Below are positions 1 through 64,000 of a stretch of DNA of 64,000 nucleotides, one piece after another. The stretch is from an uncultured cyanobacterium. Its GTDB lineage: Bacteria; Cyanobacteriota; Cyanobacteriia; Cyanobacteriales; CAWCAG01. Position 1 is the first letter of the stretch; the number at the start of each line of letters is the position of its first letter. The notes beneath the pieces are model-generated. The model saw only the letters and a list, made by a program, of their open reading frames with translations. It was not told where the DNA came from and did not search any database. A program made the translations under genes and the position numbers. Where the stretch lies: the NCBI GenBank assembly GCA_963793425.1, contig CAWCAG010000009.1, forward strand, positions 704,001 to 768,000. The letters are read 5' to 3'.

Positions 1-36
1 ATGCCTTCAAAGCCAGTGCAAATCTGGTCGCCTGCT
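1..36 (+). tRNA. 3' end of a tRNA or tRNA-like RNA truncated by the window edge (identity unknown)
   Basis: T-arm-like GCCAG-TGCAAAT-CTGGT (12-28), then a 7-nt acceptor-like strand CGCCTGC and T. The 5' half lies outside the window. Confidence 0.55.
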
Positions 37-97
37 TTTATATGTTCTAATTAAGGAGGAGAGATTATGTTAGAAAATAAACCAGTTTGAAACTACC

Positions 98-616
98 ATG
101 AAACCTAAAATAAATATCTTGCAGACAAGTATTACCACCCTTAAAATCGATGCTATCGTTAATGCAGCAAATAGTTCTTTATTAGGGGGAGGCGGTGTTG
201 ATGGAGCAATTCATCGAGCCGCAGGACAGGAATTAGTGCAAGAATGTCGTTTGTTGGGTGGGTGCAAAACGGGGCAAGCTAAAATTACTAAAGGTTATCA
301 ACTACCAGCCAAATACGTTATTCATACAGTAGGCCCAGTTTGGCAAGGTGGCAAGAATGGTGAAGCAAAGTTATTAGCTTCTTGCTATGATTCTTGTTTT
401 CAGTTAGCTAAAAAACATCAACTTAAAACTATAGCTTTTCCGGCTATTAGCTGTGGAGTTTATGGCTATCCTATTGAGCAAGCAATTCCTATTGCTTTTC
501 AAGCTACTTTAAACTTTTTATCTCAAAATGAGAGCTTCAAAGAAGTAATTTTTGCTTGTTTTAGTGATGAGGTTTACTCGTCTTATTTAAAGGTGAAAGA
601 AGAGTTACTAAATTAG
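98..616 (+). CDS. Macro-domain protein (YmdB-like O-acetyl-ADP-ribose deacetylase / ADP-ribosylhydrolase)
   Basis: [31 protein letters not shown] and [12 protein letters not shown] macro motifs. Confidence 0.95.
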
Positions 617-717
617 TTTGACGATCACTTTTGTTAACGGAGTTAAATAATACCTAGCATAGATTAAATAACTGCGAAATTGTGTCATATTTAAGGTGAA
701 GTAATCTAAGGTAAATC

Positions 718-1161
718 ATGTTAGAAGTTTCTGAGCATCCAATGGGTAAGATCATCACCAAGTTAACCATAATCAATCGTGCCGATCAAAATGTGGCAGC
801 ACGAGGATATATTCCGACAGATGAAGTGCGCTCTGTCACCCTAGATAACGTTTTGGTAGATACAGGAGCAACAACTCTTTGTTTGCCAGCTAATACTATC
901 GCTAAACTTGGTTTAGATATCCTCAAAGAAGTTGATGTAGAAACAGCTAATGGCATTGGTAAAGCAAGAATTTTTCAGGATGCAAAAATCTCTTTATTAG
1001 GTAGAGAAGGTACGTTTGAATGTTTAGAATTGCCTGGTGGTACTAACCCTTTGTTAGGAGTTATCCCTTTAGAAGCTTTAGGCCTTGAATTAGATTTACA
1101 AAATCAAAAGTTAGTTACTTTGCCGATTAATCCCACCAAAACTTACCTAACAATTCTTTAG
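718..1161 (+). CDS. Clan AA (retropepsin-like) aspartic protease
   Basis: LVDTGAT catalytic motif, ETANG flap and LLG motif; 147 aa. Confidence 0.85.
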   Translation: MLEVSEHPMGKIITKLTIINRADQNVAARGYIPTDEVRSVTLDNVLVDTGATTLCLPANTIAKLGLDILKEVDVETANGIGKARIFQDAKISLLGREGTFECLELPGGTNPLLGVIPLEALGLELDLQNQKLVTLPINPTKTYLTIL

Positions 1162-1195
1162 TAATTTTTAGGTATTAATCAAAACAAAAAATCTT

Positions 1196-1266
1196 GCGGA
1201 TATAGTGTAAAGGTAGCATCTGAGCTTTCCAAGCTTTAGGTACGAGTTCAAATCTCGTTATCCGCT
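1196..1266 (+). tRNA. trnG: tRNA-Gly(TCC), no encoded CCA
   Basis: Acceptor GCGGATA/TATCCGC; anticodon loop TT-TCC-AA; T-arm ACGAG-TTCAAAT-CTCGT. Confidence 0.92.
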
Positions 1267-1294
1267 TGCCTAGTTTGCCAAAAACTAGCAACAA

Positions 1295-1367
1295 ACCCCT
1301 ATAGCTCAGCGCAGAGAGCAGCGCCTTTCTAAGGCGAGAGTCCTAGGTTGGAATCCTAGTGAGGGTG
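1295..1367 (+). tRNA. trnR: tRNA-Arg(TCT), atypical, no encoded CCA
   Basis: Acceptor ACCCCTA/TGAGGGT (one mismatch); D-stem GCTC/GAGC; loop TT-TCT-AA; T-arm CTAGG-TTGGAAT-CCTAG. Confidence 0.85.
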
Positions 1368-1427
1368 TTTAAATGTAGTAAAATAAAGGAGGTTATTTTC
1401 TGTTGCAACTAATTAAACACCGCATCT

Positions 1428-1672
1428 GCAATACAATCGCATTATCTAGCGTGACCTAATCATGAGAGCATACATACCGAGTACGAGAGGAATAAGTACC
1501 TCTGCCCTAGTTGCAGAGGGCGTGAAACATTGTTGGTACAAAGAACCCGGCAGGTTGGCTTAGAAGCAGCCATCCTTTAAAGAGTGCGTAATAGCTCATC
1601 GGCGGAGTGCCTTCTGATGTGATGAACGCTAAAAAGCTCTGATAACTTGCACGCCAAGAGCGATTGTATTGC
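1428..1672 (+). ncRNA. Putative ribosome-mimic ncRNA: sarcin-ricin loop plus 23S H42-H44 (uL10/uL11-binding GTPase-associated centre)
   Basis: Perfect 13-bp terminal helix GCAATACAATCGC (1428-1440) / GCGATTGTATTGC (1660-1672). AGTACGAGAGGA at 1480-1491 is identical to the SRL of the 23S in this window (62912-62923, minus strand). GTTGGCTTAGAAGCAGCCATCCTTTAAAGAGTGCGTAATAGCTCA at 1554-1598. Confidence 0.85.
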
Positions 1673-1802
1673 CATAAAAAAAATACCTTGCACAACAAAG
1701 CTATTCTACTTTGAATAAAGTTTGCTCATTCAGATTTGCAGCAAACTCTAGTACCTCTAGCAATGTTTAATGTTTAATGTTCAATGATTTAGGGAGTTAA
1801 CC

Positions 1803-3092
1803 ATGCCTGTAATTGTGATGGAAGTTAAGAGTGCAGAGAAACATCCTCATGCTGATACTTTGCAGCTCTATACTATGGTTGCTCCGGGTTATGAACAGGT
1901 ACAAATTGTTGCTAATCTGGAAAATATTTATCAAGTTGGTGATGTTGTGGCTGTTGCTTTAGTTGATTCTGTGCTTAAAGATGGGACGAAAATCAAACCT
2001 GTTAAGCTTAGAGGTATTTACTCTTTTGGTATGGCTTTAGGAAAAGTAGAAGCTGCAATTGCGAGGAATCTATCCCAAACCTATTGCCAAAAGGAGATAG
2101 TAGATAATGTACAGCTACAAAAATGGCCGAGTATTGAACTTTTAGCTAATGTACGTCGGAGTTTAGAAATTCTGGAGAAAACACCATCTGTTACTTATCG
2201 TAGCAAAGTCAAGCTAGATGGGACAAATGGTGGAGTGCAGATTTTTGCGAATGGTAAGGTTGCGGCTCAAAGTAGAACACAAATTATCACTCCAGAAAGT
2301 GATAATGCTGGGTTTGCTGCTTGGGTAAACCAGAACATTGACTATTTTGCAAACTTGGCTACCTCACAACATTTAACCTTGTTTGGTGAATGGTGCGGTA
2401 AAGGTATTCAAAAGCGTACAGCTATTGCTCAAATTGAACGTAAAGTTTTTGCTATCTTTGCGGTGCAATATGGAGGCATAGGTAGTCAGGTTGCTAAGTT
2501 AGCAGTTAATCCGGCTTCTATCCGTGCTTTGCTACCAGAACATTCTGACATTTTTGTCTTACCATTCTGGGGAGAAGCAATTACCTTGGATTTCGGGAAT
2601 GCAGCACAATTAGCACAAGCTGCTGAGAAGTTCAATTCTCTGGTTGAGGATGTTGAAGCAGTAGATCCTTGGGTTGAAGAGACTTTTGGCATCAAAGGCA
2701 TTGGTGAAGGATTGGTGATGTATCCGCAGAGTGATACCTTGGTAGATAGGCTAGAATATAGCCAATTGTTGTTTAAAGCTAAGGGTGATAAGCATCAGGT
2801 TGTCAAAACCAAAAAGCCTGTGCAAATTGCTCCTGAAGTGGCCAAGGGTGTTGATGAATTTGTCGAAATGTTCATTACGCCAGCACGTTTGGAACAAGCT
2901 ACAACGGAGGCTTGCCAAGGAGGGTTTGTGATGCAGAAAATTGGTGCATTTCTGAAATGGGTTAATACCGATGTTCAAAAAGAAAGTGTGGCTGAATTAG
3001 AAGCCGCAAACTTAACTTGGAAGCAGGTTAATAAAGGGGTGACTAAGGCAGCAAAAGTATGGTATCAGGGGAAGGTAATGGGTAATAGGTAA
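1803..3092 (+). CDS. RNA ligase (Rnl2/Rnl5-like nucleotidyltransferase) with N-terminal tRNA-binding OB-fold
   Basis: N-terminal HPHADTL..KLRGIYSFGM OB motif; ligase motifs KLDGTN (I), FGEW (III), EGLV (IV), FKAK (V). Confidence 0.88.
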   Translation: MPVIVMEVKSAEKHPHADTLQLYTMVAPGYEQVQIVANLENIYQVGDVVAVALVDSVLKDGTKIKPVKLRGIYSFGMALGKVEAAIARNLSQTYCQKEIVDNVQLQKWPSIELLANVRRSLEILEKTPSVTYRSKVKLDGTNGGVQIFANGKVAAQSRTQIITPESDNAGFAAWVNQNIDYFANLATSQHLTLFGEWCGKGIQKRTAIAQIERKVFAIFAVQYGGIGSQVAKLAVNPASIRALLPEHSDIFVLPFWGEAITLDFGNAAQLAQAAEKFNSLVEDVEAVDPWVEETFGIKGIGEGLVMYPQSDTLVDRLEYSQLLFKAKGDKHQVVKTKKPVQIAPEVAKGVDEFVEMFITPARLEQATTEACQGGFVMQKIGAFLKWVNTDVQKESVAELEAANLTWKQVNKGVTKAAKVWYQGKVMGNR

Positions 3093-3105
3093 TAGGTAAT
3101 AGGTA
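3074..3105 (+). repeat. Heptamer tandem repeat (GGTAATA)n, STRR-type
   Basis: ggtaatg ggtaata ggtaata ggtaata ggta, spanning the ligase stop codon. Confidence 0.85.
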
Positions 3106-3229
3106 TGATCTCAAATCTGGTTCATAAAGTGCCTTGATAAAATCATGGCATCAAGTTTTCAAACCCTGCTCCCTACTCCCTACTCCCCACCCTAACCGAT
3201 AACCTTTGCAACCAAACCCAGGACTTAAT

Positions 3230-3685
3230 ATGACTATCTACTTCTATGGCCCTCGTGTCAAACCCTATGGTTGTTTTTCCAACTTTTCTCGTCATGGTTT
3301 TGAGTTAGACGGTGCTTGGTGGGCTACTAGTGAGCATTATTTTCAAGCACAAAAATTTATCAATACTGATGCAGAATGGGCTGAAAAAATTCGTGGGGCT
3401 AAAAGTCCTAAAGAAGCTGCTAAAATGGGACGCGATCGCAATTATCCTTTACGCAGTGATTGGGAAAAAGTTAAGGATGGCATTATGCAACGCGCTGTGT
3501 TGCAGAAGTTTTCTACCCACAATGATCTCCGTGAGATTCTTATTAATACAGGGGATGAGTTAATTGTGGAAAATGCTCCCGGAGATTACTACTGGGGTTG
3601 TGGCAAAGATGGCAGCGGCAAGAATAAGTTAGGAGAAATTCTCATGGCAGTACGAGAAACTTTGCAGAAGAATCAAGAGTCGTAA
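3230..3685 (+). CDS. NADAR (YbiA-like) family protein
   Basis: FSNF, SEHYFQAQKF, LVENAPGDYYWGCG and GKNKLGEILM motifs; ATG at 3230 preferred over TTG at 3206. Confidence 0.93.
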   Translation: MTIYFYGPRVKPYGCFSNFSRHGFELDGAWWATSEHYFQAQKFINTDAEWAEKIRGAKSPKEAAKMGRDRNYPLRSDWEKVKDGIMQRAVLQKFSTHNDLREILINTGDELIVENAPGDYYWGCGKDGSGKNKLGEILMAVRETLQKNQES

Positions 3686-3736
3686 AGGTAATCGGGAAGA
3701 GTTGATAGTAACATCTTCCCAACTTCCAATAATTAA

Positions 3737-3996
3737 GGGGAGGTTGTCTAAAAGGCAAGACACCGTAGAAAAGTTTTAAAACGGTTCCCACAAGGACAAT
3801 CGGGTTTTCCTTAGTAAGGTCAAAAGTTGCATCGCGACATTCCCTGAATGGGCAAACGGGTAACAGGTTGCAGAGGCACTGAAAGGAATTAATAGTCCGA
3901 AATGGGGGTGGTTCCCATTTGCTGTAAAGGTAGTAAGGAAGCACTTTTCCTGAAAGTTACCGTCGGTTGATGCGGGTTCAAATCCCGTCCTCTCCA
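3737..3996 (+). ncRNA. tRNA-Ala-like RNA with about 200 nt of structured sequence in place of the anticodon arm
   Basis: Acceptor GGGGAGG/CCTCTCC with G3.U70 and discriminator A; D-arm GTCT-AAAAGGCA-AGAC; T-arm GCGGG-TTCAAAT-CCCGT; no anticodon loop; internal long-range helices. Confidence 0.75.
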
Positions 3997-4041
3997 TTTT
4001 TAAAATCGGGAGTTTTGGAGTGTTGCAAAGAGGAAAATTAA

Positions 4042-4140
4042 GGGAATGTAGCTCAATTTGGCAGAGCAACCGACTTTTAATCGGTTGGTTGTGGGTAACT
4101 CCTAACGGAGACGCTACGCGAACAAGTCCCACCATTCCCA
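4042..4140 (+). tRNA. trnK: tRNA-Lys(TTT) with a 26-nt insertion in the T-loop (possible pseudogene)
   Basis: Acceptor GGGAATG/CATTCCC; anticodon arm ACCGA-CTTTTAA-TCGGT; T-stem GTGGG/CCCAC interrupted at 4097-4122. Confidence 0.88.
4097..4122 (+). mobile_element. Small dispersed repeat (SDR-like) insertion
   Basis: AACTCCTAACGGAGACGCTACGCGAA forms two mini-hairpins; a related copy lies at 33100-33123. Confidence 0.7.
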
Positions 4141-4188
4141 CTTTTTCATAAAGGGGAGAAAACTATTAAACATTGGCAAAAACAACAT

Positions 4189-4253
4189 TTCGTATTCTTG
4201 CTCGGAACGAGGCAATGCGTTGCAGAAAAGTCATTGCTAAGGAAGAATGCGAA
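4189..4253 (+). ncRNA. Putative three-way-junction structured RNA
   Basis: 11-bp closing helix TTCGTATTCTT/AAGAATGCGAA encloses hairpins CTCG/CGAG and GCAATG/CATTGC. Confidence 0.45.
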
Positions 4254-4314
4254 GGCGCGAGGCAGAATGTAGTCTGAGGTGAGACTATGATTTTGCTTTC
4301 GCGCCCTTTTTTTT
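4254..4314 (+). terminator. Long hairpin plus T8 tract, likely terminator of the tRNA/RNA-repair island
   Basis: GGCGCGAGGCAGAAT..TAGTCT / AGACTA..ATTTTGCTTTCGCGCC followed by C and TTTTTTTT. Confidence 0.75.
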
Positions 4315-4351
4315 GTTAACTTTCACAGTAAAACTAAGCACTGGTTTAGTT

Positions 4352-7300
4352 TTACCAAGGACTCCCAATCATAGTAAAAGCACTCCAATAATAAGGATGA
4401 TTCAAATTTTCATCCCCTAATGCAGCTAAATTTTCTGGTAAGGGAATTTCAATTTCTGGAGTAATCAGCTTGCCGTCTTGCAACTTAACTTCCCCTCTAA
4501 TCATCGCTAGTTGCGCTTGGCGCAGGGCTTCTGCTTTAATGGGGGCTACCTTGAGTTGCTCGTAGAGTGTAGCCATAAACCCTAAAGTACCTTCATCGCT
4601 TACTGTCCATAAGCTTCCCAGGGCTGATTTAACTCCGGCTTGGTTAGCTAACCCAGCAAAGCCTAATTCTGATTCCACACTGCCCACAGCAGTACGACAA
4701 GCACTTAATACCATCAACTCTACCGCAGGCTTATTTAAACCTAGTTGCCGCAATTGATCTAAACTAATTTTCTGGTCCCAAAATTGAATGTATGAATTAC
4801 TGGGTTTACCAGCATTAAATTCAGCATGGGTAGCGAGATGAACGATACCAAAAGGTTTATTAGCACGTTCTGATTTAAGATTTCCCGGAGTGAATTTGTC
4901 CCCCAGCAAAGATTTACCCGGCCATAAATTGTTAGCAATTGTCTTTATTTCTATAGGTACAGCAGGTAAATCTGGTAATTCAGCAAATGTCTCGGTTCCC
5001 ATGGCTAAGACTTCCATGTTTTTAACATCAACATAGCGAGTGTCAGTCAGAGAGAGACTCGGCATCAAACCTAAGCTATATTTTTCCAGGACAAACTGTT
5101 CACCATCGTGAAGCGCGGCAATGGGGATAGAACGTATCCCAGTATCTAGTATAAAAGCGAGGTTATTAATACCTTGTGCCTGCAACTCCTCTTCTAAGGG
5201 GGCAAGCAGCCATTGATATAGTTGTTGGGACGGGACTAGGTAAGCATTGGGACGGGAAGGATTAGTGATGGTGCGGCGAAAGGTTTTAGCAACTTGTTGT
5301 ACCTTGGCACGAGTTATGCCTCGTATCGGTTTGCGGAGGATTTTTCCTTCGGCGGTTAAGAGAACAAGTTCCAATTGATCATCTTCTTGGGGAGGAAATT
5401 TTAAGTTGTTAGACTTGCTTTGTTGTTTGTCCCCCTTATTTTCTGAAGGTGCAGCTAATTCGGCCGGGAAAAAGGCAGCGTAAATAAGGGCTGGTTTGAC
5501 TCCTGTTTCTCTGTTGATGCTGCGTAAGATATCTTTAGCTTCATCTAAACTAGTAATTTCGTTATCATCTTCTTCACCAAAGTAATTTTCAAAATCCTCA
5601 GTAAATTTCTCCTCTAATTGCTGAATGATGGGGTCAATTTGCAATTGGGGAACGGGTTGGTCAAAATTAACTTTTGGCAGAGGAGTTTCTTCGGGAAGAA
5701 TATCATCTGGAACAGGATCATCTACGGCTATGGTTGCTACATCAATGCTTACTGGTTGCTGAGTCGAAGAGACACCATCGCTAACACTGATGGTAAAACC
5801 ATTTACACTGCCTGTAGTTCCTGCTGGGGGTGTGTAAACTAAAGTATCTCCAGAAGAAATAACCGTTCCTGCTGTTGCCGTTACGCCGTTAACTGTGAGG
5901 ATGCCTGCATCAATTGATACGATAGTGATGGAGGTGAGGTTATCACTGTTCACATCCCCAGTAATTGGGTTTAAATCAGCAAAGGTGAAGGTAAAAGGTT
6001 GGTCTTGTAGCGCCCCGGTTAAGGAGTTTGCTGTTAGGGTAGGGGGTGTGTTGATGGAGGTGATAGTAATATCTGTTGGTGTCCCGGAAGCAACACCACC
6101 ATTAGGAAGGACAGGGAAAGTAGCCAGTATCAAGGAGGCTAGTACCTGTGTTAATATCTCCTGCTAAACCATTAGTACTAGCATCGCCAATGCTGAAAGG
6201 ATTGTTGTCAGTACCGCCATCATGGGTGATGCTAACATTGCCCCCTTGAATATTACTAATATCACCTGCTGCGGTTGTTGCCTCAGTATCAATAGTATTA
6301 CCAGCAAGAAGCCCTCTTACAGTGCCATTATTAGCTGTGATAGTTACTTGGCCTCCCCTCGCTGTGTTAGTGTCAAAGCCTCTACCGTAAGCTGTTGTAT
6401 CTATGCTATCGAAGATTATATTGCTGCCCGATGTTGTACCAGATGTTAAGCTGACATCACCCCCAGTTGCTAAAGTAGGACTATTTCCTCCATTGGTAGA
6501 GGCAGAGGTATTGATAATATTGGTCGTGATTGTTGTCCCTGCTGTTAAAGCAACATTACCCCCAGTTGCTCGATCATCTGCATAAGCGAAAGGTTTCTGT
6601 TATTGGCATAAGAGTTAATGTTTCCTGTGGAAATACTACCTCCGGCATTCAAAGTAACATTACCACCAAAACTCATATCGTCAGCAGGATATTCGATATC
6701 GGCGTAGGAGTTAATGTTTCCTGTGACAATGCTACCTGTTGTGCTACTAATGTTAATATCTCCGCCACTATTGATTAATCCAAAATCATCGGTATTAAAA
6801 GTATTAACTGCTCCAGTTTGCACATCACCAGTTGCTTCTATAATTAAAGGGCCACCGTAATGGGTAAAGCCATCAAAACCGACATCAATATCCCCTACAT
6901 TGATACTTCCAGTGGTAGGAGTCCCGGAACCATTAAAAGTAGTTCCTCCTGTAGTTTGGGGTGTATTAGCTGTATTATCTAAGCTAGTTTTTCCTGCTTG
7001 CAAAACTAACCCACCGTTACCTGTAGTTAAGATGGTAAAGTGAGGATCGCTTGTCGGTATAGCACCGGGAGTATCTGCTCCGTTGATAATAATGTTGCCA
7101 CCGTTAATACTGCCCAGAGTTTCTACTTTTAGAGAAACCCCTGTATAATTACCAAAGGTAACATCCCCTGTAGAACTAATGATGGGGTCATAAAAACTAA
7201 CAAAGTTGCCTCCATCTCCTTGTAAGTTAAGGATGGAAAACTTACCGCCACTGAGATAGTGGGCATCCCCAGAAATAAAGCCGTCACTAACTAAACTTAA

Positions 7301-9232
7301 GTCGCCACCACTTACAAAAGGAGTTTGGCTATGTTGCAAAGCTAAAATATCAATGGCTTTGTCCCCTTGAATGTAGAGATTGCCCCCTGCTTTTATTTGT
7401 AAAGGTTGGTTGGCACTATCTCTGGCATAAACAGTATCTTTGGCTTTGAGGTCTAAATCCCCTGTGGTTTGTAAGTTGCTCTCAACTAAAGTTAAGTTAC
7501 TCGCTGCTGCTAAGGTGGCACTTTCTGCGGTTAACTGATTTGCGGCCACATCCCCTACTCCCACCGTTGTATCAGAATTGCTTAACTGGGCTTCTCCTTG
7601 GGCATTAACTTCTAAGCCTGTTTCACCTACATCGCTTCCGGTTAGCAATTCTGGTAACATCAAAGGGTTAATAGGTACAGGATCTCCTTGACTATTGGTA
7701 GGTGGTTCAATTTCCAAACCTAAAATATGCCCAGCTTGGTTAATTCTTACCCGACTACTTCCTGGTACAGCACTGATAGTAACATTACCTCCCTGTGCCT
7801 GCAATGTTCCTGTACTAGCGACAGTACCGCCAATTAAGGAAAGGTTGTTACCCTCGCTTACTGCCAAATCCCCAGCATTAATAATTGCCCCCGGTTGTAA
7901 GCTGTTGAAGACAAAAGCATTGGGATTACCTACCAAAGAGTTATAATCGTTTGTGCCAACACTATTAAAAGTCCCTCCCTCGAAACCAATTCCTGTTGCC
8001 GTAGTAGCAGAAAAGGAACCAGGTACATTTAATTGGGCATTGCTACCAAAAACCATACCAGCGGGGTTCATTAAAAAGAGGTTAGCATTGCTGCCTGTGA
8101 TTTGAATTAAACCATTTATTACCGAAGCATTGCCCCCGACAACTCGACCTAAAATGTTATTAATACCAGGTTGAGAAAGGAAATTAGCAGTTTGGGATGC
8201 AGAAAGCCCAAAGTCTTGGAAGCTATGGAAAAGATTACCCCCATTCCCTGATAAGCTTCCTCCTTGAATATTAAACTGGTTGCCAGTTTGGTTAATAATA
8301 GTCCCCGTACCATCACTAGCTGAATTAATGGTTTGTGCCTGGGCATTGAAAGTGGTTGTTAAACATAAAGTTGTGAGTAAGGTTGAGAAAAAACTAAAAC
8401 TTGCATTGGTTTTTAAAAACTTGATGGGTAAAGTGTAAAACTGTTTAACCGCATTTTTAATCGGACGTAAACCCAGCCAAGCTTCCATCTGGCAACCAAA
8501 GCCTTTAGTTTTAATAACTGCCTCGTAGCGATCCCTAAGCCCTCTTCGCTTCAATGCCCTTAAAGTTGCCCCATAAGTTGCATAAATTTGTTCGGCTCTT
8601 TTTTGGTAAGAAAAACTCTCTGGGTTGCTGCGATAATAATAAAGAGGTTTGGCTAAATGTTTAATTTCTGTTGCTTCAGAAAGTCTCAAACAAAGGTCAT
8701 AATCTTCTGTATATAAAGATTGGCTATCAATACCTCCCACTTCCTCAAAAACCGCGCGGCGTATCAGCCGAAAATGGAAAGTCATAAAGTTGGTTAATAA
8801 TTGATGAGGAGAATAAGCAACCTGAGTTCGCTGACCATAGCCAAGTACTTTACCATTATTATGGAGATCCCAATAATCGGTATAAACCATACCTGCATTA
8901 GAGTTAGCTGCCAACACAACTAAAGTCTCTTCCAAAGCCGTCGGTGCAAGAAGATCGTCACTATCTATCCAAGCTAAATATTGCCCCTGAGTTGCGGCGA
9001 TTCCAGCTTGCAAAGCCGGTACTCTACCTTGATGTTTTGCGGCGATAATACGAACTCGTGGATCTTCTTGAGCATATTTGTGAGCAATAGCTAGGGAATT
9101 ATCCGTAGAACCATCATCCCAAATTAATAGCTCGAAATCTGGCCAGGTTTGCCTTAAAATACTCTCTATGGCAGATCCGAGCAACTTTTCTCGATTATAA
9201 GAAGTAATAACAATTGAAATAGGAACTACCAT
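4352..9232 (-). CDS. GT2 glycosyltransferase - filamentous haemagglutinin (TPS) - CHAT fusion, broken by two compensating frameshifts (about 6590 and about 6122)
   Basis: N-terminal GT2 (DDGSTD, WIDSDD, EDYDL); TPS motifs NLFHSF and NPAG; Gly/Asn/Thr repeats; C-terminal CHAT (HLATH, LSAC, PYYWSAF). The 6122-6590 segment is open in another frame. Confidence 0.75.
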
Positions 9233-9424
9233 AGCTTTTTCCTTGAAGCGCGCCTGCTTTATTCCAGCTTAACTTAGTAACGAGTGTTACTAAACATTGA
9301 CTGATTTTATGAGTACTTAAGTTCCTACAGAATTGAAAAGTCTAACCATAAGTCTAATGAATCATTTTTAACAAACTAAATTATCTGCCAATTTAACTTA
9401 CCTAATCCAACAAATGAAATAACC

Positions 9425-10216
9425 ATGCGAACTAATCTTGCCCATTACCTATTACCCATTACCTATTACCTGTTACCTATTATCCTAGCCACTCCCTCAG
9501 TCGCTCAATCTCCCCTGTCTGCCTGCATTCTTCCTGAAAATAATGAATATTTATTGTTAATAGTTACAGAAACAGAAGAGGAAAGAGCAAAAGTTATTCA
9601 AGCTATTCCTAATGACATTGAAGTCTCTTTTTGCAACTATTTGGGTCAAAATGTAACACACATCGGTAGCTTTAGTAGTCGAGAAGATACAGATGAATGG
9701 GGGCAATATTTCCAGCAAAATTTAGGCTTAATGGCAATAATTATAGAAAGTACTCCAACCCCACCTTCAGAAGTAGTTTCTCAACCTCCTCAAACTATCA
9801 GACAAGAGCCAGAACAATCTCCCTCTCAAACTTTACCAAGCCTATCTCCTTCCTCAGAAGCCATCCCTGAATCTTCTCCCGTAATCAATCAAGAACCACC
9901 TCAAGCAAAAGAACCTGTTATTCAAACCATCTCCCAAACTAATAATAACCTCAGCTACAATCCCCAACCTTTAGGTACAGGTTACGCCATTTTAATTGAT
10001 TACGTAAACCAACCAGAAATTGCTGACCAATTACAACAGTTATTAAACAAAGAAATTGGTTTGGCTTCTTATCTAGCTCGTCCTTATTTAATGGCAATTC
10101 ATACTACTAGTGAAAGAGAAGCTAATGCTATGTTGAAAAATTTGAGTGATCGCGGTTTTTGGACAATCATGGTTGATAGTAGTAAAGTAACTCTATTAAC
10201 TCCTATAGTTAAGTAA
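9425..10216 (+). CDS. Conserved cyanobacterial exported hypothetical protein with Pro-rich linker
   Basis: Signal-like N-terminus, two related halves, 263-aa ORF. Confidence 0.7.
   Translation: MRTNLAHYLLPITYYLLPIILATPSVAQSPLSACILPENNEYLLLIVTETEEERAKVIQAIPNDIEVSFCNYLGQNVTHIGSFSSREDTDEWGQYFQQNLGLMAIIIESTPTPPSEVVSQPPQTIRQEPEQSPSQTLPSLSPSSEAIPESSPVINQEPPQAKEPVIQTISQTNNNLSYNPQPLGTGYAILIDYVNQPEIADQLQQLLNKEIGLASYLARPYLMAIHTTSEREANAMLKNLSDRGFWTIMVDSSKVTLLTPIVK
9441..9482 (+). repeat. Heptamer tandem repeat (CCTATTA-like) x6 inside the N-terminus of a CDS
   Basis: CCCATTA CCTATTA CCCATTA CCTATTA CCTGTTA CCTATTA. Confidence 0.85.
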
Positions 10217-10243
10217 GTCACCCAGCTAAAATTACGTGTTAGA

Positions 10244-10324
10244 GCGGGTTTATTAGTTTGAGGTTAATCTCACAATTTGACTCAAAACCCGCCCCCATCT
10301 CCCCATCTCCCCATCTCCCCATCT
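10244..10324. repeat. REP-like inverted repeat plus (CCCCATCT)x4 between convergent genes
   Basis: GCGGGTTT...AAACCCGC followed by an 8-mer tandem repeat. Confidence 0.6.
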
Positions 10325-10328
10325 TGCT

Positions 10329-11849
10329 TTATTCTTCCAACCAAGCCTCAATCATCTTATTAGGAATATTAACCAAAGGATGCTCAAACAGCATATCAAT
10401 AGAAGCATCTCCCCCTGCTTCTAATGCCCTTCTTAAACGACTTTTAAGTTGGGGGGAACGTTTAATCACCTTTTTAACTGTTTCCTCTGTTTGGTGTTGA
10501 GAAGGATTCTTCTCTGCTAACTTGTTAAGCAACTGTTGCACTTCTGCATACAAACGAGTTGCTTCCTCACTGGAACCTTGACCTAAGTTATGATCAGCAA
10601 TAGTAGGGACAAGCTGAGAACTTCCTCCCCCCAACCTGTTAACCACCCCAGTAACATCTATCCCTGTAGTTTGGCGCAACTGTTCCAAAAAAGAAGCGGT
10701 TTTGGTAGCAGGAGTTCCCCCTTGGGCATCAATAACCGTAACCTGTTGTACATCAACCTCTGGAACTGATGTAACCATGATATCTAAAAGGGTTTCCAGC
10801 TTTTGGAACAAAAAGATTTCCCTGGCATTTGGCCCTGCTTGTTGCCAAGATTCAGCCAAACGCTTTGTACCTTCGGCTTGTGCCTTACCGTCTTCAATAA
10901 TACTTGCTGCCTTACCTCTGGCTTGGGCAATCGCACGCTGGCAAGATGCTTCAGCAGGAGCCACTACATCGGCTTGCAGTTGCTGTTCCACCTGTTTAAT
11001 ACGTTCGTTTTGCACCAACACATCCGCTTGGGTTCTCGCTAATTCTGAGGCAATTTGAGACTCTGATTCTGCAACCACTGCCTTACGCTTTGTCAAAGCA
11101 TCCTGAACCCTTCTTTCCGCCTCTGCCCTCGCAACTTCAATTTGCGTTTCAATGCGCTTAATAGAAGTTTTGCGGTCATTATCTGCTTGTTGAATCACAG
11201 ACTCCGCATGGGCTTGGGCTTCAGCAATCCTCGCATCCCTAACTAATTCTGCACCTTGCTTGCGTCCCAAAGAATCTAAATACCCCACATCATCAGAAAT
11301 ATTTTGGATTTGCAAGTTATCTAAAAGTAACCCCAACTTTTCCAAATCATCTTCTGCTTCTTCTAACAAACTCTTAGCAAAAGCAATCTTATCTTCATTA
11401 ACTTGTTCTGGAGTTAATGAAGATAAAACCCCTCGCAAATTTCCTTCCAAAGTTTCCCTAGCAATAGTTTCAATTTGCTTACGAGTTTTACCTAAAAGCC
11501 GTTCAATAGCATTATGAATAGTCGGTTCTTCCCCAGCAATTTTAATATTAGCAACACCATTAACTGTTAAAGGAATACCCCCTTTAGAATAAGCATTAGC
11601 AACCTTCAAATCAATAATCATATTCGTCAAATCCATCTTATAAGCCCTTTCAAAGATGGGTGTACGAATACTGCGGCCGCCTTTAACGGTACGATAACCG
11701 AGAATTCTCCTCTCATATTTACGACTAGAACCAGCAAAAATCAAAACTTCATTGGGTTGACAAATATACAAAAGATTCTTAATAACTAAAACGATTGCAC
11801 TAGTACCAACTCCCAAGCTAGCCAGCAACGCAATTAATGTCCCCAACAT
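10329..11849 (-). CDS. Flotillin/SPFH family protein with an extra C-terminal domain
   Basis: SPFH core (ETLEGNLRG, AYSKGGIPL) and Ala/Glu-rich coiled coil. Confidence 0.9.
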   Translation of the reverse strand: MLGTLIALLASLGVGTSAIVLVIKNLLYICQPNEVLIFAGSSRKYERRILGYRTVKGGRSIRTPIFERAYKMDLTNMIIDLKVANAYSKGGIPLTVNGVANIKIAGEEPTIHNAIERLLGKTRKQIETIARETLEGNLRGVLSSLTPEQVNEDKIAFAKSLLEEAEDDLEKLGLLLDNLQIQNISDDVGYLDSLGRKQGAELVRDARIAEAQAHAESVIQQADNDRKTSIKRIETQIEVARAEAERRVQDALTKRKAVVAESESQIASELARTQADVLVQNERIKQVEQQLQADVVAPAEASCQRAIAQARGKAASIIEDGKAQAEGTKRLAESWQQAGPNAREIFLFQKLETLLDIMVTSVPEVDVQQVTVIDAQGGTPATKTASFLEQLRQTTGIDVTGVVNRLGGGSSQLVPTIADHNLGQGSSEEATRLYAEVQQLLNKLAEKNPSQHQTEETVKKVIKRSPQLKSRLRRALEAGGDASIDMLFEHPLVNIPNKMIEAWLEE

Positions 11850-11917
11850 AATAGATTTTCTCCTTAAATAAAAAACTGATCACTAATACCCAAAAACAAA
11901 AGCAAGCCGTACATTGG

Positions 11918-13255
11918 TCACTGATCCTTAAGTGTTCCCAAAACATCAATACCAAGGGTGTCATTAACCTGATCAAGAAATCTGCGAACGATTTCCGGAT
12001 AAGCATTAACCAAACTAGCAATTGATTTGCCATCTCCGTTGTCGATAACACTGACATTTTGTAAGTGAATGCGGCTGGGAATTTTAGCTGCATCCCGGAG
12101 GACAGTTTCAATTTGTTGGATAAAGAACAGTTCCGAAGCATCACTCCCTGACTCTTGCCAGACTAGAGAAAGCATTTCGTTAACCATGGCTGCAGCTTTG
12201 GCGTTCTCTGCTAACACAGATGCTTCTCCTTTTGCCTTCAACTCCTCTGCTTGTTGTTGCGCTTCTGCTGGGAGAATTTCCTCTACCTTCAAGCGCAAAC
12301 GTTCTAATTCTGCCCTAACGGTTTGTAGTTGTTGTTCTGCCCTTGCCCTTGCTTCTTTCCCCGCAGCTAAGGTACGCTCTTCTTCTGAACGAGCTTTTTG
12401 TTCCAACCCCGCTTTGATTTTACGTAGTTCGTTCTCCTTTTCTTGAATAACTGTACGGGCTTGAGTTTGAGCAACTTTTGAGGTTCGTTCAGTGTCAGAC
12501 TCTATTTGTTCTGCCTCTGCAAGGGCATCAGATTCTGCCATCTCTGCATCCCGCACAATTAAAGCAATTTGCTGCCTACCGATAGAGTTAAGATATTCTA
12601 CATCATCAGAAACACTCTGAACTTTCAGGGTGTCAATGTGCAAACCAAGTTTAGTTAAGTCGCGGGAAACATCCTCCGCAATACGTTCAGCAAATCTCAG
12701 GCGATCTTCATTCAACTCCTCCGGAGTTAAGGTAGCTACCACTCCGCGCAGGTTTCCTTCCAATGTCTCTCTCGCAACCCGGACAATTTCCCTGCGATCG
12801 CGATCTAAAAAACGTTCAATAGCATTGCCCACATACCTAGAATCACTAGAGATTTTAACATTAGCAACTGCCTGAATGTTTAAAGGTGTTCCCCCTTTAG
12901 AATAAGCATTGGTTACTTCTACTGGTACAGGCATTGTCGTTAAATCCATACGCTTCACTTGTTCAAGGAAGGGAATGCAAATAGTGTTGCCGCCGCTAAT
13001 GACTCGATAACCAACGGTTTTGCCATTATTAGTTTTGTGTTTGCGACCAGAAAGAACTAATATTTCATTGGGTTTGCGAATCTGCAAGAAGGTATTAAGA
13101 AACCAAATAAGCAGAATCGTACCAAACAACCCAAAAGCTATGGGTAACGCTGTCCCTAAGTAATTTTCTTTATCAGGAATCTCGATAGGTTGGGTAATAT
13201 CTACTTGAGCCACTAAAGATTGCTGATTCTGATTAGATGATTGAAAGTTTTCCAT
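11918..13255 (-). CDS. Flotillin/SPFH family protein
   Basis: SPFH core ETLEGNLRGVVA and coiled coil; paralog of the downstream gene. Confidence 0.9.
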   Translation of the reverse strand: MENFQSSNQNQQSLVAQVDITQPIEIPDKENYLGTALPIAFGLFGTILLIWFLNTFLQIRKPNEILVLSGRKHKTNNGKTVGYRVISGGNTICIPFLEQVKRMDLTTMPVPVEVTNAYSKGGTPLNIQAVANVKISSDSRYVGNAIERFLDRDRREIVRVARETLEGNLRGVVATLTPEELNEDRLRFAERIAEDVSRDLTKLGLHIDTLKVQSVSDDVEYLNSIGRQQIALIVRDAEMAESDALAEAEQIESDTERTSKVAQTQARTVIQEKENELRKIKAGLEQKARSEEERTLAAGKEARARAEQQLQTVRAELERLRLKVEEILPAEAQQQAEELKAKGEASVLAENAKAAAMVNEMLSLVWQESGSDASELFFIQQIETVLRDAAKIPSRIHLQNVSVIDNGDGKSIASLVNAYPEIVRRFLDQVNDTLGIDVLGTLKDQ

Positions 13256-13285
13256 AGCTGAAAAGTTAATGATTGAATAATTACT

Positions 13286-13864
13286 TCAAGACTGGTTGAG
13301 AGCGTCTTCAGAGACAACCCAAACTCTGTTTTCTTCCATGCCCACAACAAATACCCTTTCTCCTCTTACAAATTGATGGGACTCTCGGCTAAAAGCAATT
13401 AAATCCATTGCTGAGCCATTAAATTCTAGGCGTACTTTGCCCCTACTATTAACATCAAAAGGAAGTTCCACTGTTCCAGAAAGACCGACTAAATCGTCTG
13501 CACTGATGAGGCTATTAACCGTATCATTTCGCAACCGATGTAATAGCCAAGCAACAGTGGTTCCACAAATTAAACCGATGGCGGCAGAGGTTGAAACAAC
13601 TATCGGTGGGCTGAGGTTGGGTTGTAGCAGGTTGAGTAATACCCCTGTAAGTCCAAAAAAGCAGACTCCAAAAGTCCAAAACTTGAAACTTAAAAAAGGC
13701 AACCAAGTACGCCTTTTAAGAGATTCTTCTCCCTGAGATTTTTCTTTAACATCTATATCTGCATCAAAATCATTGTCAAAGTCTATGCCATCAAGCCCTC
13801 CAAAAGCAGCTAAGAAAACAAAGATTCCGCCAACGATTAGGCATAAAAGGTAGAAGAGTGACAT
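13286..13864 (-). CDS. NfeD-like membrane protein (flotillin partner)
   Basis: TM helices plus C-terminal OB-like GKVRL..GERVFVVG; lies upstream of two flotillins. Confidence 0.8.
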   Translation of the reverse strand: MSLFYLLCLIVGGIFVFLAAFGGLDGIDFDNDFDADIDVKEKSQGEESLKRRTWLPFLSFKFWTFGVCFFGLTGVLLNLLQPNLSPPIVVSTSAAIGLICGTTVAWLLHRLRNDTVNSLISADDLVGLSGTVELPFDVNSRGKVRLEFNGSAMDLIAFSRESHQFVRGERVFVVGMEENRVWVVSEDALNQS

Positions 13865-14219
13865 ATCTCAAGGTTCCATTATCTCTAGGGAGTTTCCCAG
13901 TTCTAATCTAACCGATGGTTTTTTATTACCGCTATTTTTGTAACTTTAAGTATGCTCTTCTAAAATCGATTATAGCATTTATGTGAGAAAAGATTGTTAA
14001 GGATTATTGATCGCAACAATAAAATTAGGCAAAATAACCTGTCAGCAATCTTTCTGCTGTTTTTACACTACCGACTCATTCTTGTGCATAAAATTTTGGG
14101 CTAGAAGCAGAGACGAGGATTTAAGTTTGCCTGATTAATAGATCAATGCTCCGGTTGTCTGATTTAGATGTAGAATAATTCAGTGTCTATGATTCCCTTT
14201 GCACTTCACAGACATTTAG

Positions 14220-17200
14220 ATGATTAATGTTCCTGGTTATAAAATTCTCTCTCAAATTCACGAGAGTACAAATTCTTTAGTATTCCGAGGTATTAGAGAG
14301 CAAGATCGGCAACCTATTATTCTCAAAGTACTTAAACAGAACTATCCTACACCAGAAGAAATCCGCAGATACCAACAGGAATATACTATTCTTCGCAATC
14401 TTGAGATTGAAGGAGTAGTGACAGCTTATAGTCTAGAGAAATATCGTCATACTTTAGTAATTATTCTTGAGGATTTTGGTGGGGAATCATTACAAATACT
14501 GGCCAAGGAAAAACCTCTAGCCCTAGATGATTTTCTCTTAATTGCCAGTAAAATCGTGACTATTTTAGGTCAAGTTCATGCTGCTAAAATTATCCACAAA
14601 GATATTAACCCTTCTAACATTGTTTTTAATCCTACCACAGGAAAATTAAAGCTCATTGATTTTGGCATTTCAACGGTTTTTGCCCAAGAAAATTCCCCCT
14701 CAACTAACCCCCTTATTTTAGAAGGAACTTTAGCTTATATTTCTCCAGAACAAACGGGGAGAATGAACCGTTATTTAGATTATCGCAGCGACTTTTATTC
14801 CCTTGGGGTTAGCTTCTACGAATTATTGAGTGGTAGCTTACCTTTCAAGAGTAAAGATCCTTTAGAGTTGGTACATTGTCATATTGCGAAAACAGCTTTG
14901 CCGTTGGGGAACAGTGAAAGAGAAATTCCCCAAGTAGTTGCGGATATTGTCATGAAATTAATGGCGAAAAATGCTGAGGATCGCTATCAAAGTGCTTGGG
15001 GAATCAAAACAGATTTAGAAGAATGCTTACTGCAACTACAAACTACAGAACAAATTAGCCTCTTTCCCCTTGGTACTCAAGATATTACTGATAAGTTCCA
15101 AATCCCACAAAAAATGTACGGTCGGGAAAAAGAAGTTAGACAGTTGTTAGAAGCTTTTGAGATATTTAGTCCGAGAAATGAGGAGAAGGGAAGATGGGGA
15201 GAAGAGGAGAATAAATTCAACTCAAAATTGATCTTGGTTACGGGTTCTGCGGGTATTGGTAAATCAACATTAATAGCTTCACTTTACGAACCTATTACCG
15301 CTAAACGTGGTTATTTTATCACAGGAAAATTCGACCATTATCAACAGAATCTTCCTTACTTTGGCATTATTCAAGCCTTTCGAGGATTAATTAAACATCT
15401 ACTAGCTGAAACAGAAACACAACTAAATCAATGGCGAGAAAAAATACAAACCGCTTTAGGAATTAATGGCAGAGTTATTAGCGAAGTTATTCCCGAAGTA
15501 GAACTTTTAATTGGTTCTCAACCTGATATACCCAATTTAGCCCCAGCAGAAGCTCAAAATCGCTTTAACTTAGTATTCCAGAAATTTAGCCAAGTCTTTG
15601 CCCAAAGGGAACATCCTTTAGTATTATTTTTAGACGATTTACAATGGGCAGACCAAGCTTCAATGCAGTTAATAAAACTATTGATAAATGCCACCAATCT
15701 TTTCGTAATTGGAGCCTATCGTGATTGTGAAGTTAAGGAAACTAATTTCATCAATTTAATGATTGAGGAAATCAATCAAAATGAGGTGGTTGTCAAGAAA
15801 ATTGCCCTTCAACCTTTGAAGCTAAAACAAGTTACCCAACTGATAGTTGATACTTTCAATAGTGATGCGAAAAGAGTAGCATCATTAGCCCAATTAGTCC
15901 TCATCCACACAAACGGTAATCCTTTCTTTATTAATGTCTTTTTACACTCTCTTTACCAAGAAGGATTATTTCATTTTCAATACCCTCAAGTAAATTTCAA
16001 CCACCAATGGGGCTGGCAATGGGACTTAAAACGTATTCAAGAATGGGGTTTTACCGATAATGTAGTTGAACTTATGGCAGGGAAGATTCAAAACTTTGTC
16101 ACCTCTACCCAACAAATCCTCAAATTAGCAGCCTGCCTCGGTAATCGGTTTAAGTTACAAACCCTAGCCACTGTCGCTGAAAAATCTCCAGAAGAAATAA
16201 TCCTTTCTCTGCAAGAAGCGATCGCCCAAAGGCTAATTACCGCCTTACAAAAAGAATACCCAAACTCAGAGCCAGAAGTTGAGTATAAATTCAGCCATGA
16301 TCGCTTGCAACAAGCTGTCTATTCTCTAATTCCCCCCCAAGAGAGGAAATTTACCCACTGGCAAATTGGTCAATTATGGTACTCTTCCTTGTCTGAGGAA
16401 AAAAGACAAGAACATCTTTTTGCCATTGTTAATCAGATGAATGAGGGGGTCAAATTTCTTCCAGGAGAGCAAACAAAGCAAGAACTTATTAAGCTAAACT
16501 TACAAGCAGGAAAGCGTGCCAAGGCTGCCAATGCCTATCAAACCGCCGTCAGATATTTTGATGTTGCCTTAAGTCTTCTCCCCCCAGATAGTTGGCAAAC
16601 CAACTACCAATTAACCCTTGATTTGTCTGTCGAAGCAGTAGAAGCCCAATACCTCAACACCAATTTCCCGGAGGCTGAGAAGTTAGCCCAAGAGGTTCTA
16701 AGCCAAGGAAAAACCGTTTTAGATAAAATCAAAGTCTACCAAACCCAAATCCAGTTCTATGGCGCTCAGAATCAAATGGAAGCAGCTATAAATACTGCCC
16801 TCCATGCTCTGGAAATGCTGGATATAACCTTGTTAGCATCGCCCCCTAGCCAAGAAATTGTCATTGAGGATCTCTACAAACTGCCCACCATGACTCAAGC
16901 TGATAAATTAGCAGCTTTGCGAATTTTGATGTTAGTCTTTGCCCCAGCTTTCATTGCTAAACCAGCACTACTTTCCCCCATTGCTTTTACCATGGTGGAT
17001 TTGTGTATCAAGTACGGTAACTCTCCTTTAGCTGCCTACGCCTACACCTTCTACGGCTTCTTACTTTGTGGTGTCATGGGACAAATTCCCCAGGGTTATC
17101 AATTTGGTCAGTTAGGTTTGCAACTAAGCAATAACTTTGAAGCGAGGGAAGTACAATGTAAGGTTCACAACCTCTTCAATGCCCACATTCGCCATTGGCG

Positions 17201-19889
17201 AGAACCAGCGAGGGCCGCTTTACAACCTTTACACCGAACTATAGAAATTGGTCTAGAAACTGGGGATATTGAGTTTGCAGCTTATGCAGCCCTACCTTCT
17301 TGCTCCAATCCCTTTTTTATCGGGGAACCCTTAATATCTGTTCAACGACAACAGGGTGAATTGATCCCCTTAATCGCCAACCTCAAACAACAATTCCAAC
17401 TTCACTATGCCCAAATTTGGGGGCAAATCGTTTTGAATTTACGGGGAGAAACCCCAAACCCTTGCCTGCTGGTAGGAGAGATTTTTGATGAAGCTACAAT
17501 GCTACCCCAACTGCAAGCTAGCAACAACCTCAGTTCTTTGTTTTGTATCTATCTTGCTAAAACTATCCTTAACTATCTCTTCCAAGACTTTGAGGCTGCT
17601 GTTACCAACGCCACCTTAACCGAACAGTATGCTCCTGCTATGGTAGGTTTATTAGCCCTAGGGGAACATAAATTTTACTATTCCTTAGCCTTATTAGGGA
17701 GATACCCCCAGGTAGAAAGTAGTTTGCAAAAAGACTATCTACAACAAGTAGCTATCAACCAAGCCCAAATGAAAACTTGGGCCGACAATGCCCCAACTAA
17801 CTTCCAACACAAATATCTCTTAGTAGAAGCAGAAAAAGCCCGTATCCTCAGACAAAAATGGTCAGCTACAGAATTTTATGATCAAGCAATTAAGCAAGCT
17901 AAAAACTCTGAGAATATCCCCCAAGAAGCCCTTGCTTATGAACTTGCTGCTCAGTTTTATTTAAGCTGCGATCGCCAAGAAATTGCCCAACTCTACATGA
18001 AAAAAGCCCACTACCACTACTTGCGCTGGCAAGCTACAGCTAAAGTAGAAGACATTGTGCAACGTCACAGTTCCTTGTTAGAAAAATTCCCTGAACAAAA
18101 AGAAGATCAACACAACAACACATCTTCTTCTAGTTCAGGAGAAGCGTTAGACTTGACCGCTATCATTAAAGCAAATCAAGCAATTTCCCAAGAAATTAAG
18201 CTAGATAAATTGCTAGCTACCTTAATGAAAATCTTGCTTGAAAATGCTGGGGCAACGAAAGGTTGCTTAATTTTACCTTCAGGGGATGGTAGCTTATTAA
18301 TTGAAGCCCAAGGAACAGTAGACAGTGAATCTATCTCAGTCTTGGAATCCCTTCCCCTTGGTATCCGCTTGCCTGTCTCTATTATAAACTACGTTGTCCG
18401 TAGCCAAGAAACTGTAGTTTATAACAACCTGCAACAAGAAAAGCTATCAGTAAATGACCCCTATTTACAAAAGCAACAACCCCAGTCTCTTCTCTGTGTC
18501 CCCATCACTAACCAAGGTAAACTGGTTTTCTTAGTTTATCTAGAAAATACTCTCACCACAGGAGCCTTCACTGCCGAGAGATTGCAACTACTCACCATAC
18601 TCTCTTCTCAAGCAGCCATCTCCATCAAAAATGCCCAACTTTATACCGAAGTGCAAGCCAGCAAAAGCAAACTAACACAATTCCTCGAAGCTATCCCAGT
18701 AGGAGTTTTTGTTTTGGATGCCAAAGCTCAACCCTACTATGCTAATAGTGCTGCACAACAGATTTTAGGTAAAGGTATTACCAAAAATGATAACATAGAA
18801 ACTCTTGCAGATATTTATGATACCTACATAGCTGGCACTAACCAAAAGTACCCGACCGAACAACTACCCGTAATTCGTGCCTTGCGGGGGGAATCTTCCA
18901 CCATAAACAACATAGAAATTCATCAAAAAGATAAAGTAGTCCCTTTAGAGGTTTGGGGAACTCCTGTTTATAATGCCCAAGGTCAGGTAATCTATGGCAT
19001 TGCCGCCTTTCAAGATATCACAGAACGAAAAACATCAGAAGCAGAAGTAGCTAAATTCACCGCTGGCCTCTTGCGACTCAACGAAGCTTGTTCTCGTTTT
19101 GTTCCTAGGCAATTTCTCACCTTGTTAGGCAAAGAAAGTATTGCTGATGTGCAACTAGGAGATTGTGTGCATCAGGAAATGTCAGTATTGTTCGCTGACA
19201 TCCGCAACTTTACCACCTTATCCGAAGCCATGACTCCAGAGGATAACTTTAAGTTTATCAATGCTTATCTTTCCCGTATGGAACCCAGTATTATTGAAAA
19301 TCATGGTTTCATCGACAAATACATTGGTGATGCTATCATGGCTCTTTTTCGTAAGGAAGCAGACGATGCTGTCAAAGCTGCCATTGCTATGTTGCAGACA
19401 TTAAGTACCTATAACCAAACTCGCCAAGGACCCCTACGTCCCCCCATCAAAATCGGTATTGGCATCAATACTGGTTCTTTAATGTTAGGTACTGTGGGAG
19501 GCAAATCTCGCTTAGATAGCACCGCCATTAGTGATGCAGTTAATTTGGCTGCTCGTTTAGAGGACTTAACCAAAAGATATGAAGTCTCTTTACTAATTTC
19601 TCATCATACCCTAGCTCGCCTCCAAGACCCAACTCAATATCATATCCGCCTCATTGCCCAGATTGTCCCCAAAGGAAAATCTCGACCTGTAGCGGTTTTT
19701 GAAGTTTTTGATGGCGATCCTCCTGAAATTCGGGCTGCGAAATCAGATACTATCCAGTTTTTTGAGGAAGCCTTGCAACTTTTCTATCGCCATTCCCACT
19801 CCCAAGCCGCCAAATTATTTCAGCAATGCTTGCGCCTCAATCCTGATGATAAGGTGGCACAAATTTATCTCGAACGCTGTGGAATGTAA
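14220..19889 (+). CDS. Ser/Thr kinase - AAA ATPase - GAF - PAS - class III adenylate/guanylate cyclase
   Basis: HKDINPSN and DFG kinase motifs; GSAGIGKS P-loop; FLDDLQWAD; GAF domain; FADIRNFT, DKYIGDAIM and VNLAARLE cyclase motifs. Confidence 0.92.
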   Translation: MINVPGYKILSQIHESTNSLVFRGIREQDRQPIILKVLKQNYPTPEEIRRYQQEYTILRNLEIEGVVTAYSLEKYRHTLVIILEDFGGESLQILAKEKPLALDDFLLIASKIVTILGQVHAAKIIHKDINPSNIVFNPTTGKLKLIDFGISTVFAQENSPSTNPLILEGTLAYISPEQTGRMNRYLDYRSDFYSLGVSFYELLSGSLPFKSKDPLELVHCHIAKTALPLGNSEREIPQVVADIVMKLMAKNAEDRYQSAWGIKTDLEECLLQLQTTEQISLFPLGTQDITDKFQIPQKMYGREKEVRQLLEAFEIFSPRNEEKGRWGEEENKFNSKLILVTGSAGIGKSTLIASLYEPITAKRGYFITGKFDHYQQNLPYFGIIQAFRGLIKHLLAETETQLNQWREKIQTALGINGRVISEVIPEVELLIGSQPDIPNLAPAEAQNRFNLVFQKFSQVFAQREHPLVLFLDDLQWADQASMQLIKLLINATNLFVIGAYRDCEVKETNFINLMIEEINQNEVVVKKIALQPLKLKQVTQLIVDTFNSDAKRVASLAQLVLIHTNGNPFFINVFLHSLYQEGLFHFQYPQVNFNHQWGWQWDLKRIQEWGFTDNVVELMAGKIQNFVTSTQQILKLAACLGNRFKLQTLATVAEKSPEEIILSLQEAIAQRLITALQKEYPNSEPEVEYKFSHDRLQQAVYSLIPPQERKFTHWQIGQLWYSSLSEEKRQEHLFAIVNQMNEGVKFLPGEQTKQELIKLNLQAGKRAKAANAYQTAVRYFDVALSLLPPDSWQTNYQLTLDLSVEAVEAQYLNTNFPEAEKLAQEVLSQGKTVLDKIKVYQTQIQFYGAQNQMEAAINTALHALEMLDITLLASPPSQEIVIEDLYKLPTMTQADKLAALRILMLVFAPAFIAKPALLSPIAFTMVDLCIKYGNSPLAAYAYTFYGFLLCGVMGQIPQGYQFGQLGLQLSNNFEAREVQCKVHNLFNAHIRHWREPARAALQPLHRTIEIGLETGDIEFAAYAALPSCSNPFFIGEPLISVQRQQGELIPLIANLKQQFQLHYAQIWGQIVLNLRGETPNPCLLVGEIFDEATMLPQLQASNNLSSLFCIYLAKTILNYLFQDFEAAVTNATLTEQYAPAMVGLLALGEHKFYYSLALLGRYPQVESSLQKDYLQQVAINQAQMKTWADNAPTNFQHKYLLVEAEKARILRQKWSATEFYDQAIKQAKNSENIPQEALAYELAAQFYLSCDRQEIAQLYMKKAHYHYLRWQATAKVEDIVQRHSSLLEKFPEQKEDQHNNTSSSSSGEALDLTAIIKANQAISQEIKLDKLLATLMKILLENAGATKGCLILPSGDGSLLIEAQGTVDSESISVLESLPLGIRLPVSIINYVVRSQETVVYNNLQQEKLSVNDPYLQKQQPQSLLCVPITNQGKLVFLVYLENTLTTGAFTAERLQLLTILSSQAAISIKNAQLYTEVQASKSKLTQFLEAIPVGVFVLDAKAQPYYANSAAQQILGKGITKNDNIETLADIYDTYIAGTNQKYPTEQLPVIRALRGESSTINNIEIHQKDKVVPLEVWGTPVYNAQGQVIYGIAAFQDITERKTSEAEVAKFTAGLLRLNEACSRFVPRQFLTLLGKESIADVQLGDCVHQEMSVLFADIRNFTTLSEAMTPEDNFKFINAYLSRMEPSIIENHGFIDKYIGDAIMALFRKEADDAVKAAIAMLQTLSTYNQTRQGPLRPPIKIGIGINTGSLMLGTVGGKSRLDSTAISDAVNLAARLEDLTKRYEVSLLISHHTLARLQDPTQYHIRLIAQIVPKGKSRPVAVFEVFDGDPPEIRAAKSDTIQFFEEALQLFYRHSHSQAAKLFQQCLRLNPDDKVAQIYLERCGM

Positions 19890-19945
19890 AGAGAGTTCGT
19901 TATATTAAAGTTATTAACCTGCCCTTTTTCTTAAATAAATATCCT

Positions 19946-21073
19946 GTGGTTCCTTCCCAAGAAACACTAAACCTGAAACGTACTCCCCTTTTTGACTTAG
20001 CCAGTCAACAAAAAGCCCGTTTTACAGCCTTTGCTGGTTGGGAGATGGCTGTCCAATATAGTAGCTTAAAACAAGAACACCAAGCCGTAAGAACATCGGT
20101 GGGGATGTTTGATATTTCCCACATGGGGAAGTTTGCTTTACAAGGAAAACGAATACGTGAACAACTTCAGCTTTTAGTCCCTTCCCATTTAGAAAGCTTA
20201 CAACCATGTCAAGCTCAGTATACTGTACTGCTTAATACCCAGGGGGGAATTATTGATGATCTAATTTTTTACTACCAAGGAGAAGATCAAACAGGTTTAC
20301 AAAAAGGAATGGTTATTGTTAATGCTGCAACTAAAACTAAAGATAAAGCTTGGTTATTAGCTAACTTAGAAGCTGCCCCCGTTAAGCTGGCAGATATCTC
20401 CTCAGATCAGGTTTTAATCGCCTTGCAAGGCCCCCAAGCAGTTGAGGTGATTCAACCCTACGTAAAAGAGAATCTCTCTTCACTCAAGGCGTTTGAACAT
20501 TTAGAAGCAACTTTGTTGGGGCAACCAAGTTTTATGGCCCGCACAGGCTATACAGGGGAAGATGGCTGGGAAATTATGGTAGCCCCTGATGCAGGAATGG
20601 AACTATGGCGTTTACTATTAAATGCAGGAGTAACTCCCTGTGGTTTAGGTGCGAGGGATACTTTACGCTTAGAAGCCGCTTTAGCTTTGTATGGTCAAGA
20701 TATTGATGAAACCACAACTCCTTGGGAAGCTGGTTTAGGTTGGTTAGTTCATTTAGATCGTCAAGGTAGTTTTATTGGTCGTTCGCTTTTAGAAAAGCAA
20801 AAAGCAGAAGGGGTAAAACGCCGTTTAGTTGGTTTGGAAATGCAAGGGCGACATATTGCCCGTCATGGTTATCCGGTTTTGTTTGCCGGTGAGGTTGTCG
20901 GGGAGGTTACTAGCGGTACTTTAGCACCCACCGTAGAAAAGGCGATTGCCTTAGCTTATGTTCCTAAGCAATTGGCAAAAATAGGGCAACATCTAGATGT
21001 GGAAATTCGCAATAAGTCTTATCCTGCTGTGGTAGTGAAGAAGCCTTTCTATCGTTCGCCGAATCGTAGATAA
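19946..21073 (+). CDS. gcvT: Glycine cleavage system aminomethyltransferase T
   Basis: FAGWEM, FDISHMG, RTGYTGEDG and GLGARDTLRLEA motifs. Confidence 0.97.
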   Translation: MVPSQETLNLKRTPLFDLASQQKARFTAFAGWEMAVQYSSLKQEHQAVRTSVGMFDISHMGKFALQGKRIREQLQLLVPSHLESLQPCQAQYTVLLNTQGGIIDDLIFYYQGEDQTGLQKGMVIVNAATKTKDKAWLLANLEAAPVKLADISSDQVLIALQGPQAVEVIQPYVKENLSSLKAFEHLEATLLGQPSFMARTGYTGEDGWEIMVAPDAGMELWRLLLNAGVTPCGLGARDTLRLEAALALYGQDIDETTTPWEAGLGWLVHLDRQGSFIGRSLLEKQKAEGVKRRLVGLEMQGRHIARHGYPVLFAGEVVGEVTSGTLAPTVEKAIALAYVPKQLAKIGQHLDVEIRNKSYPAVVVKKPFYRSPNRR

Positions 21074-21201
21074 AGAAATCCCCCAACACAAAAAGCGCGG
21101 GGGATTAACCATCAGGGTGCATCTACTAATTCTTTACTTCGACCACAAATAATCCTTTCCGGATCAAATAATCCTAAATCTGGTTTAGTTGCACAAATTA
21201 A

Positions 21202-21795
21202 ATGATCATGTCTTCTGTATTTGCTCATAGTTTGGTTGGGGCAGCTATCTACACTAGGGTCGGTAAACTAAATTCTCTACGGGGAATCTTTAGTTGCGCT
21301 TTTGTGAGCTTTTTAGCGATCATCCCTGATCTTGATTATGTTATTTACTGGCTATTTGACTCTAGGTTAGACCCCAGATATACCCACTCAATCTTTTATT
21401 GCTTAATTATCAGCGCCGTTGTTAGTTTAATTAAATTAACGATTTTCAAAAATGCCCTAGCTAGCATACCCTATTACTTACTATGGATATCACCATTAAC
21501 GCATCTAGCCCTAGATTTATTGGTTGGTGTCTATCCTATGCCTCTGTATTGGCCTGCAAATTCAGATTTAATGGTTCTCCCCTTCGGAATCTTACCCAGT
21601 GCCGGTAAACTCAATATTTTTAATTACTATTTTTGGCGTAACCTCGTTATAGAATTAGGGATCTTGCTGCCGATTGTCGGGTTGTTTGTCCCAGCTTTAA
21701 ATAAACATCTAGTTAAAGATAAATTATCTCTCAAAGTTCTCTGGTTACTGATATTTTGTGGTTTCGTATTTATGGGTGCAAATCTCACTAGGTAA
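21202..21795 (+). CDS. YdjM-like membrane-bound metal-dependent hydrolase
   Basis: HSLVG, PDLD, THS and HLALD motifs; hydrophobic. Confidence 0.8.
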   Translation: MIMSSVFAHSLVGAAIYTRVGKLNSLRGIFSCAFVSFLAIIPDLDYVIYWLFDSRLDPRYTHSIFYCLIISAVVSLIKLTIFKNALASIPYYLLWISPLTHLALDLLVGVYPMPLYWPANSDLMVLPFGILPSAGKLNIFNYYFWRNLVIELGILLPIVGLFVPALNKHLVKDKLSLKVLWLLIFCGFVFMGANLTR

Positions 21796-21814
21796 TAAGC
21801 AGCACCCTCAACAG

Positions 21815-22609
21815 CTAATTACTATTATTGGACTGAGAACCTTCACTGCCTCCTTGATTAGGATTCACCGGAGCTTCGTTAGGAAGTGGCTGATTTTGTC
21901 CTGGTTGGACAGGTATAGTTAATCCTGGTTCCACAGGTTGTCCTGGCTGAATTGGCTGCCCAAGGGGTGGTTGCTGGGGTTGTTGATTAGGAGTAGAAGG
22001 AAGTTGTTGCCCTGGTAGCCCTGGTAGCCCTGGGGTAAGAGGAGGAAGAGAGTTTCCCCCTCCAGGCGGCGTGTTGTTACCGGGGGAACCTATTCCCGGT
22101 AAAGGAGCAGGTGTTAAATTAGGAGAACTTTCATCTCCTGCACTAACAGTTGCTAAAGATACGCGATCGCCCCCTTCTTCACGGAGAATATCTAAGACTT
22201 CCATAACATCGTTATATTGAGTTTCCCTAGAAGCCCGCAGTACAATAGAGCCGTTAGGACTTTTCTTCGTATAGTCTTTGACAGCTTGTTCTAAGCGTTT
22301 TTTAGTCAGAACAGGAGTTTGATTGAGATAAACTTGCCCCGTATAATCCAAGCTGACAATTAGCATATCTTGCATTTGAGGGGTTCCTGTCTTCGCTTCC
22401 GGCAAATCCAGGTTAATTGCTTGCTGCCGAGATAAACCTACAGCCGCCAAAATGAAGAATGTCAAGATGCAAAAAATAACATCAATGAGAGGGACAATTT
22501 CGATACGTATATCTTGGGCATCTGCTGAATCTAACCACAGTTTCAGGGGTGGCGCTGATAAAGCCGAATTCGAGGCTAAGGATTGTTTTTGAGAAGTTTC
22601 TTCCGTCAT
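21815..22609 (-). CDS. exbD: ExbD/TolR biopolymer transport protein with Pro-rich tail
   Basis: IVPLIDVIFCILTFF motif. Confidence 0.9.
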   Translation of the reverse strand: MTEETSQKQSLASNSALSAPPLKLWLDSADAQDIRIEIVPLIDVIFCILTFFILAAVGLSRQQAINLDLPEAKTGTPQMQDMLIVSLDYTGQVYLNQTPVLTKKRLEQAVKDYTKKSPNGSIVLRASRETQYNDVMEVLDILREEGGDRVSLATVSAGDESSPNLTPAPLPGIGSPGNNTPPGGGNSLPPLTPGLPGLPGQQLPSTPNQQPQQPPLGQPIQPGQPVEPGLTIPVQPGQNQPLPNEAPVNPNQGGSEGSQSNNSN

Positions 22610-22722
22610 AAGTTATGCTGCTTTGGGACAAGTTATTAGAGTAGGGTAAACTTTACTTTTGAGAATAAATAGAGTAAGGCAATAGGCGAAATGTTTTCAT
22701 CACCTCATCACCTCACCATCGA

Positions 22723-23457
22723 TCATTCTTCATCAGCAAATTTATCTTCAGAAGGAGGTAGATTAGGGGGGAACTCTTCCTCTTCCCTTATTTCTGGCTC
22801 AACTTTCTCGCTTTTTGGTAAGGTTACTCCGTACCACTTATGACGATAAATAACCTCTAGTTTATTACCCGCCCGACGAAAAAGTCTGACTTGGTTAAAC
22901 CAGAAGCCTTGAAACAAGCGATAGAAAGCTAAGCTAATAATAGCGACTATCAGTCCGGCTGCAGTGGAAATTAAAGATTCACCAATACCTAAAGTAACTC
23001 CTGATGTTGAAGATGTTCCTAAATCACTAATTTGAATGGAACTCAGGGAGTTGATTAAACCCAACACTGTACCCAACAATCCTAATAAAGGAGATAAAGC
23101 AATGACCGCTTCAAAAATCTTTTCTCCCCGACGCATTGCTGCTAATTCATTATCTGCGGCTGCTTCAATTGCTAGGTGAATAAATTCTGGCTCTGGATTG
23201 GTTAGTTGCAAAGGTGCACCTAAAAAGCGTCCGATGGGATGATTGTCGTAATCTTCGGCAATTTCCTCGGCCATTTCCCAATTGCGTCCTGCAGCATCTA
23301 AGATGTTATTGAGGATTTGCCTTTGAGCAATTAATACTCCTCCCCAAAACCAAATACGCTCTATAATCGTTCCCAAAGTGAGAATCGATAATAAGAGCAA
23401 AATTACTAATATCCAAATGGATATACTACTACTTTCAATAATGTCTTGAAATGTCAC
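22723..23457 (-). CDS. exbB: MotA/TolQ/ExbB proton channel protein
   Basis: [13 protein letters not shown] and [13 protein letters not shown] motifs. Confidence 0.9.
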
Positions 23458-23631
23458 TTTTTTTTATGCCTCCGTTTCCTCACCCACACCAAAACTAGTT
23501 TGGCTTATTTAGACCATTACAATTCTACGGTCGGAAGTAGTAAGTTATGAAGTTAAAAAACATGATTGGGTTTCTTAATCTTCCTATTTAAGTAGAGAGT
23601 GGCAAAAAAGCAATCTCTCAACAGCAGATAA

Positions 23632-24108
23632 TTACTGAATTTGCCAATAATAAAGAGTTACTTCTTCTTGTTCTGTTTCTAAAGAAATAGTTTGTGAAGG
23701 TTCCCAGTCTCCTAATTTAAAATCACGGGAGATTACTTTAGCACCGGGTTGGAGTTGTTGCCAAAGCTGCGATCGCAAGCGTAAGTTCAAATGGGGCAAT
23801 AAATACATGATTACTACCGTAGCTTCACCGAAATTAGCAGCAAATAAGTCTTGGTGACGGAACTCAACTAAGGAAGCAATGCCCGCTGCTTGAGCATTTC
23901 CCTGTCCCTGTTGAATCCTTTGGGGGTCAATATCAATACCAACACCTTTTGTACCATACTTTTGCGCCGCAGTGATGAGAATACGCCCATCTCCACTACC
24001 CAGGTCATAGAGAATGTCTTGAGAAGTTAATTTTGCTAAACTAAGCATAGATTCAACTATTTGTGGCGAAGTGGGAATGTAGCCAATATCTGGCTTTCTT
24101 AAGTTCAT
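23632..24108 (-). CDS. Class I SAM-dependent methyltransferase
   Basis: YDLGSGDGRI and GIDID motifs. Confidence 0.9.
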   Translation of the reverse strand: MNLRKPDIGYIPTSPQIVESMLSLAKLTSQDILYDLGSGDGRILITAAQKYGTKGVGIDIDPQRIQQGQGNAQAAGIASLVEFRHQDLFAANFGEATVVIMYLLPHLNLRLRSQLWQQLQPGAKVISRDFKLGDWEPSQTISLETEQEEVTLYYWQIQ

Positions 24109-24128
24109 AAATTAAGGTTTGCGGTAAG

Positions 24129-24350
24129 ATGAAACCAGTTAAAGAAATTGATATTTTTGCTCAAGAACGTCCTCTTCCTTCTCCCGCCCAAAGGAGATTA
24201 CTGTACCAACAGCAATTAGAGCAAGAAAAACGACGAGGCTATGCAAAACTAACGGAATTATGCCGTTTAGGAGAAAATGACGCAGCACGACACCTCGCTA
24301 GACGCAACCCTCAATGGGGTTATCAAGTAGTTGAAGGGCAAGTTTATTGA
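24129..24350 (+). CDS. Small hypothetical protein
   Basis: 73-aa ORF filling the intergenic space, natural composition. Confidence 0.6.
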   Translation: MKPVKEIDIFAQERPLPSPAQRRLLYQQQLEQEKRRGYAKLTELCRLGENDAARHLARRNPQWGYQVVEGQVY

Positions 24351-24376
24351 TTTCTCTGGTAATTAAATCACAAAAG

Positions 24377-25246
24377 TTACGAATAACTCACTACCATCTC
24401 AACCTCTGTTTCGCAACTTTCTCCTGGCTCAAGATTAATCAAATTTTCCCCGGTATTGAGGGCATTGCGTAAAGCTGTCCAAGGTTCTAAACAAGAGTAT
24501 TTTTTGCCTTTTACTGTCCAAAAAACTAGAGCGGTATAGAGGTCAGAGTAATTTAAGCTCACCTTCCAATTGCTACGATTGTTTTTTAGGGAACCACTAT
24601 TTTTGCTCACAGGACTAAAAGCAATATCGATTTCTTCTTGCTCAAAATTTAACTTACCTGTAAAGGGATGAATTTCTTTAGTGTTTTGATCTTGGTATTG
24701 ATTAGCGGGAATTTCTAGTACCAAATCTTTTTTGTTTGAGGTGAAAAAATAAGGATGTAGCCCGCTGGAAAAAGGCATAATTTCAGCAGATTTGTTGATA
24801 TATTGCTGTTTAATTACCAGCTTATTACCTTTAATTCGGTAGGTAAAAGCTAGTTCAAAATCAAAAGGATAAACTTGGCGAGTTTCCTCATTACTTTCTA
24901 AAACCAGGGTGATTCCCGCAAAATCTTCGGTAAATTGTTCTTGAACTTCCCAAGGTAGGTTACGGGCAAAACCATGTTGCTTGAGGATATATTGCTGATT
25001 TCGATAAATATAAATATCATCAGGTAAGTTGCCGCAAATGGGAAATAAGATCGGGATTCCTCCCCGTACACTTAATTCAGGGTTAGCAAAGCGCTCTTCG
25101 TCTAGATAAAGGATATCCTGACCCTGTATGCGCCAACTAGTTACCATCCCTCCTCTTTCTGGTACTACCTCAAGGCGAGATTGGGCTTCTCTATCCCAAA
25201 GAATATAAGTTTGGTAACTCTCTTGCTTGATTGCAATCTCGAACAT
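24377..25246 (-). CDS. Aldose 1-epimerase family protein
   Basis: RGGIPILFP, HGFAR, GLHPYF and CLEPW motifs; ATG at 25246 preferred. Confidence 0.92.
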   Translation of the reverse strand: MFEIAIKQESYQTYILWDREAQSRLEVVPERGGMVTSWRIQGQDILYLDEERFANPELSVRGGIPILFPICGNLPDDIYIYRNQQYILKQHGFARNLPWEVQEQFTEDFAGITLVLESNEETRQVYPFDFELAFTYRIKGNKLVIKQQYINKSAEIMPFSSGLHPYFFTSNKKDLVLEIPANQYQDQNTKEIHPFTGKLNFEQEEIDIAFSPVSKNSGSLKNNRSNWKVSLNYSDLYTALVFWTVKGKKYSCLEPWTALRNALNTGENLINLEPGESCETEVEMVVSYS

Positions 25247-25462
25247 ATTATCTTCACTATTGTTCACTTTTTGCAGTTCGTGATTATTGAGCCGAACCAA
25301 AACCAGCAATGGTTAATTATTGCTCAACAATCTGACAACTTTTGCTATCTTTAAATATCCTAATTGATCTGTGAACTTCAAGCTTAAACTTGAGCATGAT
25401 TGCTTAAGACAACATTAAGAATCCTCGTAGCAGTTACCATATCTAAGGCTTGCTGAAAGCAA

Positions 25463-25478
25463 TGTGATACAAATCACA
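25463..25478. promoter_or_regulatory. CRP (SyCRP1-type) binding site
   Basis: Perfect TGTGA-N6-TCACA (TGTGATACAAATCACA) about 90 nt upstream of the ORF at 25570. Confidence 0.7.
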
Positions 25479-25569
25479 GCATTTTGCTGCTGGAATCAAT
25501 ACTTTGAACCAGGATCTATTAGACAATTCTAATTAACCAAACCCATCAGTCAAATTCGCCATCTAAATC

Positions 25570-25785
25570 ATGATTAAGTCATTAGTTACATCAGCTTTTC
25601 AGACGGGCTGTTTAAGCGTGGCTTCTGAAAGCTTAATACGCCAACTTCAGTCCATAAAAAGTTTTGAGTTGTCAGAATTAGAAGTTCTTTCTAGTCTTGA
25701 ACAAGCTCTCAATACAGGTGAAATTGAAAGAGAATTCAAAAGAGCTAATAATGAGATTATCTCCTACAGTATGTCAAAGCAATAA
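25570..25785 (+). CDS. Small cyanobacterial hypothetical protein
   Basis: 71 aa; MIKSLV..AFQTGCLS pattern typical of small cyanobacterial proteins. Confidence 0.65.
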   Translation: MIKSLVTSAFQTGCLSVASESLIRQLQSIKSFELSELEVLSSLEQALNTGEIEREFKRANNEIISYSMSKQ

Positions 25786-25934
25786 TATTTGCTTACAAAA
25801 ATCTACAAAGCTTCATAAAAGTACATAGTTGAGCATAAATAACTGTCAGAAAATTTCTGTTCTTAAAGAAATATATTCTTTAGCTTTTCAACCTTTACGA
25901 TATTCAATAAATTAACACAAACTTCACCTTTTCT

Positions 25935-26660
25935 TCAAGAAGTTGTTAACATCTGAGTTAAGAAAAAGGCAAAGCCGGCGCTACCGATAGGAACAGTTAA
26001 ATTATCTATTCCTAGTTGAGAAAAAGCTTCTAAGGCAGTGGCGAAAACAGCGACACAAAACGAAGTTAACCAAGTTTGCCAAAGATTGCCTTGAACGTTC
26101 CATAAAACCAGAAACACGACTAAATAACTCGCCACAGCCATAGTCAAAGAACCTTCCCAACTTTTGGTTATATCCCCAATTTGATAACGATGTTGTCCAA
26201 ATTGGCGACCAATAATTGCGGCTAAACCATCTCCCCAAGCCATGACTAAAACACCAATAACAGCATAATAAGGGCGATTAATTGACCAAAACCAAGCAAC
26301 TAAAACCCCAATACTAACCGCATAGAAAAAAGTCCCCAAGCTTTTACGCCCCACGCTATTAATGCTAGGTAAAATGGGAACGTAATAAGAAACTAAAGCA
26401 ATTAAACTGGCAATTCCAGAAGCAGTAATACCAACCGCTGCAGGAATATTAAACCACCAGGCAAAGAGAATGACGTTACCAGTACCGATATGAACTATTT
26501 TCCTGGTTAGTTCAGCATCAGCTTTAGTAGAACGATTTAACCATTCGGTAAATAAAACAATGATTCCTAAGTAAAGGAAAACCAAACAAAGGGGTAACCA
26601 TGATGGTTGTAGCGAATCCAACCAAGGAAGAAAGTAAGCTATTAAATAATCAAGTGGCAT
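25935..26660 (-). CDS. Phytol/polyprenol kinase (CTP-dependent, Vte5-like)
   Basis: [23 protein letters not shown] and DNLTVP motifs. Confidence 0.88.
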
Positions 26661-26679
26661 TCTTTGTCAAAAAATAGAG

Positions 26680-26907
26680 ATGAAAAAGTTATTAATTTGG
26701 TTCATTAAAGGTTATCGTACCTTCATTTCTCCGGTCATACCCCCTACTTGCCGTTTTCAGCCTACTTGTTCCCAATATGGACTAGAAGCGATTCAGCGTT
26801 TTGGCCCTTGGCAGGGAGGGTATTTAACCATTAAACGTATCCTCCGCTGTCATCCCTTTAACCCAGGAGGTTATGATCCTGTACCTTCTAAGTCTGCTAA
26901 GAATTAA
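26680..26907 (+). CDS. yidD: Membrane protein insertion efficiency factor
   Basis: [10 protein letters not shown] and [17 protein letters not shown] motifs. Confidence 0.95.
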
Positions 26908-26939
26908 ATGACGGGGAGATAGGGAGATGGGGGAAAGAT

Positions 26940-27707
26940 TTGAAATTGTACTTAATATCAAGGAGATTCGAGTTGAAGCCCTATTCCCAAATTCCGATCA
27001 AAGAATGTGGTGAACCTTTAGTAGCTATACCTTTAACAGAATTTGCTGTAGAAAGTCCCCATCCTTATGAAAAATTAGGGGCTCCTTATGGAGTGTGTGG
27101 GCAAAGCCGGGCGGAGGCATCGCCCTATTATCTTCGCCAAGGGGTTTTAGAAGCTTTGATTTTGGCACAACAAGAGTTACAGCATTTTCTTCCTGGAGGC
27201 AGGATTAAGATTTTTGATGCTTATCGTCCTGTGGAAGTGCAGCAATTTATGGTGGATTATACTTTCACTCAAGTAATCAACCAGAAAAACTTAAAGTTAG
27301 AGGAATTATCAACTAACCAACAGCAGGAGATTTGGCAGGAAGTATATAAAATTTGGGCCATTCCCAGTTATAACCTAGCTACACCACCACCCCATAGCAC
27401 AGGGGCCGCTATTGATATTACCTTAGTTGATAGTAGTGGAAAAGAACTAAACATGGGTTCAGAAATTGATGAACTTTCGGCGCGATCGCAAGCTGATTAT
27501 TATGCAAAAAGTAACAATCTAGAAGAACAGCAATACCATAACCACCGAGAATTATTACATAAAAGTATGGGTGAAGCTGGCTTTAAGCGTCACCGAGATG
27601 AATGGTGGCACTTTTCCCTGGGAGATCAAATGTGGGCTTGGTTGTGGCAGCAAGAAAATTCTGGCGGCTCTTTTTTGGCAAAGTATGGGAGAATGTCGGA
27701 GGGCTAA
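26940..27707 (+). CDS. D-alanyl-D-alanine dipeptidase (M15D, DdpX/VanX-like)
   Basis: FDAYRP, PPHSTGAAIDITL and EWWHFS motifs. Confidence 0.9.
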   Translation: MKLYLISRRFELKPYSQIPIKECGEPLVAIPLTEFAVESPHPYEKLGAPYGVCGQSRAEASPYYLRQGVLEALILAQQELQHFLPGGRIKIFDAYRPVEVQQFMVDYTFTQVINQKNLKLEELSTNQQQEIWQEVYKIWAIPSYNLATPPPHSTGAAIDITLVDSSGKELNMGSEIDELSARSQADYYAKSNNLEEQQYHNHRELLHKSMGEAGFKRHRDEWWHFSLGDQMWAWLWQQENSGGSFLAKYGRMSEG

Positions 27708-27766
27708 AGGTTCAAACCATTTTTGACTTTTAATTTTTACCTAATCACCAATCCTTAACTTGTACT

Positions 27767-28147
27767 ATGCGCGTTTATGTTCTTTTGTTCAATGCCCGCA
27801 CTGAAAACGAAGGCATTCATAGTATTCAAATTAGCGGCCGCAACCAAGTGTTGATGTTTGAGTCGGAAGACGATGCTACCCGTTTTGCTTTAATGTTGGA
27901 GGCCCAGGATTTTCCTTTAGCCACAGTTGAGGAGATTGATTCTGAAGAGGTAGAAAGTATTTGTCGTGATGCTGGTTATGGTTATAAGCTAGTAGAACAA
28001 GGAACCCTTGAACTTCCCCCAGAACAGAATGTAGAAGACAAAGACTGGGATTTGGAAGGTCAGGAAAAGCAAGAACAAGAAGAAACATCCGAAACAGAAA
28101 TGTCTGATCTTGATCGCATTCGCCAACAACTTGAAGGATTGTTGTAG
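27767..28147 (+). CDS. DUF3110-like conserved cyanobacterial protein
   Basis: VYVLLFNARTENEGIH..FESEDDATRFALMLEAQDF. Confidence 0.8.
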   Translation: MRVYVLLFNARTENEGIHSIQISGRNQVLMFESEDDATRFALMLEAQDFPLATVEEIDSEEVESICRDAGYGYKLVEQGTLELPPEQNVEDKDWDLEGQEKQEQEETSETEMSDLDRIRQQLEGLL

Positions 28148-28179
28148 TTAATCGCTAATCCCTAATTGCTTAACCGTCA

Positions 28180-29115
28180 ATGAAAAAAATTCCCACAAGA
28201 GGTCACCTCTTAACAGAACAGAATAATCCTCAAAGTCACAACCTTGATCAACTTACCTCTTTGGAAATAGTAGACCTTTTTAATCAAGAAGATCGTCGAA
28301 CCATTGAGGCGATCGCCCAAACTCGGACTCAGTTAGCCCAGACTATTGACATCACCGCAGAAGCTTTGAGTCAAGGTGGGAGACTTTTATATGTTGGGGC
28401 TGGTACTAGTGGGCGTTTAGGGGTCTTAGATGCGGCAGAATGTCCCCCCACCTTTTGTACTCCCCCGGAAATGGTACAAGGGATAATCGCTGGAGGTGCG
28501 GCTGCCTTGGTACGTAGTTCCGAAGCCCTTGAAGATAGACCACAGGATGGGGCAGAAGCGATCGCCCGTTGTAAGGTAAATGAATTGGATGTTGTCATTG
28601 GTATAACAGCCGGGGGAACAACTCCTTATGTTCACGGTGCTTTGCAAGCAGCAAAAGAAAGGGGGGCCGCCAGTATTTTTATCGCTTGTGTCCCAGTCAA
28701 TCAAGTTCCTAGTGATGCCAATCTCGATATTCGCCTTTTAGTTGGTCCAGAAATTTTAGCAGGTTCAACACGGCTTAAAGCAGGAACCGTGACCAAAATG
28801 GCTTTAAATATTATTTCTACCGGAGTAATGGTTAAGCTAGGGAAAGTTTACGGCAATCGTATGGTAGATGTCTCTGTAACGAATAGTAAACTCCTCGACC
28901 GTTCCCTCGGCATAATCAAAGACTTAACAGACTTAACCACAGAAGAAGCCCATAACTTACTAGAAGATAGCGAAAAACAAGTTAAATTAGCTTTGCTTAG
29001 GCATTGGACTGGGTTAAAAAAGGAAGAAGGGAAGATTTTACTAGCACAAAATCAAGGTAATCTGAGAGCAGCATTAAACTCTTCAACCTCAAAAACCTCA
29101 ACAACCTGCACTTAA
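28180..29115 (+). CDS. murQ: N-acetylmuramic acid 6-phosphate etherase
   Basis: GAGTSGRLGVLDAAECPPTF and GSTRLKAGT motifs. Confidence 0.96.
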   Translation: MKKIPTRGHLLTEQNNPQSHNLDQLTSLEIVDLFNQEDRRTIEAIAQTRTQLAQTIDITAEALSQGGRLLYVGAGTSGRLGVLDAAECPPTFCTPPEMVQGIIAGGAAALVRSSEALEDRPQDGAEAIARCKVNELDVVIGITAGGTTPYVHGALQAAKERGAASIFIACVPVNQVPSDANLDIRLLVGPEILAGSTRLKAGTVTKMALNIISTGVMVKLGKVYGNRMVDVSVTNSKLLDRSLGIIKDLTDLTTEEAHNLLEDSEKQVKLALLRHWTGLKKEEGKILLAQNQGNLRAALNSSTSKTSTTCT

Positions 29116-29126
29116 AATCACCAACC

Positions 29127-30650
29127 ATGTTTACTGGATCTGATACCACCGCAACCTTTCTCATTGTTCTCTCGGCCTTGGGTATTTTGGCTTGGGGGTA
29201 CAACAGGGCCAGACCCTATGGCAAATTAGGTGTTATTGCCTGGTTACAGTCCGTCATACTTATAGCCCCTTGGCTGATTTTTTTCAGCTTATTTGCTGTT
29301 GGTGTTTACCTCAATATTGTGGGTATTTTGCTTTTACTACTCATATCTGTAGGAATTTATATTTATTTAGGCAGAAAGTTAAGGGCAGAAGGTCAAGAAG
29401 CGATGTTACGAGAACGGGCTTCTCGGAGATTAAAAGAACAAGAAGAAGTTACCTCAACCCCACAACCTACTGATACCTTCTCGGCTGCAAAAGAGTCCAC
29501 AGAAGGGGAGTTCACTCCAGAAATCATTCCCATCCCGGAAGAGGATCTCAACATTATTAGAGGCATTTTCGGCATTGATACTTTCTTTGCCACAGAAACA
29601 ATTCCTTACCAAGAAGGGGCTATTTTCAAAGGAAATTTACGAGGAGAACCAGAAGAAGCCCATTCTCGCTTATCTACTAACTTAAAAAACTTGCTGGGAG
29701 ATAAATATCGCCTCTTTTTAGTAGAAAGTCCTGAAGGTAAACCAACAATTATTGTTCTGCCTAGCAGCAATGATCCTCAACCCAGTACCACAGCCCAAAA
29801 ATTTCTGGCCTTAGCGCTTTTGATTGTTACCATTGCCACTACTTTAGAAGCGGCAGGCTTGCTATTAAGTTTCGACTTATTCAGTAATATAAATCGCCTG
29901 GGGGAAGCCTTACCCTTAAGCCTGGGGATTTTAGGGTTACTTGCAGCCCATGAAATTGGTCATCTCGTTGCGGCTAAACGTTACAACGTGCGTCTTAGTT
30001 TCCCTTTTTTGATTCCTAGCTGGCAAATTGGTTCTTTCGGGGCGATTACCCGTTTTGAGTCTTTATTAGCCAATCGCACAGTCCTTTTCGATATTGCCCT
30101 AGCTGGTCCAGCATCTGGGGGGATAGTTTCTTTACTAATGTTAGTAACTGGTTTAATTCTTTCTCATCCCGGCAGTCTTTTTCAATTGCCTAGCCAATTT
30201 TTTCAACAGTCAGTATTAGTAGGAACTTTAGCTAAAGCTATTTTAGGTTCAGCATTACAAGAACCTTTAGTTGATATTCATCCCTTAACTATAATTGGTT
30301 GGTTAGGCTTGGTGATTACAGCCTTGAATTTAATACCTGCCGGACAGTTAGACGGGGGCAGGATTGTTCAAGCAATTTATGGTCGCAAAATAGCAAGGCG
30401 TACCACCATCGCCGCTTTAGTTATTTTGGGCATAGTGGCTTTAGTTAATCCTGTTAATCCTATTCCTCTATATTGGGCAATTTTGATTCTGTTTTTACAA
30501 CGAGATTTAGAGCGTCCTAGTCTCAATGAATTAACTGAACCAGACGACGCTAGGGCAGCTTTAGGCTTACTAGCTTTGTTTTTGATGTTAACTGCTTTGA
30601 TTCCTTTAACTCCTAGTTTGGCAGGAAGTTTGGGAATTGGTGGTTCTTGA
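29127..30650 (+). CDS. Site-2 protease (M50) family protein
   Basis: HEIGH zinc motif, NLIPAGQLDGG and TM helices. Confidence 0.93.
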   Translation: MFTGSDTTATFLIVLSALGILAWGYNRARPYGKLGVIAWLQSVILIAPWLIFFSLFAVGVYLNIVGILLLLLISVGIYIYLGRKLRAEGQEAMLRERASRRLKEQEEVTSTPQPTDTFSAAKESTEGEFTPEIIPIPEEDLNIIRGIFGIDTFFATETIPYQEGAIFKGNLRGEPEEAHSRLSTNLKNLLGDKYRLFLVESPEGKPTIIVLPSSNDPQPSTTAQKFLALALLIVTIATTLEAAGLLLSFDLFSNINRLGEALPLSLGILGLLAAHEIGHLVAAKRYNVRLSFPFLIPSWQIGSFGAITRFESLLANRTVLFDIALAGPASGGIVSLLMLVTGLILSHPGSLFQLPSQFFQQSVLVGTLAKAILGSALQEPLVDIHPLTIIGWLGLVITALNLIPAGQLDGGRIVQAIYGRKIARRTTIAALVILGIVALVNPVNPIPLYWAILILFLQRDLERPSLNELTEPDDARAALGLLALFLMLTALIPLTPSLAGSLGIGGS

Positions 30651-30824
30651 TTTTAAGTTTACAAAGCCTTTTTAACTATTAATACCTCTATCTTGAGTTA
30701 TAATTTTTAACGAAAGTGCGTAGGTAAAGTCCCATCGTAGACAGCGCCTAAATGACTAACATAATTGTAAGTTCGCTCTTGTTGCTTAAAATCTAATTTA
30801 AAGTAGTAGGGAGGCTAGAGAGTT

Positions 30825-32815
30825 ATAGATTACTCAAGCTGGAATGATTCAATTGCTAAGCATTTCTTTAACTCAGAAATGGCTGATTCTACTGTTCATT
30901 TGTATGTTACAGAAGAACTAATTAACGAAATTGGTAAAGAAAAAAAAGTTGATTGTCAAAATTTTATTAAGGCTATTAAAAGGTCTGTAGGTGAAAGAGG
31001 AATTTGCCAAAAAGCTTTAGATAGCTGGGAGAATTGGAAGTATAGACGCTCAAAGCAAGGATTATCCCCCCTTATATTGGCTATTTATCTCTATTTGTAC
31101 TTGCCGCAGGAATTGAGGCGGAAGAATTTTCTGAAAATGCTTATTATCCTCGTTTGAGAAAACTTTTAGGAGAAGAAGCAAAAAAAGGACAGTATCCTCG
31201 TTTTAATGAGATGCGTCAACTTTGGGAAGATTTAGAAAAGTGGTCAAAGGAAGATAAAGAAGGCGAATATGGAATTTTTAATTGTTTGACAGTTGGCAAA
31301 AATAATCATATTGATTTGCCGTTGGCACAAACTTTACTTTCAGAAAAAGAACGCAAAGGTTTACCAATTTTTTTTGCAGAAGCTGGTTTAGAATCTGATA
31401 GTTCGGTTTCAGAACAAGCAATACAATTTTTACTGTCAAAACACGGTAACAATTTTCTCCGCAAGCGTACTCAAAGGCTTTTAGAAAATAATAAACATGA
31501 AGATTTACGTCAAGCTTTAATAGAAAGGGTACTTGAAGAATTAGAAGCTTGGGATGGTACTTTTCAAGAAACTGAAGCAGAAGAACAAAAGAAATTTTCA
31601 GGAACATTGAGACTATGTTGCCAACTGGATACAGTGGCACAAAGAGTTAGAACAAGCCTCCGTTGTCATACTAAATCTGAATTTCCTGAAGAAGGATTAC
31701 AGTTGAAAATAGATGACCAGTCTCAAGCATTTTACTGCGAAGAATATGACAGTGAATGGTCTTCAGTTATCAAAAATATTGAGGCTAACGACCTAGATTG
31801 GCAACAAGGTTTGAGAATGCAATCAAATGATGGAAAATGGCAATTTAGGCTCAAACCATCGTCAATTCGTTTTTTTATTAGTGGAGAGGAAGAAGGATTA
31901 CCAGGATGGATTGAAGTTTGGCAAATTCCTCAGAATCAGCCTTTTCAAATCATAGCTAAACAGGAAGAGTTAACATTAATAGAACAGTGGGGAGAGTCTC
32001 AATGTCAAGGTTATGAAAAACTATCTAACTTTGACGGTTTGCCTGAAGGTTGGCATTTATTTAAGGTTAATTTAGCTCAAAGTGATGAGTTATTAAGTAA
32101 AAATCATCCATCTTTATCGTGGCCAAAAAAGGTTAGGCTTAACTTTGTGGGAGGTTTGCGTTTAGGAAAAGGTAATCAATTCTTTGATTTTGCACCTCCT
32201 CAGCTAAAGTTAGCAGGTAATACTCATTCCCAACAAATTTTAGTCAATAGCAAAGTTTTGGAGAATACAAAAAGTGGATTGTATCAACTTCCAGAAGACT
32301 CACCTAAAAATACTAAAATTAATATAGAAGTTTGTCAGGATAACGAGATTATCAAAACTAAATCGTTAACTTTAGTAGAAAGTTACATCTCGCCTCATAA
32401 TTATGACCTTAAATTAGATATTTTTGGTGACAAAACTAGCAAAGATGAATACATAAATGGGGCTATTGTAGAAAAAATAAATATTCCCCCATTTAATTTT
32501 AACACCTTACTTCCTGTACAAGGAAAACAAAGAATTATTTTGCTTGGTTCAGAAGTAGGACAAATTGCCAAGGCAACTGAAGAAATTGATTGGTCACCTG
32601 TTTGGGCCATAGCAATGTCCCGCAAAGGTCAAGCTATATTTTGTGGTAACAATATCAATAATTCTCAACCCATAACTCACACTTCTACAAACAATAAACA
32701 ACGAAAACAATGGAAAGATATTTTATGGACTAAACGCAAAAAAATTACTCCTCCTCAAAATTCTACTCTAAGAAAACTTTGGAATCAATATCAACAGGAA
32801 GCTAAGAGTGTTTAA
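30825..32815 (+). CDS. Druantia-associated (DruC-like) protein, split by a frameshift at a C6 run near 31066-31071
   Basis: ORFs 30879-31157 and 31154-32815 join with a -1 shift (..QGLSP/PYIGYLSLFVLAAG..YPRLRK). The frame is open back to ATA at 30825, after GGAGG. Confidence 0.55.
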
Positions 32816-33821
32816 TAATAGCGATATTTTACTTTATGCACTATCTACCAAGCAGGAAATGTCCTGGACTACTTTTAAAAAAGCATTTAGCGAATTGTCT
32901 AAAAGAGGATTAGATAGCCACAGTTTAGAGTTAGAAGAAACCAGGAAATTTAGAAATCAAACCAGACGTTATTTAAGCGCATTGGCACACTGCGAATTTA
33001 TTTTTAATGAAAGTAAGGGTCAAGTTTATGGTTGTCCTCCGACTTTAGCAAGAATACCTTCTTTAGGCTTTCCTCAAGCTATTTTAACAGGAGTGCGATT
33101 CTCCTCTGGAGACGCTTCGCGAACGCAAGAATCTGTAGAAAAATTACAACAGCATTGTAAATCTAAAGGTATTAATCTCGAACAAACTAAACAGCCAGGT
33201 AAATTGTCATTAATTCCTACCCGTATAGCCCTACAAGCAGAAGATATCAGCGAATTGCAACAACTAGCTAATTCTCTCAATTTTACTTTTTTAGACAATC
33301 CTCCTGCTTGGTCAGTTAGTTATTTTTCTGGCTCTCTACAAGATTATCAACAAAGTTTAACTTGGTCACAACAAAGAGAACTTAATTGGGAAAAGCAGGA
33401 ATTTAATCTCAAAAACTTTGCGTTTCAAAATAATTCATTAAATAGTCGTATTTCTCTAAGACAATATACTCATCCCAAAAAGAGTACTAAAGTTTATTAT
33501 TTGTGGAAAAGTCAAGAAAATGTAGAAGTAGATTTGGCATGGGGGAAATACTTTGTATTCAAAGAAACCAATAAAAATATTATTACCTACGATGCTAAAA
33601 AGTTTCTCCTTGCAGTTCCAATAGGCGCAAAATTACCTAAGTTACTTGATAGGGCTTTAACTCTTTGTTCTGGTTATATTCCTAAATTTGTCGAAAAAAT
33701 ACCCAAGATTGACAAAAATATTTACGGCTTTGATATTTACCAATCTGTACCACCACAAATTGCCCAAATTACTTCACAAAAACTAGGTCAAACTCTCAAT
33801 CAAAAATCCCTAACAACTTAA
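32808..33821 (+). CDS. Druantia-associated (DruD-like) protein
   Basis: 337 aa, overlaps the upstream gene and precedes the DUF1998 helicase; family assignment rests on context. Confidence 0.55.
   Translation: MFNNSDILLYALSTKQEMSWTTFKKAFSELSKRGLDSHSLELEETRKFRNQTRRYLSALAHCEFIFNESKGQVYGCPPTLARIPSLGFPQAILTGVRFSSGDASRTQESVEKLQQHCKSKGINLEQTKQPGKLSLIPTRIALQAEDISELQQLANSLNFTFLDNPPAWSVSYFSGSLQDYQQSLTWSQQRELNWEKQEFNLKNFAFQNNSLNSRISLRQYTHPKKSTKVYYLWKSQENVEVDLAWGKYFVFKETNKNIITYDAKKFLLAVPIGAKLPKLLDRALTLCSGYIPKFVEKIPKIDKNIYGFDIYQSVPPQIAQITSQKLGQTLNQKSLTT
33100..33123 (+). mobile_element. 24-nt SDR-like element inserted in-frame into a HIP1 site
   Basis: GCGAT[TCTCCTCTGGAGACGCTTCGCGAA]CGC; removing it restores GCGATCGC. 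Confidence 0.75.
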
Positions 33822-33830
33822 AAACAACTT

Positions 33831-36800
33831 ATGTATGACCCCATAGGCGCATTTGAGACTATCCGCGATAACTTTTTGCTTTATATCAAAACAGCTTTTG
33901 GTACAAGGTTTCCTAAAATAGAAGAGGAAAGGGAAAACCTATTACGGGAACCAGGAGAGTTAAATAAACCGGGAGTATTTCATCAAGAGCCTTGGATTGA
34001 ACCATTACCACAATACGAAACTTCAGGTAAAAAAGTTCAGCAGTTAACTATTGATGATACTCCAAAATTGGACGAGAAAACTTTAAAAGAGTTTCAGAAT
34101 TTAGCAGCTTGTGGCTTGATGGGAGACTATCAATTGTATAGCCACCAATTAGAAATGTTGGGTAAAAGTTTATCTGGGCAAGATGTTGTTGTAACTGCGG
34201 GTACAGGCTCTGGCAAAACTGAGTCTTTCCTCTTACCTTTATTTGCTTATTTAACCAAAGAATCTCAAAATTGGCAGTCTTTAAAGGAAGAAGATCCCCA
34301 TCTTAATGACTGGTGGAGTAACAAAGATTGGCAAGATAAATGCAATCCAATTATTAAAGAAAATCGCTCCATGAAGCGTTCTTATCGAGTATCTCAAAGA
34401 GGGAATGAAACCAGAGATGCTGCTGTTAGGGCGATAATTTTGTACCCAATGAATGCCTTAGTAGAAGATCAACTTACTCGACTACGTAAAGCTTTAGATT
34501 CTGATCAAGCTAGAGAATGGTTTAAAAATAGTAGGTCAGGAAATCGCATTTATTTTGGCAGATATAACGGTGTTACTCCTGTACCAGGACATGAAAACAC
34601 AAAAACTAGTAAACCCAATAAAAAAAAGATAGACGAACTTTTAGAAGTTATGCAGCAGATAGATCATTCTGCAACTGCTGCTGAACAATATGGCCAAGAA
34701 AAAGGAGATAAAGAAGTTAGATTCTTTTTTCCTCGCTTAGATGGTTCAGAAATGCGCTGTCGTTGGGATATGCAAGATGCGCCTCCAGATATTCTTATTA
34801 CTAACTACAGTATGTTGAGTATCATGCTGATGCGAGATGTAGATAAAGAAATATTTGCTAAGACAAAAGCATGGTTAGAGAAGCCTGAAAGTATTTTCCA
34901 TCTTATTGTTGATGAATTACACCTTTATCGAGGAACTCAAGGTACAGAAGTTGCTTATTTACTGAGGCTTTTTCTCCAGCGTTTAGGTCTTTATCCAGGG
35001 CATCCTAAATTAAGAGTATTAGCTTCTAGTGCTTCTCTTGAACCTAACGACGAGCAGAGTTTAAAGTTTTTATCAGAGTTTTTTGGTACAGAATGGAAAC
35101 CAGAACAAATTGTACCAGGAAAACAGCAAGAAATCCCAGCTATTCAAGAACGAGATTTCTTAGATAGTCAAATTTTTATTGATTTAGTTGAGGAAAAAGA
35201 ACGAAATGGCAACTCAGAAGAATTAAAAGCATCACCTCAATATAAAAAGTGTGAAGAATTTATTGAATCTCACCAAGATAATGTTATTGCAAGAATGTTA
35301 AATGCTTGCCGTGATAAGGAAAAAAATCAAACTCGTGCAGTTTCTTTTACGCAATTTGCTGAAGGTATTTTTGGTAAACATTTAGAACCAGAAACAAGCA
35401 AAAAAGCTGCCAGAGGACTATTAATTACCAGAGGTTTATTAGCAAACAATAATTTACCTGCCTTCAGATTACACTTATTCTTTCGTAATATTGAAGGCTT
35501 ATGGGCTTGTCCTCAGCCTCATAATTCCAGTTTGGAAAGCAAAACTAACCAAAAGCCTCCTGTAGGCAAACTTTTTGTTAAAAATCCTCCCATTCGTTAT
35601 AAAAACAATCGTGTCTTAGAATTATTGCGATGTGAACAATGTGGCACAGTATTTTTCGGCGGTAGTCGTCTTGAATTAGAAGGCAATAAAGGTTGGGAAT
35701 TACTACCTATAGAACCAGATATTGAGGGAATACCAGATAGACAAGTTGGTCAATTTTTAGAACAAAGAACTTACCAAGAATATGCTATTTTTTGGCCGGA
35801 CAGAGATATTCATATAGAAGCTAAGAAAGAATGGAAAAAAGCTTACTTAAATGCAAATAGTAGTGAAGTAAAATTAGATGACCCAGAAAACAGCGAAGAA
35901 AATAATATCAAAGGTTATATATTCTATCTAAAGAACAAAAATATTAATATAGGGGCGCAGCCTTCAATTTGTCCTTGTTGTGCAGTAGACTATAGTAAAC
36001 GTAGAACTATAAAATCTCCCATTCGGGGTTTCCGTAGTGGCTTTTCTAAGGTTAGCCAGTTACTTTCCAAAGAGCTTTTTTACCAATTACCTGAAAATGA
36101 GGAAAGTCGTAAGTTGGTAGTATTTTCTGATAGCCGAGAGAATGCGGCTTCTCTATCTAATGGAATGGAAAGAACTCACTATAGCGATCTGATCCGTGAA
36201 GCAATATTTTATGAATTGGAACAGTTAGCTATAGGTCAGCCTTGTTTGTTAGAAGATATTCAAAAGTATGGTAAAGCGACAACTGCTAAAGCAGCAGAAT
36301 TTGCACGACTTTATCCTGATATCTCTGGAAAAATTGCCAAGCATTTGAAGCGTATATCTCGACCATTGCCAGAAGGTTTAGACCCTGAAGATTTAGAAGA
36401 CTTGCGCGAAAGAAAAGAATCATCACAAGCTTTTATCAAAAACATAGAAAAAATAGGTGAGACTCATATTGTTCCTCTCAAAGTGATGCTTGAAGGAAAT
36501 AAGGAAACTCCTGGACAGCTAATTCAAAGATTAGTAAATTTAGGTGTTAATCCGGCTGGTTATGATATTTATTCCCAAGAATACAGATATGAAGGCAGAA
36601 TTTACAATTGGACTAACTTCTTTGACTTTTCTTTTAGTCCTCCACAATGGAAAGATTTGCCCAATCAGCAGTTAGATATTCGTGACAGAAAAATAACCGA
36701 AAAGCTTAAGTTAGAAGTATGTTTAATCTTTTTCAATCGTTTGTTTTATAGCATAGAATCTTCAGGATTAGGTTATCCTTGCTTGCAGTTGGAAGGAATG

Positions 36801-39527
36801 GAAAAATTTGCAGAAAGTTTAAAAGTTAAAACTACTGTTTTTGCTGATATAGCTAATGGTTGCTTAAGAATTCTTGGAGATTCCTATCGCTATCCTAACG
36901 AATATCCCGTTGATGACTGGAGGGATTGGCAAGATGCTAATCCTCGGCTAAAAAACTATGTTGCTAGGTGCGCCCACAATAATCAACTTGATGAAACAAA
37001 ATTAAAAGCAGCTTTATGGTCAGCTATTTGTGAACAAGGACACCAATGGTTGAAAATTAGTCCCCTACATTTATATTTTAAAGTAGCAACAAAAAATGAC
37101 CCTGTTTGGCAATGTACCTTCTGTAGTCGTCCTCATCTTCATCATTCAGGAGGAATTTGTACCAACTGTAATGAAGTTTTGCCTAGTGAACCTAATAAAA
37201 GTTGTACTGATTTGTATAGCCGTAATTACTACGCAACAGAAGCAGTAAATAAACGCCAGCCGATTAGATTTCATTGTGAAGAATTAACTGGACAAACAGA
37301 TAATCAAGGTGAAAGACAAAGGCACTTTCGTAATATTGTTATCAACACCGGAAAAGAAGACCGTCCGTTTATTCCTAAAGTAGACACAATTGACCTGCTT
37401 AGCGTTACTACAACAATGGAAGTTGGGGTTGATATTGGTAATTTAATGGCTGTGGTCTTAGCTAATATGCCACCGATGCGCTTTAATTATCAACAACGTG
37501 CCGGACGTGCAGGTCGTCGAGGGCAAGCTTTTGCGATTAATTTAACTCTTTGTCGCGGTAATAGTCACGATGATTTTTATTACCAACATCCAGAAAAAAT
37601 TACTGGTGATCCTCCCCCTGTCCCTTTTCTTTCTATGTCTCAGCAAGAAATTCTCCAAAGAATGTTAGCAAAAGAGTGTTTGCGACGGGCATTTTTAAAT
37701 GCAGGAGTTAAATATTGGGAAGTAAGTAAACCACCTGATAGTCATGGAGAATTTGGTTTCGTAACTAGTGAGAAAAAACCAAAAGGTTGGCAAGAAAATG
37801 AAACTCGCCGAGATTCTGTTAAGGAATGGTTAGAAAATAAGCCAGATGTTCAAGAAATAGTTAAAGCTTTACTTGTTGGTGTGAAAAATGTAGATGCTGA
37901 AGAACTAGAATTGTACGGTCGTTGTGACCTTTTTGATGCTATTGAACACTGTGTTCGTAACCTAGAATTAACAGGGAAAGGACTAGCAGAACGTCTAGCC
38001 GAAGGGGGCGTATTACCAATGTATGGAATGCCTTCTAGAGTTAGAAATTTGTATCATCATAAGCCTCAAGGAGGTATTCAGCCTGCGGAAATTGACCGAG
38101 ATTTAGACTTAGCAATAACTGAATTTGCCCCAGGTTCAGAAAAAACCAAAGATAAAAGAATTTATCAGTCAATTGGTTTTACTGCACCCTTGTTATTAGA
38201 TAAAAAAAGTCTTGTAGCTGCTGATAAACCTTTATCAGAACGTAAGTGGATGTTTCGATGTAGTTGTTGCCAGCACACCGATATAAAAGAGACAGAATTT
38301 GATAATGAAGAATGTCCTACTTGCCAAGCTAAACCAGAGGTTGAAAATCAACCAGGGTTTCGAGTATTTCAATGGGCTGTGCCATTGGGTTTTCGTACTA
38401 CCTTAAAACCTGGAAGTGATGCTAAAAGTGAGTATAGTATATTAACTGCTGGCGCTGGCAGTGTTGCAGAATCAAAACCACAAGAGTTTAAGAAATCACT
38501 TTCAACTAATAGTCAAATTGCTTTCGCCCCCAAGGGCAGAGTTTTTCGCATTAATGATAATCAGGGTCAGTTATTTCAAGGAAGCATAGGAAAAACAACA
38601 GGAAATAAATCATTAAACCAACAGTGGATTGATAAAAGATTTCAAGAACGTAGTAGAGATTACGATAGTAAAGGGGTTAAATTTGAACCAAATGGTGAAG
38701 ATGAAGCTATAGCTATTGTGGCTCCTAAAACTACTGGCGTACTAAGAATACAACCAGTTAATGTACCAGCAGGTTTGTGTTTAGACCCCCTAAAATTTGG
38801 TTCTGGAGTTAAATCAGCCTTCTATTCTGCTGCATTTATTATTCGTTCTGTAGTAGCAGAAAAATTAGATATTTCCCCAGAAGAATTAGATATTAGTAAC
38901 CTGCGTCAAGTAGAAGTAAATGGTCGTAAAGTAGGAGAAATTATTATTAGCGATCGCTTAGCTAATGGTTCTGGTTTTACAGATTGGTTATATCAAAACT
39001 GGCAACAAATTATTCAAGAAATTATTAAACCTAATTCCACTAAATTAAGTAGCAGTTTCGCAAGTTCGTTGATTTCTGAACAACACCGCCAAAAGTGCGA
39101 CTCTTCTTGTTATGATTGCCTCAGACAATATCGCAATATTAACTATCATGGTTTACTAGATTGGCGCTTAGGAATATCTTTACTGAAAATTCTCGCTAAT
39201 GAAGCTGAAAAATGCGGTTTAGAAGGAGACTTTTCTGCACCAGAACTTAAAAACTGGTTAGAACAAGCAACAGAATCAAGAGATAGTTTCTGCACTTCCT
39301 TTAGTTCCTGTAAGCCTCAATCTTTTGGAAAGTTACCAGGTTTTGAGGTAGGTAATAAACAGGTGATAATTGTTCATCCCCTCTGGAATCTGAAACCAGA
39401 AAGTAGAATAGGAATATTGGCAGATGCGGTTTCCAATACATCGACGAGGGAAATAGAACCTAAATTTTTAGATAGTTTTAATCTTTTGCATCGCCCTAGC
39501 TGGTGTTATCAAAAAGCTTTAAATTAA
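33831..39527 (+). CDS. Large DEAD/DEAH helicase with C-terminal DUF1998 zinc domain (DruE-like)
   Basis: TAGTGSGKTE, YPMNAL, DELH, TTTMEVGVDIG, QRAGRAGRR and CDSSCYDCL motifs; 1898 aa. Confidence 0.88.
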   Translation: MYDPIGAFETIRDNFLLYIKTAFGTRFPKIEEERENLLREPGELNKPGVFHQEPWIEPLPQYETSGKKVQQLTIDDTPKLDEKTLKEFQNLAACGLMGDYQLYSHQLEMLGKSLSGQDVVVTAGTGSGKTESFLLPLFAYLTKESQNWQSLKEEDPHLNDWWSNKDWQDKCNPIIKENRSMKRSYRVSQRGNETRDAAVRAIILYPMNALVEDQLTRLRKALDSDQAREWFKNSRSGNRIYFGRYNGVTPVPGHENTKTSKPNKKKIDELLEVMQQIDHSATAAEQYGQEKGDKEVRFFFPRLDGSEMRCRWDMQDAPPDILITNYSMLSIMLMRDVDKEIFAKTKAWLEKPESIFHLIVDELHLYRGTQGTEVAYLLRLFLQRLGLYPGHPKLRVLASSASLEPNDEQSLKFLSEFFGTEWKPEQIVPGKQQEIPAIQERDFLDSQIFIDLVEEKERNGNSEELKASPQYKKCEEFIESHQDNVIARMLNACRDKEKNQTRAVSFTQFAEGIFGKHLEPETSKKAARGLLITRGLLANNNLPAFRLHLFFRNIEGLWACPQPHNSSLESKTNQKPPVGKLFVKNPPIRYKNNRVLELLRCEQCGTVFFGGSRLELEGNKGWELLPIEPDIEGIPDRQVGQFLEQRTYQEYAIFWPDRDIHIEAKKEWKKAYLNANSSEVKLDDPENSEENNIKGYIFYLKNKNINIGAQPSICPCCAVDYSKRRTIKSPIRGFRSGFSKVSQLLSKELFYQLPENEESRKLVVFSDSRENAASLSNGMERTHYSDLIREAIFYELEQLAIGQPCLLEDIQKYGKATTAKAAEFARLYPDISGKIAKHLKRISRPLPEGLDPEDLEDLRERKESSQAFIKNIEKIGETHIVPLKVMLEGNKETPGQLIQRLVNLGVNPAGYDIYSQEYRYEGRIYNWTNFFDFSFSPPQWKDLPNQQLDIRDRKITEKLKLEVCLIFFNRLFYSIESSGLGYPCLQLEGMEKFAESLKVKTTVFADIANGCLRILGDSYRYPNEYPVDDWRDWQDANPRLKNYVARCAHNNQLDETKLKAALWSAICEQGHQWLKISPLHLYFKVATKNDPVWQCTFCSRPHLHHSGGICTNCNEVLPSEPNKSCTDLYSRNYYATEAVNKRQPIRFHCEELTGQTDNQGERQRHFRNIVINTGKEDRPFIPKVDTIDLLSVTTTMEVGVDIGNLMAVVLANMPPMRFNYQQRAGRAGRRGQAFAINLTLCRGNSHDDFYYQHPEKITGDPPPVPFLSMSQQEILQRMLAKECLRRAFLNAGVKYWEVSKPPDSHGEFGFVTSEKKPKGWQENETRRDSVKEWLENKPDVQEIVKALLVGVKNVDAEELELYGRCDLFDAIEHCVRNLELTGKGLAERLAEGGVLPMYGMPSRVRNLYHHKPQGGIQPAEIDRDLDLAITEFAPGSEKTKDKRIYQSIGFTAPLLLDKKSLVAADKPLSERKWMFRCSCCQHTDIKETEFDNEECPTCQAKPEVENQPGFRVFQWAVPLGFRTTLKPGSDAKSEYSILTAGAGSVAESKPQEFKKSLSTNSQIAFAPKGRVFRINDNQGQLFQGSIGKTTGNKSLNQQWIDKRFQERSRDYDSKGVKFEPNGEDEAIAIVAPKTTGVLRIQPVNVPAGLCLDPLKFGSGVKSAFYSAAFIIRSVVAEKLDISPEELDISNLRQVEVNGRKVGEIIISDRLANGSGFTDWLYQNWQQIIQEIIKPNSTKLSSSFASSLISEQHRQKCDSSCYDCLRQYRNINYHGLLDWRLGISLLKILANEAEKCGLEGDFSAPELKNWLEQATESRDSFCTSFSSCKPQSFGKLPGFEVGNKQVIIVHPLWNLKPESRIGILADAVSNTSTREIEPKFLDSFNLLHRPSWCYQKALN

Positions 39528-39584
39528 TTAGAGCAATTTAGTATTAGTGGCCGAATGTAGATGGATTATGTTATCCTTAGTATT

Positions 39585-39678
39585 GATCCGGACCTACGCG
39601 ATCGCAACGCTCAAACCTTGTCAGAACCGGAAGGTAGCAGCAATACGAGATGCTTGTGATAGGCGTAGAATCCGGGTC
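39585..39678 (+). ncRNA. ffs: Signal recognition particle 4.5S RNA
   Basis: TCAGAACCGGAAGGTAGCAGCA helix-8 motif; closing stem GATCCGGA..TCCGGGTC; extended -10 TGTTATCCT upstream. Confidence 0.92.
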
Positions 39679-39684
39679 TTTTGC

Positions 39685-41106
39685 TTAGATCAAGGATTTC
39701 AGCATTGCTTGCAGCTTAATTTGAACCTCAGCAAACTCTTTCCGAGGCTGAGAACCCGCGACAATACCTGCCCCTGCATAGAGTCGGGCGCTATTTCCCC
39801 TAATTAGAGCAGAACGAATACCAACAATAAACTCGCCGTTACCTTGATAATCTACCCAACCTAAAGGGGCAGCATATAAAGAACGTTCAAAGCTTTCATA
39901 GCGACAAATTTCTTCACAAGCTATGGGGGTAGGGACTCCAGCCACCGCAGGAGTAGGATGGAGTTGGGCCACAATATCCAAAAGGTTGATATCCCCTGGA
40001 ACTTCGGCTGTAATCTTTGTCCAGAGATGTTGAATGTTAGAAAGGCGCAATACCCGCAGAGGATATTGGAGAGGCTTTAAACCTAATTCTAAGAGGCGTT
40101 GAGTAATAAATTTACTAACTGCCTGATGTTCCCGTCGTTCTTTTTGAGAACTGAATAGTTGGTTGGCTAAACGCCTATCCTCACAAAAGCTTTTTCCCCT
40201 TGGTGCAGATCCGGCCAAAGCATCAGTAACTAGTTGGTTATTTTGGATACTAATCAAACGTTCTGGACTTGCGCCAACAAAGTTATCTCCTCGACCATTA
40301 CTAAGAGAAAATATGTAACAGTCAGGATGCCTTTTTCTTAAATTATACAACGAATTAATCAGCTTAAAAGGCTCCGGCGAAGTAACATCTAAAGCATGGG
40401 CAAGAACAATTTTACTAAACTTATTAGCCTGGATCGATTTTAAAGCTGAAGCAACTGCTGAAGTGAATTGATGGGAACTATCAGATTTAGGGTTTTTGCT
40501 AAACTGTATATGGTGTTTACTCGTAAAATGAAGTTTTAAAGGAACAGAAGAATTAATTGTTTTGATTTGTTGTTTTAGTTGGTTTATGGTGAATGCTATA
40601 TCTGTATGAGGATAAATAGCTAAATTAGCCACTAAAACACAACGACCTTTTTTATGTGCTATTTGTAACTTCGGTAAGAATATTGTTGCTGAAGGAAAAG
40701 GAGAGTTATTACTTGGTTTTTTAGCAACAAAGGTAAAGCTACAGAAAAAATGAGGACCGGCAAAAGGTAAATGAAGATCACCAACTTTAACGATTTGTTT
40801 TTGACAATCCTGAATAAATTGTTGGGATTGCCTAAAGCGAGCTTTAGTCTCTATAGTAAGAGATTGAACAGTACCATAACCAGCGATCGCTTCTTGTTTT
40901 CGAGGGTTTTCCCAATAGAAATGAATTTGATTCGGCTGGGCTATTTTTTGACATATAGCCAAAGGGTCTATATGGTTAATTTCTTGAGACAAGCTAACAA
41001 TTTGTAAACAACCTTTGCTTCGAGATTTCTCTTGGCAAGTTAAAAGAAACTGATGTAGTTCTCGCTCGTCTTGCAGAATTCGATCGCGGTAAGGAATGGC
41101 TAGCAT
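39685..41106 (-). CDS. menF: Isochorismate synthase
   Basis: GASPERL, ALAGSAPRG, LHPTPAVAG and YAGAGIV motifs. Confidence 0.93.
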   Translation of the reverse strand: MLAIPYRDRILQDERELHQFLLTCQEKSRSKGCLQIVSLSQEINHIDPLAICQKIAQPNQIHFYWENPRKQEAIAGYGTVQSLTIETKARFRQSQQFIQDCQKQIVKVGDLHLPFAGPHFFCSFTFVAKKPSNNSPFPSATIFLPKLQIAHKKGRCVLVANLAIYPHTDIAFTINQLKQQIKTINSSVPLKLHFTSKHHIQFSKNPKSDSSHQFTSAVASALKSIQANKFSKIVLAHALDVTSPEPFKLINSLYNLRKRHPDCYIFSLSNGRGDNFVGASPERLISIQNNQLVTDALAGSAPRGKSFCEDRRLANQLFSSQKERREHQAVSKFITQRLLELGLKPLQYPLRVLRLSNIQHLWTKITAEVPGDINLLDIVAQLHPTPAVAGVPTPIACEEICRYESFERSLYAAPLGWVDYQGNGEFIVGIRSALIRGNSARLYAGAGIVAGSQPRKEFAEVQIKLQAMLKSLI

Positions 41107-41578
41107 GGAGGTAGGTGTCTTAAAAAAAGGTCATTTTTCTTTTTTCACCTCTATTGAACATTAAATGCTATGTCCAACAGAGGTGGGGTTGCTGTCCTTG
41201 TCACTACCAGGCTTCCACAGACATCGGCTAGGGGTTTGGGTTGACCTATTCCGAGTCAAGATGCTTGGAGTTATCAGATGGCTGGTTGGATGCTATATAT
41301 CCAACACATTTGGTAATATTCTGGACAAATTTTAACCTGGACGCGGGAAAATTCACCCTTTACTGAACTAGTTTAGTTTGTATCCCTGATGTTTCAGTCA
41401 GTTAATGGCTATTATTGAAATTCCCTCCAGACTATTGCTTGTCTTAGAGCAACTACTGTTTTGATTATTGTCCCTTATCTGTTGTTAAATTAACAGTTGG
41501 ACAATCCTCAAACTGCTAACTGAGTTGTCTAAGTCAAATCAAGATATCAGTTTCAAGTAATTAAATCAATTTCGTCTA

Positions 41579-42493
41579 ATGACTACAACACGATTGGAGA
41601 AAAAATCGGATAACCAACTTTGGTTAGCTGCTATTAAGCCACCGATGTATAGTGTAGCGGTTGTACCAATTACTGTGGGGACTGCTGTTGCTTTTGCAGA
41701 AAATAAAATTATTCATGGAGAGATATTTATAACTTTTTTACTCTCAGCAATTTTAATTATTGCTTGGCTCAATATTAGTAATGATGTTTTTGATGCTGAG
41801 ACAGGAATAGATGCAAATAAAGCTGAATCTCTAGTTAATTTAACTGGCAACAAAACCCTACTATTTTGGTTGAGTAATTTATTTTTGGGTTGCGGCATAC
41901 TAGGTATTTTAACTATCGCCTATCTACAACAAGATTGGACTGTTCTAAAACTTATTTTGCTTTGCTGTATCTTAGGTTATAGCTACCAAGGGCCACCCTT
42001 TCGCCTTGGCTATCAAGGACTAGGAGAGTTAATTTGTTTTGTTACTTTCGGTCCCTTAGCTATTTCTGCTGCTTACTATTCTCAAACTCAAAATTTCTCC
42101 CTAGCAAGTATATTTACTTCTGTAATTATTGGTGTTACGACATCAATAATACTCTTTTGTTCCCACTTTCATCAGGTTGAAGATGACTTAGCAGCAGGGA
42201 AACTATCACCCATTGTTCGCTTGGGTACTAAGAATAGTTCTTATTTACTAATTGGGGCGGTAGTTAGTATTTATGTGTTAACTTTTTTATTTGTTGCCAC
42301 AGGTTATTTGAGTTGGTGGACATTGATAGTTTCCCTAAGTCTTCCTCTTGCCTACGAATTAATTGATTATGTTTGTAAGTATCATAATCAGCCTAAAAAA
42401 GTTAAAAGCTGTAAATATATAGCTGTGAAATTGCACTTTTTTAGTGGTGTTTTGTTGACTTTGGGTTTACTTTTATCCACTGTTAATCTGTAG
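41579..42493 (+). CDS. menA: 1,4-dihydroxy-2-naphthoate phytyltransferase
   Basis: AAIKPPMYSVA, NDVFDAETGID and YQGPPFRLGYQGLGE motifs. Confidence 0.93.
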   Translation: MTTTRLEKKSDNQLWLAAIKPPMYSVAVVPITVGTAVAFAENKIIHGEIFITFLLSAILIIAWLNISNDVFDAETGIDANKAESLVNLTGNKTLLFWLSNLFLGCGILGILTIAYLQQDWTVLKLILLCCILGYSYQGPPFRLGYQGLGELICFVTFGPLAISAAYYSQTQNFSLASIFTSVIIGVTTSIILFCSHFHQVEDDLAAGKLSPIVRLGTKNSSYLLIGAVVSIYVLTFLFVATGYLSWWTLIVSLSLPLAYELIDYVCKYHNQPKKVKSCKYIAVKLHFFSGVLLTLGLLLSTVNL

Positions 42494-42576
42494 CAATTTT
42501 TCAAAGCTTGTAGTCCTTTGTACTGATTTTTGAATTTTGGGTAAGGACAATAACAAAGGACTAATTGCTTAATTTT

Positions 42577-43470
42577 ATGTTGAGTATCGAAAATGTTAAC
42601 AAAAGCTATGCTCAAAGATTAGTTCTTGATAATTTGTGTTTAAGAATAAAATCAGGGCAAGTTTATGGTTTATTGGGACCAAATGGGGCAGGAAAAACGA
42701 CCACTATCAATCTTCTTGGTAATTTAATTGAGCCTGATAGCGGTATAATTTACATCAACAATCAGCCTGTTTCTGAAGTAACTAAGAACTTAATTGGTAT
42801 TGCGCCTCAAGAGAATTTACTTTATAAAAGTCTTAGTTGTCAGGAAAATCTCAATTTTTATGCCCAGATTTATGGACTACGAGGAAAGAAGCTTTATCAT
42901 CAAGTAGGAGCGAGTCTTGAAGCGGTTAACCTCTTTCCTAGACGCAAGAATCCTGTGGAAAGTTTAAGTGGGGGGATGCAGCGGCGGCTTAATATTGCTG
43001 TCGCTTTGGTACATGAACCTCAGTTGGTAATTCTTGATGAACCTACCACTGGATTAGATATTGAATCCCGTTACGAAGTTTGGGATCTAATTCGTCGCCT
43101 TCAAAGTCAAGGTAAAACTATTTTGTTGACAACTCATCTTTTAGATGAGGCTGAACGTTTGTGTCAGCGTATTGGTATTCTTAATCGGGGAAGTATTACG
43201 GCTGAAGGTAGTTTAGAGGAGTTGCGTCAGCTTGTTGCCGCACAAGAAATAGTTACGATTAAAACCTCTCAAGCAGAAAAGGCGATCGCGAGGGGAAAAG
43301 AATTAGGCTTTAGCCAGCGACGTTATAACGGTGATCTGGCTTTTTGGTTGCCTCAATCACTGGAATTAGCAGAGATTATCAATCAATTTGCCGGGATTCC
43401 TTTAGATTCTATTATTCGTCAACCAGTTGGTTTAGAACATATTTATTTAGAAGTTACTAAAAAGAGATGA
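42577..43470 (+). CDS. ABC transporter ATP-binding protein
   Basis: GPNGAGKT, LSGGMQRR and LDEPT motifs. Confidence 0.95.
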   Translation: MLSIENVNKSYAQRLVLDNLCLRIKSGQVYGLLGPNGAGKTTTINLLGNLIEPDSGIIYINNQPVSEVTKNLIGIAPQENLLYKSLSCQENLNFYAQIYGLRGKKLYHQVGASLEAVNLFPRRKNPVESLSGGMQRRLNIAVALVHEPQLVILDEPTTGLDIESRYEVWDLIRRLQSQGKTILLTTHLLDEAERLCQRIGILNRGSITAEGSLEELRQLVAAQEIVTIKTSQAEKAIARGKELGFSQRRYNGDLAFWLPQSLELAEIINQFAGIPLDSIIRQPVGLEHIYLEVTKKR

Positions 43471-43472
43471 TT

Positions 43473-44075
43473 TTAATACTTAGCTTGATGAATAACTGGT
43501 TCACATAGAGCCTCTCTAATTGCTTCTAAACTGCTAGAATCTCTTACCATCATAGCATGACTAAAAACCGAAAGTTTGACCTCTTTACCTATTCCTAATT
43601 GTGAACTTTCAGGAGGAATAATAATAAAATCGTAGGGAGTCCATAAAGAGGTGAAATTTAGTTGCTTTAAAATTTCTACATCTCTATTTAATTCTTGCAA
43701 AAAGTTACTTTCTGGCTGCATTTGTTTACAACCTGGTATAGGTAATGAGTAGGCTAAGTAAGTGCCTTTGTGAGGAGCAGAAATAGTTATAAAACGTTCT
43801 ACTTTTTTGACCCCTCCTAACTTTTGTACATAGTAGCGAGTTACTAATCCTCCCATACTTAATCCTACTAGATCGATAGGTTGAGAGGCGGGAAAGACTC
43901 TATCAATATAATCTGCCACTTGTAGGGCTAGTTTATCTAAGCCTACAGTAGCATTACCTGGGGACAAATCGATACGGTGAACCTCCCAGCCTAGAGAGGT
44001 TAAATAGGTATAAATTTTATTAAATATGCTTTTTTTTCTAAAAAAGCCATGGATGAGCAAAACAGGATTTTTCAT
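43473..44075 (-). CDS. Alpha/beta-hydrolase lipase/esterase
   Basis: LIHG and GLSMGG nucleophile motifs. Confidence 0.88.
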   Translation of the reverse strand: MKNPVLLIHGFFRKKSIFNKIYTYLTSLGWEVHRIDLSPGNATVGLDKLALQVADYIDRVFPASQPIDLVGLSMGGLVTRYYVQKLGGVKKVERFITISAPHKGTYLAYSLPIPGCKQMQPESNFLQELNRDVEILKQLNFTSLWTPYDFIIIPPESSQLGIGKEVKLSVFSHAMMVRDSSSLEAIREALCEPVIHQAKY

Positions 44076-44572
44076 CGGAGTTTAGAACTTTTATAAAGGT
44101 GGAACTAAGCTTTCTTTCTTTATTCCGGTTTTTTGCAGCTAAGCCTAGAGTATCTTATTTATAGCTTTGACTAATTTCGCTGCAAGGGTGCGGATAGGTT
44201 AGCTAGATTTAATAATTTAATCTGTCCCTATATTATTCTACGACTCATTTAGCATTGTTATACGTCTTAATCTTCATTAAGTAATTTATGACATACTTCA
44301 ATAAGGAAAGTAAAAATTAATATTCCTATTTGAGGTAAAATTTTTGGTTTTCTCAATTGCTCAAAAATAGGCTACTTCACAGCATCTGCAAGTTACCACT
44401 TTCTTTTAATTAAAATGGCTTTTTAAGCTATTTTCAAATAATTACCAATGATACCAAATCCGGGTACTTTAGTACCCTTATAAAATCGATCAAATAAAGT
44501 TCTCAAACCCTACTCCCTACTCCCTATTTCTCCCCCTAACAGATAAGTCATGACACTCAACACTGATTTAGT

Positions 44573-46336
44573 ATGAATATCGATTTTCGTAATACCAACA
44601 CCCTTTGGTCTTCCATTCTTGTTGAAACCCTGAAACGCTTAGGATTAACCACTGCGGTTATTTGTCCCGGTTCTCGTTCTACTCCTTTAACTATAGCCTT
44701 TGCTCAACATGAGGACATAGAAGCAATTCCTATTTTAGATGAACGTTCTGCTGCTTTTTTTGCTTTGGGTATAGCGAAAAAGTCCGGGTTTCCTGTTGCT
44801 TTGGTTTGTACTTCTGGTACAGCCGGGGCAAACTTTTATCCGGCGGTTATTGAAGCAAAAGAAAGTAGAGTACCTCTGTTAGTTCTTACCGCAGATCGCC
44901 CCCCAGAATTAAGAGATTGTCATTCTGGACAAACCATTAACCAGATCAAATTATATGGCGATTATCCTAACTGGCAAACTGAGTTAGCTTTGCCTGTCGG
45001 AGAAATAGAACTGTTGCGCTATTTGCGACAAACAATAGTCCAAGCTGTTAGACGCTCACTGTTTCCTATAAACGGGCCTGTTCATCTTAATATACCCTTT
45101 CGTGACCCTTTAGCTCCTATTGAAGAGCGGATTAAGAGATTTTATAAAACATCCCTTCATTTCAACTCAGAAGAATTTTTTGCTGCTATTACCCCCTATA
45201 ATCCTAACTTTATACCGCAAACTTCCCAACCTATTTTCCTCATTCCTGAATCGAATCAAGGCATAATTATTGCTGGGGTTGCTCAACCCCTTGAGGCGAA
45301 AGAGTATTGTCAAGCGATCGATTATTTAGCTCAATATTTAGGGTTTCCTGTTTTAGCAGAAGGACTTTCTCCTTTAAGAAATTATGCAGATATCAATCCT
45401 TATTTAATCTCTACCTATGATCTCATTTTACGGAATCAAAAACTTGCTACTCGGTTAACACCAGAATTTATTATCCAATTTGGGCAAATCCCGACTAGTA
45501 AGGTACTTAGAAACTGGTTAACAAATACGAAAGCGAAGCATTTTGTGATTGATCCTAGTGGCGAAAACTTCGATTCTCTCCATGGTAAAACTATTCATTT
45601 AAATTTGCACCCTGAACAATTAATTGATCCTTATTTAAAAGAATATGTCAAAAATGATCGCCCTACTAATATTCCCACACCTTATTTACATCTTTGGTTA
45701 AAAGCTGAAGCTCAAGTTAGAGGAGAAATTAACTGTAAAATGTTAGCAACAGAAGAGCTTTTTGAAGGGAAAATAGCTTGGTTACTTGCTAAAACTCTAC
45801 CAGCACAAACCCCAGTTTTTATTGCTAATAGTATGCCGGTGAGAGATGTAGAATATTTTTGGTTGCCTAATAATCGTCATTTACAACCTTTTTTTAATCG
45901 CGGAGCAAATGGCATTGATGGTACTCTATCCACAGCTTTAGGTGTTGCTCACCATAACAAAAGTAGCATCCTTCTCACAGGTGATCTTGCTCTTTTACAC
46001 GATACCAATGGCTTTTTGCAACACAATAAATTTACTGGTCATTTAACCATTATTTTGATTAATAATAATGGTGGCGGCATTTTTCATATGCTGCCTATCG
46101 CTAATTACGAACCACCTTTCGAGGAGTTCTTTGCTACACCTCAAAACATTAACTTCTCTCAATTATGTCAGACTTATAATATAGAACATCAAATTATTAA
46201 TTCTTGGTCAGAGCTTAAGTCTTTATTAAATCCTTTACCCAAAACCGGGATAAGGGTTTTAGAATTACCAACAAGCAGACACAAGGATTCTGCTTGGCGG
46301 CAGGAGTACTTGAATAGTTTTGCTGATAATCACTGA
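44573..46336 (+). CDS. menD: SEPHCHC synthase
   Basis: CPGSRSTPL, DERSAAFFALG, NRGANGIDG and GDLALLHD motifs. Confidence 0.96.
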   Translation: MNIDFRNTNTLWSSILVETLKRLGLTTAVICPGSRSTPLTIAFAQHEDIEAIPILDERSAAFFALGIAKKSGFPVALVCTSGTAGANFYPAVIEAKESRVPLLVLTADRPPELRDCHSGQTINQIKLYGDYPNWQTELALPVGEIELLRYLRQTIVQAVRRSLFPINGPVHLNIPFRDPLAPIEERIKRFYKTSLHFNSEEFFAAITPYNPNFIPQTSQPIFLIPESNQGIIIAGVAQPLEAKEYCQAIDYLAQYLGFPVLAEGLSPLRNYADINPYLISTYDLILRNQKLATRLTPEFIIQFGQIPTSKVLRNWLTNTKAKHFVIDPSGENFDSLHGKTIHLNLHPEQLIDPYLKEYVKNDRPTNIPTPYLHLWLKAEAQVRGEINCKMLATEELFEGKIAWLLAKTLPAQTPVFIANSMPVRDVEYFWLPNNRHLQPFFNRGANGIDGTLSTALGVAHHNKSSILLTGDLALLHDTNGFLQHNKFTGHLTIILINNNGGGIFHMLPIANYEPPFEEFFATPQNINFSQLCQTYNIEHQIINSWSELKSLLNPLPKTGIRVLELPTSRHKDSAWRQEYLNSFADNH

Positions 46337-46379
46337 AGTAATCCGACGGTTTTTGTTACTAACAATTTAGTTGATAATT

Positions 46380-47375
46380 ATGAAAGTTGCTGTTTTTAGC
46401 GCCAAATCCTATGATCGCAATTTCTTAGAGGCTGCTAACTTTTCTAGGAAACACGAGTTAGTTTTTTTTGCTCCTCACTTAACTTTAGAAACTAGTATTT
46501 TAGCCAAAGATTGTGAGGCCGTTTGTGTTTTTGTTAACGATCAATTAAATAAAGATGTTTTAGGGGCGATCGCTAAAGGAGGAACAAAATTAATTGCTCT
46601 TCGTTGTGCTGGCTATAACAATGTTGATTTAACTGCGGCGCAAGAATTAGGTTTGAAGATAGTCAGAGTTCCTGCTTATTCTCCCTATGCTGTAGCTGAA
46701 CATACTATTGGTTTAATTCTGACTCTGAATCGCAAAATTCATCGCGCTTATTTTCGGGTTCGGGAAGATAATTTTTCCTTAGAAGGATTGTTAGGATTTG
46801 ATCTTCATGGTGCTACAGTTGGTATAGTTGGGACAGGAAAAATTGGCGCGATTGTTACTAAAATACTCCAGGGATTTGGTTGCAACTTGCTAGTTTATGA
46901 TGTTCGTAAAAACCCAGATTGTGAAGCTTTAGGAGCTAAGTATGTAGAATTGCCAGAATTATTTGCTCATTCTGATATTGTTACTCTTCATTGCCCTTTA
47001 ATTTCTCAAACTCATCATCTCATTAATGCAGAATCCTTAGCTCAAATGAAGGAAGGAGTGATGTTAATCAACACTAGCCGAGGGGCATTAATTGACACTA
47101 AAGCGGTGATTAATGCTCTTAAATCTGGCAAAGTTGGCTACCTTGGTTTAGATGTATATGAACAAGAAGCTAACTTATTCTTTGAAGATTTTTCTAGCCA
47201 GATTATTCAAGATGATGTTTTTCAACGTTTGCTAACTTTTCCTAATGTATTAATTACTGGGCATCAAGGCTTTTTTACTAAAAATGCCCTACAAAATATC
47301 GCAGAAACAACCATTAATAATATTACTAAAGTGGAATCCGGAAAAACTTGTACTAATGAAGTAAGCCTGAATTAG
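46380..47375 (+). CDS. ldhA: D-lactate / 2-hydroxyacid dehydrogenase
   Basis: [28 protein letters not shown] and LDVYEQE motifs. Confidence 0.9.
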
Positions 47376-47382
47376 TTTTTTC

Positions 47383-48393
47383 TTAAAAAATAAATATTTT
47401 ATCTAAAGTATCTTTCTGCAAACCGATCACCGTAGGTTGGGAAAAACCAGGTAATAGTTGCAAATCAAACAACTCAGTACAACCAGAATCAAACTTAAGA
47501 AAACCAACAGTTTTACCTGTGTAAATATCTATCACCACCACAGCACATTGCAACTCTTTCTCCCTTTCTTGCAGAGGCAAACCACCAAAGACTTTTTTCT
47601 CCCTAACTTGCGACAAACCAACAAAACCATAACGTCCGTAAAAAGCTAAGCCTCTGGTAAATCCCGGTAACTCCGCCACAATAGTACTTTGCCCTGTATA
47701 AAGATCCACCCTTACCAAATGCCCATAACCGGAATCTAACAACCACAAACCACCATCATAAAACCGTGGAGAATGGGGCATGGCGAAACCCCGCGCCACA
47801 ATTTCTCCACTGGGTATATCAATTAAACAACCTCCTCCTACCTTACCTTCTCGCCAGCCCCCAGGAGTATCTGTATCCCCTAAAGCTGTCACTAACCTTG
47901 GTTTCCCCCCTAAAAGTGCCAAACCATTGAGATGACAGCGATCTTCTGCTTTCAAACTACTAATAAACTGCGGTTTCCACTGAGGTACAAAATTAAACTC
48001 TGGACTCAAGGTACACAAACAAGAAAAGCGAGTATTGACAATCCATAATTCCTCCTCAACCCAAGCTATTTCGTGTATACGAATATCTCCCGTCACATGA
48101 CAATGGCGAGGTACAAAACAAGCATCGTATTTTCGCTCTGATTCAACTTGATGGGCAATTCCTGGTACATTAGGTAGAAACCAAACTTGTTTGCGAGTTC
48201 CTATAGCTAGTCGGTGAGGTTGTAAAGCTAATCCCATAACCTTCTGAAAGCTACGTAGCAAAGTAACTAACTGACCAGCTTTTGACCTTACTATCATTAG
48301 CTTTCCAGCTTGGTAAGTGGAAACAAACAAAGCAAGGTTTAACTTTGCCAAAATTTCAGGAAAACTACCAGAGTGAACATAGCTAATCTTCAT
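47383..48393 (-). CDS. TIGR03032 / DUF4915 family protein
   Basis: STYQAGKL, VNTRFSCLCT, EDRCHLNGLA, MPHSPR and PGFTRGL motifs. Confidence 0.85.
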   Translation of the reverse strand: MKISYVHSGSFPEILAKLNLALFVSTYQAGKLMIVRSKAGQLVTLLRSFQKVMGLALQPHRLAIGTRKQVWFLPNVPGIAHQVESERKYDACFVPRHCHVTGDIRIHEIAWVEEELWIVNTRFSCLCTLSPEFNFVPQWKPQFISSLKAEDRCHLNGLALLGGKPRLVTALGDTDTPGGWREGKVGGGCLIDIPSGEIVARGFAMPHSPRFYDGGLWLLDSGYGHLVRVDLYTGQSTIVAELPGFTRGLAFYGRYGFVGLSQVREKKVFGGLPLQEREKELQCAVVVIDIYTGKTVGFLKFDSGCTELFDLQLLPGFSQPTVIGLQKDTLDKIFIF

Positions 48394-48550
48394 TATTGGT
48401 CATTGGTTAATAATTATTGGTAACTGATAAAACTGTCCCAGGAGGTAGGGGCAAAATTATTTTATTCGTATATGCTTATAAATACGGATATATTATCTCT
48501 AAAAGCAAAAACTATTACTTTTTTTTGATTAATTTAGGAACTAATTAGCC

Positions 48551-48805
48551 ATGCAAGCCGATGAATCCTTGTCTGAATTTGAGCAACCGAAAGATTATAT
48601 TCCTATAGAAGAACACTCTGCTTTGCAGTTTGCTGAAAGGGAAGCAAAAGTCTCTGAAGCTATTCAACCTTCCCAAGAAGGGCGAGTTAAATTTCAAGGT
48701 AGTGAGTGGTCTGCAAAATCCTTAACAAACGTCACTTTACTTCCTGGTAGAATAGTTAAGGTTATTGGCGTTCAAAGTAACACTTTAGTTGTAGGACCGC
48801 AATAG
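48551..48805 (+). CDS. Stand-alone NfeD-like OB-fold protein
   Basis: GRVKFQGSEWSA..VKVIG..NTLVV. Confidence 0.8.
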   Translation: MQADESLSEFEQPKDYIPIEEHSALQFAEREAKVSEAIQPSQEGRVKFQGSEWSAKSLTNVTLLPGRIVKVIGVQSNTLVVGPQ

Positions 48806-48891
48806 AATAACTCGTACTTAGGGGATTTTAGCTAGCTTTGCTCTATAATTTGTCCATAGCTGCATAAATACTTAATCCCCACCTCCCCAAA

Positions 48892-50336
48892 ATGAGTTTC
48901 TTTGACAAACTGAACAAGGCGATCGCACTTCATCAAACTTTACTGGTTGCGGCACTCGATCCTAACCCAGAAATGATGCCTCAGCCTCAAGCTAGTCGAA
49001 GCGACTCAGATCAACTACTGGGGAACTTAAGAGAATGGCTGCTAGCTATTATCGCTGCCACCTCAAGCCACGTCTGTGCCTACAAACCTACCCTCGGTTT
49101 TTATACAGCTTTAGGCTTAGAAGGATGGGAACTACTCAGGGAAGTTCTCAAGGCTATTCCTGACCATCTGCCAATTATTTTAGATGCGAAACACGGTGAT
49201 CTCAACACCAGCACTATTTTTGCCCGAACTATCTTTCAAGAATGGCAAGTAGATGCTATCACCATTACCCCTTACGCAGGACAAGATAATGCTGCCCCTT
49301 TTTTGTTATACCCTGATAAAGCTGTATTTGTGCTTTGCCATACTTCCAACCCTGGCGCTGTTTCCCTACAAAAATATAGCCCTGACGAGAATCCTTTTTA
49401 CTTGCGAGTAGTAGAAGAAGTAAAAGCTTGGGGAACTCAAGAACAGTTATGCTTAGAAGTTGGTTCCCCTCTGCCCGATGTCTTTGCTAAAATTCGCTCC
49501 CTTGCCCCAGAAAGAATTATTTTAGCACGTAGTATTTGGCCGAAGAAGCGAAGTTAAGTCAAATTTTAAGGGCTGGATTAAATGAAAATGGTGAAGGATT
49601 ATTAATTCCTCTACCTCAAGATTTATTAGCACAAGAAAATCTCGCTGAAGAAGTTGAATCTCTCAAAGCAGAAGTAAATAAAATTAGGCAAGAAGTTGTT
49701 CAAGAAGCTTCTCGTTGCGAACTTTGGATGCCCGATGTTTGTTTATTAAATCAGCATCCATATCAAGATTTAGTCTTGCAGTTATATGATCTCGGTTGTA
49801 TTCTTTTTGGAGATTATGTACAAGCTTCAGGAGAGACTTTTTCCTATTATATAGACCTGCGTAAAATTATTTCTAAACCTCAAATCTTCCAGCAAGTTCT
49901 TAATGCCTACGCAGATATTCTTAAGAACTTAAACTTTGACCGCATCGCTGGCATTCCCTACGGCTCTTTACCCACAGCAACTGGTTTATCTCTACATCTC
50001 AACTACCCAATGATTTTCCCTCGCAAAGAAGTTAAGGTACACGGTACAAGGAGATTAATTGAAGGTAACTTTCAACCAGGAGAAACTATCGTAGTTGTAG
50101 ATGATATTTTAATCAGTGGTAAAAGTGCTATGGAAGGAGCAGATAAACTTAAATCAGGAGGATTAATTGTTAATGATATTGTCGTGTTTCTTGACCATAA
50201 AGCAGGAGTTAAAGAGCGACTCAAACAAAAAGGTTATCATGCCCATTCTGTTTTATCCATTTCTGATATTACCTCAACTCTTTATGAAGCTGGAAAAATT
50301 AGTGAGGAACAGTTTGGCCGTTTTGCTGAGAATTAA
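48892..50336 (+). CDS. pyrF/pyrE: Bifunctional OMP decarboxylase / orotate phosphoribosyltransferase, split by a 1-nt frameshift near 49538
   Basis: LDPNPE, AYKPT and LDAKHGD (PyrF); YYIDLR and VVVDDILISG (PyrE). One added G at TGG(G)CC joins the two ORFs. Confidence 0.85.
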
Positions 50337-50365
50337 TTAGGTATTAGTTGAATTGCTAAGAATTT

Positions 50366-51259
50366 TTAAAAAGTGTTGTTCGGCTTTTCTAAATAAGCCC
50401 GGATCATCCCTTGAGTACCTTGTTCTTTGCCCTTACCTCCATCTAGTCTCTCAACTATTTTAAATAAACGTTCCGCAATTTCTACCCCTGGTAAACCTTG
50501 CCTAGGGGTAGACTCTTTTACCAGCCGCAAATCTTTGAGCATATGTGCGATCGCAAAACCAGGTTGATAATCTTGCTGGATAATTTTCTCCCCTAAATTA
50601 GCAAGGGCCCAGGAACCAGCAGCCCCAGTACTACAAACTTCTATAATTAAATTAGGGTCAATACCCAATTCCTTTGCCAGTTGCATTGCTTCACACAAAG
50701 CAACCATATGAACAGCACCAAGGACTTGATTGCACATTTTAACAGCTTGACCGCTACCTACTGGTCCACAGAGGCAAATATTTTTACCCATAGCAGCAAA
50801 AAAGGGTTGGCATCGAGCAAAATCTTCTTCTTCTCCCCCTACCATAATCGTCAGACTTCCCTGCTTTGCCCCCACATCTCCCCCAGAAACAGGCGCATCA
50901 AGAAAGGACATTTCCCTTTCCTCTAAAGCTGCACCAATTCTCTTTGCAGCCTCCGTACCAATGGTACTCATATCCACCACTAATGTACCAGAATCAGCAA
51001 ATTCAGCAACTCCTCCCTTGCCCAGAATAACTTCCTCAACATCCGGTACATCTCCCACACAGACAAAGACGATTTTCGCTTCCGCGACTGCCTCTTCCAA
51101 GGCAGCAACCACCTCAACACCATCATCCGTAGCAACGTCAACTCCAGGGCGATTAGGAGTACGATTCCAACCTTTAACCTGATAACCTTCCTTAGCTAAA
51201 TTAGCAGCCATATAGCCGCCCATAACTCCCAATCCTAAAAAGGCAATTTTATCTACCAT
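50366..51259 (-). CDS. NAD(P)-dependent beta-hydroxyacid dehydrogenase (3-hydroxyisobutyrate / tartronate semialdehyde reductase family)
   Basis: GLGVMG, DAPVSGG and GQAVKMCNQ motifs. Confidence 0.92.
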   Translation of the reverse strand: MVDKIAFLGLGVMGGYMAANLAKEGYQVKGWNRTPNRPGVDVATDDGVEVVAALEEAVAEAKIVFVCVGDVPDVEEVILGKGGVAEFADSGTLVVDMSTIGTEAAKRIGAALEEREMSFLDAPVSGGDVGAKQGSLTIMVGGEEEDFARCQPFFAAMGKNICLCGPVGSGQAVKMCNQVLGAVHMVALCEAMQLAKELGIDPNLIIEVCSTGAAGSWALANLGEKIIQQDYQPGFAIAHMLKDLRLVKESTPRQGLPGVEIAERLFKIVERLDGGKGKEQGTQGMIRAYLEKPNNTF

Positions 51260-51327
51260 TTACCAAATTTGTGCAGAAAAGTTTATTCTCAAACTAAACA
51301 AAGTGATCACTGTTCATTGTTCATTGA

Positions 51328-51894
51328 TTAAAATCTAAGCCCCACACCACCTTGTATAGAAATAGCCGTACCGCCACCGTTGCGATAGGCATCAAAAGCG
51401 ATTACAGCATTGCCAAATACCACTGTATTACTATTGGGAATAACATAATCAACACCGGGTTGCAGGGCAAAGCTCGTTTGATCTCCCACAGGAGAAGGAT
51501 CGCCGCCATTAGCGAAAGAAACCCCTGCTCCTAAATAAGCATCGGTTTGCCAGTTAATAGGAATATCGTAGGAAACTGTTGGTACAACGGCAACCCCTTC
51601 ACCAATTAAAGCTTGGGTGCGTAGGGAAATTGGCACTTCTAGTAGCTTGTAGCGTACAGCTATTACTCCACCAACTTGTCTCCCTTCAGATCCTCCCTCG
51701 CCATCACTAGCTTCCGTTAAACCGAAAGTTGGACCGACACCAACATAACTTCCATAGGCAGCTTGAGCAGTAGCAGGCTTACTATTAAAGCCTAGAATAG
51801 CAGCAACAGTAGCTAGGCTACCCCCTATAAATCCGGTTAATTTAACTAAATCTAGCCATAAATAGTCCACTACCCAATCCTCCTTAAAGAACAA
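51328..51894 (-). CDS. Small outer-membrane beta-barrel protein
   Basis: Signal peptide, SYVGVG, alternating beta strands and C-terminal GVGLRF; true start probably downstream of 51894. Confidence 0.75.
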   Translation of the reverse strand: MFFKEDWVVDYLWLDLVKLTGFIGGSLATVAAILGFNSKPATAQAAYGSYVGVGPTFGLTEASDGEGGSEGRQVGGVIAVRYKLLEVPISLRTQALIGEGVAVVPTVSYDIPINWQTDAYLGAGVSFANGGDPSPVGDQTSFALQPGVDYVIPNSNTVVFGNAVIAFDAYRNGGGTAISIQGGVGLRF

Positions 51895-51939
51895 ACTCTG
51901 AGCGCCATCGCCCTCATCTTAACTTGGAAATATTCTAAT

Positions 51940-54900
51940 TTAGTTTATCTTGCTTTTTGCTGGCAACCATTCTCCAAACATCTGATTAATTTGTTCGAGT
52001 AACTTGCTTGTGGGTTGAGAGCGACCCCGAATAATTTTTGTTGCTATATTTTCAAGAAAGGATTCTAGTTGTGAATCTACTGATTTAGTATTCTGTTTTT
52101 GACAGCGACAGTCTAAAAGTAGAATTTGAGGCTTGATCTCCTTAGCCGCTAATCTCTTTAATCCTGCTACTAAACCAGGGCTAACTGTAACATTTCCTAA
52201 ATAAAGGAGGAGTAGGCTAATACTTTGGTGTTCTATTTGACTTTCTACTTCTGTCCAAGAATGAGAAAGAGAAGTTTTTAACCCTGCAGTTTGTAGATAA
52301 TGGGTTAGTGCTTGCAACCATTCTCCCCCACTACTCCCTAAACCAGAAAGTTCTAAATTAAGATGTTCTGCTGAACTTTCTTTACCCCACTCTCCAAACA
52401 CCAAAATATTCTGTTGAGGATTCATCCCCGCTGCTACTTGAATAACTTGAATTAAAGCAGGAATACTTCTCTCTTGGGAAGGAACCAAACAGGGAAATAC
52501 TGATAAACCAAGAATTTGGTTAGCTGCGTGGGTATTCTTATGGTCTAGAGTAACCAGAGGAAGGGAAGCTATGTAGCTATACTGGCTAAGACTTTGCAAG
52601 TAAGTATAGGGGTTTTCCAATTCTAAACTATCTAGGAGCATCACATCAGGCTTCCAGACACGGGCAATTATTTCTGCTTGTTCAAGGTCGTCAGCTTCTA
52701 GGATACGATAATTGAGGTGGGATGAATAACGACTCAAAGCCACTTCAAAGCTGGAGTTAACCCAATCTTCTTGATGAGGATTAGGGTTGAGTCGCAAAAT
52801 AGTTAAGCCTTTCAAGTCTAAGTTAGGAAGTTCTCCTAAACGGGCTAGACTCTTTTTCAAAGTTTGTCTGGATATGGGAAGACTCAAAAAACCGTCAGCA
52901 TTATTTTGTTCTGCTCGTTTTTTGTCTGCCCTAGTTGCTGTGACTAAAACTGGAATATCTTTAGTTTGACGATCTGCTTTAAGTAAGGTTAAAACATCCC
53001 AGCCAGATAGTAAAGGTAGCAAAGGATTAAGCAAAATAGCTCTGGGTTGTAGTTGCCGAGCTTTTTCTAGGGCTTCTGTTCCTGAACGGGCAATAACTAC
53101 GCGATAACCAAGATTTCTAAGTTGCTCTGTGGAGTCTTCGATGTATTTAGGAACTGCTTCTATGACTAGTACTAAACGATTATGATTTGTATCAAGGAAG
53201 TCTTGTTCTCTGTTTTGCTCAAAGTCATTGAAAGGAGGTGTGGGGGGCAATAACAAGGTGAATTGGCTCCCTTCTCCAGGTTGGGAGGTAAAGGAAATGT
53301 CTCCTCCATGGGCGTGTGCTAGGCGCTGGGTAAGAACTAATCCTAAGCCAGTACCTTCAAACTGTCGGCTGAGGGGATTTTCTAATTGTTGGAATTTTTG
53401 GAAAATTAAATGTTGAGAATCAGCGGGAATACCAATACCTGTATCCCAAACAGTAAAGGCAATCCAACCTTCCCAAAGACTGACTTTTAAACCGAATTCT
53501 CCCCCATTTTGTGTAAACTTGAGAGCATTGTCTAATAAATGGCTTAACATCTGACGCAGACGTAATTCATCAGCAACAATCATCTCTAATCCTGGGTCAA
53601 TTTCTAGGTTGAATTGAGCTTGCGGGCGAGGGAAATCTCCTGGGGGATTTTCAGTAGATTGTTGTGGTAAAGCTTGTTGATAAGCTCGTTCACAAACGGT
53701 TCTAATTTTGACAGCATCAGGATTTAATTTTAACTGTCCTGTTTCTAGGCGAGTTAAATCTAGGATATCGTTAACTAAGGTCATCAAATGGCGACCACTT
53801 TGGTAAACTAATCCTGCATAGCGAGCTTGACGTTGATTCAATTCTCCTAAGCGTTGCTCTTTGAGCAGACTAGACAGCCCAACTACAGCAGTGAGGGGAG
53901 ATTTCAGTTCATGGCTGATACAGGCTAAAAATTCATCTTTTAAACGATTGAGCTGAATTAAATCAGCATTCTTAGCAGCTAGTTCTTTACATAGTTGTTG
54001 CTGTTCGGTTACATCAGTAGCAACAACTAACCACAGAGGGCGGTTATATTTGCTGTTGGATGGAGCATGATAACTCTGTTTAAGATCGTGAAGGTAAAAA
54101 GGGAGACGCTCAAACTGCCAAGCTCCTTCGGCTTTAGTTTTGGTTTGTCTGGAATGAGGAGATGAATTTTCCCAATTGTGGAAACGATCTTGTCTTTGGA
54201 AGTCTCTTTCTTCTAATCTCTGTTCGTTAGCAATTTGAAAAGCGATTTGGGAAGGAGTATTTTGCTGTTCTAAAGAAGCTTCTCGATTTTGAGCTAAGCT
54301 ACACCAGCGATTGACTGCTGTTCCTACAGTTAATGGACTACGGCTATCTGGGGATGGAGCCGAAATAGCACTCAGACTAGCCATTGGCTTCAGCAATTCT
54401 TCATCATGCTGTTCACCAATTTGCGATCGCCAAGTATAATTTTGACAGAGGACTTCCCCTTCAGAGCTTTCTAACATTAAAGGAAGAGGTAGTTGTTCTA
54501 GTAGTTGGATTGCTTGGGTTAAATTAATTGGTTTTGAGGTAGAGGTTTCTGAGTTAGTAGCAGCTAGGGGTAATAAAGATTTAACTAGCAGCCAACTATC
54601 TAAAAAACCCAAAAATCGCTCCTCTTCATCTACTACAGCGTAGTTCTGATCCTCCCTTAAGCTATCTTGATTAGTTTGCAAATATAACCAAAATTCCTTA
54701 ATACTCGTCTGTGCTTTGAGAATAGTTGTTGGCTCAATCAAAGAGTTGATTGATGATTCACAAAGGTTAAATATCTTTTGCGAGTTTAGGTTTTGAGGTA
54801 AAAGTTGTTTGAGTAGATAAGGAATTAAACTATTTAGCTGTAAGGTTCCTAAGAGGGATTGCTGTTGATCAACAACTGCGACTATTTGAGATTGAGAATT

Positions 54901-54996
54901 GCTAAATATAGTCAGCAACTGTTCCAAACTTGCTGAGTGATCGCATTTAGGAACTTGCTTGATGAATTGCTTGAGAGTGAGATTAGGGCTAAACAT
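51940..54996 (-). CDS. Hybrid sensor histidine kinase / response regulator with CBS-like N-terminus, divergent from kaiA
   Basis: SHELKSPL, NALKFT, DTGIGI and GTGLGL motifs; degenerate receiver domains. Confidence 0.9.
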   Translation of the reverse strand: MFSPNLTLKQFIKQVPKCDHSASLEQLLTIFSNSQSQIVAVVDQQQSLLGTLQLNSLIPYLLKQLLPQNLNSQKIFNLCESSINSLIEPTTILKAQTSIKEFWLYLQTNQDSLREDQNYAVVDEEERFLGFLDSWLLVKSLLPLAATNSETSTSKPINLTQAIQLLEQLPLPLMLESSEGEVLCQNYTWRSQIGEQHDEELLKPMASLSAISAPSPDSRSPLTVGTAVNRWCSLAQNREASLEQQNTPSQIAFQIANEQRLEERDFQRQDRFHNWENSSPHSRQTKTKAEGAWQFERLPFYLHDLKQSYHAPSNSKYNRPLWLVVATDVTEQQQLCKELAAKNADLIQLNRLKDEFLACISHELKSPLTAVVGLSSLLKEQRLGELNQRQARYAGLVYQSGRHLMTLVNDILDLTRLETGQLKLNPDAVKIRTVCERAYQQALPQQSTENPPGDFPRPQAQFNLEIDPGLEMIVADELRLRQMLSHLLDNALKFTQNGGEFGLKVSLWEGWIAFTVWDTGIGIPADSQHLIFQKFQQLENPLSRQFEGTGLGLVLTQRLAHAHGGDISFTSQPGEGSQFTLLLPPTPPFNDFEQNREQDFLDTNHNRLVLVIEAVPKYIEDSTEQLRNLGYRVVIARSGTEALEKARQLQPRAILLNPLLPLLSGWDVLTLLKADRQTKDIPVLVTATRADKKRAEQNNADGFLSLPISRQTLKKSLARLGELPNLDLKGLTILRLNPNPHQEDWVNSSFEVALSRYSSHLNYRILEADDLEQAEIIARVWKPDVMLLDSLELENPYTYLQSLSQYSYIASLPLVTLDHKNTHAANQILGLSVFPCLVPSQERSIPALIQVIQVAAGMNPQQNILVFGEWGKESSAEHLNLELSGLGSSGGEWLQALTHYLQTAGLKTSLSHSWTEVESQIEHQSISLLLLYLGNVTVSPGLVAGLKRLAAKEIKPQILLLDCRCQKQNTKSVDSQLESFLENIATKIIRGRSQPTSKLLEQINQMFGEWLPAKSKIN

Positions 54997-55345
54997 AAAA
55001 AATTCACTTAAAGAAGAGACATAATCTAGCTAGGAGTAGAGAATTCCCTTCGGTTCAGAGAGTATTGAAACCTTTAAAAAAGTTAATTATTCCGCCTCAA
55101 CGCTACAGAGGCTAGTTTAAAGACAAGAATGAGTATATTTACTTTGAGTAAGAAGTATAGATATGGATCATACCCGTCTAAATTATTGCTTTAAAGAGAG
55201 GTCAAAGGGAACAAAGCTTACAATAAATTAAAATTCTTGCGATCTATCAATAAAAGTTAGTTTTTTATTAACAAAATAAGTGTTAACTTCTTATTAATGT
55301 TAATTTTTTATTAAGGAATTGCTGTTTCAAGCTTAGCTATGAGAT

Positions 55346-56329
55346 ATGGCGGATCTAGAAATACCTATAAACTCTAATACCGATAATCCTATATTGTCAA
55401 AACTATCAATTTGCGCTTTAACCAAAAAGAAAGAATTAGTCTGCTCCCTAGAAAAATACTTACAGGATGAGTATTATAACTTAAATATTTTAGGTTCATC
55501 TCAAGACTTTTTCAAGTTTGTGGAGCCAAATCAAGAGCAAATTGATTGTTTGGTTTTGCATCAAGCACCACCCTTATTTTTACTAGAGGTAACGAGGAGA
55601 TTATGCGAACTAGGAATTTTTTTACCCGCAGTAATTATCAAGCCCAATGATTTATCAGAACAACACCAAAGCCACAACCTATCTCAAAAAGCTGCCGATA
55701 GCTATCCTTGCTACATAATCGATTATTATCATAGAGCCGAGGTTCAGCTACCTTTCAAGAAAGGGGATAAGATTGTTACGACTATTGAGCAGGCACTAAC
55801 TAGATTTATCAAACTTACCCCGAACAAAGCTTTACCTACTCAGTCTATTCCCTGGAAAAATATTCCCAGTAAAACCAGCCGCAAATCCCTTAAAGTCCAG
55901 CAGCAACGTTTAGCCGAAAAGTTAAAGGAAAGGTTAGGCTACTTAGGGGTATATTACAAAAGGAATCCTCAAGATTTCTTTTGTAATATACTTCCTAATC
56001 AGCAAGATGATTTATTGAAGAGCTTTTATTCTGAATACCGTCAAATTATTCTTAGCTATTTTAGCTCTGATGCTCAGCTAAACAAACTAATTGATAAATT
56101 TGTTAATAAAGTTTTCTTTGCTGACCTTTCTGTAGCCAAGATTGTCGAAATCCACATGGAAATAATGGATGAATTCTCACAACAGCTTAAGCTAGAAGGT
56201 CGTAGTGAGGATATTTTACTTGACTATCGCCTCACTTTGATTGATATTATTGCTCATCTTGGTGAAATGTATCGTCGTTCTATTCCGAGAGAAAATACTA
56301 GCTTGGAGCCTTTATCTTCAACAGATTAA
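55346..56329 (+). CDS. kaiA: Circadian clock protein KaiA
   Basis: KLKERLGYLGVYYKRNP and LDYRLTLIDIIAHLGEMYRRS motifs. Confidence 0.96.
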   Translation: MADLEIPINSNTDNPILSKLSICALTKKKELVCSLEKYLQDEYYNLNILGSSQDFFKFVEPNQEQIDCLVLHQAPPLFLLEVTRRLCELGIFLPAVIIKPNDLSEQHQSHNLSQKAADSYPCYIIDYYHRAEVQLPFKKGDKIVTTIEQALTRFIKLTPNKALPTQSIPWKNIPSKTSRKSLKVQQQRLAEKLKERLGYLGVYYKRNPQDFFCNILPNQQDDLLKSFYSEYRQIILSYFSSDAQLNKLIDKFVNKVFFADLSVAKIVEIHMEIMDEFSQQLKLEGRSEDILLDYRLTLIDIIAHLGEMYRRSIPRENTSLEPLSSTD

Positions 56330-56478
56330 TGGATAGATAAAGATGGGGCATCATTTAATTATTTGATCATTCAAATAGTAGAAATTTACAGTGCCTCTGC
56401 AAAGTTATTTACTTAAACAATGTTCTCTTAATCTTCACCAATGTCCTTTATGCAATTCCCTTAGCTGGATCTGATATT

Positions 56479-56787
56479 ATGAGTGCGTCCCAAAAAACCT
56501 ATGTTCTTAAACTCTATGTAGCTGGAAACACACCTAACTCAGTTAGGGCCTTAAAAACTCTCAAAAATATTCTTGAACAAGATTTTAAAGGAGTCTATGC
56601 TCTCAAAGTAATTGATGTCCTTAAAAATCCTCAACTTGCTGAAGAAGATAAAATACTTGCCACCCCTACTTTATCTAAAGTCTTGCCCCCACCTTTAAGA
56701 AAAATCATTGGTGATCTTTCTGACCGTGAAAAGGTTTTAATTGGTCTGGATCTTCTTTATGAAGAAATAAAAGAAAGAGATTTTTAA
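56479..56787 (+). CDS. kaiB: Circadian clock protein KaiB
   Basis: [14 protein letters not shown] and ILATPTL motifs. Confidence 0.98.
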
Positions 56788-56886
56788 AGTCAAGCGATTC
56801 AAGCCATTTATTTTCTTAATAAAATCAAGTTATTAAACATCAATTCATTAAATTACGAATCATAGTTTAAGATTGTTATTTACAAA

Positions 56887-58446
56887 ATGAGTAATTCTAG
56901 TCAAGAGCAACCAAAAAAAGATTTAGCCTCTTTGGGTGTCCAAAAAATTCGGACAATGATTGAAGGCTTTGATGAAGTTAGTCATGGTGGCTTACCATTA
57001 GGTAGAACTACTTTGGTTAGTGGAACTTCGGGAACAGGAAAAACCCTTTTAGCTGCTCAATTTATTTATATTGGTATTAAGTATTTTGACGAGCCAGGAA
57101 TCTTCGTCACCTTTGAAGAATCTCCTAGAGATATTATTAAAAATGCCTATAGTTTTGGTTGGGATTTGCAAAAACTTGTTGATGCAGGCAAATTATTTAT
57201 TCTTGATGCTTCTCCTGATCCAGATGGGCAAGAAGTAGTTGGCAACTTCGATCTTTCTGCTTTAATAGAACGTATTCAATATGCAATTCGTAAGTATAAA
57301 GCTAAGCGAATTTCAATTGATTCAGTAACAGCAGTTTTTCAGCAATATGATGGTGCTTCTGTAGTCAGAAGAGAAATATTTCGCTTAGTAGCTAGACTTA
57401 AACAAATAGATATAACAAGTATTATGACTACTGAACGAGTAGATGAATATGGAGGAGTTGCTCGTTACGGAGTAGAAGAATTTGTTTCTGATAATGTTGT
57501 CATTATGCGTAACGTTTTAGAAGGAGAACGCCGTCGCAGAACTGTAGAAATCTTAAAGTTAAGGGGAACTACTCATATGAAAGGAGAGTACCCTTTTACT
57601 ATCACTAATAATGGCATTAATATCTTTCCTTTGGGTGCTATGCGCCTTACCCAAAGATCCTCTAATGTACGTCGCTCTTCCGGTATTAAAATCTTAGACG
57701 AAATGTGTGGCGGCGGCTTTTTCAAAGATTCAATTATTTTAGCTACTGGGGCAACAGGTACAGGCAAAACTCTATTAGTCAGTAAGTTTTTGCAAGAAGG
57801 TAGAGCCAAAGAAGAAAGGTGTATTTTATTTGCCTATGAAGAATCGCGGGCGCAACTTTCTCGCAATGCTTCTTCTTGGGGTGTAGATTTTGAGGAAATG
57901 GAAAATAAGGGTTTATTAAAACTCCTTTGTTGCTATCCAGAATCTGCTGGCTTAGAAGATCATTTGCAAACTATTAAGTCAGAAATTGCTAATTTTAAAC
58001 CTTCTCGCATTGCTATTGATTCTCTTTCTGCTCTAGCACGAGGAGTTAGTAATAATGCTTTTCGACAGTTTGTAATTGGAGTGACTGGCTATGCTAAACA
58101 AGAAGAAATAACCGGATTTTTTACTAATACCACAGACCGTTTTATGGGGTCAAATTCTATCACTGAGTCCCATATTTCTACAATTACAGATACGATTATT
58201 ATGTTGCAATATGTAGAAATCAGAGGGGAAATGTCTAGGGCAATAAACGTATTTAAAATGCGTGGTTCCTGGCATGATAAAGGCATTCGAGAATATACAA
58301 TTGACAAAGATGGACCACAAATCCAGGATTCTTTCCGTAACTACGAACGGATTATTAGCGGTTCTCCTAGTCGTATTACTGTTAACGAAAAGTCGCAATT
58401 GTCGAGAATAGTTAGGGGCGTTCAAGGTCAGAATTCAGAAGATTAA
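56887..58446 (+). CDS. kaiC: Circadian clock protein KaiC
   Basis: Two P-loops (GTSGTGKT, GATGTGKT) and the SHISTITD phosphosite region. Confidence 0.98.
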   Translation: MSNSSQEQPKKDLASLGVQKIRTMIEGFDEVSHGGLPLGRTTLVSGTSGTGKTLLAAQFIYIGIKYFDEPGIFVTFEESPRDIIKNAYSFGWDLQKLVDAGKLFILDASPDPDGQEVVGNFDLSALIERIQYAIRKYKAKRISIDSVTAVFQQYDGASVVRREIFRLVARLKQIDITSIMTTERVDEYGGVARYGVEEFVSDNVVIMRNVLEGERRRRTVEILKLRGTTHMKGEYPFTITNNGINIFPLGAMRLTQRSSNVRRSSGIKILDEMCGGGFFKDSIILATGATGTGKTLLVSKFLQEGRAKEERCILFAYEESRAQLSRNASSWGVDFEEMENKGLLKLLCCYPESAGLEDHLQTIKSEIANFKPSRIAIDSLSALARGVSNNAFRQFVIGVTGYAKQEEITGFFTNTTDRFMGSNSITESHISTITDTIIMLQYVEIRGEMSRAINVFKMRGSWHDKGIREYTIDKDGPQIQDSFRNYERIISGSPSRITVNEKSQLSRIVRGVQGQNSED

Positions 58447-58516
58447 AGCTCGAAAAAAAGTAACAACTAATTAGTCCAGAATTAAACTTATTACTTAATT
58501 ACCTATTACTTAACAT

Positions 58517-59002
58517 TTACTCTTCTTTTCTCGGAATTTTACGCTTTTTGTGACTCCAGCGCCGTAACATTTGAGCAACAGAACGCGCTTCACGTTCAGC
58601 CTTAAATATATCAAGATGACGAGATACTAAAACAAAGTGACCATTACTTTTTGGTTTAATAGTGGGGATTTGAGTATGAGAATATTCACAAATACTAACG
58701 CGCTTTCGTTTACTTTGATGGGGACTGAGATAATGATTAGACAAGTCAACGTAATCAGCGATCGCTTTTAAACGCAAAATAGCTTTTTCTAGTTCAGAAG
58801 ATAATAAATTAACTTGCTGTGCTTGACTTTTCAACTCTTTCAAGCTGAAGTCCAGTCGCTGTTTTGCCGTAGTACCTCTTTGTACTGCAAATTTTTCTAT
58901 GGGTAAAGACTGAATTACTTGAGAAGAAGACAGCCGAAAGGTCTTTGTTTCCTCCTTATTGAAGTCAAAAAGGTCGGGTTTCTGTGGACAGACTACTTTC
59001 AT
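58517..59002 (-). CDS. Hypothetical protein
   Basis: 161-aa ORF with coiled coil and DIFKAEREA motif. Confidence 0.65.
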   Translation of the reverse strand: MKVVCPQKPDLFDFNKEETKTFRLSSSQVIQSLPIEKFAVQRGTTAKQRLDFSLKELKSQAQQVNLLSSELEKAILRLKAIADYVDLSNHYLSPHQSKRKRVSICEYSHTQIPTIKPKSNGHFVLVSRHLDIFKAEREARSVAQMLRRWSHKKRKIPRKEE

Positions 59003-59129
59003 AATTAATGCGGAGGTAGTTACAGATCACATTATAGTACCTGTGTACTAGCTACTTGCCAGAATAATTGTTAAGTTTGATAACAAGGATGATTACTAAC
59101 CAAATTACTGTTGCCGTAGACTTAACTAC

Positions 59130-59615
59130 TCATTGATTTTTAATTCTACGTTGGGCAAACCAACTTTTTAATTGATTGCGACATTCGGCTTCTCTAACCC
59201 CCGCGATCACTGCCAAACGGTGGTTAGAAAAAGGACTGTCAGGAAAGTTAGCGACAGTGCGAATGCTTCCTGTTTTTGGGTCATCTGCCCCGTACACAAG
59301 CAAACCTAACCGTCCTTGAATAATTGCCCCTGCACACATAGGGCAAGGTTCTAGGGTCACATATAGGGTACATTGGTTAAGATGCCAGTTACCTAAACGT
59401 AAAGCGGCTGAACGTAAAGCCAAAATTTCTGCGTGGGCCGTAGGATCTTGCTCTTGTTCCTTGCGGTTTCCTGCTTCAGCAATAAGCTTTCCTGCCCCAT
59501 CTGTTACTAATGCGCCCACAGGCACATCCCCCGCTTCACCAGCTTCTCTAGCAAGTTTTAAAGCCCTGGCCATCAAACGTCTATGAATTGAATAGGTGAC
59601 TTCATCTGGTAGCAT
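59130..59615 (-). CDS. tadA: tRNA adenosine(34) deaminase
   Basis: DPTAHAE and YVTLEPCPMCAGA motifs. Confidence 0.93.
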   Translation of the reverse strand: MLPDEVTYSIHRRLMARALKLAREAGEAGDVPVGALVTDGAGKLIAEAGNRKEQEQDPTAHAEILALRSAALRLGNWHLNQCTLYVTLEPCPMCAGAIIQGRLGLLVYGADDPKTGSIRTVANFPDSPFSNHRLAVIAGVREAECRNQLKSWFAQRRIKNQ

Positions 59616-59644
59616 TGATTAAATTAATGATCAACAATTGGCAA

Positions 59645-59953
59645 CTAGCCATCAGTCAGTAAAGATTGTAACTTTCCTTGGCTATCTAAAGCATAGAGGT
59701 CATCACAACCACCAATATGTTGGTTATTAATAAAAATCTGCGGTACGCTCCTTTTCTGATTAGCACGTTGGGCCATTTCGTTTCTGGCTTCTTCATCGCC
59801 GTCAATTTTGTATTCTGTGAAATTAACACCTTTCCACCATAAGAGCATTTTGGCGCGAATACAAAAAGGACAAGTTTGCCAAGTATAGATTTCTACATTG
59901 GCTTTAACTTGTTCTGGATGTCTGTTGAGAAGGGAGTTGAGAAATTTGAACAC
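59645..59953 (-). CDS. grxC: Glutaredoxin 3
   Basis: CPFC, SVPQIFI and GGCDD motifs; GTG at 59953 is the likely start. Confidence 0.92.
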   Translation of the reverse strand: MFKFLNSLLNRHPEQVKANVEIYTWQTCPFCIRAKMLLWWKGVNFTEYKIDGDEEARNEMAQRANQKRSVPQIFINNQHIGGCDDLYALDSQGKLQSLLTDG

Positions 59954-60094
59954 TGAATTTAGCAAAGTAAATATTATTTTGTTCTTAATATAGCTTGAGC
60001 ATTGCTCTGGGAAAATTTTGATTGTCTTGATCACACAACAGGAAGAACAAAGACTGCTAAAATCGATAAAGCTTCACAGTTTTTAACAAAATAC

Positions 60095-60601
60095 ATGAGC
60101 GACATCAAACAGGCACAAGCCGCTTATCAAGATTTTACTAGGTTGTTTGAAAGTATAATTCTTAGTACTGTAGATGAAAAAGGTCAACCGAATGCTAGTT
60201 ATGCACCTTTTGTTGAAGATGATTCTAAAAGCTTTTACATTTTCGTAAGCGATCTTTCTACCCATACTCGCAATTTATCTAGTGTTGGTAAAGGAAGTAT
60301 TATGTTTATTGAAGATGAGTCTAAAAGCCAACAAATTTTTGCCCGTCGCCGCTTGACTTTTGACTGTATTGCTAAATTAATAACGAGAGAAACTGAAGAA
60401 TGGAATCAATTAGCTGATCTTTTTGAGAAACGCTTTGGAGAATTAATTGGTGTTTTCCGTAATCTAGCTGATTTTCGTATTTTCAAACTAACTCCAACAG
60501 AAGGAAGATTTGTAGTTGGTTTTGGTGCGGCTTATAAAATTAGTGGAGATGATCTTAATAATCTAACTCAGATTAAAGGTGGTGGTCATGGAAATAAGTA
60601 A
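60095..60601 (+). CDS. HugZ / pyridoxamine 5'-phosphate oxidase-like protein
   Basis: PNASYAPF, FARRRL and GRFVVGFGAAY motifs. Confidence 0.88.
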   Translation: MSDIKQAQAAYQDFTRLFESIILSTVDEKGQPNASYAPFVEDDSKSFYIFVSDLSTHTRNLSSVGKGSIMFIEDESKSQQIFARRRLTFDCIAKLITRETEEWNQLADLFEKRFGELIGVFRNLADFRIFKLTPTEGRFVVGFGAAYKISGDDLNNLTQIKGGGHGNK

Positions 60602-60674
60602 CAACTCGCGAATAACATCAGCAAACTGGAGAATTTGAGGCTGTATAAGCCAAAAGCTTATAGGTAAAATGCTT

Positions 60675-62318
60675 TCATCTTAAACGCCCTGATCTTATAA
60701 TACTAACAATTAACCACAAACCCAAAATACTAGCTACAGCAAATAGAACGCTAGTAATTAATGATAGCTGAGGAGTTTGAGAGCCTGTAGAAATAATGGC
60801 TGCTCCCATAATTAAAGAACCGACCAAAATACTAAAAGAAAGTCGGTTAGCTGAATCATCCAGACTACGCCTCAAGGAACTTAAATCTTGTACATTTATA
60901 TTCCACTTGAGACTTTCTGAAGTGATTCTATCTAAAAGTAACTCTATTAAACGAGGCGATCGTAAAGAAAGACTTTTAATATCTAGAGTAGTTCTTAAAA
61001 AAGTTTCTAAAGGGGTATCACCTAAAAGTTGACGGCGAAATAAGTCTGTTATTAAAGGCTTAACTTCTTCTAAAAGATTCACCTTGGGGTTAAATGCCCT
61101 CGCTACGCCTTCTAAATTAGCCAAGGTCTTAGCGTACAAGCCCATATTACTAGGCAAGCGCACTTTATTATTACGCGAAACTTGGAGAATTTCGTAAAAT
61201 ACTTCGCTAAAGTTGATTTGAGATAGACTAAGATTATAGTACTTACGTAGCATTCGATCATAATCATTTTCTAACCGATCCAAACTAACAGGTTGACCAG
61301 ACTCAGCTAATTCTAGAGTTAACTGAGAGCAACGCTGAGCATCAATATCAACAATAGCTAGCAGCATTTCTGTAAGAATTTGTTGAGTGCGAGGGTCTAA
61401 ACGCCCTACCATACCGCAATCTAAAAGAGCAAGCTTTCCATTGCGAAGATAAAACAGGTTACCAGGATGGGGGTCAGCATGAAAAAAACCATCAATATAA
61501 ATTTGCTGAAAGAAAGCCCGAAACAATAAACTGGTGACTTTATCTCTTTCCTTATCCTGATTAGAGTCAGCTTGAGATAAATCAGATTGAAGCAAAGGAA
61601 GGCCTTCCAGCCATTCTAGAACTAATAACTTAGGGGTCGTTAATTCCCAGTAAACTCGTGGTACTAATATTTGCTCCGACTCAAACCATTTACTCTTAGA
61701 AAGATTAAGACTTAGTTGATCAGTATATTTGCCTTCAGTAGTAAAATCCAGTTCTGCTTTTAAAGCAGTAGTAAATTCCTCTGCTAAAGCTACCATATCG
61801 TAATCTTTACCAAACTCTGTTAGAGCAACCAACTCTGCCAAACTTTTAATTAAGGATATATCCCTATCTACAACCTCTCCAATACCAGGACGTTGTACCT
61901 TCAGAGCAACTTCTTGCCCATTAGTTAAAGTAGCACGATGAACTTGTCCAATAGAGCCTGCTGCTACAGCTTCAGTCTCAACACTGGTAAAAGTCTCTTC
62001 CCAAGACTGAGGTAATTGCTGACGGATTAAAGTTTCTACTTCTAACCAAGCTACTGGCGGTACATTTGCTTGCAAATCCGTAAGAGCATCAACATACTTT
62101 CCTGGTAGAAGATCCGGACGAGTGGAAAGAAGTTGTCCGAGCTTGACATAAACAGGGCCTAATTCGATTAGAATGTTGCGGAGAACAGTGGGAGAGGGAA
62201 GACGAGGTTCGTCGGTTTTGCTTCCGGTTAAAAGTCCTCGCATATAGTCCCAGCCATTGCTGAAAACGACTTCAAGGATTTCGCGCTGTCGAGAAGTATT
62301 TTGAGTTAAGGAAAACAT
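60675..62318 (-). CDS. ABC1/UbiB atypical kinase
   Basis: LGPVYVKLGQLLSTRPDL, AAGSIGQVH, VQRPG and FHADPHPGN motifs. Confidence 0.94.
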   Translation of the reverse strand: MFSLTQNTSRQREILEVVFSNGWDYMRGLLTGSKTDEPRLPSPTVLRNILIELGPVYVKLGQLLSTRPDLLPGKYVDALTDLQANVPPVAWLEVETLIRQQLPQSWEETFTSVETEAVAAGSIGQVHRATLTNGQEVALKVQRPGIGEVVDRDISLIKSLAELVALTEFGKDYDMVALAEEFTTALKAELDFTTEGKYTDQLSLNLSKSKWFESEQILVPRVYWELTTPKLLVLEWLEGLPLLQSDLSQADSNQDKERDKVTSLLFRAFFQQIYIDGFFHADPHPGNLFYLRNGKLALLDCGMVGRLDPRTQQILTEMLLAIVDIDAQRCSQLTLELAESGQPVSLDRLENDYDRMLRKYYNLSLSQINFSEVFYEILQVSRNNKVRLPSNMGLYAKTLANLEGVARAFNPKVNLLEEVKPLITDLFRRQLLGDTPLETFLRTTLDIKSLSLRSPRLIELLLDRITSESLKWNINVQDLSSLRRSLDDSANRLSFSILVGSLIMGAAIISTGSQTPQLSLITSVLFAVASILGLWLIVSIIRSGRLR

Positions 62319-62442
62319 TTACATCCCTATATTAGTTCCAGGCATTCTCTCAGGGAATATACCTGATTGTTATTTTAGCCGTTTTAACTAATTCTAGAAT
62401 TGTGTTCACTACCGCATTAGTTGGATAGTAATTAACTGCAAT

Positions 62443-62484
62443 AAGCAAAAGGACTTCTTTTATATAAAAGAAGTCCTTTTGCTT
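62443..62484 (-). terminator. Perfect 42-bp palindrome downstream of 5S rRNA (rRNA operon terminator)
   Basis: AAGCAAAAGGACTTCTTTTAT|ATAAAAGAAGTCCTTTTGCTT. Confidence 0.8.
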
Positions 62485-62494
62485 TCAAAAAAAG

Positions 62495-62615
62495 AGCCTG
62501 GCGAAGAGCTATTGTCCCAGGAGGCAACCCTCAAAGTATCGTCGCCGCAACAGAGTTTCACAGTCGAGTTCGGGATGGAATCGAAGTGGAGCCACTGCAC
62601 TAAATACACCAAGCA
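62495..62615 (-). rRNA. rrf: 5S rRNA
   Basis: Minus strand reads CTTGGTG..CCATCCCGAACTCGACTGTGAAAC..CGCCAGG, downstream of the 23S. Confidence 0.96.
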
Positions 62616-62676
62616 AGAAATGGAAATGCTGTGTAGAGAAGCAAAACCCTCAAGACTGCAAAGAAACAAGTAGAAG

Positions 62677-64000
<1,324 letters not shown>

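Follow-up and report, generated by a model that had tools for sequence, protein, structure and literature searches.

Why should an RNA that copies two separate regions of 23S rRNA lie inside a run of spare tRNA genes, beside a putative RNA ligase and two families of ADP-ribose hydrolases, in a cyanobacterial genome? The locus occupies positions 1-4314 of a 64,000-nt stretch of a contig from an uncultured cyanobacterium (hereafter, the window). Each of the genes and RNAs listed in the original prediction was found, with the entire set on the + strand (ARAGORN, Rfam, Pfam), and the locus behaves as the single co-oriented unit proposed, having a strong promoter with the trn-operon operator at one end and one terminator at the other. 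The unit begins some 640 bases beyond the left edge of the window, in line with the leftward extension that had been anticipated: the promoter and genes for tRNA-Cys, Tyr, Ser, and Met are located there (L005 17364-17955), so that inspection of the upstream sequence yielded four further tRNAs and one tRNA-like gene. The latter is a weak tRNA-Thr(UGU)-like gene (L005 17963-18036; Rfam tRNA 28.8 bits, gathering 29, E 0.02) starting 37 nt left of the window, whose 3' part (1-36, + strand) corresponds to the tRNA-like end noticed earlier. At the other end, the region 4141-4314 (+ strand) comprises 3' hairpins and the predicted intrinsic terminator, a long hairpin (4254-4305) followed by an 8-U run (4307-4314) that a simple terminator scan did not pick up. 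A three-way-junction RNA had been claimed here; the region does fold stably (MFE -58.9 kcal/mol, z -5.16, with 0 of 200 shuffles equally stable), but nhmmer found no homologue of it in the loci searched. The unit is predicted to be transcribed as one precursor of about 5 kb.

The tRNA content of the island amounts to six tRNAs called by ARAGORN and three tRNA-like genes, all on the + strand, and every anticodon duplicates a housekeeping anticodon in the genome. The predicted tRNA-Gly and tRNA-Arg were recovered by both ARAGORN and Rfam as supernumerary tRNA-Gly(UCC) (1196-1266, + strand; 61.8 bits) and tRNA-Arg(UCU) (1295-1367, + strand; 49.9 bits). The former matches the housekeeping copy at 47 of 71 positions and shows at most 87% identity to the array copies of other cyanobacteria. 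Overall, the best identities of island tRNAs were 76-87% to array tRNAs elsewhere, compared with 61-79% to their own housekeeping copies. The proposed tRNA-Lys was only partly recovered: the tRNA-Lys(UUU)-like gene at 4042-4140 (+ strand) scores 57.7 bits against Rfam tRNA, but with a 31-nt T-loop insertion included, and ARAGORN made no call. This insertion recurs in other array tRNA-like genes. Similarly, the element described as a tRNA-Ala-like RNA has tRNA-like ends, but is actually a 260-nt structured RNA (3737-3996, + strand; nhmmer, conservation profile, RNAalifold), in which a tRNA-like acceptor (G3-U70) and D and T arms accompany an inserted, branched segment of about 190 nt, and CCA is not encoded. 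It has seven array homologues (nhmmer, E 6e-46 to 5e-53), a mean conservation of 87% across seven array loci with sharp boundaries at both ends, and 73 pairs, 5 of them compensatory (RNAalifold). Its identification as a tmRNA was rejected, with an Rfam tmRNA score of 18.2 bits against 47 and the genome's one tmRNA located elsewhere by ARAGORN.

The island is a compact, reduced relative of the published L-arrays (PMC8421152). Like the trn operon of Anabaena sp. PCC 7120 and other L-arrays, it carries co-oriented supernumerary tRNAs of foreign origin that duplicate housekeeping anticodons, but it is far shorter, with about 9 tRNA-type genes compared with 20-43 in arrays, and it interleaves four protein genes and three non-tRNA RNAs. 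Its probable membership of this published class had been overlooked in the original prediction. Gene-neighbourhood analysis confirmed that this linkage is a recurrent one, with 31 of 57 cyanobacterial loci placing the ligase in a group of co-oriented tRNAs; in the 27 loci with at least five tRNAs, 603 tRNAs have the same orientation as the ligase and none the opposite. The 23S-like RNA (hereafter, the mimic RNA) was present in 20 of the 31 array-linked ligase loci and in none of the 26 stand-alone ones, and the island follows the gene order of arrays, Met-Thr-[protease]-Gly-Arg-mimic RNA-ligase. The L-array papers (PMC8421152, PMC10272220, both in part) describe "linked or embedded" protein genes enriched for RNA processing and translation. 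Their main texts and one supplement of PMC8421152 mention neither 23S nor NADAR, and Macro only within species names; the ligase may already be drawn in Figure 6 or in the PDF supplements, which fall outside that text search.

All four protein reading frames of the island are intact and agree with the predicted functions. The Macro-domain protein (98-616, + strand), of the MacroD/YmdB type, scores 166.3 bits with Pfam Macro and 226.4 bits with NCBIfam NF001664 (O-acetyl-ADP-ribose deacetylase, cut-off 200), and the NADAR-domain protein (3206-3685, + strand) scores 146.8 bits with Pfam NADAR and 163.2 bits with TIGR02464 (cut-off 73.7) and has a close phage family (PHROG, E 6e-39). The aspartic protease (718-1161, + strand) is retropepsin-like (clan AA), with a VDTGAT motif (Pfam gag-asp_proteas, 33.6 bits; Asp_protease_2, 29.9 bits), and an array-embedded homologue exists in 7 of the 57 ligase loci. 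The protein anticipated as an OB-RNA ligase (1803-3092, + strand; Pfam tRNA_bind and RNA_ligase) has an N-terminal tRNA-binding OB domain, a nucleotidyltransferase domain, and a helical C-terminal domain, and is an ATP-type RNA ligase, putatively nick-sealing and tRNA-binding. It possesses the nucleotidyltransferase motifs of the Rnl2/Rnl5 class, including the motif I lysine: in an alignment of 16 sequences, full invariance or at least 90% conservation was seen for KLDGTN (K137), F194-G-E196-W, E302-G-L-V, and K325/K327, with K137, E196, K325, and K327 invariant. The ligase matched T4 Rnl2 in a PDB profile search (E 3.4e-5) and the PHROG RNA ligase family of phages (E 1e-49), and its best Foldseek matches were Naegleria RNA ligase (E 1.6e-7) and T4 Rnl2 (E 1.3e-6), obtained with a weak model (TM 0.22-0.33) in which the catalytic domain is poorly modelled (pLDDT <50 at residues 107-141 and 284-343). 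It has profile or weak-model fold matches to these two enzymes and shares motifs I, III, IV, and V with the nick-sealing ligases (Rnl2, Rnl5 class) of phage T4-type tRNA repair, but differs from them in its N-terminal domain, a tRNA-binding OB fold of the Trbp111/PheT type; unlike T4-type repair, the island includes no end-healing kinase-phosphatase. Genes for Macro and NADAR proteins are known to occur next to RNA-repair genes, and NAD/ADP-ribose-linked RNA repair has been described (PMC9503650), as has the reversal by NADAR of ADP-ribosylation on RNA bases (PMC11833690, in part). In contrast to such NAD-linked repair, the sole KptA-like frame of this genome is truncated.

Control of the island can be read from its promoter, which is of the sigma-70 type and near-consensus (TTGACA-17 nt-TAATAT) and carries TGTAGTAT. 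Around TAATAT lie the repeats TGTAGTAT, TGTGTAAT, and TGTAGTGA, of the kind that defines the TrcR regulon; TGTAGTAT is the TrcR site of the translation-stress-induced Anabaena trn operon (PMC10272220, in part), where, as in the island, it overlaps the promoter (PMC8421152, PMC10272220, in part). Operator-like tandems were detected upstream of 13 of 23 arrays, compared with 1 of 1040 random windows. The trcR operator motif also occurs in this genome as an exact (18/18) copy, and the 121-aa frame beside it is, solely on this basis, a trcR candidate. A tandem repeat of the same kind precedes rtcB, as it does in the published TrcR regulon. Because of its sequence identity with the published operator, the unit is predicted to stay silent until translation is impaired.

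Could the island instead be the decaying remnant of a mobile tRNA array, horizontally acquired, in the course of being lost, and useless to the host? Its small number of tRNA-type genes, about 9 where related arrays have 20-40, is consistent with decay as much as with economy. Several tRNAs score low in Rfam (Tyr 30.7, Met 38.4, and the Thr-like gene 28.8 bits), T loops are aberrant among them, the Lys-like gene carries its insertion, the approximately 600 nt immediately 5' of the promoter contain no open frame of at least 80 aa, and the 3' end is unconserved. Nevertheless, the intact frames preserve invariant catalytic residues; promoter, operator, and terminator are all intact; the mimic RNA retains every position that is invariant in its family; and the 260-nt RNA averages 87% identity to copies in genomes whose ligase proteins are only 65-67% identical. 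A functionless remnant is therefore improbable.

The mimic RNA spans 206 nt (1449-1654, + strand; Rfam LSU match, comparison with the organism's own 23S, covariation). Its ends pair in helices P1 (5' strand 1449-1453, 3' strand 1650-1654, + strand) and P2 (1465-1469 and 1636-1640, + strand), with GATAACTTG at 1641-1649 (+ strand), and enclose a sarcin-ricin-loop core (1480-1492, + strand), then a variable hairpin and a copy of 23S H42-H44 (1535-1611, + strand). The combined SRL/GAC RNA of the original prediction is thus borne out by the LSU match at 1535-1611 (61 bits against a gathering threshold of 50, E 1.8e-16) and by identity to the organism's own 23S at 12/12 positions of the sarcin-ricin-loop core and 35/37 of the GTPase-centre region. 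It is not a full-length 23S rRNA gene, since it covers only positions 1080-1157 of the 2925 in the LSU model. Sequence identity to the organism's own 23S over two short stretches might suggest a chance or pseudogene origin from rRNA fragments. However, a single 206-nt unit joins regions that lie about 1500 nt apart in that 23S, with the sarcin-ricin-loop core 43 nt 5' of the LSU match instead of about 1500 nt 3'. This arrangement occurs once per genome in 23 of 401 cyanobacterial genomes, and the reversed pattern gave 0 matches. Moreover, the flanking stems covary around invariant cores (the sarcin-ricin-loop core and H43/H44). Across 30 distinct sequences, 94.3% of cells are paired, with 13 compensatory pairs and none of the 500 shuffles as high, although these shuffle statistics overstate independence because few genera (9 of 156) are represented; slid controls gave 34-50% pairing. 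Compensatory changes affect 3 of 6 core pairs in P1 (8 bp), and covariation is weak in P2 (5 bp), with a double change in 1 of 5 pairs. Recurrence and stem covariation contradict the fragment interpretation, whose likelihood is negligible.

The position of the mimic RNA, 149 nt 5' of the ligase start, raises a further alternative, namely that it is a cis-regulatory leader that binds L11 or L10 and controls the downstream ligase in the manner of ribosomal-protein leaders. The RNA immediately precedes or follows the ligase in many loci, and it reproduces the part of 23S to which L10 and L11 bind, just as ribosomal-protein mRNA leaders copy an rRNA protein-binding site. By contrast with those leaders, it is a stand-alone RNA closed by its own terminal helices, with two rRNA modules and no tie to a ribosomal-protein gene. 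A sarcin-ricin-loop module would be superfluous in such a leader; the RNA lies 3' of the ligase in L017, L018, L019, and L023; and in L080, L085, L086, and L088 it is followed by tRNA genes, without a ligase in the stretch viewed. A leader function is accordingly very unlikely.

What the terminal helices do resemble is the scaffold of a different class of RNAs. The two-helix scaffold (P1, P2), together with the loops CCYAA and GATAACTTG, is common to the mimic RNA and to YrlA-like units located upstream of a Ro60-like gene in the same genome. These units match Rfam YrlA with E values of 1.7e-5 and 7.6e-5 (36.5 and 34.3 bits, below the gathering threshold of 69), and no YrlA match was obtained at 1449-1654. 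At 3950-4083, a weak match (24.3 bits, compared with the threshold of 69) runs from the T arm of one RNA into the D arm of the following one and was discarded as an artefact; this tandem-tRNA artefact of YrlA searches is named in PMC4201824. P1 and P2 are predicted to enclose the mimic RNA as the end stem does in YrlA (RF02553), and in the 3' strand AACUUG, together with the CGC after it, agrees with the Rfam YrlA consensus. The tRNA-like effector of YrlA (T arm, closed acceptor, D arm) is absent, and the effector module consists of the sarcin-ricin-loop hairpin, the variable hairpin, and 23S H42-H44. Since this module is of the rRNA type rather than tRNA-like, the mimic RNA is read as Y-RNA-like and not as a YrlA. 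The scaffold and its link to a Ro60-like protein had gone unnoticed in the original prediction.

The Ro60-like gene (G000:C5:854274-855713) lies on a contig other than that of the island and encodes a 480-aa protein. In a moderate AF2 model (pLDDT 75.1, pTM 0.57), this protein shows the Ro60/Rsr fold, a helical-repeat domain followed by vWA, and Foldseek ranks 1 to 12 were all Ro60/Rsr/TROVE (E down to 7e-12, TM 0.54-0.70, 460-500 columns). It differs from known Ro60/Rsr proteins in being missed by Pfam TROVE: only a weak VWA_2 match was detected in the protein, a PF05731 search of the genome gave no match, and neither did PDB phmmer with the protein as query. Among the 401 cyanobacterial genomes, the Ro60-like protein is present in 23 of 23 with the mimic RNA, versus 23 of 378 without it. 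In 8 genomes a single contig carries the two within 5-12 kb of each other, and at 14 Ro60-like loci of genomes lacking the mimic RNA, 42 scaffold units share the strand of the Ro60-like gene, with 0 on the opposite one. TROVE/Ro60 and rtcB, which had been suggested as possible partners upstream, do occur in this genome, outside the island, and both the Ro60-like operon and rtcB stand behind the same operator type as the island.

These features recall the bacterial Ro60 (Rsr)-YrlA-RtcB systems (PMC4201824; preprint 10.1101/312249; Salmonella rsr-yrlBA-rtcBA), in which RNAs also combine a long stem of 5' and 3' ends with an effector module. As in those systems, YrlA-like RNAs here adjoin a Ro60-fold protein, and a regulon with RtcB would be shared. 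Differences are that the effector of the mimic RNA copies rRNA (sarcin-ricin loop and H42-H44) whereas that of YrlA copies tRNA, that the mimic RNA is located inside a tRNA array, unlike known Y RNAs, and that control is putatively exerted by a TrcR-type repressor instead of RtcR/sigma-54. No description of an rRNA-mimic Y RNA was found in the literature.

The original prediction combined decoy, repair, and replacement with no role for Ro60: the RNA alone would decoy toxins acting on the sarcin-ricin loop or the GTPase centre by cutting or modification, spare tRNAs would replace cut ones, and the ligase, Macro, and NADAR proteins would carry out repair. The gene content fits, as do the phage families close to the ligase and NADAR, the lack of linkage between the Ro60-like gene and the island in this genome, and the existence of a toxin that ADP-ribosylates H44 of the GTPase centre (PMC8661411, in part) and of the NADAR activity mentioned above. 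However, such a scheme leaves unexplained both the conserved, covarying P1/P2 scaffold common to YrlA-like units and the 23/23 co-occurrence with the Ro60-like gene, and a decoy that is an enzyme substrate must greatly outnumber ribosomes to give protection. We consider it unlikely, though less so than decay or a leader. Given that the 23S-like RNA is held in a Y-RNA scaffold with ties to a Ro60-like protein, the likely mechanism is a ribonucleoprotein instead of a free decoy.

Thus, the island is probably a translation-stress operon, a horizontally acquired relative of L-arrays, in which the mimic RNA serves as a Ro60-type Y RNA; we infer its expression, its binding to Ro60, and its decoy or tether role. 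The TGTAGTAT-type repeats over the promoter, which in Anabaena form the operator of the labile repressor TrcR, would keep the unit off and allow its expression when translation is impaired. The single precursor would then give rise to the spare tRNAs, the Macro and NADAR ADP-ribose hydrolases, the protease, the ligase, and the 260-nt and 206-nt RNAs. The ends of the latter would form the scaffold of YrlA-like RNAs that adjoin the divergent Ro60 (Rsr), most likely to be bound by the Ro60-like ring, and its effector module would be a protein-free copy of the factor-binding centre of the ribosome (sarcin-ricin loop and helices 42-44). Whatever recognises that ribosomal site, be it a toxin or antibiotic, stalk proteins, or a translational GTPase, might in this way be tethered to the ring, while the regulon's hydrolases and ligases would reverse ADP-ribosylation and mend breaks in tRNA and rRNA. 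The new part of the island is the 206-nt RNA at 1449-1654, and its rRNA mimic on a Ro60-RNA scaffold points to an undescribed mode of translation protection.

All the elements claimed for the island in the original prediction were found, every one on the + strand (ARAGORN, Rfam, Pfam). Its Pfam-assigned genes encode a Macro protein (98-616), a retropepsin-like aspartic protease (718-1161), a protein combining tRNA_bind and RNA_ligase domains (1803-3092), and a NADAR protein (3206-3685). Alongside these lie tRNA-Gly(UCC) (1196-1266) and tRNA-Arg(UCU) (1295-1367), both called by ARAGORN, a 23S-like RNA, a 260-nt RNA and a tRNA-Lys-like gene, and a long hairpin (4254-4305) with eight U after it marks the end of the unit. 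A homologue search of the loci with the 3' region (4141-4314) found none. The island was also expected to extend leftward, and indeed the 18 kb (L005) upstream of the window (G000:C9:704001-768000) contain a promoter and further tRNAs, namely tRNA-Cys(GCA), Tyr(GUA), Ser(GGA) and Met(CAU), as well as a weak tRNA-Thr(UGU)-like gene whose 3' part occupies bases 1-36 of the window. The T loops of the island tRNA-Cys, Tyr, Met and Thr-like genes (L005 17526-18036) read TGCAATT, TGCGAAT or TGCAAAT, with G replacing the universal U55, a variant also present in some RNA units of a Ro60-like operon on another contig (L073). The spacer between the ligase and NADAR genes (3073-3240) carries heptamer repeats of GGTAATA type, beside some 85 nt of a dispersed short repeat that has more than 40 other genomic matches at 74-97% identity. 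Downstream, the opposite (-) strand (4352-9232) encodes a protein with CHAT and cadherin-like domains and a large 895-aa frame, which, judged from its translation alone, has a glycosyltransferase-like start and a repetitive, haemagglutinin-like remainder; these genes have no relation to the island.

Every island anticodon is duplicated elsewhere in the genome, which has 50 tRNA genes. Identity of the island tRNAs is 61-79% to the housekeeping copies and up to 76-87% to tRNAs of other cyanobacterial arrays. A ligase-alignment scan of one genome per species yielded 66 loci, 57 of them with a ligase at least 55% identical. At least five tRNAs were present in 27 of these 57 loci, with 603 tRNAs co-oriented and none opposite; the others comprised four short contigs with three tRNAs and 26 loci without tRNAs. 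The protease was found in seven of the 57 loci, NADAR in eight and Macro in two, and in array-linked loci all three were co-oriented with the ligase. A common gene order was kept: Met, Thr, [protease], Gly, Arg, 23S-like RNA, ligase, [NADAR], Ala/His/Ser. Thus, the linkage across genomes is real, and the island appears to be a reduced version of the published cyanobacterial long tRNA array (L-array). The array class itself and its regulation are already known, and the presence of some embedded protein genes is stated in PMC8421152. Outside cyanobacteria, a ligase relative (40% identical, matching without the OB part) sits within 18 co-oriented tRNAs in a Neisseriaceae MAG (L066).

The ends of the 260-nt RNA (3737-3996) are tRNA-like and include a G3-U70 pair, and the RNA averages 87% identity to seven array copies. 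Its reading as tmRNA was rejected, the Rfam match being weak (18.2 bits), as was that of a group I intron in a tRNA or of RNase P RNA, neither of which gave an Rfam match. Weak tmRNA and YrlA matches were obtained in the window around 3905-4083 (Rfam), and the YrlA reading of the match at 3950-4083 was discarded as a tandem-tRNA artefact. The Lys-like gene (4042-4140; Rfam tRNA, 57.7 bits, requiring a 31-nt T-loop insertion) keeps its anticodon arm with UUU; its T loop is expanded. The insert of about 30 nt, consisting of two mini-hairpins (4094-4127), is conserved in tRNA-like genes with differing anticodon loops, and further examples were located in other arrays at L024:4725-4830, L024:3600-3703, L027:10145-10252 and L027:5643-5761. 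This sequence pattern suggests a mobile or functional module.

Upstream of the island, a near-consensus promoter (TTGACA, 17 nt, TAATAT) lies about 130 nt ahead of the first tRNA and contains TGTAGTAT and two related repeats. The same TGTAGTAT is the footprinted site of TrcR, a labile repressor, overlapping the -10 box of the Anabaena 7120 trn operon (PMC10272220), a silent 26-tRNA array whose expression is induced by ribosome-targeting antibiotics (PMC8421152). Counting only arrays whose first visible tRNA is 300 nt or more away from the locus edge, operator-like tandem repeats were found ahead of 13 of 23, versus 1 in 1040 random windows. On another contig, the autoregulatory motif published for trcR recurs without mismatch (18/18) at G000:C5:612618 (L072 2119-2136). 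It is flanked by a - strand frame of 121 aa, the TrcR candidate, and by a + strand frame of 80 aa, and searches of Pfam and NCBIfam with the two gave no match. Directly upstream of rtcB (Pfam RtcB, 429 bits) lies another tandem repeat, here with the -35 box TTGACG. A further operator-like tandem repeat was found about 80 nt upstream of a truncated KptA/Tpt1-like frame on the - strand (G000:C7:584951-585200; 37.4 bits), which covers only profile positions 127-176 and is the only KptA-like frame in the genome; it may be a decayed member of a TrcR-type regulon.

The 23S-like RNA of the island spans 206 nt with its full flanks (1449-1654). Its Rfam match to bacterial 23S rRNA (1535-1611, + strand; model positions 1080-1157; E 1.8e-16; 61 bits, gathering score 50) shares 35 of 37 positions with the organism's own GTPase-centre region, and just before it lies a sarcin-ricin-loop core identical to the organism's own (12/12). 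The layout comprises a closing helix P1, a helix P2, a sarcin-ricin-loop hairpin with an invariant core, a variable hairpin, and a copy of helices 42-44. An internal ACGC had been taken for the closing helix and a pseudoknot had been considered, and both readings were dropped when longer flanks revealed the nested P1/P2. Covariation was assessed in an alignment of 30 distinct sequences, related to one another, against a structure model of 43 pairs. Paired cells amounted to 94.3% versus 90.4 ± 0.4 after shuffling, and 13 pairs showed compensatory change versus 6.1 ± 1.4; none of 500 shuffles reached the observed values, and slid controls gave 34-50% pairing. An all-against-all covariation listing was too noisy and was not used. 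Four of the five pairs of the variable hairpin covary and the rRNA-like cores never vary, a combination of covarying stems and invariant cores that, as read from the alignment, is the pattern of a selected mimic and not of a pseudogene. The position of the RNA ahead of the ligase gene could also be that of a leader; four loci in which tRNAs come next and no ligase is in view argue against this. The two-core pattern occurs once per genome in 23 of 401 cyanobacterial genomes, spanning 9 of 156 genera, all within this genome's own order; the reversed pattern gave no match among the 401 genomes, and the pattern itself gave none in viral contigs. One culturable carrier of the RNA is Microseira wollei NIES-4236 (L023).

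The scaffold of this mimic RNA was encountered again in a second operon of the same genome (G000:C5:852700-855720; L073 720-3717), which carries a TGTAGTAC/TGTAGTAT tandem operator at its promoter (C5:852,7xx). It consists of a 66-aa frame, four repeated RNA units, an L7/L12 paralogue (L073 1715-2101; NCBIfam L12, 99.8 bits; 42% identical to the genome's other copy), a fifth, short 'empty' scaffold unit just ahead of the next start codon, and a gene for a 480-aa protein (G000:C5:854274-855713). Three of the four repeated units are circularly permuted tRNA-like modules of YrlA type, and Rfam YrlA matches two of these with scores short of its gathering threshold (E 1.7e-5 and 7.6e-5). Common to all units are an outer helix, CCYAA and (A/G)ACTTG loops, the word AGC(C/T/A)TACA(T/C)AC, and an inner helix that covaries between units. 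The 23S-like RNA has an identical set of scaffold parts in the same order, and its scaffold is, by these sequence elements, that of the Y RNAs.

The 480-aa protein had no Pfam TROVE match and was not recognised in a PDB sequence search, and an ESM atlas search gave a lead only. Its AlphaFold model (pLDDT 75.1) comprises a helical-repeat domain and a vWA domain, and the twelve top-ranked Foldseek hits are without exception Ro60, Rsr or TROVE structures (E down to 7e-12, TM up to 0.70); on its predicted fold the protein appears to be a hidden, divergent Ro60 of this genome. It was found in all 23 genomes with the 23S-like RNA versus 23 of the 378 without it, and in eight genomes its gene and the 23S-like RNA lie 5-12 kb apart on one contig. 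Among 14 Ro60-like loci from genomes without the 23S-like RNA, 42 scaffold units were on the Ro60 strand and none opposite, and in 13 loci the units were upstream of the gene. YrlA combines a Ro60-binding stem formed from the RNA ends with a tRNA-like effector module, and Ro60 touches mainly the 5' strand of this stem, as described in 10.1101/312249 and PMC4201824. Together, this published architecture, the co-occurrence, and the strand and upstream counts tie the Ro60-like protein to the scaffold.

Other variants of the scaffolded RNAs were observed. As in this genome, 3 of the 14 additional loci (L094, L095, L098) have an L7/L12 paralogue placed between these RNAs and the gene for the Ro60-like protein. 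Modules inside the scaffold (payloads) matching a third 23S site, which we assign by helix numbering to the helix-69 region, occur at L027:12181, L021:14449 and L055:14691, and also in L093-L096, L100 and L102; they were not called by Rfam, and their assignment is based on BLAST to the window genome's own 23S (identities 19/19, 29/33 and 16/17). These units, which lie beside Ro60-like genes in other cyanobacteria, seem to be a second class of rRNA-mimic Y RNA. Short scaffold units whose payload measures only about 25 nt are found directly 3' of the 260-nt RNA in Microcoleus-type arrays (L016:3042, L020:9995, L022:9997, L049:10163, L050:10280) and are absent from the window.

Regarding the island proteins, the ligase retains motifs III, IV and V and, within KLDGTN, the lysine of motif I (K137). 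It matches T4 Rnl2 by profile and a phage RNA ligase family at E 1e-49, and has a tRNA-binding OB fold as its N-terminal domain. Its fold matches (Naegleria RNA ligase and T4 Rnl2) are weak evidence because the catalytic domain is poorly modelled, and a single-sequence PDB search with the catalytic part was not significant. NCBIfam placed the Macro protein among O-acetyl-ADP-ribose deacetylases, above cut-off, and the NADAR protein in TIGR02464. Both may remove ADP-ribose from RNA (PMC11833690); alternatively, they may dispose of the ADP-ribose by-products that KptA-type RNA repair leaves (PMC9503650). The association of Macro, NADAR and ligase with RNA repair is already known. PADLOC returned weak matches to candidate-system models for the protease (PDC-M08B) and NADAR (PDC-M42C), and nothing for the ligase, the Macro and Ro60-like proteins, the 66-aa frame (orf66), the L12 paralogue or the TrcR candidate.

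Beyond the anatomy, conservation, covariation, shared scaffold, Ro60 fold and co-occurrence observed here, we infer a mechanism in which translation arrest would lead to loss of the TrcR-type repressor and firing of the island promoter. RNase P and RNase Z would free the tRNAs and other RNAs from the precursor, the Ro60-like ring would bind the scaffold, and the mimic module would recruit something that recognises the factor-binding centre. Within this frame, the module may be a bait for toxins or antibiotics aimed at that centre, a role held at well below even probability, a toxin that ADP-ribosylates H44 being known (PMC8661411). That it tethers stalk proteins or translational GTPases is only slightly less probable, and other roles take up the remaining probability. 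Taken jointly, the data could be read, tentatively and at less than even confidence, as indicating that cyanobacteria own a modular family of Ro60-bound Y RNAs with interchangeable effector modules, which copy tRNA, the combination of sarcin-ricin loop and GTPase-associated centre, and the helix-69 region of 23S. A labile repressor that senses arrested translation would control their induction, along with that of the spare tRNAs, of RtcB and a second RNA ligase, and of ADP-ribose hydrolases, and the modules would bait ribosome-directed toxins, antibiotics or idle translation factors to the Ro60 particle, so as to protect or reset ribosomes.

A limited literature search found no paper tying YrlA or Ro60 to the sarcin-ricin loop, an rRNA mimic or L-arrays. 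To our knowledge, the effector modules described so far for bacterial Y RNAs are only a PNPase-binding loop and a tRNA mimic. Stress-induced tRNA arrays with TrcR, and Ro60, Y RNA and RtcB repair, have so far been separate fields, and here they apparently form one regulon. The comparisons also uncovered a widespread cyanobacterial Ro60 family missed by domain searches. If true, a mimic Y RNA would be a naturally occurring 'ribosome in pieces' with which recognition by factors, antibiotics and toxins could be studied, and a Y RNA presenting the factor-binding centre would offer a concrete, testable hint at the role of the bacterial Ro60 particle.
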